DNA from: Escherichia coli O157:H7
GTDB lineage: Bacteria > Pseudomonadota > Gammaproteobacteria > Enterobacterales > Enterobacteriaceae
Assembly: GCF_013167455.1 (NCBI RefSeq)
Contig: NZ_CP038329.1
Direction: 5' to 3' (one strand)
Length of the DNA stretch: 1,538 nucleotides
Part shown: one piece after another, positions 1 through 1,538 of the stretch
Numbering within the stretch: position 1 is the first letter of the stretch
Layout of the letters: every line of letters begins with the position of its first letter
The notes under the pieces: model-generated
Database searches by the model: none
What the model was told of the DNA's origin: nothing
Seen by the model: the letters and a program-made list of their open reading frames with translations, nothing else
Translations under genes and position numbers: made by a program

Positions 1-1
1 A

Positions 2-457
2 CGACTGAAACAACTTTCAGATGAGGCAAAGAAAAACACCGAGGATCTCGAAGAAGCAAAGAAGAATTCAAGGTTTACACAGGTATCCCCAAAAGGTTGG
101 GAACGCGTTCGAGAGCTGCTGAAGGATAGCCAAGGCATATCAGCACTGAAGCTGTACTCATTTTTAGCGGAGCATATCGATCCTACGTGTGGCGCTGTCG
201 TTGCGGATCAGCAATTCCTAGCTGAAAAACTTGGAGTTAGCAGAAGCACAATTATTCGGTGGCTCAATTACTTAGAATCAAAAAATGCATTAGTTAGAAT
301 CCCCGTTGCTGGTAAGGTTTGTGCGTATGCCCTCGATCCACATGAAGTCTGGAAGGGATACAACACTACGAAAAACCATGCAGCGTTTGTCACTAAAACA
401 CTGGTCAACAAAGACGGTGATATTCAGCGCCGAATCATGGCCATGTTTTCAAATTGA
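2..457 (+). CDS. 3' portion (152 codons) of a putative plasmid replication protein, RepL-like winged helix-turn-helix; 5' end lies outside the window
   Basis: Frame 2 is open from position 2 to the TGA at 455-457 (translated by hand: ...SQGISALKLYSFLAEHIDPTCGAVVADQQFLAEKLGVSRSTIIRWLNYLESKNALVRIPVAGKVCAYALDPHEVWKGY...MAMFSN*). The segment LAEKLGVSRSTIIRWLNYLE is a typical HTH; the overall pattern (LKLY..FL...D...V.A...LA...GVS..TI...L..LE..N.LVR....G.....L(D/N)P(H/E)...(K/R)G) parallels staphylococcal pSN2 RepL as I remember it. It is missing from the supplied ORF track only because no start codon lies within the window. Product assignment is from memory, not a search. Confidence 0.6.
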   Translation, partial: RLKQLSDEAKKNTEDLEEAKKNSRFTQVSPKGWERVRELLKDSQGISALKLYSFLAEHIDPTCGAVVADQQFLAEKLGVSRSTIIRWLNYLESKNALVRIPVAGKVCAYALDPHEVWKGYNTTKNHAAFVTKTLVNKDGDIQRRIMAMFSN

Positions 458-589
458 GCCAGCGGCAGGCGGACAATCAGGGGCTACGTGTTAACGTTTT
501 GACCATGATTGTCTATCCTGCATTGCTCTTTTGCCGCCTCAAAATCCCTTGCGTGTTTTTGCTCCCCGATCCCCAGAACGACCGCGCCG

Positions 590-860
590 CCACGGTTCCG
601 GCTGCGCCTTGAGCGCAACCGGAAACCGTCTGGGGAGAACCCCAGACCCCCATCGCTGTAACACCGACGGTCTACGACCACCAACCAGCCGAATAGCTGC
701 CTGTGCCGTGCAAATAGGCTTTGCAGGGAGCTGACGCGGTTCCTGGCGACCTGAAAGCCCCTGGTTAGGGGTATCGGCGCGCCTGACCTCCTGAGAGCCT
801 CTGTAAGCGTTTTTCGCGCCTTCCATGCCCTGGCGGGCATTTAAACCCGTTTCGTGCGTC
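590..860 (+). other. ColE1/pMB1-type replication origin region: 3' half of an RNAII-like pre-primer and predicted RNA-to-DNA switch point near ~815-835; diverged and apparently lacking the 5' RNAII/RNAI region
   Basis: By-eye collinear similarity to the pBR322 origin region as recalled: GGGAGCT at 726-732 lies ~100 nt upstream of CCATG (826-830), as GGGAGCT lies ~115 nt upstream of CCTATGG at the pBR322 origin. On the minus strand, gaaaaacgcttacagaggctctcaggaggtcaggcg resembles caaaaatcgacgctcaagtcagaggtggcg and gataccc..ccagg resembles gataccaggcg. Order and orientation agree with the bom and pas-like blocks. No RNAI-like three-stem-loop element or terminator was seen at 260-560. Confidence 0.4.
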
Positions 861-920
861 TGAGAGCTTCTGAGCGTGTTTGAAGGGCTATCTGACGACT
901 CATCCCCGAAAGAACAACAA

Positions 921-954
921 CGGGATCACCGACAACATGCGAGAGGTGATCCCG
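921..954. repeat. Hairpin, 10-bp perfect arms cgggatcacc / ggtgatcccg with a 14-nt loop, positional counterpart of the GTTATCC...GGATAAC hairpin of pBR322
   Basis: Arms 921-930 and 945-954 are exact reverse complements. It lies immediately origin-proximal to the pas-like block, as the DnaA-box hairpin does in pBR322 (from memory). Confidence 0.5.
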
Positions 955-1010
955 CTCGCCGCAAGTCGATGACCGAGCGTAGCGAGCGAATCGACGAGGA
1001 AGCGGAAGAG
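952..1010 (-). promoter_or_regulatory. ColE1-type primosome assembly site (pas / n'-site)-like conserved block between origin and bom
   Basis: Minus strand reads ctcttccgcttcctcg tcgattcgctcgctacgctcggtcatcgacttgcggcgagcgg, against pBR322 ~2345-2403 (recalled) ctcttccgcttcctcg ctcactgactcgctgcgctcggtcgttcggctgcggcgagcgg. The first 16 nt and the terminal tgcggcgagcgg are identical. The functional label as a PriA-dependent site is from memory of ColE1 literature. Confidence 0.5.
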
Positions 1011-1046
1011 AACCGGAAGTTACATTGAGCACTTACGCACGGATGC

Positions 1047-1071
1047 GGGGTGTCGGGGTGAAGCCCTGACC
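1047..1071 (+). repeat. Inverted second copy of the 25-bp bom arm (ggggtgtcggggtgaagccctgacc)
   Basis: The reverse complement of 1265-1289 is ggggtgtcggggcgaagccctgacc, matching 1047-1071 at 24 of 25 positions. The two copies are inverted and 193 bp apart. Similarity to bom stops right after the repeat (aagtgggg here versus cagtcacg in bom). Confidence 0.75.
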
Positions 1072-1076
1072 AAGTG

Positions 1077-1114
1077 GGGAATGTCTGAGTGCGCGTGCGC
1101 GGTCAGACATTCCC
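1077..1114. repeat. Hairpin with 12-bp perfect stem (gggaatgtctga / tcagacattccc) and 14-nt alternating purine-pyrimidine loop (gtgcgcgtgcgcgg)
   Basis: Arms 1077-1088 and 1103-1114 are exact reverse complements. The loop 1089-1102 is two tandem gtgcgc units. It sits just inside the inverted bom-arm copy. Function unknown; a single-strand initiation site or relaxosome accessory site is a guess. Confidence 0.5.
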
Positions 1115-1228
1115 ACATCCTGTCCCGATTTCTGAGGCGTTTTAACGGTGAACGGACGGCAAAAACATGATCGAGCGTGGAGAGCGCGAAATCGGGCAAA
1201 ATCACGGCTGACGAGGCTTGCAGAGGAG

Positions 1229-1289
1229 TAAGCCAGTATACACTCCGCTATCGCTACGTGACTGGGTCAGGGCTTCGCCCCGACACCCC
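1229..1289 (-). other. ColE1/pMB1-family bom (oriT) including the conserved nic region
   Basis: Minus strand reads ggggtgtcggggcgaagccctgacccagtcacgtagcgatagcggagtgtatactggctta, against pBR322 bom (recalled) gggtgtcggggcgcagccatgacccagtcacgtagcgatagcggagtgtatactggctta. About 58 of 61 positions match by eye, including an identical 41-nt run tgacccagtcacgtagcgatagcggagtgtatactggctta. By analogy with ColE1, where I recall nicking mapped to CTGG/CTTA, the nick would fall on the minus strand between plus coordinates 1233 and 1232. Confidence 0.8.
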
Positions 1290-1291
1290 AA

Positions 1292-1320
1292 AAGGGCGTT
1301 GCGTTGCGCGCAACGCCCTT
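1292..1320 (-). terminator. GC-rich hairpin (aagggcgttgcg / cgcaacgccctt, 5-nt loop) abutting the bom arm; candidate intrinsic terminator for leftward transcription
   Basis: 12-bp perfect inverted repeat, 1292-1303 and 1309-1320. On the minus strand the GC stem is followed by TTTTGGGG, a short U-tract. On the plus strand no T-run follows directly, so the minus orientation is more plausible. It also coincides with the GC-rich to AT-rich junction. Confidence 0.35.
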
Positions 1321-1384
1321 GCCTAGAATAGATCTTTTACGCCGATTTGTAAGTTGTTGTTTTTTTAGTGTGTTTTTTGTTTAC

Positions 1385-1453
1385 CTGTCGCATCCAGGGT
1401 GACACAACGTTGTCGCATCCTGGATGCGACAACACGCAACAAGGTGTTGCACA
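1385..1453. promoter_or_regulatory. Operator-like cluster of palindromes upstream of the 1519 gene
   Basis: A 23-bp perfect palindrome at 1410-1432 (ttgtcgcatcc t ggatgcgacaa). A third copy of the arm in direct orientation at 1385-1398 (ctgtcgcatccagg). A 10-bp palindrome acaacgttgt at 1404-1413. A gcaac-N5-gttgc dyad at 1436-1450 overlapping a possible -35 hexamer. Confidence 0.45.
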
Positions 1454-1476
1454 GATGTGTCATGATGGCTTAGATT
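1447..1476 (+). promoter_or_regulatory. Candidate sigma70-type promoter (-35 ttgcac 1447-1452; -10 tagatt 1471-1476, 18-bp spacer) for the downstream gene
   Basis: Hexamer matches only (ttgcac vs TTGACA, tagatt vs TATAAT). An alternative -35 ttgaac at 1476-1481 lacks a good -10. Weak and unverified. Confidence 0.2.
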
Positions 1477-1518
1477 TGAACCAACGTTAGTGCATGGGAT
1501 TTTCAGAGGGAAAAAATC

Positions 1519-1538
1519 ATGTTTATTGATTCAGAAAA
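1519..1538 (+). CDS. 5' end of an unidentified protein-coding gene (MFIDSE...), continues beyond the window
   Basis: ATG at 1519-1521 preceded by a purine-rich Shine-Dalgarno-like agaggg (1505-1510) at 8-nt spacing. AT-rich upstream region with operator-like palindromes. Only 6 codons are visible, so the product cannot be assigned. Confidence 0.4.

Follow-up and report, generated by a model that had tools for sequence, protein, structure and literature searches.

A one-gene pKL1-type plasmid of Escherichia coli and the remote relationship of its RepA protein to Firmicute RepL

Main finding

The stretch of Escherichia coli O157:H7 DNA studied here (contig NZ_CP038329.1; 1,538 nucleotides, in the following termed the window) very probably represents a plasmid of the pKL1 family, replicon type Col(MG828), with repA as the sole gene of the 1.5-kb circle. 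In this reading, RepA binds repeats upstream of its gene, starts replication and represses its own synthesis, while the remainder of the plasmid is G+C-rich non-coding DNA with two transfer origins, one of ColE1 type and one of IncI/K type. Both the plasmid and RepA are already known: their description dates back more than twenty years, and E. coli genomics routinely reports this replicon type.

The window as a complete plasmid

Comparison of the window with PLSDB yielded records of complete circular plasmids of 1538 bp, e.g., E. coli pSCU-482-3, that matched over 100% of its length with 99.9% identity, so that the window constitutes an entire plasmid that was cut open arbitrarily inside its only gene. 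These near-identical records are typed as Col(MG828) and mobilizable, and at least 80% of the window is covered by 327 PLSDB records. Rotated and aligned, the window is 95% identical to pKL1 (NC_002145.1, 1549 bp) over the whole circle. The two repA genes differ at 2 of 477 nucleotides, both changes being synonymous, and the encoded proteins are identical; outside repA, 77 differences are found in about 1070 non-coding positions. The two plasmids agree in gene order, in the repeats upstream of the gene and in replicon type Col(MG828), and differ in size (1549 bp for pKL1 vs. 1538 bp), in an 8-bp deletion at window position 1170 and in the arms of the IncI-type oriT hairpin, which are replaced at window positions 1078–1113.

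On the plus strand, positions 2–457 comprise 151 open codons followed by a TGA stop codon at 455–457. When the circle is closed, the frame continues across the junction to an ATG at 1519 and yields a coding sequence of 477 nt for a protein of 158 aa, the start of which (20 nt, from the ATG into codon 7) occupies positions 1519–1538 (+), as reconstructed from the circular reading frame, while the remainder, from the third base of codon 7 to the stop codon, occupies positions 1–457 (+), in line with the match to pKL1. An in-frame stop codon at 1477 lies 5' of this ATG, and direct reading reveals a Shine-Dalgarno-like GAGGGA at 1506–1511 (+), 7 nt 5' of the start codon. The same 477-nt coding sequence is annotated in the RefSeq record of an identical plasmid that begins at the ATG (WP_000469298.1), and the initial methionine is invariant across 20 family members. 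The sequence-only reading had described the visible C-terminal 152 residues of a cut-off gene and asked for the sequence upstream. This sequence has been recovered by closing the circle: the gene is complete, and 151 of the 158 residues are encoded at 2–457, the number 152 including the stop codon.

RepA is 100% identical to WP_000469298.1, which is encoded by pKL1 (NC_002145). Clustering at 90% identity groups the exact sequence with others into a set of 1164 members, for which O07102_ECOLX is the UniRef representative; some of the members carry the name "RepA plasmid replication protein". The RefSeq name of RepA is "helix-turn-helix domain-containing protein". The primary papers on pKL1 and RepA are those of Burian et al. 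from 1997, 1999 and 2003; in work on this plasmid, RepA was reportedly found to be needed for plasmid replication and to repress its own promoter. From the open reading frames and the comparison with pKL1, repA emerges as the only conserved reading frame of the plasmid, and in a further article pKL1 is presented as a selfish plasmid with repA as its sole gene (PMC3526173).

A tblastn search of PLSDB with RepA returned 586 records, relatives with 42–46% identity included. Plasmids of this type are frequently found in Escherichia, Klebsiella, Shigella and Salmonella, and the RepA family extends to Alphaproteobacteria. Distant relatives of RepL from pSN2 were proposed in 2010 for the small enterobacterial plasmids pHW126, pIGRK and pIGMS31 (PMC2831885). 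The pairing of a RepL-type protein with ColE1-type DNA, which the sequence-only reading had considered unusual, is thus common, given the known pKL1 type, the number of PLSDB records and the enterobacterial RepL relatives reported earlier. Literature searches for Col(MG828) together with pKL1 or oriT returned nothing specific.

RepA as a distant relative of Firmicute RepL proteins

The AF2 model of RepA (pLDDT 91.6) features a single winged-helix domain and predicts a long N-terminal helix, one winged helix-turn-helix (wHTH) domain and short C-terminal helices. The wHTH domain corresponds to aa 50–118 (nt 128–334, +) and the recognition HTH to approximately aa 77–100 (nt 209–280, +). The HTH recognized from the letters is hence borne out; the generic family HTH_36 (34.8 bits, cut-off 25) is the sole Pfam family that RepA matches above the cut-off. 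A sequence search of the PDB gave nothing below E 0.28, and against NCBIfam there was nothing above threshold, with sub-threshold matches to regulators only. Matches in BFVD were weak and not decisive, a few of them being named RepL or replisome organizer. The Rep_3 domain typical of RepE, pi and pPS10 RepA, which have two winged-helix domains, is absent among the Pfam matches listed for RepA (E ≤ 10, best 25 of 26).

A search with Pfam RepL (PF05732), proposed earlier as a check, gave a sub-threshold match for RepA itself (17.7 bits, E 0.0027, gathering score 20.3) that spans aa 52–131 vs. profile positions 54–128 of 164 and thus covers more than the HTH. The comparison was then extended to the whole family. 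Among 1.84 billion cluster representatives, 417 proteins were detected with a profile at E ≤ 0.001, and 61 full-length members with 29–58% identity to RepA were aligned. In the Pfam scan of these members, HTH_36 was found in 56 and RepL in 39 of the 61, with a best E-value for RepL of 3.7e-10. Members above the RepL cut-off are P0262 (34.8 bits, profile positions 24–128 of 164), P0264 (28.6), P0236 (23.7) and P0285 (21.6). Furthermore, full-length relatives with 42–46% identity that were detected by tblastn against PLSDB bear the RefSeq name "replication/maintenance protein RepL". They include proteins from a 1.9-kb E. coli plasmid, likewise of type Col(MG828), and from a Phaeobacter plasmid, which reach 21.4 and 21.1 bits and are therefore above the Pfam cut-off; the E. 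coli protein shares 45% identity with RepA (BLASTP, E 1e-42). As these relatives pass the cut-off while RepA fails it, the boundary of Pfam RepL cuts through the RepA family.

RepL from Staphylococcus epidermidis pNE131 (162 aa as called, 242.5 bits on Pfam RepL) served as bona fide reference. With hhalign, the RepA-family alignment matched this single protein with 90.9% probability (E 1.1e-6) and a set of 23 staphylococcal RepL proteins with 96.5% probability (E 9.9e-10, 99 columns), aa 27–135 of RepA being aligned with residues 33–132 of staphylococcal RepL. As a control, the family alignment was split into N-terminal flank, HTH core and C-terminal flank. The core alone contributed most of the signal, with 33.7 of 64.4 hhalign score units. 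The flanks alone scored 18.4 (N-terminal, P 0.006) and 16.7 (C-terminal, P 0.01) and aligned in the same register as in the full alignment, which argues for a similarity that reaches beyond the HTH, though each flank is weak. RepL proteins from the staphylococcal plasmids pSN2, pNE131 and pIM13 resemble RepA in their equal size (158 aa), in the central wHTH, in the flanking motifs N-F-x-x-x-Y and L-(D/N)-P-(H/E) and in serving as Rep proteins of very small plasmids. They differ from it in sharing only about 17–24% identity with RepA and in residing in Firmicutes, whereas RepA is hosted by Proteobacteria.

These comparisons support remote homology and the assignment of RepA as a distant member of an extended RepL superfamily, despite its failure to reach the formal Pfam threshold. 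The proposal that the protein belongs to RepL is upheld by the family as a whole (96.5% probability in hhalign, 39 of 61 members) and falls short for RepA itself, which stays under the Pfam cut-off. An explicit statement of the link between pKL1 and RepL was not found in the literature, although the RefSeq names of close relatives already imply it. At present, an experimentally studied initiator carries a generic HTH name in RefSeq whereas its relatives with 45% identity are called RepL; our results support one consistent family name. The link moreover connects a biochemically studied initiator from Gram-negative bacteria with the poorly understood, erm-carrying RepL plasmids of staphylococci.

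Candidate origin and RepA binding sites upstream of repA

The region upstream of the start codon (1326–1518) has a GC content of 42%. In its central part, a repeat search identified probable RepA binding sites (operator or origin repeats) at 1386–1433, a position that fits the published oriV of pKL1. The sequence GTCGCATCC is present there in three exact copies, at 1387 (+), 1412 (+) and 1422 (-). A perfect palindrome, GTTGTCGCATCC-T-GGATGCGACAAC, occupies 1409–1433 and is accompanied by a degenerate tandem copy at 1386–1408. The GTCGCATCC repeats and the palindrome lie 85–130 bp upstream of the repA ATG. They adjoin a stretch at 1326–1385 that is A+T-rich judging from GC content and is probably the unwinding part of oriV. 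An IHF-consensus-like site with one mismatch at 1350–1362 (-) is a match at chance level. Consensus searches of the window gave DnaA-box-like matches no better than chance and called no sigma-70 promoter.

A study that deals with pKL1 places its oriV upstream of rep, where a perfect inverted repeat is accompanied by an IHF box and several binding sites for Rep; for this description it cites the paper on the formation of hexamers by pKL1 RepA (PMC3832669). The repeats, the palindrome and the A+T-rich stretch probably correspond to this published picture, with the repeats as putative RepA sites. At the same position, a relative with 45% identity bears a palindrome together with tandem repeats that differ from those of the window, as would be expected if each Rep protein recognises its own sites. 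RepA most likely binds the GTCGCATCC repeats and the palindrome upstream of its own start codon, the assignment to these particular repeats being ours. Once bound, it would open the adjacent A+T-rich DNA, upon which plasmid replication could begin, and it would also repress its own promoter and in this way set the copy number.

The G+C-rich segment and its ColE1-like parts

The contrast in GC content between the gene and the adjacent segment that had been pointed out in the sequence-only reading is real (43.4% for repA vs. 58.8% for 458–1325). Such a composition would fit a mosaic plasmid in which a rep/ori module is combined with a G+C-rich module of cis-acting sites.

With blastn, only two segments of the window, 1229–1288 and 952–1010, matched ColE1, and the ColE1 origin region (640–1200) found no match in the window. 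Searches with Rfam detected RNAI neither in the window (E ≤ 1) nor in pKL1 (gathering threshold), while the ColE1 control scored 73.8 bits. Furthermore, most of the 2458 plasmid records that match the window share only the bom segment of roughly 60 bp. The absence of RNAI, the restriction of ColE1 similarity to two segments and the sharing of bom alone by most records argue for a ColE1-type transfer site and against a ColE1 replicon, and a ColE1 origin in the window was accordingly rejected. The earlier description as a ColE1-family backbone with a bom/origin region is therefore correct for bom/nic (98.3% over 60 nt) and for a weaker ColE1-like stretch, and does not apply to an origin or to RNAI/RNAII.

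The weaker stretch, delimited by blastn, spans 938–1039. Positions 952–1010 are 83% identical to ColE1 1309–1367, and 938–1039 is 75% identical to a ColE1-like plasmid (blastn). With the ColE1 origin placed by means of RNAI at ColE1 645–749, the counterpart lies about 115–170 bp downstream of that origin, in the region of the ColE1 primosome assembly site. The stretch 938–1039 may thus be a putative primosome-assembly or single-strand initiation site. As single-stranded DNA, it is predicted to form two hairpins (z about -2.4).

Positions 712–895 and 907–1039 are 91% and 79% identical, respectively, to DNA located between ddp1 and a replication initiation gene in a 100-kb IncN plasmid of Klebsiella (NZ_LR745047). 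Judging from this match, some of the G+C-rich segment is in circulation among other small replicons or their integrated copies. At 1292–1320, exactly where the G+C-rich segment gives way to the A+T-rich origin region, lies a perfect inverted repeat of 12 bp, AAGGGCGTTGCG / CGCAACGCCCTT, with a loop of 5 nt, which might act as a terminator or as a boundary element.

Two transfer origins

The first oriT is a ColE1-type bom/nic site at 1229–1292 (-), identified with blastn by its similarity to ColE1 and to a MOBP plasmid. Window positions 1229–1288 are 98.3% identical over 60 nt to ColE1 1462–1521, and the segment matches a 5.6-kb MOBP plasmid with 100% identity over 64 nt. The sequence CTGGCTTA is found within it on the minus strand at 1236..1229; the position of the nick in this segment is presumably that of ColE1. 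The sequence of the nic region and the element GGGTGTCGGGGCG.AGCCCTGACC are common to the window segment and the bom regions of ColE1 and pMB1. Unlike these plasmids, the window is devoid of mob genes, rop and an RNAI/RNAII origin, bom being a stand-alone cis site in a foreign replicon.

An oriT of IncI-gamma/K type is located at 1046–1131 (+), where 86 nt are 94% identical to an IncI-gamma/K1 plasmid. The matching sequence in NZ_CP028382 is intergenic and immediately precedes mobA (nikA-like) and a MOBP relaxase gene. The site comprises the conserved core, an 18-nt inverted repeat (1077–1114) with a hairpin z-score of -4.8 and a nick-like motif, ATCCTG|T, at 1117–1123. The two oriT-like sites, 1046–1131 (+) and 1229–1292 (-), stand in opposite orientation. 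They have a 29-nt core, GGGGTGTCGGGG.GAAGCCCTGACC, in common, which gives rise to a long-range inverted repeat (1047–1075 / 1261–1289). Judged from its two types of oriT, this one-gene plasmid could be mobilised by two kinds of helper relaxase provided by other plasmids. It illustrates a one-gene replicon that bears two borrowed transfer origins, whereas no mobilisation functions are known for the pSN2 family (PMC5703833).

Thirteen of the differences from pKL1 (pKL1 positions 464–499) cluster in the hairpin arms of the IncI-type oriT, window positions 1078–1113, and are compensatory. The arms read GGAATGTCTGA / TCAGACATTCC in the window, as in the IncI-gamma/K1 plasmid, and GTAATCGTAT / ATACGATTAC in pKL1. 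The window and pKL1 do not differ in the flanking core or in the nick-like motif. The replacement looks like an exchange of accessory-protein specificity by recombination.

Mode of replication and alternative explanations

The protein might be a mere transcriptional regulator on a plasmid that replicates from a host-driven origin of ColE1 type in the G+C-rich segment. Its top Pfam match is indeed a generic HTH family, mirrored in its RefSeq name, and ColE1-like DNA is present. The Rfam searches that found the ColE1 control and neither RNAI nor RNAII in the window or pKL1 speak against this explanation, as does the fact that similarity to ColE1 covers no more than bom/nic and some DNA downstream of the ColE1 origin. 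In addition, relatives in other plasmids of 1–3 kb are likewise the only or the main gene, and pKL1 encodes the identical protein under the name RepA, which the literature reports as a replication protein. We regard the regulator explanation as very improbable. Even smaller is the chance, next to negligible in our view, that RepA belongs with RepL from phage P1, the initiator of the lytic replicon with an origin inside its own gene. The name is common to both and the HTH segments align weakly over 47 columns, but hhalign assigns only 11% probability to the match between the RepA family and P1 RepL, and sizes and architectures differ, P1 RepL having 281 aa (YP_006518; repL at L004 5727–6572). 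P1 RepL was consequently rejected as a relative of RepA at the sequence level. Its earlier grouping with staphylococcal RepL did not hold either, as P1 RepL has no match to Pfam RepL PF05732 at E ≤ 0.001; P1 RepL and the RepL family of Firmicute plasmids have a name in common and no detectable homology.

More weight has to be given to the possibility that RepA acts as a rolling-circle initiator as assumed for RepL of the pSN2 family, i.e., that it nicks a double-strand origin upstream of its gene and that replication proceeds via single-stranded intermediates. In its favor, remote homology links the RepA family to RepL, the plasmid has the very small size of RepL plasmids, and these are classed as rolling-circle plasmids, though little studied (PMC5703833). 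In addition, when tested by deletion in a construct with two origins, pHW126, a distant relative from enterobacteria, replicated in the manner of a rolling-circle plasmid (PMC2831885). Against it, proteins of the RepL and pHW126 kind are devoid of the motifs typical of rolling-circle initiators and resemble wHTH initiators of theta type, and intermediates of both kinds occur for pIGMS31 (bioRxiv 10.1101/2022.12.05.519187). No HUH, Rep_1, Rep_2 or Rep_trans domain is present among the Pfam matches listed for RepA. We consider a rolling-circle mechanism unlikely for RepA; in the main reading, RepA binds the repeats upstream of its gene, and initiation may then proceed through theta-like melting of the origin. 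The published descriptions of the two groups differ: RepL plasmids count as rolling-circle replicons that possess a dso and an ssoA, and pKL1 is reported to have an oriV with Rep binding sites and an IHF box, its RepA forming hexamers.

The Rep proteins of pHW126, pIGRK and pIGMS31, small plasmids from Rahnella and Klebsiella, resemble RepA in their published descriptions: as already proposed distant relatives of pSN2 RepL they possess a wHTH, are autoregulators and have the origin upstream of rep, while their plasmids differ in carrying a mob gene and in being very A+T-rich. A more speculative thought, which we put forward tentatively and with considerable doubt, is that RepA proteins of the pKL1 family belong with RepL of Firmicutes to a single superfamily of minimal initiators (about 18 kDa) with a single winged helix that share a mechanism unlike that of HUH rolling-circle proteins. 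For example, the initiator might assemble on inverted repeats as an oligomer (hexamer) and thereby melt A+T-rich DNA next to them. If this were true, the long-standing classification of pSN2/RepL plasmids as rolling-circle would need revision, and what is known of pKL1 biochemistry could guide work on the RepL plasmids of staphylococci, which are uncharacterised.

Antisense features

No antisense RNA is known to us for pKL1. A terminator-like hairpin with a T-run lies antisense to repA at 381–403 (-) and occurs at the chance rate for the scan. The G+C-rich segment contains two arginine-rich antisense reading frames, one of 118 aa at 484–840 (-) and one of 95 aa at 539–826 (-). Alignment with pKL1 places 1-nt indels, at 500 and 576, within these frames, and the frame of 118 aa is broken in pKL1; they are thus probably not genes and were rejected as such. 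Some database records annotate short coding sequences in this region as "replication protein" or hypothetical.

Follow-up and report, generated by a model that had tools for sequence, protein, structure and literature searches.

Is a short stretch of Escherichia coli O157:H7 DNA in which a GC-rich segment is bordered by restriction sites the product of cloning, or a plasmid that became mosaic by natural means? The stretch comprises 1,538 nucleotides of contig NZ_CP038329.1 and is referred to here, as a whole, as the window. A first-pass annotation, made from the letters alone, had entertained both answers. Our analysis favours the latter: with a probability of roughly 90%, the window represents a natural cryptic E. 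coli plasmid in its entirety, a circle of 1538 bp that belongs to the pKL1 / "Col(MG828)" family and is built from two natural modules. The pKL1 family is already known, and the finding is an ordinary one.

Identity and natural occurrence of the plasmid

The window has the same length as the records of natural plasmids, and its rep reading frame runs across the window ends, as expected for a full circle. Overall, it is 95% identical to pKL1 (NC_002145.1), a plasmid reportedly characterised by Burian et al. in the 1990s. The window is covered over at least 80% of its length by 327 PLSDB records and in 290 of 5,426 complete E. coli genomes, with sources that include humans, animals or livestock, and water. 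Records of the same length and 99.9% identity stem from rectal swabs, blood, wounds, seawater, and Shigella stool isolates, and the host of pKL1 was the clinical E. coli strain KL4 (PMC3832669). These natural plasmids are continuous across both junctions at which an engineered construct had been suspected, which refutes that suspicion. What holds is the other option offered by the first-pass annotation, namely a coincidence in a naturally mosaic plasmid: this is a complete plasmid of the pKL1 family, and its GC-rich block is a genuine exchangeable module, also present in plasmids whose rep genes are unrelated.

Besides, window-like sequence was present in 18 genome contigs from unrelated phyla. 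All of these contigs are tiny (400–7,565 bp), and three of the 18 bear coverage labels (0.88x, 0.91x, and 1.66x). A true broad host range was rejected on account of this small size and the labels of ~1x, and the contigs were read as contamination; this plasmid, with its high copy number, thus contaminates assemblies made from unrelated bacteria. Viral contigs scanned with a conserved pattern gave 0 matches.

A RepA cassette joined to an exchangeable block

The sole gene of the window is rep, and no other open reading frame has a family match. The gene and its surroundings are organised as follows:

1519–1538, plus strand: rep start codon and first seven codons; the reading frame wraps the artificial window ends because the window is the whole circle
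1–456, plus strand: rep (RepA) coding sequence, codons 8–158 and stop; GC 0.445
1336–1518, plus strand: AT-rich region corresponding to the pKL1 oriV/operator, upstream of rep; 98% identical to pKL1, GC 0.43
1292–1320: perfect 12-bp GC hairpin with which the RepA-specific cassette opens; missing from L008, L009, and L010

Translation of 1519–1538 joined to 1–456 yields a protein of 158 amino acids that is identical to pKL1 RepA throughout (158/158). It matches Pfam HTH_36 (34.8 bits; cutoff 25), and its match to RepL is sub-threshold (17.7). Inverted and direct repeats resembling RepA sites occupy 1386–1433, and the region upstream of rep has a fold z-score of -5.5. In pKL1, the oriV is reported to lie upstream of rep, where an IHF box and Rep sites are also located, as well as a perfect inverted repeat (PMC3832669, citing Burian 2003). 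The identity with pKL1 suggests that the window plasmid, too, replicates in a RepA-dependent manner and is autoregulated. A promoter scan revealed no sigma-70 promoter-like site anywhere in the window, rep included, and the two terminator-like sites of the window equal the number expected from shuffles. Matches to DnaA boxes and IHF sites in the window had one mismatch in every case, and no Xer core (a cer/dif-like multimer-resolution site) was detected in it, even when 5–8 mismatches were allowed.

Three relatives, L008, L009, and L010, carry other rep genes, and their alignments with the window are limited to ~452/456 to 1292/1294. This defines the module borders and a first element of the shared block:

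452–456: natural border of the module on its left side, at the stop codon of rep, where homology with L008, L009, and L010 starts
1292–1294: right natural module border, from the same alignments
472–513: conserved hairpin with the HpaI site (490–495) at its apex; single-stranded DNA fold z-scores of -4.8 and -3.6

As the block ~454–1293 recurs in plasmids whose rep genes are unrelated, its ends are the true natural junctions. HpaI and BglII are each 35–40 bp away from them, HpaI inside the shared module and BglII outside. In L009, the 472–513 hairpin has another loop and lacks the HpaI site, but all changes in its 10-bp stem are compensated. The same hairpin is found downstream of rep in IncX4 plasmids (IncX4 match to 471–531, 87%).

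Module 1 (~1294–1538, then 1–456) is AT-rich and consists of the RepA cassette, i.e. oriV/operator repeats followed by repA, which would replicate the plasmid and autoregulate. Module 2 (~456–1293) is GC-rich and wholly non-coding. We regard it as a portable set of cis-acting DNA signals that moves by recombination between small plasmids whose initiators are unrelated. Its parts, read from the left, are the conserved hairpin, a constrained element of ~460 bp ending in an ssiA-like site, an oriT of the IncI complex, and, in inverse orientation, an oriT of the ColE1 type.

ColE1 homology is limited to two patches

The GC-rich part had initially been described as a ColE1 segment containing the origin. 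This label is mostly wrong, as ColE1 homology comprises 952–1040 and 1229–1288 only. A ColE1-type, RNA-primed origin under RNAI/RNAII control would make this a plasmid with two replicons, and the colinearity of the ssiA-like and bom patches with ColE1 agrees with such an arrangement, as does the filing of the marker under 'Col' by PlasmidFinder and MOB-suite. However, an Rfam search of the window (E<=1) returned a chance match to mir-9461 and no RNAI, whereas the same search detected RNAI in ColE1 with 73.8 bits. In addition, local alignment of window positions 456–951 with the RNAII/ori region of ColE1 (601–1308) was no better than for shuffles (z=-0.7 and 1.4), and the pKL1 oriV is reported upstream of repA (PMC3832669). 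A second, ColE1-type replicon is thus very unlikely. What the window does share with ColE1, apart from bom, is a putative priming site:

952–1040, plus strand: ssiA-like patch (n'-pas, PriA-type primosome assembly site), aligning to ColE1 1309–1397 (z=20; 83% over the core)

With RNAI at 645–749 as the anchor, ColE1 1309–1397 lies +105 to +195 from the RNA/DNA switch, and ssiA has been reported downstream of ori (PMC3167613). The fold z-scores of the patch in the window are only -2.1 and -1.8. We infer that 952–1040 acts as an ssiA-like primosome site, where it would prime complementary-strand synthesis.

A highly conserved non-coding element upstream of rep

The ssiA-like patch forms the end of a larger element, within which two structures stand out:

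576–1040, plus strand: highly conserved non-coding element; contains the AscI site (776–783) and is what the 'Col(MG828)' typing label follows
596–624 and 628–649 (within 592–649): two adjacent GC-rich hairpins, fold z-scores of -4.1 and -5.5

The element is always located upstream of rep and co-oriented with it, and it is 79–94% identical to copies in plasmids that encode RepL, a 146-aa wHTH protein, or Rep_3 initiators. Across carriers with differing rep genes, the block has changed less than neutral DNA would. The hairpins at 592–649 are kept by compensatory changes: a T-A pair of the second stem is C-G in L017, a T..A versus A..T pair swap separates L006 and L017 from the window, and the inner hairpin is flipped in L022. 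A further hairpin, at 921–954, was dropped as a conserved structure, being weak or lost in most relatives. For the most conserved part (~576–951, including 700–830), no homolog of known function was found, and the fold z-score of 700–830 is near 0. The 576–951 element is probably functional.

Could this function be that of a small protein? Minus-strand reading frames of 95–118 amino acids are annotated as 'hypothetical protein' at the element in some PLSDB records, and the frame is still open in the diverged copies L030 and L031. Yet, the variable columns are spread evenly over the three codon positions (27/30/27; p=0.90), and single-nucleotide indels or stops break the frame in L010, L011, L017, L018, and L026. 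Neither the six open reading frames of the GC-rich segment in Pfam nor the longest of them in NCBIfam had a match, and the predicted protein is rich in Arg, Pro, and Gly, as is typical of spurious reading frames in GC-rich DNA. We therefore regard a coding role as highly improbable. The indels within 576–1040 are single bases, which, together with the lack of codon periodicity, marks the element as non-coding.

As a non-coding element, 576–1040 may rather be a portable, initiator-independent, cis-acting module than a replicon marker, and its most likely role would be that of a lagging- or complementary-strand priming origin composed of conserved hairpins and an ssiA-like site; this is a tentative proposal, to which we would give somewhat less than even odds. 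The element may have been recruited by plasmids with at least four initiators, namely pKL1 RepA, the 146-aa wHTH protein, RepL, and Rep_3 (IncX4 included). For plasmid typing, this has a practical consequence: the 'Col(MG828)' label, as used by PlasmidFinder and MOB-suite, tracks the shared non-coding module and no rep gene, so that plasmids with unrelated initiators are lumped together.

Two probable oriTs in inverse orientation

With rep as its only gene, the plasmid lacks a relaxase gene, and its mobilisation is therefore expected to occur in trans. To the right of the conserved element, module 2 contains two oriT-like regions:

1046–1131, plus strand: IncI-complex (IncK2/Z-like) oriT, 86 bp, 94% identical to an IncK2/Z sequence located 15 bp from nikA/nikB
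1047–1075, 1077–1114, and 1114–1127, plus strand: predicted parts of this oriT, i.e. left element, inverted repeat (putative NikA site), and nick region CACATCCTG/TCCCG
1229–1293, minus strand: ColE1-type oriT (bom), 98% identical to ColE1 1462–1521 and 100% to pLAO24 beside rop/mobC
1047–1075 and 1261–1289: left and right arm of a 29-nt inverted repeat (93% complementary), a leader element common to both inversely oriented oriTs

The nick of the IncI-complex oriT is predicted after CATCCTG (1122/1123, plus strand), as in the R64 and RP4 oriTs; likewise, the nic of bom is expected at CTGG/CTTA between 1233 and 1232, as in the pBR322/ColE1 bom. Among family members, the inverted repeat of the IncI-complex oriT occurs in three variants that all keep the hairpin, and the adjoining nick region is invariant. 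The variant of L006 matches the IncI-gamma/K1 sequence adjoining nikA; L018 lacks this oriT. Judged from sequence, both oriTs are probably functional, in which case the proteins acting in trans would be NikA/NikB, supplied by an I-complex plasmid in the same cell, or the Mbe proteins, supplied by a ColE1-like one.

Base composition and restriction sites

Two-arc segmentation of the circle separated an inner arc (561–1323) with a GC content of 0.60 from the remainder at 0.44. The log-likelihood ratio was 20.2, compared with a maximum of 11.2 among 200 shuffles, and the GC shift is therefore real. "Sharp compositional junctions" had been placed at ~500 and ~1320, which is apt for the right edge (1309–1344 within 2 lnL units) but not for the left, which is diffuse (425–582). 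The shift is explained by the fact that oriT and ssi sequences, which form hairpins, are GC-rich by nature, and rep cassettes AT-rich: the ssiA-bom region of ColE1 has a GC content of 0.58 versus 0.48 for the whole plasmid, the IncK oriT 0.64 versus 0.51 for its own plasmid, and rep cassettes 0.34–0.45.

A GC content of 0.58–0.60, above the E. coli average and well above that of the rep cassette, might also be taken as the mark of foreign DNA newly acquired from a high-GC organism and functionless in the plasmid. Against this, all homologs are enterobacterial plasmids, the matches in unrelated phyla being the tiny contigs, three with ~1x coverage labels, that are typical of contamination. Conservation of the block also exceeds that of neutral DNA in carriers that differ in rep, compensatory changes maintain its hairpins, and in other plasmids, too, these sequences have a higher GC content than the plasmid around them. 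Recent foreign acquisition hence has little to commend it, with a likelihood of only a few in a hundred, and an origin of the shift in the nature of the cis-acting signals themselves remains our explanation.

The restriction sites were found exactly where they had been described, i.e. GTTAAC (HpaI) at 490–495, GGCGCGCC (AscI) at 776–783, and AGATCT (BglII) at 1330–1335, and each is unique in the window. Two of them are characterised by their position:

776–783: AscI octamer GGCGCGCC, a natural polymorphism inside the conserved element
1330–1335: BglII site, inside the RepA cassette and ~37 bp outside the shared module

Two of the three, HpaI and BglII, are within ~10–70 bp of the compositional change-points. 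Their supposed coincidence with the junctions is only approximate; the homology borders are 38.5 and 39.5 bp from the centres of HpaI and BglII, respectively, a proximity not above chance. When two positions are drawn at random, both have a palindromic hexamer no more than 15 bp away with p=0.07, and no more than 40 bp away with p=0.33. Palindromic hexamers are not in excess in the window (15 versus ~24 expected), and the chance of finding at least one of 12 common 8-cutters inside the GC-rich arc is ~0.31. The AscI octamer is replaced by GGCGCGCT in pKL1, pCE10D (L005), L006, and three of the 18 genome-contig matches, the presence of the site among natural relatives varying by a single SNP. 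It had been thought to sit inside the origin at a place where pBR322 differs, which was not borne out: 741–820 of the window could not be aligned with any part of the ColE1 origin region (z=-0.1). In pE2022_5, the BglII site is duplicated through a natural 52-bp tandem duplication. We conclude that the HpaI, AscI, and BglII sites are chance palindromes and no cloning scars.

Insertion of a fragment from ColE1 into a small replicon by way of HpaI and BglII, with AscI added as a cloning site, would account for three unique sites and for the vicinity of two of them to the change-points. This scenario has virtually no chance of being true given the same sequence in wild isolates by the hundred (from humans, livestock, and water), HpaI and BglII sites likewise placed in pKL1 from clinical strain KL4, homology breakpoints (~454 and ~1293) off both sites, an AscI site that one SNP makes or breaks among natural relatives, and a window with no marker gene, polylinker, palindrome excess, or ColE1 origin. 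The value of this result is mainly a negative one: here, an abrupt change in GC content with restriction sites on either side, seen in a tiny plasmid, is no evidence of engineering, and there is no reason to flag the window as synthetic.

Comparison with known plasmids

The closest known system, pKL1 (1549 bp), has the same organisation throughout, including the conserved element, the ssiA-like patch, the ColE1-type oriT, and HpaI and BglII sites at equivalent positions. At 11 bp less than pKL1, the window is without the 8-bp CTGTTGAA present in variants of 1546–1549 bp. The two plasmids also differ in the inverted-repeat variant of the I-complex oriT (81% identity in that segment) and in the octamer at 776–783, which is GGCGCGCC in the window and GGCGCGCT in pKL1.

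With ColE1 and pBR322 (pMB1), the window has in common a homologous ssiA (n'-pas)-like sequence and bom/oriT, in the same order and orientation. Unlike these plasmids, it is devoid of RNAI, RNAII, ori, rop, and mob genes; compared with ColE1, it has the I-complex oriT inserted between the ssiA-like patch and bom, and its replication would depend on RepA, with the oriV predicted elsewhere. The oriT of IncI-complex plasmids (R64, IncK, B/O, Z) resembles that of the window in its leader element, inverted repeat, and CATCCTG-type nick region, but in the window it resides on a plasmid without nikA and nikB, and within the family three alternative inverted-repeat variants exist. If the priming-module reading of the 576–1040 element is true, the exchangeable single-strand origins of Gram-positive rolling-circle plasmids would be analogous to it.

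As for its predicted lifestyle, the window resembles pBuzz, pCERC7, and pEC156, which are likewise tiny, relaxase-less, oriT-only plasmids with oriTs acquired from conjugative plasmids, the I-complex oriT among them. pBuzz has two inversely oriented oriTs, as does the window, and is mobilised by a B/O plasmid, while pCERC7 and pEC156 combine F-like and R64-like oriTs (PMC11389934, PMC8765060, PMC4743918). The window differs from these comparators in its two oriT types (I-complex and ColE1/MOB-HEN), in that its transfer is a prediction from sequence, and in its replicon, which is based on pKL1 RepA rather than on the rolling-circle Rep of pBuzz or a ColE1 replicon. Relaxase-free plasmids of 1.5 kb that carry two differing oriTs, and among which oriT variants are swapped, fit the emerging view of oriT-only 'hitchers' that exploit several helpers.

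The plasmid and its relatives

The window is a complete circular plasmid of an already known family. A PLSDB megablast returned 99.9% identical records of just the window's own length, 1538 bp, for example pSCU-482-3 (rectal swab, healthy student) and plasmids of blood, wound, seawater and Shigella flexneri stool isolates, besides many variants of 1544-1598 bp. At least 80% of the window is covered by 327 PLSDB records, and near-full-length copies occur in 290 of 5,426 RefSeq complete E. coli genomes. An 8-bp CTGTTGAA at position 1176/1177, missing in the 1538-bp variants and present in 1546-1549-bp relatives including pJD8 and pCE10D, accounts for the length gap between the two. The sole real gene, rep, encodes an HTH_36 protein identical at 158 of 158 residues to RepA of pKL1 (NC_002145.1), the founder of the family, which has been studied by experiment. 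The oriV of pKL1 lies upstream of rep and comprises an IHF box, binding sites for Rep and a perfect inverted repeat, as summarised in PMC3832669 after Burian et al. 2003; its counterpart in the window is the AT-rich stretch 1336-1518, with repeats at 1386-1433. Some database records are opened within rep (e.g. NZ_CP053250.1, CDS 1-290), so that their only gene is called as a truncated 'helix-turn-helix domain-containing protein' or left unannotated.

Features of the window
1519-1538, then 1-456, plus strand: rep, ATG at 1519, 158 aa, wrapping the window ends
490-495: HpaI site, 38.5 bp inside the GC-rich block, at the apex of a conserved hairpin (472-513)
776-783: AscI site, a single-SNP polymorphism
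952-1040, plus strand: ssiA-like patch, matching ColE1 1309-1397 (z=20)
1046-1131: I-complex oriT between two ColE1-like patches, 94% to IncK2/Z plasmid sequence
1077-1114: inverted repeat of the I-complex oriT (fold z=-4.7), followed by CACATCCTGTCCCG
1229-1288, minus strand: ColE1-type bom/oriT, 98% to ColE1 1462-1521
1330-1335: BglII site, 39.5 bp outside the block, within the RepA cassette

The conserved element described below (~576-1040) or the whole plasmid was also seen on tiny contigs (400-7,565 bp; L020-L037) in assemblies of unrelated phyla, including Streptomyces, Mycobacterium, Flagellimonas, Streptococcus, Bradyrhizobium and Paramuribaculum, and L018 (NZ_CP090002.1) is an 'unnamed plasmid' of S. 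aureus RN6390. Three contig names give a coverage (0.88x, 0.91x and 1.66x). These copies look like contamination from a high-copy E. coli plasmid rather than true host range. In Pseudomonas sp. A-RE-19 (L029, NODE_52, 7565 bp), the entire plasmid sits at 2778-4387 within a larger ColE1-like contig, with a duplicated bom (window 1229-1292) at each end; either recombination at oriT/bom has produced a real cointegrate, or the contig is an assembly chimera over the shared 64-bp repeat.

A natural mosaic

The first-pass annotation had noted abrupt GC shifts at the HpaI and BglII sites bordering a 'ColE1' segment, with an AscI site in its 'origin', and had considered either a natural mosaic or an engineered construct. 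All three sites are where it placed them, and the GC shift is genuine: when the circle is cut into two arcs, the best split separates 561-1323 (GC 0.60) from the remainder (0.44), at an LLR of 20.2 against a shuffle maximum of 11.2. The right edge is indeed sharp (1309-1344), whereas the left one is diffuse (425-582).

The natural mosaic proved correct. The GC-rich block is common to several plasmids with unrelated rep cassettes, whose initiators are a 146-aa winged-helix protein (L008, L009), RepL-family proteins (L010, L011, L017, L018, L030, L031) or Rep_3 initiators (L026 and IncX4 plasmids). By base-level alignment, the block is limited to ~452/456 and 1292/1294, so that it begins at the rep stop codon and ends shortly past the ColE1-type oriT. 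A GC excess is seen in related DNA as well: 0.58 for ColE1 ssiA-bom against 0.48 for the whole plasmid, 0.64 for the IncK oriT against 0.51, and 0.52 for the IncX4 block against 0.42, while the alternative rep cassettes are all AT-rich (0.34-0.45). Hence, the GC junctions arise generically where hairpin-rich oriT/ssi DNA is joined to an AT-rich rep/oriV cassette.

The engineered construct, by contrast, is refuted, as natural plasmids match continuously across the junctions (the condition that the first-pass annotation had itself named), the natural junctions lie off HpaI and BglII, the AscI site is a SNP polymorphism, and pKL1 has both HpaI and BglII in the corresponding positions. At the AscI position, pKL1, pCE10D, L006 (another family member) and 3 of 18 other copies read GGCGCGCT. 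Restriction-type palindromes are not in excess in the window (15 hexamers vs ~24 expected, 6 octamers vs 6 expected); two random positions both have a palindromic hexamer nearby with p=0.07 (<=15 bp) or 0.33 (<=40 bp), and one or more of 12 common 8-cutters would occur in the GC-rich arc with a probability of ~0.31. The hairpin around HpaI (fold z=-4.8) is shared by IncX4 plasmids, and its L009 version has another loop and a fully compensated stem, without HpaI. In pE2022_5, a natural 52-bp tandem duplication (~window 1303-1354) spans a GC hairpin and BglII and thus yields two BglII sites.

Nor is the block a ColE1 origin. With a cutoff as loose as E<=1, Rfam found no RNAI in the window (the same search on ColE1 scored 73.8 bits), and 456-951 does not resemble RNAII/ori of ColE1 (z=-0.7 and 1.4); no ColE1 counterpart of the AscI neighbourhood was found (z=-0.1). 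ColE1 homology is limited to two colinear patches, 952-1040 and 1229-1288. The ColE1 match of the former is located at +105 to +195 relative to the RNA/DNA switch, taking RNAI at 645-749, and the ssiA/n'-pas primosome assembly site has been placed in that stretch downstream of the switch (PMC3167613).

A conserved non-coding element

The stretch ~576-1040 is 79-94% identical among carriers with different initiators. It is not coding, given single-base indels and variable columns spread evenly over codon positions (27/30/27, p=0.90); in five carriers the long minus-strand ORF is interrupted, and no family match was obtained for it. Two adjacent hairpins at 592-649 (z=-4.1 and -5.5) are maintained by compensatory changes, and in L022, one of the stray contigs, the inner stem-loop of the first (window 596-624) is flipped to its reverse complement, which alters the sequence and keeps the fold. 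For the conserved 700-830, including AscI, no structure is predicted (fold z close to 0). Positions 791-812 and 860-881 hold the two copies of an imperfect 22-bp direct repeat (CTGAGAGCYTCTG...GTTT; 77% identical, 69 bp apart), which IncX4 plasmids share and which could be a protein-binding site.

Wherever its surroundings were examined, the element lay upstream of rep and in the same orientation; it is 145-308 bp from the rep start in arrangements that have no oriT between the two, and the partial IncX4 copy is ~657 bp away. The 'Col(MG828)' label of MOB-suite/PlasmidFinder tracks this element and not the rep gene, and a single replicon type is given to carriers of RepL and of other initiators alike (L017, L018, L010), although the element is all that L017 and L018 share with the window. 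Our best inference is a candidate role in priming the complementary or lagging strand, as a cis-acting module that does not depend on the initiator; the ssiA-like 3' end of the element is on the plus strand, which is also the predicted transfer strand of the I-complex oriT.

Two predicted transfer origins

The window bom/oriT is 100% identical to the pLAO24 copy beside rop/mobC, and we expect its nic at CTGG/CTTA, as in pBR322 bom. The IncK2/Z sequence matching 1046-1131 lies 15 bp from nikA-nikB, the canonical position of an I-complex oriT, and CACATCCTGTCCCG is presumably the nick region, with the plus strand cut after CATCCTG as in R64/RP4-type oriTs. This oriT is absent from L018. Its inverted repeat comes in three very different versions among family members (the window, pCE10D/pKL1 and L006), all keeping the hairpin and an invariant adjoining nick region; the L006 version has its match in IncI-gamma/K1 plasmids, where it stands 14 bp from nikA. 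Such cassettes suggest that helper (NikA) specificity may have been swapped within one plasmid family. A 29-nt leader common to both oriTs (1047-1075 with 1261-1289) forms a long-range inverted repeat, 93% complementary, so that the oriTs are inversely oriented and their nick sites face each other.

No relaxase gene is encoded on the plasmid, and MOB-suite classes window-type plasmids as mobilisable, consistent with transfer by a relaxase supplied in trans. Judged from its sequence, the plasmid would live as pBuzz, pCERC7 and pEC156 are known to do, as an oriT-only plasmid that uses a relaxase in trans (PMC11389934, PMC8765060, PMC4743918).

Follow-up and report, generated by a model that had tools for sequence, protein, structure and literature searches.

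A lineage-specific 13-mer repeat in a putative G-site priming cassette of pKL1-type Escherichia coli plasmids

The stretch of DNA analyzed here (the window) is a whole 1538-bp plasmid from Escherichia coli O157:H7 that is 95% identical to pKL1 (NC_002145.1) from end to end. Its full-length matches by megablast, at up to 99.9% identity, are 1538–1546-bp E. coli and Shigella plasmids of the Col(MG828) type, and MOB-suite classifies 1.5-kb plasmids of this type as mobilizable. The repA product of 158 amino acids is the pKL1 RepA (159 of 159 aligned positions identical, counting the stop); it carries an HTH_36 domain, and its match to RepL lies below threshold. According to a secondary source (PMC3832669), the pKL1 oriV precedes rep and comprises an inverted repeat, Rep sites and an IHF box, and RepA is reported to form hexamers and to bind several sites. 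The reported oriV position corresponds to approximately 1330–1518 in the window. The word TGTCGCATCC occurs there three times without mismatch at 1386–1433, in two direct copies and one inverted, as a near-perfect palindrome, and elsewhere in the window this RepA operator word has one match only, with two mismatches, inside repA. The features of the plasmid are as follows.

1519, round the circle, to the stop at 457 (1–457), + strand: repA, the sole long open reading frame of the window.
712–858, − strand as the proposed active template: conserved structured element, proposed G site (G4-type ssi), modelled in the + orientation.
717–728, − strand: terminal start block GGCTTTGCAGGG, which reads CCCTGCAAAGCC on the − strand; the most conserved 5' block of the element.
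724–727 with 750–753: helix 2, short, from the RNAalifold consensus.
751–763, + strand: third, weaker repeat copy, CTGAAAGCCCCTG, with two mismatches, in phase and 40 nt upstream of copy 1.
776–820: stem A, GGCGCG (776–781) paired with CGCGCC (815–820).
791–803, + strand: repeat copy 1, CTGAGAGCCTCTG, inside the 33-nt loop (782–814) closed by stem A.
825–840: hairpin B, ATGCCC (825–830), loop TGGC and GGGCAT (835–840), with a conserved CCTTCC before it.
860–872, + strand: repeat copy 2, CTGAGAGCTTCTG, in the spacer that separates the conserved element from the pas-like site.
921–954: 10-bp hairpin preceding the ColE1-type assembly site.
952–1010, + strand: ColE1-type primosome assembly site with GAAGCGG, 83% identical to ColE1 1309–1367.
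1229–1288, − strand (inferred transferred strand): ColE1-type bom/oriT nick region, 98% identical to ColE1 1462–1521.
1386–1433: TGTCGCATCC in direct and inverted repeats ahead of repA, taken to be the RepA operator and the core of oriV.

The first-pass annotation had treated this DNA as a ColE1/pMB1-type origin and had placed an RNA-to-DNA switch region between two 13-mers. Rfam searches of the whole window at E values up to 1 return neither RNAI nor RNAII nor any other plasmid RNA; at the permissive threshold a single chance microRNA match appears at 1376–1441. No sigma-70-like promoter was detected in the window, and no + strand terminator was found after repA. Comparison with ColE1 by blastn gives matches at 952–1010, 1229–1288 and 1048–1075 only, and none to the left of 950, the interval 458–950 included. 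Because RNAI and RNAII are missing and ColE1 similarity is absent left of 950, the window is not classified as a ColE1-type replicon; by its sequence it is a pKL1-type plasmid that uses RepA. The identity with pKL1, the encoded RepA, the position of oriV upstream of rep and the lack of RNAI and RNAII thus make the ColE1 premise wrong, and the repeats do not flank a switch region of that kind.

The ColE1-like parts that are present lie downstream and keep their ColE1 order. ColE1 1309–1367, the counterpart of 952–1010, contains GAAGCGG and is situated approximately 110 nt downstream of the ColE1 ori motif; it is the single-strand initiation and PriA assembly site of ColE1, downstream of the leading-strand start. 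By the homology used to recognize phiX174-type pas sequences, 952–1010 has both the GAAGCGG match and the ColE1 order relative to bom. Its PriA dependence is predicted here from what is established for such sites. An ssi site is carried by ColE1-family plasmids (PMC5935869). The third match, 1048–1075, is an inverted partial copy of the bom region. It forms part of a 29-nt inverted repeat (1047–1075 and 1261–1289, 93% complementary) that encloses 185 nt; the right arm lies within bom/oriT, the left arm is 89% identical to ColE1 1494–1521, and the repeat is possibly a second relaxase-binding arm or a recombination remnant.

The region between repA and the assembly site contains an element, 712–858, that recurs in many other plasmids with its structure conserved. 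The window copy scores 154 bits against a covariance model of the element. Compensatory variants of stem A include GGGGCG/CGCCCC in IncI2 and IncX4 plasmids, GGGGT/ACCCT in IncI2 copy 4, and GGCGG/CCGCC in R100 and in the IncI2 ori copy; hairpin B varies as ATCCGC/GCGGAT and ATGCCGC/GCGGCAT. In the consensus structure from 14 sequences, 93% of the cells assigned to pairs are paired, versus 34–53% when the partners are slid, nine pairs have changed on both sides, and none of 500 shuffles reaches the observed covariation score. A covariance-model alignment of 25 copies agrees with this structure (9–10 doubly changed pairs over the two alignments), in an alignment that leans towards the model and in which many changes are inherited within few lineages. 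Wobble pairs in stems A and B, read on the + strand, number 6 G-T versus 2 A-C, so the − strand is not favored by this measure. In the consensus, the predicted start CTG takes part in the pairing of helix 2. The folding energy is unremarkable: DNA folding of the window and of an IncI2 copy gives z = −0.6 to −1.5 whichever strand is used, and whole-region folding of 785–1015 does not stand out on either strand. No Rfam family matches the element.

The − strand of the start block contains CTGCAAAGCC, which is identical at 10 of 10 bases to phage G4 3996–4005, at the CTG where the annotated G4 primer (3970–3997) starts. The match extends to 11–14 nt in the IncI2 and Klebsiella MOBC copies, and no similarity to phage G4 was found beyond this block of 10–14 nt. 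Local alignment to G4 gives p values against shuffles of 0.01–0.29 over seven copies, with 0.09 for the window. The CTG of the start block is the sole − strand CTG in 712–900. Common to the window and the phage G4 origin of complementary-strand synthesis are CTGCAAAGCC, where the primer starts, and template-strand hairpins on the 5' side of that point; the two differ in the number, size and spacing of the hairpins, in the distance from the nearest hairpin to the CTG (about 31 nt in the window versus 3 nt in G4), and in the predicted pairing of the window's start CTG.

R100 carries a colinear homologue in which the start block lies approximately 385 bp, and the conserved core approximately 440–520 bp, past the right end of oriR, when that end is assumed at about 45,728 of the R100 stretch (L146). 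Similarity scores correspond to z = 5.8–7.2 for the window versus R100 and z = 88 for the IncI2 ori copy versus R100, in both cases on the same strand only. The equivalent IncI2 copy is downstream of the IncFII-like repA of that plasmid. The start block, the stem A arms, CCTTCCAT and hairpin B are colinear in R100 and the window, and the orientation relative to oriR and to the transferred strand is the same. In 1989 Masai and Arai reportedly found that primase alone primes the leading strand of R1 and R100, and that it does so at a G4-type G site some 400 bp downstream of oriR. Plasmid G sites, as Tanaka and coworkers reportedly described them in 1994, have conserved blocks in common, grouped into two outer domains with a dispensable middle between them, and their resemblance to G4 is confined to the vicinity of the primer start. 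The window shows this same pattern, with outer domains conserved around a variable middle and G4 identity only at the primer start. To judge from its position and from the similarity pattern, the R100 segment past oriR may be the published G site. The element at 712–858 is probably a member of the plasmid G-site family, a putative signal that most likely gives the host primase its starting point for DNA synthesis. By analogy with these systems we infer its primase dependence, start site, active strand and direction of synthesis. It differs from the R1 and R100 G sites in belonging to a 1.5-kb plasmid with a RepA of the HTH type, where it lies about 745 nt from oriV with repA between them, and in being fused to a ColE1-type PriA site.

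A second R100 copy (5521–5671 of L146, + strand) lies in the leading region next to oriT, flanked by a DUF932 gene and the SLT gene. This copy is weak (15 bits, E = 0.08; z = 13.8 versus the oriR-proximal copy) and keeps the start block, CCTTCCAT and hairpin B. The genes around both R100 copies, five IncI2 copies and the b and c copies of IncX4 are directed towards oriT, and the transferred strand, as deduced in R100, IncI2 and IncX4 from gene order, carries the element antisense, as in the window. This orientation agrees with a G site whose active strand is the leading-strand template or the transferred strand. The ColE1-type nick in the window is presumably on the − strand, in agreement with the ColE1 mob gene order, and the − strand would therefore again be the transferred strand. 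The ori-proximal copies of IncX4 and IncX1 begin only at the equivalent of window 790–793, and the start block is absent from them. These copies, the unexpected orientation of the IncX4 oriT-proximal copy, the paired start CTG, the wobble counts and the limited similarity to G4 all speak against the G-site assignment.

Several other identities were considered for the element. Frpo sequences resemble it in being repeated in leading regions upstream of early operons with an orientation specific to the transferred strand. They differ in that Frpo consists of hairpins of approximately 300 nt that rebuild −35 and −10 boxes, whereas the element is about 145 nt with 6-bp stems. A single-stranded DNA promoter of the Frpo type was rejected on size, on folding energy (z = −0.6 to −1.5) and on the lack of promoter boxes. 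Inspection by eye disposed of the remaining candidates: a Tus ter site, because conservation is lacking in the TGTAA core; within the stem A loop, an extended −10 promoter, for which there is no conserved −35 or T-7; an Xer/cer core, a DnaA box and an RfaH ops site; and a MOBQ-like nick site on the − strand, dropped because the element is repeated 2–5 times per plasmid, unlike an oriT.

Sensitive BLAST searches with 458–900 and 785–935 match approximately 780 plasmid records. Beyond pKL1-like plasmids, the hosts of the element include plasmids with a RepL initiator, IncX4 and IncX1 plasmids with pir-like initiators, an Arsenophonus plasmid with another RepA, and MOBC plasmids of Klebsiella and of a Plautia symbiont. 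A diverged form is present at 2–4 copies per plasmid in 1124 records, most of them conjugative, and the copies examined are in IncX4 and IncI2. Among complete E. coli genomes the element is found in 622 of 5426, at 815 plasmid and 4 chromosomal places. Most of the copies examined are co-oriented with the genes downstream; the exceptions are the IncX4 oriT-proximal copy, on the + strand with neighbors on the − strand, and a weak partial match in stretch L019. A BLAST search of phages with 760–940 retrieved no microvirus, only three short pKL1-like records and chance matches. A scan of genome contigs with a 14-base degenerate pattern, ill-suited to the purpose, gave only chance matches in unrelated taxa, and a full-text literature search for the core sequences of the element gave no match.

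Individual records from these searches are worth describing. Three entries labelled "Escherichia phage", OR844749.1 (1423 bp), OR844798.1 (1626 bp) and OX638291.1 (1949 bp), are 93–95% identical to 760–940 and look like pKL1-type plasmid DNA deposited as phage. One of the four chromosomal places, in E. coli NZ_CP093011.1 (5,189,791–5,189,935), holds the element at 96.6% identity and could be an integrated or misassembled pKL1-like plasmid. The 86-kb conjugative IncK2/Z plasmid p5312.29 (L011) carries the whole cassette, element and pas, at 2926–3236, adjoining a RepL gene and mobA genes; a cointegrated small plasmid is suggested because p5312.29 is also typed as Col(MG828). In the IncX4 plasmid (L145), a copy at 5795–5927 (+ strand), between ddp1/taxC and hicB, adjoins the presumed oriT; its stem A is GGCGC-AAA-GCGCC, with a few bases in the loop, and it runs the opposite way from the other leading-region copies. 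Those other copies lie at 5376–5600, 6105–6330 and 8328–8552 of IncI2 pHLJ111-18 (L144) and, on the − strand, at 7681–7835 and 9761–9915 of the IncX4 plasmid. Approximately 60 nt downstream of them comes a sigma-70-like promoter (TTGATA-17-TATTAT), which shares sequence with an 11-bp palindrome, and the genes beside them point towards oriT. Priming at these copies could make the promoter double-stranded early after transfer.

The 13-mer repeat lies partly within this element. Copies 1 and 2 are identical at 12 of 13 positions on the same strand, as the first-pass annotation had noted, including the single mismatch and the placement of the second copy; the first copy, given there as 790–802, starts one base later, and the separation, given as 70 bp, is 69 nt start to start. 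The extended similarity of about 23 nt that had been described is also present, at 17 of 22 positions without gaps (791–812 versus 860–881). Dinucleotide shuffles give 0.043 expected 13-mer pairs with at most one mismatch within 100 nt per sequence and 0.58 at any distance. The degenerate motif CTGAGAGCYTCTG, allowing up to three mismatches, is seen four times versus 0.59 expected, a count that none of 200 shuffles reaches. The repeat is real and modestly beyond chance, and composition, which had been raised as a reason to dismiss it, is a poor explanation at 0.043 expected within 100 nt.

The loop around copy 1 differs in sequence from one member of the element family to another, and in the IncX4 oriT-proximal copy the corresponding loop has shrunk to a few bases. 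The 13-mers, long-form copy 2 included, are kept in an IncX4 plasmid with a pir-like initiator and are absent from some RepA plasmids. They share no word with the RepA operator TGTCGCATCC. Compared with iterons or RepA sites, the 13-mers thus have neither a word in common with the operator nor co-variation with the initiator, and the proposal that they are a lineage-specific binding site is not borne out, the RepA word lying elsewhere and the long-form copy 2 occurring beside a pir-like initiator. Nor does the predicted RNA start fall between the repeats: it is near 725, to the left of both 13-mers. The copies are loop and spacer sequence, not paired sites defining an origin.

Copy 2 lies in a spacer outside the conserved element that is seen only in the pKL1-type cassette and its IncX derivatives. 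The spacer contains a TCTGAG-N4-TCTGAG tandem and varies in length by exactly 10 nt, with GTCTGAGAGCTTCTGAGCG as its long form. A 2784-bp Col(MG828) plasmid with the same RepA type, pCROD2 and an IncX1 plasmid have short forms, whose junctions differ. A 68-nt short-form query matches 663 plasmid records, 568 of them in the 80–90% identity band, and the small pKL1-like records sampled from that band all span 77–78 nt, which is the long form. Near-identical short forms make up 7 of the 663 records, and subsets of IncX4 and IncX1 plasmids are also short. The existence of short forms in nature and the 10-nt polymorphism identify copy 2, as read from these sequences, as a small tandem duplication that is common and not required. 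The suggestion of a small duplication therefore fits copy 2, which sits in a hotspot of 10-nt indels, and a functional necessity of the repeats is contradicted by relatives that persist in the short form without copy 2.

The 13-mers are the visible tip of a wider CTG pattern, because each of them is CTG-N7-CTG. The + strand of 712–900 (189 nt) has 11 CTG versus 1 CAG (shuffling, p = 0.0025), and the CTG starts keep a phase of approximately 10 nt (R = 0.81, p about 0.002 after scanning periods of 8–12). The excess and the phasing are common to pKL1 and absent from the R100, IncI2 and MOBC copies of the element; the pKL1-type copy has phased CTG-N7-CTG 13-mers, whereas the R100 and IncI2 copies have none. 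Between the leading-strand start and pas, the + strand has CTG versus CAG counts of 11 versus 0 in the window and 6 versus 1 in ColE1; the ColE1 interval ranks in the top 6.5% of its own windows for CTG bias, and 725–950 ranks in the top 3.6%. The CTG excess hints at primase start sites on the displaced strand, and slippage of a 10-nt unit or a protein bound to one face of the duplex are possible alternatives. The array could serve as a cluster of primase starts on the displaced strand between the G-site start and the PriA site, or a protein could bind it along one face and thereby set copy number in these plasmids, the smallest known from E. coli. A function of this kind for the CTG array of the pKL1 lineage is speculative and rather doubtful, as is the broader idea that the G-site family may switch on early genes through local conversion of the incoming strand to duplex.

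The explanation that we favor, with somewhat better than even confidence, is that 712–1010 of this RepA-dependent pKL1-type plasmid is a portable priming cassette that would use host factors, and that copy 2 resembles copy 1 owing to a 10-nt slippage duplication. RepA would open oriV upstream of repA, where opening has been reported, and rightward unwinding through repA would expose the G-site element. DnaG would then start an RNA primer on the − strand at the CTG complementary to 724–726, opposite T725, so that the RNA would begin with 5' AG at 725 and the primer, and then the leading strand, would run rightwards. In R1 and R100, the leading strand is primed after initiator-directed unwinding from oriV through repA. 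The displaced + strand would expose 952–1010, where a PriA primosome would assemble for lagging-strand synthesis, and the − strand site would also prime the complementary strand on the transferred strand after mobilization from the ColE1-type oriT. The CTGs of the 13-mers would at most add primase starts on the displaced + strand. This sequence of opening, unwinding and priming is drawn by analogy with R1 and ColE1. The window shares with ColE1/pMB1 a homologous and colinear pas and bom and a displaced strand that is CTG-rich from the start to pas. It differs in having no RNA II or RNA I, in encoding its own initiator, and in a leading-strand primer that is proposed to be made by primase at the G site after RepA opening elsewhere.

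The 13-mers at 751, 791 and 860 and the phased CTGs might instead form a protein-binding array on one face of the duplex, occupied by RepA or a host factor that organizes the priming region or controls copy number. The four motif occurrences versus 0.59 expected, the 11 CTG versus 1 CAG with 10-nt phasing (R = 0.81) and the same arrangement in pKL1 are all consistent with such an array, as are the hexamers and the binding to several sites reported for pKL1 RepA (PMC3832669). The 13-mers, however, are unlike the RepA operator word, which is confined to 1386–1431; an IncX4 plasmid with a pir-like initiator retains copies 1 and 2, natural short forms lack copy 2, and the CTG excess and phasing are missing from other family members. 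We know of no E. coli factor with a 13-mer motif of this kind, and an array of bound protein appears doubtful. The element may also act as RNA, located 3' to the repA coding sequence in its untranslated region and, in leading-region operons, in the 5' region, affecting transcript stability or read-through, with the 13-mers as loop and linker of that RNA. The co-orientation of most examined copies with downstream genes, the lack of a + strand terminator after repA and the wobble pairs that slightly favor the + sense agree with a role in RNA. They are set against the lack of an Rfam family and of promoter or terminator signals, the G4 start-site identity on the opposite strand, and the copies that lie past R100 oriR, next to oriT or joined to a PriA site, where signals for priming on single-stranded DNA would be expected; together these make an RNA function improbable.

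Chance resemblance arising from local composition draws on the 0.58 pairs expected per shuffle at any distance, on a region rich in CT, TG and GA dinucleotides, and on a repeat that was picked post hoc. The 0.043 pairs expected within 100 nt, the third copy, a motif count that beats 200 of 200 shuffles, and the 10-nt indel at copy 2, which is an actual duplication or deletion event, leave this explanation improbable as well. Processing of an RNA II primer between the two repeats of a ColE1/pMB1-type origin would account for the ColE1-type pas and bom that follow downstream in ColE1 order, and it is close to untenable in a plasmid that encodes the pKL1 initiator and has no RNAI or RNAII, no sigma-70-like promoter and no ColE1 similarity in 458–950. 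Under the favored priming-cassette explanation, the 13-mers look like dispensable by-products of small duplications, and the over-representation of the motif and its 10-nt phasing are not accounted for by a pure by-product model.

The repeat as such matters little: it is an ordinary, lineage-specific and partly dispensable repeat within a known kind of priming cassette, and its ColE1 reading is wrong. The pKL1-type plasmids, present in approximately 11% of complete E. coli genomes, gain a concrete, testable priming model composed of a putative G site, a predicted PriA site and a ColE1-type oriT. One unannotated structured element is found again and again, both next to unrelated replicons and in leading regions of IncI2 and IncX4 plasmids of the mcr-1 type, and its recurrence bears on how incoming plasmid DNA becomes double-stranded in a new host.

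Follow-up and report, generated by a model that had tools for sequence, protein, structure and literature searches.

The DNA analyzed here (the window, 1538 bp at its full length) is a complete circular plasmid. Several records of 1538 bp match it from end to end with 99.6-99.9% identity, pSCU-482-3 for example, and at least 80% of the window is covered in 327 plasmid records. In MOB-suite pSCU-482-3 is typed as Col(MG828) and 'mobilizable', with no relaxase listed. The plasmid has a single gene, repA, that encodes a Rep protein of 158 amino acids and spans the ends of the window; the protein matches the Pfam family HTH_36 and, weakly, RepL. Inspection of the open reading frames together with a Pfam search revealed no relaxase or accessory gene on the 1538-bp plasmid. 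The plasmid belongs to the small cryptic E. coli plasmids of the pKL1/Col(MG828) type, and the window covers it entirely. The Rep and origin of pKL1 have been described (PMC3832669). Such plasmids are common, and 330 of 5426 complete E. coli genomes (~6%) hold at least 80% of the region 1000-1330.

The features that concern us are summarized in Table 1. The two outermost boxes are the arms of an inverted repeat, each 29 nt long, in which 27 of the 29 positions (93%) are complementary and 185 nt lie between the arms. Within the core 25-mer, 1047-1071 agrees with the reverse complement of 1265-1289 at 24 of 25 positions. Scoring +1 for a match and -2 for a mismatch, the arm pair reaches 23 (27 - 4). 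This value was calculated by hand, as the shuffle script gave only the top pair of the window, which is a palindrome at 1386 with a score of 28. The best inverted repeat in each of 300 dinucleotide-preserving shuffles had a mean score of 11.4 (sd 1.9, maximum 24). The inverted repeat is confirmed as real. A first-pass annotation of this DNA had noted two inverted copies of the bom arm around the nic site, and they are indeed present. It had also named an assembly artefact as a way in which the repeat could be spurious; that is ruled out by the 327 plasmid records and 330 genomes.

Two further observations of that annotation were borne out. The hairpin that follows the left arm has a 12-bp stem (12/12) and a loop, GTGCGCGTGCGCGG, composed of 13 alternating purine and pyrimidine bases, with one extra G. 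The perfection of the stem is due to A1105, a base in the NikA-side arm that is private to the window. The nearest record and the oriT of the helper plasmid discussed below have C at this position, and there the stem is 11/12. The distance from nic to the TTCCGCTTCC block is longer than in a ColE1-type reference, being ~224 bp in the window and ~100 bp in ColE1, i.e. ~125 bp of extra DNA. Our comparisons with ColE1 rest on a real mbeA+ record (L013), and a pBR322 sequence served as a visual aid only. The ColE1 record has one arm only.

Table 1. Features of the 1538-bp window. A slash within a sequence marks a predicted nick.
Feature	Position	Strand	Basis
Block homologous to ColE1 TTCCGCTTCC / primosome-assembly-like region	952-1010	-	83% over 60 nt to ColE1
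Left arm, box of putative I-complex-type oriT, GGGGTGTCGGGGTGAAGCCCTGACC + AAGT	1047-1075	+	Unchanged or almost so in the 13 aligned I-type oriTs
I-type inverted repeat	arms 1077-1088, 1103-1114; loop 1089-1102	+	Fold; paired changes
I-type nick region, ACATCCTG/TCCCG	1115-1127	+	8 nt after inverted repeat; predicted nick 1122/1123
Spacer between nick sites	1128-1228		Col(MG828)-specific; small indels
ColE1-type nic-proximal region, ...CAGTCACGTAGCGATAGCGGAGTGTATACTGG/CTTA	1229-1260	-	ColE1 identity; predicted nick 1233/1232
Right arm, box of putative ColE1-type oriT, GGGGTGTCGGGGCGAAGCCCTGACC + CAGT	1261-1289	-	ColE1 alignment; local hairpin predicted
repA (sole gene)	1519-1538, continuing 1-459 over the circular junction	+	Annotated helix-turn-helix protein

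We used the region 1000-1330 (331 nt) as a BLAST query against 72,556 plasmids. At least 5000 records match, and most of those sampled match 1229-1288 only. Large conjugative plasmids form another set, whose matches are confined to 1046-1131, made up of the left arm, the hairpin and ACATCCTGTCCCG.

The left half is 94.2% identical over 86 nt to the oriT of pO111-CRL-115, an IncK2/Z plasmid (MOBP, MPF_I). In that plasmid 15 nt separate the matching block from the first codon of nikA (annotated as mobA), the relaxase gene nikB comes after nikA, and the box is on the nikA side of the inverted repeat. A matching locus is found upstream of nikA/nikB in four more I-complex plasmids (L010, L011, L012 and L022). 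The oriTs of the R64/RP4 type have the layout box, inverted repeat, 8 nt and then ATCCTG, and the left half of the window has the R64 layout. Its repeat ends at 1114 and is followed by ACATCCTG (1115-1122) and TCCCG, so that the nick motif ATCCTG + Y is present. We take the nick to lie between 1122 and 1123 of the plus strand, as placed in R64/RP4-type nick regions. This polarity is consistent with the organization of the helper plasmid, because in pO111-CRL-115 the antirestriction (leading-region) genes are 3' of the oriT and nikAB are 5' of it.

In an alignment of 13 I-type oriTs CACATCCTG is invariant and the repeat is variable. The left arm itself holds a small hairpin (1052-1059 paired with 1063-1070, loop GAA), folding as single-stranded DNA predicts a local hairpin there, and its pairs never vary in the 13 oriTs except at one C/T position. 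The fold of 1044-1130 has z = -5.2. PMC4743918 names the conserved core of R64 'nick region and repeat A'. By analogy, the nick-proximal arm at 1103-1114 would correspond to repeat A, the arm bound by NikA; what is said here about repeat A, about the two inverted-repeat sets of R64 and about its exact nick follows secondary citations and established background. On the strength of this homology and layout we assign the left half to the I-complex oriTs (R64 NikA/NikB type), as a putative second oriT with all its parts.

The right half reads as a ColE1-type oriT on the minus strand. The segment 1229-1288, GGGGTGTCGGGGCGAAGCCCTGACCCAGTCACGTAGCGATAGCGGAGTGTATACTGGCTTA on the minus strand, extends from the box to nic+4. 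It is 98.3% identical over 60 nt to L013, and up to 100% identical over 60 nt to the corresponding sequence of many mobilizable ColE1-like plasmids. The ColE1 nick is reportedly at CTGG/CTTA. The order of elements is shared with ColE1, in that the TTCCGCTTCC block comes after nic in both. By analogy with ColE1 we take this block to have a primosome-assembly (pas)-like function. The mbeA-D genes are absent in cis, and by its homology the right half is a probable orphan ColE1-type oriT, as in pBR322. On the 3' side of nic the window departs from ColE1 after 4 nt, and the ColE1-type copy could be weak or dead if MbeA requires more downstream sequence.

The spacer that separates the two nick regions has no match outside the Col(MG828) family among the matches listed. 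In the family alignment it varies by an 8-bp indel and by a 21-bp tandem duplication in L009 (NZ_CP116488.1). The duplicated sequence, GCGAGGCTTGTAGCGGAATAA, adjoins the ColE1-type nic and aligns with ~1207-1228 of the window.

A box of ~25 bp is shared by the two halves. It is single in ColE1, and single beside nikA in the I-complex plasmids, so what was called the bom arm is native to both oriT families. The inverted repeat is then present because both families begin with this common box and the two oriTs are oppositely oriented. Given that the box is native to each family and single in each, a duplication within the plasmid is unneeded. The oriTs are convergent, with the predicted nick sites ~110 bp apart. 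Our preferred explanation is that two face-to-face orphan oriTs of different families lie on a plasmid that encodes only Rep, and that the plasmid is mobilized in trans by two types of helper. We give this reading a probability of about 0.82. The first-pass annotation had considered a second relaxosome binding site, and this came closest of its three interpretations, but the second site is an I-complex oriT rather than a copy of the ColE1 bom.

The two routes of transfer would be as follows. In the first, a co-resident conjugative plasmid resembling IncK2/Z would act in trans through its NikA and NikB. NikA is expected to bind 1103-1114, and NikB to cut the plus strand at 1122/1123. This strand would then be transferred in the 5' to 3' direction, its last parts to enter the recipient being the repeat and the box. 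In the other route MbeA and MbeC would come from a ColE1-type plasmid, again in trans, and the coupling protein and the pore would be those of a conjugative plasmid. The minus strand would be nicked at 1233/1232, and would lead with the spacer followed by the pas-like block at 952-1010. The bom of pBR322 is mobilized in a similar manner, by Mob proteins acting in trans and the pore of a conjugative plasmid. Both IncF and IncI1 plasmids are reported to mobilize ColE1-type plasmids efficiently. The ColE1-type route is demanding, requiring a chain of three plasmids. The plasmid probably hitches rides with two kinds of helper plasmid, judging from the homologies of its two oriTs.

The arrangement is characteristic of the family. 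Both oriTs are present with equal spacing in 7/7 Col(MG828) members examined (1454-1865 bp). The first-pass annotation had held that an inverted arm at constant spacing in standard ColE1 relatives would make it a normal family feature; it is normal for Col(MG828) but not for ColE1 itself. The seven small plasmids contain three subtypes of the I-type repeat. The subtype of the window, GGGAATGTCTGA, has its best conjugative match in pO111-type K2/Z plasmids (94.2%). A second, GTAATCGTAT, is found in L004 and L006 and is best matched by pSTEC2018_166-c and related plasmids (98.8%). The third, the I1-like GCAAxxGxAATAxCGTC of L005, L007, L008 and L009, is best matched by I1/Igamma-K1 plasmids (90.9%).

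The variation of the repeat preserves its pairing. In 13 I-type oriTs, both members have changed in eight of the 12 pairs, and overall 94.6% of cells remain paired. The outer repeat pairs give a similar picture, 5/7 having changed on both sides with 97.8% of cells paired in the 13 sequences. When the 3' partner was slid by 1-3 columns as a control, 30-44% of cells were paired over the whole structure. Differences among the NikA proteins of the helpers lie in the N-terminal half, with hardly any from residue 66 on, and the N-terminal variants track the repeat subtype. The three NikA variants are WP_001291058.1, WP_001291056.1 and WP_001283946.1.

An identical Rep (WP_000469298.1) is encoded by plasmids of all three subtypes. 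Identity along the backbone is mostly 90-100%, and it dips to 52-62% at ~1057-1110, the sharpest of several mosaic dips. By these comparisons a helper-specific repeat has been swapped like a cassette between the constant box and the nick region, with the ColE1-type oriT remaining constant. The subtype repeats match different helper lineages, and the IncI/K/Z-type site appears to have been retuned accordingly. The left arm of the I1-like repeat in L005 and L007 is degenerate (~14/17 by eye), so not every copy is necessarily optimal. Nor need the cognate helper always be co-resident, as the host of the nearest record, strain SCU-482, contains IncF and MOBQ Col156 plasmids and has no I-complex or ColE1-type MOBP5 plasmid (one host genome, n = 1). 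A K2/Z helper with the matching oriT is carried by another strain of the SCU-482 cohort, in a different genome.

A further I-type subtype, GTAAATGTAT / ATACATTTAC with the nick region ATCCTGCCCC, occurs at 4001-4081 of a 284-kb Salmonella plasmid (L003, CP121420.1). This is a large and nearly unannotated IncFIB plasmid, to which typing assigns two MOBP relaxases and MPF_I.

Other explanations of the paired arms can be weighed against this evidence. The 27/29 repeat encloses ~185 bp that are absent from ColE1, and the arms could in principle be the terminal inverted repeats of a MITE-like non-autonomous element inserted between the ColE1 nic and the pas block. Yet there is no target-site duplication, the flanks reading ...GGATGC, arm ... 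arm, AAAAGG... without a direct repeat, and the boundaries of similarity coincide with those of the oriTs. The right arm belongs to the ColE1-type oriT and is found in ColE1 too, while the left arm is continuous with a full I-complex oriT in large plasmids that lack the second arm. Moreover, the unit 1047-1289 is matched only in the Col(MG828) family among the matches listed. The inserted element proposed in the first-pass annotation is therefore unsupported, and we consider it extremely improbable. The same annotation had suggested the footprint of relaxase-mediated recombination between oriTs. As a rival this would make the locus a functionless scar, left either by relaxase site-specific recombination or by homologous recombination between the boxes. 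NikB is reported to catalyze recombination between oriTs. In the composite record L020 (2967 bp) one junction falls at an arm, which is consistent with recombination there, and the I-type repeat acts as a swapped cassette between conserved anchors. However, relaxase recombination joins oriTs at nic to give one hybrid, and here there are two intact nick regions of different families. Both halves are conserved throughout the family and the symmetry of the repeat is kept by compensatory change, which favors selection rather than decay. The recombination footprint thus lacks support, and a scar without function seems improbable to us.

Pairing of the arms with each other might itself have been selected, if a snap-back stem of 25-29 bp in the transferred strand served to join its ends or protect the DNA. 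The long snap-back structure envisaged in the first-pass annotation is predicted in silico. When 1040-1296 is folded as single-stranded DNA, the arms pair with each other for either strand (z = -7.8 and -6.6). However, the arms do not co-vary in the family. Their differences are uncompensated, since position 13 of the left arm varies between T and C opposite a right arm that stays the same, and in L006 only the right arm has changed. Each arm is explained by its conservation in its own oriT family, where it is single, and nicking yields a 1.5-kb strand with one arm at each end. A convergent layout also occurs in another small plasmid (L015), with nick motifs ~290 bp apart. Selection for pairing between the arms is therefore very unlikely. 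The interpretation given in the first-pass annotation is overall partly supported, and we favor the reading of two convergent orphan oriTs of different families.

The box has a resemblance of its own that bears on whether it could be cut. It resembles the nic hairpin of CloDF13, with GGGTG/GTCGGGCGTGAGCCTGAC in CloDF13 compared with GGGGTGTCGGGGCGAAGCCCTGAC in the box, and local alignments of the box with CloDF13 outscore 494-500 of 500 shuffles. A CloDF13 nick at GGGTG/GTCGGG is cited in PMC5935869, and this reported position falls inside the aligned box. The box might then be a third kind of nick site, each arm being cut by CloDF13-type (MOBC) relaxases. If this were true the 1.5-kb plasmid would be a substrate for three relaxase families, two of them acting on both strands. 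In a weaker version the two boxes might pair in the transferred strand and so aid termination. We regard the box as an unlikely nick site for the CloDF13 relaxase family. The CloDF13 nic box, GGGTGGTCGGGCGTGAGCCTGAC, lies at 9745-9775 of the CloDF13 record (L014) and aligns with 1047-1071 and 1289-1265 of the window; the TTTTG upstream of it is found in ColE1-type copies too.

The window shares its replicon family with pKL1 (1549 bp, from E. coli KL4), the prototype of Col(MG828). The plasmid L004 has the size of pKL1 (1549 bp), shows 94.8% identity with the window when multiple plasmids are roughly aligned, and encodes a Rep identical to that of window-type plasmids. Compared with this pKL1-size form the window is 11 bp shorter, and its repeat is of the pO111 IncK2/Z type GGGAATGTCTGA, not GTAATCGTAT. 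A curated collection described as experimentally validated has an entry 'oriT_pKL1', which is assigned to the R64 family of oriTs and said to be shared by conjugative and mobilizable plasmids. We found no description of a convergent pair of ColE1-type and I-type oriTs in the pKL1 family in the searchable literature, outside which the 1997 pKL1 paper lies.

The closest published parallel in layout is pBuzz, a rolling-circle plasmid of 1982 bp with no relaxase gene and two inversely oriented oriTs, which is mobilized by an I-complex (B/O) plasmid using relaxase in trans (Moran & Hall 2019). The window is similarly relaxase-less with two oriTs in inverse orientation, but the replicon is different, with a Rep of the pKL1 type (HTH_36, weak RepL), and the plasmid is smaller (1538 compared with 1982 bp). 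L015 (NZ_CP055222.1, 2275 bp) is pBuzz-like. Its oriTs are also convergent with the boxes outermost, as in the window, but both are of the I-complex type, whereas the window has one of ColE1 type (MOBP5) and one of I-complex type. Having oriTs of two families implies two relaxase systems, acting on opposite strands. The two oriTs of L015, a small unannotated plasmid, are at 1464-1550 and 1822-1905 and carry another repeat subtype, GTGTTTGTTTGA.

Small plasmids without mob genes that have two oriTs of different families are also known, namely pEC156, pKPN2 and pSe-Kan. In pEC156 both orphan oriTs are functional, with F and R64drd11. The window resembles these three plasmids in this respect, but they combine an F-type with an R64-type oriT on a ColE1 replicon, and their oriTs are not a convergent pair bracketed by boxes. 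ColE1 and R64 themselves each have a single oriT with the cognate mob or nik genes in cis, whereas in the window both copies are orphan. This type of arrangement is already known, and would not surprise a plasmid specialist. Current understanding is unchanged, because publications on pBuzz, pEC156 and the oriT mimics of staphylococci already set out the principle. What the window offers is a compact natural case of oriT mimicry combined with helper tracking, and an explanation for the possible spread of a very common tiny E. coli plasmid that has no transfer genes. Mobility predictions based on relaxase genes will miss such plasmids.

Recombination between the arms might also invert the segment 1076-1260. 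A synthetic inverted junction was spanned only by L020 and by no standard record of the family, and we rejected this possibility. L020 (NZ_CP138471.1, 2967 bp) is a composite Col(MG828) plasmid with features at 50-192, 1386-1446, 1744-1768 and 2671-2967. It contains four boxes, two ColE1-type nic regions and one I-type nick region, together with a 143-bp inverted duplication of the pas-like block that is joined at a box. It is either the product of recombination at the box or an assembly artefact.

Some other features of the plasmid were observed. The window differs from the nearest database record by only two bases, A1105 and T1421. The latter is A elsewhere, and is at the center of the strongest palindrome of the plasmid. 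This lies at 1386-1433, ~90 bp upstream of repA, and consists of two overlapping repeats, TGTCGCATCC..GGATGCGACA. It is probably a RepA operator or the origin repeats of pKL1-type plasmids. An Rfam search of the whole window (E up to 1) gave a sole match, to a miRNA-like family on this palindrome, which we discount as due to chance. A scan of the window for promoters and terminators gave nothing that exceeded the expectation from shuffles. Directly beyond the right arm, at 1292-1320, there is a perfect 12-bp hairpin, AAGGGCGTTGCG / CGCAACGCCCTT. It has no T-run and so is not a classical terminator. L004, L005 and L008 keep the hairpin, differing at one or two bases, and unrelated DNA takes its place in L006, L007 and L009. 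The segment 460-1000 is the non-coding, GC-rich half of the plasmid. Within it, ~793-986 and ~651-829 recur in intergenic DNA of an IncX4 plasmid, where each record has three copies, and of an IncN plasmid, in both cases near replication genes, and these sub-segments may be single-strand initiation or origin-associated modules.

Follow-up and report, generated by a model that had tools for sequence, protein, structure and literature searches.

The 1,538-nucleotide stretch of Escherichia coli O157:H7 DNA analysed here (the window) is a complete circular plasmid of the already well-known pKL1 / Col(MG828) family. The best explanation of its organisation, to which we assign a probability of roughly 0.78, is that this pKL1-family plasmid encodes RepA only and is a minimal relaxase-less hitchhiker of the pOriT kind, with a compact cis-acting transfer module at 952-1289. 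It has the pKL1-type RepA and the upstream repeats at 1386-1433 that mark the pKL1 / Col(MG828) family, and, as in other pOriTs, a complete circle carries at least one oriT, no relaxase and no mating-pair genes. Judged from its sequence, the plasmid probably depends for any spread on conjugation proteins that other plasmids provide.

The window is an entire pKL1-family replicon

Megablast comparison of the 1538 bases with 72,556 plasmid records returned complete circular plasmid records of 1538-1552 bp, each spanning the whole window (100%) with an identity of 98.6-99.9%. The best records are complete 1538-bp plasmids with 100% coverage and 99.9% identity. The match is rotated between records, i.e., circularly permuted, and these full-length rotated matches to complete circular plasmids show that the window represents the entire replicon. 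In PLSDB, the replicon type of these records is Col(MG828), and MOB-suite types the matching records as 'mobilizable' with no relaxase listed. Plasmid pKL1 (NC_002145, 1549 bp, from E. coli KL4) is a member of the same family. At least 80% of the window is present in 290 of 5,426 complete E. coli genomes (~5%).

A preliminary description of this DNA had named a 'rep-like gene' and an 'unrelated + strand gene' as two flanking genes. Both turned out to be the ends of one repA gene that is split by the linearisation of the circle. The replication features of the window are:

1519-1538, + strand: first 20 nt of repA, with the ATG at 1519; the gene runs on at position 1
1-456, + strand: rest of repA with the stop codon at 454-456, from translation across the junction
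1386-1433, no strand assigned: TGTCGCATCC repeats, direct as well as inverted, preceding repA; they presumably represent the oriV region and operator with the sites bound by RepA

In records that begin at the repA ATG, the sequence from position 21 onward aligns to window 1-1518. Translation across the linearisation point yields a RepA of 158 aa, which is identical to the RepA of pKL1 and pJD8 (WP_000469298.1) and carries the Pfam domain HTH_36 (E=3.5e-8). According to published work, the oriV of pKL1 precedes rep and has binding sites for Rep as well as a perfect inverted repeat (PMC3832669), and the repeats at 1386-1433 would fit this description of the oriV and its RepA sites.

The 158-aa RepA is the longest ORF in the window, and for the other ORFs of at least 30 aa no NCBIfam match was obtained, in agreement with the earlier statement that no mob reading frame is visible. 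The NCBIfam searches that gave nothing include those with the four longest non-RepA ORFs, all on the minus strand (484-840, 539-826, 841-1032, and 1020-1205). The region 457-1518 is regarded here as non-coding, despite a 'rep protein' or 'replication protein' annotation in some records; these annotations lie on the minus strand within 457-950. This segment of 0.5 kb has a GC content of 58%, compared with 43.5% in repA, contains no credible gene, and is ~92% invariant within the family. Parts of it are common to unrelated 2-5-kb plasmids, and ~135 bp are also found in a 30-kb plasmid. A promoter scan returned 0 promoters, and terminator-like sites numbered 2 against 2.0 expected.

Scanned in full against Rfam at permissive settings, the window showed neither RNAI nor RNAII, and the sole match was a chance hit to mir-9461 (E=0.79) over the RepA-operator palindromes. 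As a control, the same RNAI model detects RNAI in ColE1 at 73.8 bits. Since RNAI and RNAII were not detected, the plasmid is not a ColE1-type replicon. A mob-deleted ColE1 derivative was ruled out: there is no RNAI/RNAII, and the replicon is unrelated and depends on the HTH_36 RepA.

A ColE1-type bom on a plasmid without a relaxase

The module at 952-1289 consists of three parts, namely the ssi homologue at 952-1010, the R64-type oriT at 1046-1135 on the plus strand and the bom at 1229-1289 on the minus strand. These parts and the elements within them are:

952-1010, + strand: ssi/pas homologue of ColE1, 83% identical to ColE1 1309-1367
1046-1135, + strand: relaxase-less R64/I-complex-type oriT (oriT_pKL1 type), IncK2/Z-like allele; predicted nick on the + strand
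1047-1075 and 1261-1289, no strand assigned: 29-nt inverted repeat, 93% complementary, from the repeat search; brackets the double-oriT module
1052-1070, + strand: 8-bp inverted repeat GTCGGGGT gaa GCCCTGAC (arms 1052-1059 and 1063-1070), from the alignment
1077-1114, + strand: 18-nt inverted repeat (repeat A; arms 1077-1094 and 1097-1114), from the repeat search; presumed NikA binding and specificity site
1115-1127, + strand: R64-type nick region ACATCCTG/TCCCG, invariant in R64, IncK2/Z and 7 family members
1229-1289, - strand: ColE1-type oriT (bom), the kind of site targeted by MOBP5-HEN relaxosomes; predicted nick on the minus strand

The alignment of window 1229-1288 with ColE1 (NC_001371) 1462-1521 is gap-free and has 59/60 identities (E=5e-25), which bears out the earlier assignment of a ColE1-type bom to 1229-1289. 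In a blastn search of window 1200-1320 against the 72,556 plasmid records, 4,776 records share the bom block, and 4,390 of these are typed mobilizable. The shared block almost always extends from query 27-32 to 89-93, i.e., from window 1226-1231 to 1288-1292, and because the alignments almost always end there, 1229-1289 are the true limits of the conserved block. In CP123679.1, a 5.3-kb ColE1-like plasmid that is typed MOBP and encodes MobC, MbeB, and MbeD, the block is 100% identical to window 1229-1292. The window being the whole replicon, a relaxase elsewhere on the same replicon is excluded, and the bom is an orphan, as the preliminary description had proposed.

The nick in ColE1 is said to have been located by Varsaki et al. 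in 2003 at 5'-(1469)CTGG/CTTA(1462)-3'. The ColE1 record reads TAAGCCAG at 1462-1469, corresponding to window 1229-1236. From the ColE1 nick position and the alignment, we infer that the minus strand is nicked between 1233 and 1232 (5'-CTGG/CTTA-3', 1236 down to 1229). Around this position the homology comprises 56 nt on the 5' side and merely 4 nt on the 3' side, which is the usual layout for recognition by a relaxase.

Were this orphan bom the sole transfer determinant, the plasmid would need ColE1-family Mob proteins in trans together with a conjugative channel. Plasmids with bom but without mob genes, such as pBR322, are mobilised in trans, and this behaviour is textbook knowledge; moreover, the bom of the window differs from that of ColE1 at one of 60 positions and is identical to the bom of a Mob-encoding plasmid. 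Nevertheless, we consider it unlikely that bom is the sole determinant, because a complete R64-type oriT, the very one catalogued for pKL1, is present at 1046-1135, and orphan R64-like oriTs function with R64 alone. The earlier view that the plasmid would be mobilisable only by ColE1-family Mob proteins cannot be upheld with an R64/I-complex-type oriT located ~110 bp away.

An R64/I-complex-type oriT next to bom

In a blastn search with window 940-1230, the segment 1046-1132 showed 94% identity over 86 bp to non-coding DNA in large MPF_I conjugative plasmids. In two large MPF_I plasmids that match 1046-1132, this DNA is located directly upstream of nikA and the relaxase gene, and the pKL1 allele likewise has its match upstream of nikA in a third plasmid, typed IncK2/Z. 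When the window is aligned with the R64 DNA upstream of nikA, the 8-bp repeat, the long repeat and the nick region follow each other in identical order and at identical spacing. Across R64, IncK2/Z and all members of the family, the 8-bp inverted repeat shows few differences or none. The minimal oriT of R64 consists of one 17-bp and one 8-bp inverted repeat, and the 17-bp repeats differ among I-complex plasmids, being part of the NikA site (PMC3817090).

Folding of 1040-1135 as single-stranded DNA resulted in two hairpins (z = -4.8). The sequence CACATCCTG/TCCCG is found at 1116-1127 on the plus strand. Taken together with this homology, the R64 nick bond reportedly described by Furuya and Komano in 1991 would place the R64-type nick of the window between G1122 and T1123, 8 nt after repeat A.

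Neither nikA nor nikB lies beside the R64-type oriT of the window, and the 1538-bp replicon contains neither gene. The missing nikA-nikB makes this oriT an orphan copy; by analogy with pEC156, its working in trans would not be prevented. The oriT catalogued for pKL1 is the R64-type one. This oriT_pKL1 is included in the collection of experimentally validated oriTs of Ares-Arroyo et al. (PMC10123127) and has been placed in the oriT_R64 family (bioRxiv 10.1101/2024.01.30.577996). The repeat allele of the window differs from that of the validated pKL1 oriT, and the window's allele is predicted to be active as well.

The two origins are arranged head to head

The left arm of the 29-nt inverted repeat (1047-1075) aligns to ColE1 1494-1521 with 25/28 identities in inverse orientation. 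The 29-nt box, GGGGTGTCGGGG-GAAGCCCTGACC, is thus common to R64- and ColE1-type oriTs, and it holds the 8-bp inverted repeat. Since the shared box is present as an inverted repeat, the two oriTs are oriented head to head, with the nick sites facing inward and the boxes outward. The predicted nick sites are ~110 bp apart and on opposite strands. The shared box also accounts for the published observation that oriT_ColE1 and oriT_R64, though 'unrelated', fall into one cluster below 70% identity and coverage (bioRxiv 10.1101/2024.01.30.577996).

The 29-nt box also resembles the CloDF13 oriT sequence GTGGGTGGTCGGGCGTGAGCCTGAC (CloDF13 9745-9785). The nic published for CloDF13, GGGTG/GTCGGG, falls inside GTGGGTGGTCGGGCGTGAGCCTGAC. 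Comparison of CloDF13 GGGTGGTCGGG with window GGGTGTCGGGG gave no significant BLAST alignment, and the likeness is one seen by eye only; as a speculation, it could reflect common ancestry or a third nicking target.

In ColE1, RNAI is located at 645-749 on the minus strand. This position puts the ColE1 origin near 1194, so that ColE1 1309-1367, the counterpart of window 952-1010, lies 115-173 nt downstream of the origin. This is the location at which plasmids of the ColE1 family carry their single-strand initiation site (ssi), the role of which has been described (PMC5935869). The ColE1 order of ssi followed by bom is kept in the window, with the I-complex oriT in between. Window 941-1040 additionally matches non-coding DNA of many 42-170-kb conjugative plasmids at 77-79% identity, and sequence related to the ssi/pas-like element is also present in many ColE1-like plasmids. 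The element thus seems to be a priming signal common to a wide range of plasmids.

The ssi homologue raises the question of whether 940-1290 instead serves vegetative replication (lagging-strand priming, termination) or multimer resolution, its likeness to oriTs being incidental. The homology of 952-1010 to a ColE1 ssi used in replication would agree with such a role, as would the non-coding, inverted-repeat-rich nature of the segment. However, the matches are exact oriT cores with both nick sequences and not generic hairpins, the same sequence occupies the oriT position upstream of nikA in large plasmids, and oriT_pKL1 is listed as experimentally validated. We therefore regard a pure replication or resolution function as extremely improbable and favour the interpretation of 952-1289 as a transfer module.

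Three further observations concern the surroundings of the two nick sites. ColE1-family homology stops at 1226-1231, 1-4 nt from the predicted nic between 1232 and 1233, a position consistent with the view that relaxase-mediated recombination at nic brought in the ssi-bom segment. Eight bp (CTGTTGAA) are absent at ~1176 (between 1175 and 1177) from the window and the other 1538-bp records and present in the 1546-1552-bp relatives; the site of this difference is the spacer separating the two oriTs. Directly to the right of bom, 1292-1320 contains an inverted repeat whose 12-bp stem is perfect and whose loop measures 5 nt (AAGGGCGTTGCG / CGCAACGCCCTT), which is kept in the RepA-type relatives and replaced in NZ_CP055036 and NZ_CP101865.

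Nick regions are conserved and the NikA-site repeat is hypervariable

For the analysis of variation, seven family members, two of them with a different Rep protein, were aligned over 940-1300. Among five whole-plasmid sequences, 91.5% of the columns are invariant overall. Invariant columns make up 100% of the R64-type nick region, 97% of the ColE1 bom, 93% of the 8-bp box, and 45% of the NikA-site repeat. None of the seven aligned members has lost either nick region, even where the Rep protein is a different one. With a shallow family and a background of 91.5%, the 97% of bom is by itself weak evidence for selection.

These data bear on the possibility that bom is a non-working recombination scar, left when an ssi-bom segment was joined to a pKL1-type replicon at nic, with the R64-type oriT alone in use. 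The homology indeed ends 1-4 nt from the predicted nic, where relaxase-mediated recombination would put the junction, ssi and bom keep the colinear order of ColE1, and bom conservation is not clearly above the family background. On the other hand, the 56 nt on the 5' side of nic are intact and 98-100% identical to functional plasmids, and bom is retained in the seven aligned members with either Rep. A homology that ends just past nic is also expected of a functional oriT, since recognition takes place on the 5' side. A scar is, in our opinion, an improbable explanation, and we prefer to count bom as part of the transfer module together with the R64-type oriT.

No other stretch of the plasmid is as variable as the NikA-site repeat (1077-1114). 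This repeat occurs as three alleles, each of which still forms a hairpin. The window allele is 94% identical to IncK2/Z-type plasmids, the pKL1 allele is 92% identical to a different IncK2/Z plasmid, and the third allele resembles R64 itself. One plasmid shows 91% identity to the pKL1 allele but only 76% to the window allele. This pattern suggests that the repeat alleles have been exchanged to match different helpers.

Two of the family members deserve mention for their typing. NZ_CP055036 (1506 bp) and NZ_CP101865 (1597 bp) are called 'non-mobilizable' by MOB-suite, yet both have a nic block of the ColE1 type as well as the R64-type nick region. They encode a different protein of 146 aa that replaces the pKL1-type RepA. 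The unrelated plasmid pLAO79 (NZ_OP242288, 1541 bp) apparently contains two inverted copies of an R64-type oriT, at 198-389 on the minus strand and at 1309-1397 on the plus strand, which are 77-78% identical to that of the window. BLAST with the module gave no match in pLAO79 to the window's ColE1-type nic block.

Possible transfer routes and helpers

According to Ares-Arroyo et al. 2023, pOriTs rely on either pCONJ or pMOB helpers, and more than one oriT is found in ~12% of oriT-bearing E. coli plasmids (PMC10123127). For the plasmid described here, two routes can be envisaged. In the first, a co-resident I-complex conjugative plasmid (IncK/B/O/Z for the window allele) would supply NikA, which would bind the 18-nt repeat, and the relaxase NikB, which would cut the plus strand at CATCCTG/T. 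The helper's own coupling protein and pilus would then export the strand, so that one helper would suffice. In the second route, a co-resident ColE1-family plasmid would supply MbeA, MbeB, and MbeC, the minus strand would be cut at CTGG/CTTA, and a second plasmid, any compatible conjugative one, would provide the mating channel; two helpers would thus be required. More speculatively, the ssi homologue may prime synthesis of the complementary strand.

Cognate helpers are common. An IncK2/Z-type nikA-oriT query is covered to at least 80% in 472 of 5,426 complete E. coli genomes, with at least 99% identity in 265 records, and there are thousands of ColE1-family plasmids with the bom block. In SCU-482, which harbours a 99.9%-identical plasmid, two co-resident records were checked, namely an IncF conjugative plasmid and a Col156 plasmid typed MOBQ. 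Neither belongs to the I-complex, which indicates that the plasmid persists without its best helper. By accession proximity, Ecol_732 appears to hold both the 1549-bp family member NZ_CP015143 and the IncK/B/O-type nikA-oriT plasmid NZ_CP015141.

A more far-reaching interpretation is that the pKL1 family represents a minimal 'multi-helper' hitchhiker, which would be served by two unrelated relaxosomes, could be transferred from either strand, and would carry NikA-repeat alleles that track I-complex lineages. These alleles would be IncK2/Z-like, of a second IncK2/Z-like type and IncI1-like, while the nick region and bom would stay fixed. The shared box could in that case be an ancestral relaxosome or termination element or a third entry point. 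We put this idea forward tentatively, judging it more probably wrong than right, and found no statement of it in the searchable literature. The reading that we prefer remains the more restricted one of a relaxase-less pOriT with a compact transfer module.

Significance

The bom is genuine, and features of its kind were known before. Both relaxase-less oriT plasmids and the oriT of pKL1 have been described previously, so the general picture is unchanged. The present work contributes two points: the two oriTs are arranged head to head, and the NikA-site alleles are hypervariable within the family. A ColE1-type bom in the pKL1 family, or an allelic NikA-site repeat, was not found stated in the searchable literature, the scope of which did not extend to the original pKL1 paper. 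Possession of two borrowed transfer origins explains the wide spread of a plasmid with a single gene. The family is usually dismissed as 'cryptic, only repA' despite its presence in ~5% of complete E. coli genomes, and it offers a very small natural system for the study of how hitchhikers choose and switch their helpers. For annotation pipelines, the lesson is that 'no relaxase' should not mean non-mobilisable.

Comparison with known systems

The closest relatives of the window are the 1.5-kb cryptic Col(MG828) plasmids pKL1, pG-EA11, pSF301-1, pJJ1886_1, and pJD8, with which it shares the architecture and both nick motifs. Plasmids of this group have been described as 'cryptic, only encode repA' and as 'no-MOB'. 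The window differs from pKL1 in its NikA-site repeat, which is IncK2/Z-like whereas that of pKL1 is a distinct allele, and from the 1546-1549-bp relatives in the 8-bp deletion between the oriTs.

Vectors of the pBR322 type carry the ColE1/pMB1 bom, lack mob, and cannot be mobilised unless Mob proteins are provided in trans. These vectors were derived artificially from a ColE1-like plasmid by deletion, whereas the bom of the window resides on an unrelated RepA replicon beside an I-complex oriT. Among natural plasmids, pSe-Kan and pKPN2 resemble the window in combining an orphan ColE1-type oriT with a second oriT of another family, and neither has a mob operon. They differ from the window in having an F-type second oriT, a ColE1-like replicon and cargo genes. 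In pSe-Kan, the orphan ColE-type oriT accompanies an F-type oriT, and with IncP tra functions only the ColE-type oriT supported no transfer, as expected without Mob proteins (PMC9282650).

Plasmid pEC156 is likewise small and relaxase-less and has two different borrowed oriTs, one of them of the R64 type. In contrast to the window, it has a ColE1-type replicon, an F-type second oriT, a larger size and a restriction-modification system. Both F and R64drd11 mobilised the mob-less pEC156, one of whose oriTs is F-like and the other R64-like, and transfer was abolished once both oriT loci had been deleted (PMC4743918). In the same study, pKPN2 was not mobilised by R64drd11, i.e., some orphan R64-like oriTs fail (PMC4743918).

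With the oriT of R64 itself (IncI1, NikA/NikB, MOBP12) and its IncK/B/O/Z variants, the window shares the order of the repeats, their spacing and the nick region. Unlike R64, it has no adjacent nikA/nikB, and its repeat differs, being closest to IncK2/Z at 94%. The NTP16 / pCERC7 / pU302S group, which has an R64-like oriT and its own nikA but no nikB, is comparable in its use of an I-complex relaxase in trans. These plasmids keep their own NikA, whereas the window plasmid has none and must therefore match the NikA of its helper, which fits the allelic variation of the repeat.

Follow-up and report, generated by a model that had tools for sequence, protein, structure and literature searches.

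The palindrome array near the end of the window (the whole 1,538-nt stretch of DNA that was analysed) is, with a probability that we put at roughly 85%, the RepA-binding core of a pKL1-type replicon, serving both the start of replication and the autorepression of repA. The window itself is a complete circular plasmid, a Col(MG828) minimal replicon of the pKL1 type, which encodes one protein, RepA. Here, we document its identity with pKL1, the anatomy of the array, its conservation across relatives, and the co-variation of its half-sites with the protein. A feature of this sort has already been described for pKL1, and the present one is ordinary, with nothing new in kind.

A megablast comparison with PLSDB returned 327 records in which at least 80% of the window is covered, the best matches being complete plasmids of 1538-1552 bp from E. 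coli, Shigella, and Klebsiella, with 98.6-99.9% identity. Many of the full-length matches are split in two pieces, indicating a circular molecule opened at another base. Both the near-identical NZ_CP053250.1 and pKL1 (NC_002145, 1549 bp) are typed as Col(MG828) and mobilizable and carry one annotated CDS each, and rep is the sole annotated gene in the sampled near-identical records that come with an annotation table. Circular alignment of the window to pKL1 yields 1470 identical positions in 1551 columns, the plasmid being about 96% identical, with nearly all differences confined to 460-1290 and the window 11 bases shorter, mostly from the oriT-like region. An orthologous RepA, a size of about 1.5 kb combined with nucleotide similarity, and tandem dyads preceded by AT-rich, IHF-box DNA upstream of repA together assign the plasmid to the pKL1 type.

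When the end of the window is joined to its start, a single 158-aa open reading frame runs from an ATG at 1519 to a stop codon at 455-457, and the resulting RepA is identical to the protein translated from pKL1 NC_002145. The sequence-only reading had treated the regulator and the regulated gene as separate and unknown; the gene starting at 1519, a start that it had placed correctly, and the "RepL-like" gene ending at 457 are one and the same, repA. Its suggestion of a partition or toxin-antitoxin control gene falls away, given that the downstream gene is repA and that there is no second annotated gene; a toxin-antitoxin or partition operator was likewise rejected on the ground that rep is the only annotated gene in near-identical records. 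It had also set an autoregulated operator against iterons for the Rep-like protein. A protein-binding array at the promoter does exist, and both ideas point at RepA; because the gene at 1519 is the RepL-like gene, these are not two alternatives and collapse into one, namely RepA sites upstream of repA. The elements concerned, in the order in which they lie upstream of and within the gene, are as follows.

Positions 1321-1383, no strand: A+T-rich stretch, GC 0.32-0.38 against 0.52-0.68 on the flanks.
Positions 1350-1362, minus strand: IHF-like box AAACAACAACTTA, one mismatch to WATCAANNNNTTR, the sole IHF-consensus match of the plasmid.
Positions 1384-1408, no strand: unit 1, a degenerate 25-bp dyad with left arm TGTCGCATCC at 1386-1395, centre A at 1396, and right arm GGGTGACACA at 1397-1406.
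Positions 1404-1413, no strand: junction palindrome ACAACGTTGT between unit 1 and unit 2, with an AACGTT core.
Positions 1409-1433, no strand: unit 2, a perfect 25-bp palindrome, GTTGTCGCATCC-T-GGATGCGACAAC, with 12-nt arms.
Positions 1436-1450, no strand: small dyad GCAACA-agg-TGTTGC (GCAACAaggTGTTGC), with outward-facing half-sites one mismatch from TGTCGC and its right arm over the candidate -35.
Positions 1447-1476, plus strand: candidate repA promoter from a lax scan, -35 TTGCAC/TGCACA at 1447-1453 and -10 TAGATT at 1471-1476.
Positions 1456-1462, plus strand: TGTGTCA, a weak TGTNNCA-type half-site in the spacer of the candidate promoter.
Positions 1506-1510, plus strand: GAGGG, 8 nt before the repA ATG at 1519.
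Positions 1519-1538, plus strand: start of repA, its first 20 bases, the frame crossing the record junction.
Positions 1-457, plus strand: remainder of repA with the stop codon at 455-457; the product is the 158-aa RepA, a predicted winged helix-turn-helix protein.

The motif TGTCGCATCC occurs at 1386-1395 and 1411-1420 on the plus strand and at 1422-1431 on the minus strand, three copies where 0.11 would be expected, a count reached in 0 of 200 shuffles. A search of the rest of the window, repA included, with one mismatch allowed, found no further copy, so the motif is confined to the feature. The two direct copies and the inverted one reported by the sequence-only reading are therefore real, as are the shorter overlapping dyads at 1404-1413 and 1436-1450; the perfect palindrome is genuine too, but measures 25 rather than 23 bp, and the direct third arm is present but belongs to a second, degenerate dyad at 1384-1408. 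No 12-nt arm arose in 1000 dinucleotide-preserving shuffles of the plasmid, the longest reaching 11. Unit 1 is symmetric at 7 of 12 positions, and the two units, standing in tandem, are identical at 19 of 25 positions at period 25. Six of the nine TGTNNCA matches of the plasmid fall within 1386-1462, the chance expectation for the whole plasmid being 3.1.

Within a unit, the half-site cores lie approximately 14-15 bp apart, which is unusual for a simple helix-turn-helix dimer, the usual spacing for such dimers being 9-10 bp. The outward-facing pairs, GCGACA-N4-TGTCGC at the junction and GCAACA-N3-TGTTGC at the -35, do show this 9-10-bp spacing. Given these spacings, the true dimer site could be the junction rather than the unit. 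Unit 2 would be the highest-affinity RepA site, and the small dyad at 1436-1450 probably acts as the autorepression site. The AACGTT core itself occurs three times in the window, at 1406-1411, 1483-1488, and 493-498. Between the candidate -10 and the ribosome-binding site, the copy at 1483 forms part of 19 nt (1477-1495) with 74% identity to the unit junction (1400-1418).

On the far side of the dyads from repA, the IHF consensus is not significant in the window alone and becomes meaningful through conservation in relatives only: a match with at most one mismatch is found upstream of the dyads in 13 of the 14 sequences compared, five of them perfect. The stretch 1321-1383 thus probably represents the unwinding and bending region of the origin. 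On the gene-proximal side, a strict scan of 1250-1538 for sigma-70 promoters and terminators found nothing, and the candidate promoter, which the lax scan ranked first in the region, agrees with the sigma-70 consensus at 7-8 of 12 positions, a weak match and a prediction only; similarly placed candidates are present in the relatives L003, L004, L005, and L006, with the -35 at -59 to -82 and the -10 at -36 to -59. The sequence-only reading had the palindromes lying upstream of, and overlapping, the candidate promoter of the gene at 1519, which holds insofar as the small dyad overlaps the -35 of the lax scan, the strict scan being empty. Matches to the DnaA box with one mismatch number two, no more than chance would give (2.7 expected); one of them, TGTTGCACA at 1445-1453, falls on the small dyad and the -35. 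An RNA element was considered and rejected, Rfam giving only a chance miRNA-hairpin match over the palindromes, with 18.9 bits against a gathering score of 84.

Conservation in the close family follows the dyads. Compared with the window, both units of the 92%-identical relative L003 are 90% identical, unit 2 at 24 of 25 positions (96%), against 77% for the flanking AT-rich stretch and 73% for the promoter and 5' UTR. Of the five differences in the units, three restore the symmetry of unit 1 in L003, where its right arm is perfect, GGATGCGACA. The arms of unit 2 do not vary in any of eight pKL1-clade plasmids, in which only its central, symmetry-neutral base toggles between T and A; the same T/A alternation is seen at the centre of unit 1, whose right arm is polymorphic, reading GGGTGACACA, GGATGAAACA, or GGATGACACA. 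The small dyad is invariant in the same clade, and its inner CAACA/TGTTG arms are kept in L003. As for pKL1 of E. coli KL4, its RepA, Col(MG828) type, perfect palindrome, small dyad, candidate promoter, and 5' UTR are all the same as in the window, the feature differing by two substitutions only, both in the right arm of unit 1 (GGATGAAACA in pKL1 vs GGGTGACACA in the window).

The 86-bp feature is present in 336 plasmid records, all but three typed as mobilizable, those listed being 1.4-2.2-kb pKL1-family plasmids, and in 294 of 5426 complete E. coli genomes, nearly always on plasmids. The family is thus a common one, and it includes pG-EA11 of the O104:H4 outbreak strain. The motif is thus no widespread repeat unrelated to the adjacent gene, an outcome that would have counted against a regulatory role in the sequence-only reading. 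One further record, NC_004833 (L020, pCR1, labelled Corynebacterium renale), belongs to the same family, its 86-bp feature being 100% identical and the plasmid 93.5% overall with 13 gap openings, and its rep reading frame is broken by frameshifts in the record; its host label or sequence quality looks doubtful.

Beyond the close family, a tblastn search with RepA retrieved 586 plasmid records, with identities between 100% and about 25%, 328 of them at 99% or more. A comparison set of 14 sequences was assembled from the window, pKL1, and twelve diverged relatives with 42-92% RepA identity, from each of which the 260 bp before rep were extracted. Two tandem dyad units of 25-26 bp occupy the same place in nine of the 14 by computation, and L008 and L011 carry tandem 25-bp units by eye too; in L008, L011, and L014, automatic detection settled on another repeat instead of the dyad units. 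L009 and L010 display a different palindrome arrangement, in which automatic detection found no comparable tandem repeat. In the five tabulated lineages, the window, and pKL1, the tandem units end 43-117 bp ahead of the position that aligns with the first RepA residue. The half-sites themselves, all upstream of rep, vary from lineage to lineage.

L003: all four arms read TGTCGCATCC and together make a perfect palindrome of 46 bp.
L004 and L005: TAGCTCAC(G/A)CA.
L006: GGACAC.
L007: TGACA(C/T)CC.
L012: AGGAAACACA.

In all 14 plasmids, the 150 bp preceding rep hold the plasmid's own half-site core at a density at least 16 times that of the remaining sequence, a figure to be read with the proviso that the cores were picked from the same 150-bp region and that the independent evidence consists of the copies beyond the four arms only. 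Several of the 14 carry no copy of their core elsewhere, and extra half-site copies are found downstream of both units, in the promoter zone. Across the sequences compared, half-site and predicted recognition helix change in step, lineage by lineage: the window and L003 share both their half-sites and the predicted helix SRSTIIRW, L004 and L005 share theirs with SRSTIKRW, L009, L010, and L012 have (S/T)TRT(I/V)R(N/S)W and approximately shared half-sites, and relatives with differing predicted recognition helices have differing half-sites. This co-variation with the RepA lineage holds in non-mobilizable relatives too. Besides, AACGTT is found by eye between or beside the units in L003, L007, L008, L011, L013, and L014, despite their differing half-sites.

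The protein is itself consistent with such sites. In Pfam, RepA matches HTH_36 best (3.5e-8), with many weaker helix-turn-helix families besides, and its similarity to the RepL profile PF05732 (E = 4.3e-3, score 17.0, residues 52-131) is weak and below usual significance. An NCBIfam scan placed it in no family at the family's own cutoff, and a sequence-profile search of the PDB returned nothing below E = 0.46. An AlphaFold2 model built from 13 relatives, with a mean pLDDT of 69, that is, of moderate confidence, comprises a long N-terminal helix (residues 5-31) followed by a winged helix (residues 37-117), in which residues 88-100 are the predicted recognition helix. Foldseek searches of the PDB with this model retrieved dimeric winged-helix DNA binders only (among them HlyU/ArsR, CadC, TubR, and CodY), weakly, at E of about 3e-3 or worse. 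The modelled fold would fit a dimer reading dyad-symmetric sites, a fit rather than a proof.

Residues 118-158 of RepA (window 333-454) are the most conserved part across relatives of 42-92% identity, yet their pLDDT is below 50; these C-terminal 40 residues may be a region of oligomerisation or of interaction with a host factor. In four large plasmids of Proteus, Vibrio, and Arsenophonus (H126-H129, 100-330 kb), the matches are limited to the last 45-60 residues of RepA (about 80% identity), at places where no gene is annotated, and may be relics of integrated small plasmids.

For pKL1 itself, a 1999 study by Burian, Stuchlik, and Kay in J Mol Biol is reported to have located two regions bound by RepA ahead of repA and to have demonstrated autoregulation, and a 2003 paper by Burian et al. 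in Biochemistry is said to have found RepA hexamerisation to be concentration-dependent, distinguishing dimers from hexamers. In later articles, pKL1 is described as a selfish plasmid with repA only (PMC3526173), its oriV is said to precede rep and to contain an IHF box and Rep binding sites (PMC3832669), and a review classes it as having neither iterons nor antisense RNA and attributes to Burian 1999 a "Rep-only" copy control, in which excess Rep binds origin elements non-productively (PMC12361487). By analogy with pKL1, as conveyed at second hand by these articles, RepA would bind the array of the window, replication would require it, and RepA would repress its own promoter.

Upstream of repA, an AT-rich stretch with an IHF box, two tandem 25-bp boxes, and weaker half-sites on the -35 and spacer of the candidate promoter succeed one another, the two boxes presenting four TGTCGCATCC-type half-sites arranged > < > <, one of them degenerate. 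Combining the accounts of pKL1 with this anatomy, we propose that RepA dimers would fill the strong 25-bp boxes and that bound RepA, with IHF bending the DNA, would open the adjoining AT-rich stretch, allowing theta replication to start. As RepA accumulates and oligomerises, the weak sites at the promoter, GCAACA/TGTTGCA and TGTGTCA, would be filled, and promoter-proximal RepA would repress repA, setting copy number with neither iterons nor antisense RNA. Which sites would serve initiation and which repression, and with what stoichiometry, we infer from this arrangement.

A more specific version concerns the three successive dyads, which are centred near 1396, 1421, and 1443 at spacings of 25 and 22 bp, the third overlapping the -35. 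These might serve as the track of a single RepA hexamer made of three dimers, with dimers on the first two dyads firing the origin and completion of the hexamer on the third closing the promoter, or else the AACGTT junction might be the true dimer site; we offer either refinement tentatively and consider it unlikely.

The proposed RepA-binding core would share its logic with the iteron theta replicons pPS10, pSC101, F, and R6K, the initiators of which are of the Rep_3/RepA WH1-WH2 type: repeated initiator sites stand beside an AT-rich, IHF-bent region, and the initiator represses its own promoter via related, promoter-overlapping sites. These replicons, however, carry 3-7 direct iterons of 17-22 bp, whereas the window has two 25-bp units, each internally palindromic, and no further full copy of the unit within it, short of the three or more direct iterons of the classical definition. 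A Pfam search of RepA found no Rep_3 (WH1-WH2) domains, only matches of helix-turn-helix type, and the model has one winged helix. In this sense, the earlier notion of iterons for a RepL-like protein named the right protein but not the right architecture, which is that of two tandem 25-bp units with internal dyad symmetry.

With the RepL family (PF05732; Firmicute pSN2-type and phage P1 RepL), RepA shares the weak profile similarity over residues 52-131, and NCBI names relatives of 42-45% identity 'replication/maintenance protein RepL'; P1 RepL is longer by far than the RepA of the window, and the window's sites lie upstream of the gene, not within it. The plasmid pAES1 of Paracoccus aestuarii, the Rep of which is 46% identical to that of pKL1, is described as carrying inverted repeats in an analogous place upstream of rep, with direct repeats inside these inverted repeats, and as differing in having no nucleotide similarity in the origin region (PMC3832669).

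Could the dyads merely autorepress repA, with the origin located elsewhere, in the AT-rich stretch only or inside repA? Dyad symmetry is typical of operators rather than iterons, the half-sites overlap the candidate promoter, and RepA is weakly similar to RepL, whose origin is intragenic in phage P1, oriL lying inside repL. We nevertheless regard a purely operator role as improbable, since the strong, perfect sites stop 13 bp short of the -35 and border the AT-rich stretch with its IHF box, an origin-like layout, and no copy of the motif lies inside repA. The secondary literature moreover puts the oriV of pKL1 upstream of rep with Rep binding sites inside it (PMC3832669).

Far less probable is that the palindrome is the double-strand origin of a rolling-circle plasmid, forming a cruciform or hairpin that Rep would nick. 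The region folds well as single-stranded DNA (-23.9 kcal/mol, z = -4.8), and some Firmicute RepL plasmids of the pSN2 type are grouped with rolling-circle plasmids. Pfam, however, matches RepA to helix-turn-helix families only, neither Pfam nor NCBIfam gives a HUH, Rep_1, Rep_2, or Rep_trans domain, the predicted fold would be that of a winged-helix regulator, and the loop of the perfect hairpin is a single base. Nick sites are usually conserved, whereas the dyad sequences are wholly different between relatives.

Elsewhere in the plasmid, about 60 bp at 1229-1293 match approximately 2000 small ColE1-like mobilizable plasmids at 92-100% identity. We take this segment to resemble the bom/oriT nick region of pBR322/ColE1, a likeness that would explain the 'mobilizable' typing, and a 29-nt inverted partial copy of it is found 185 nt away, at 1047-1075. 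That the dyads serve a host or trans-acting protein with no link to RepA, such as a mobilisation accessory protein or a Xer-type system of multimer resolution, has the nearness of this oriT-like segment and the mobilizable typing in its favour and is the least credible of these three readings, the segment being common to about 2000 ColE1-like plasmids and the dyads not, the half-sites co-varying with the RepA lineage in non-mobilizable relatives included, and resemblance to a cer/XerCD core being absent by inspection.

Positions 1292-1320, which lie between the oriT-like segment and the AT-rich DNA, spell a hairpin, AAGGGCGTTGCG ttgcg CGCAACGCCCTT, whose 12-bp stem is perfect and whose loop has 5 nt; by eye, a hairpin is kept here through compensatory changes in L003 (AATAGTGTTGC/GCAACACTATT) and L004 (AAAGTGTT/AACACTTT). 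Read on the minus strand, the hairpin leads into TTTTGGGG, where relatives have a run of 4-6 T, and so it looks like a terminator for leftward transcription. Past the other end of the gene, 15 bp beyond the repA stop codon, an imperfect palindrome at 472-513, GACAATCA...TGATTGTC, with 24-nt arms that are 75% complementary, may be a terminator or another protein site.

Reading the array as the RepA-binding core of a pKL1-type replicon replaces an apparent pair of unknowns, regulator and gene, by the one gene that a complete minimal plasmid carries, and it illustrates the pitfall of reading a circular record as linear. The comparative result, in which tandem dyads of 25-26 bp carry lineage-specific half-sites that track the predicted recognition helix, adds modestly to what is known and is no discovery. 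By sequence, RepA finds no counterpart among solved structures that would explain its reported dimer/hexamer switch; the hexamer track, if true, would amount to a self-contained single-protein copy-number switch. The plasmid as a whole is a textbook-small case of copy control through one protein.
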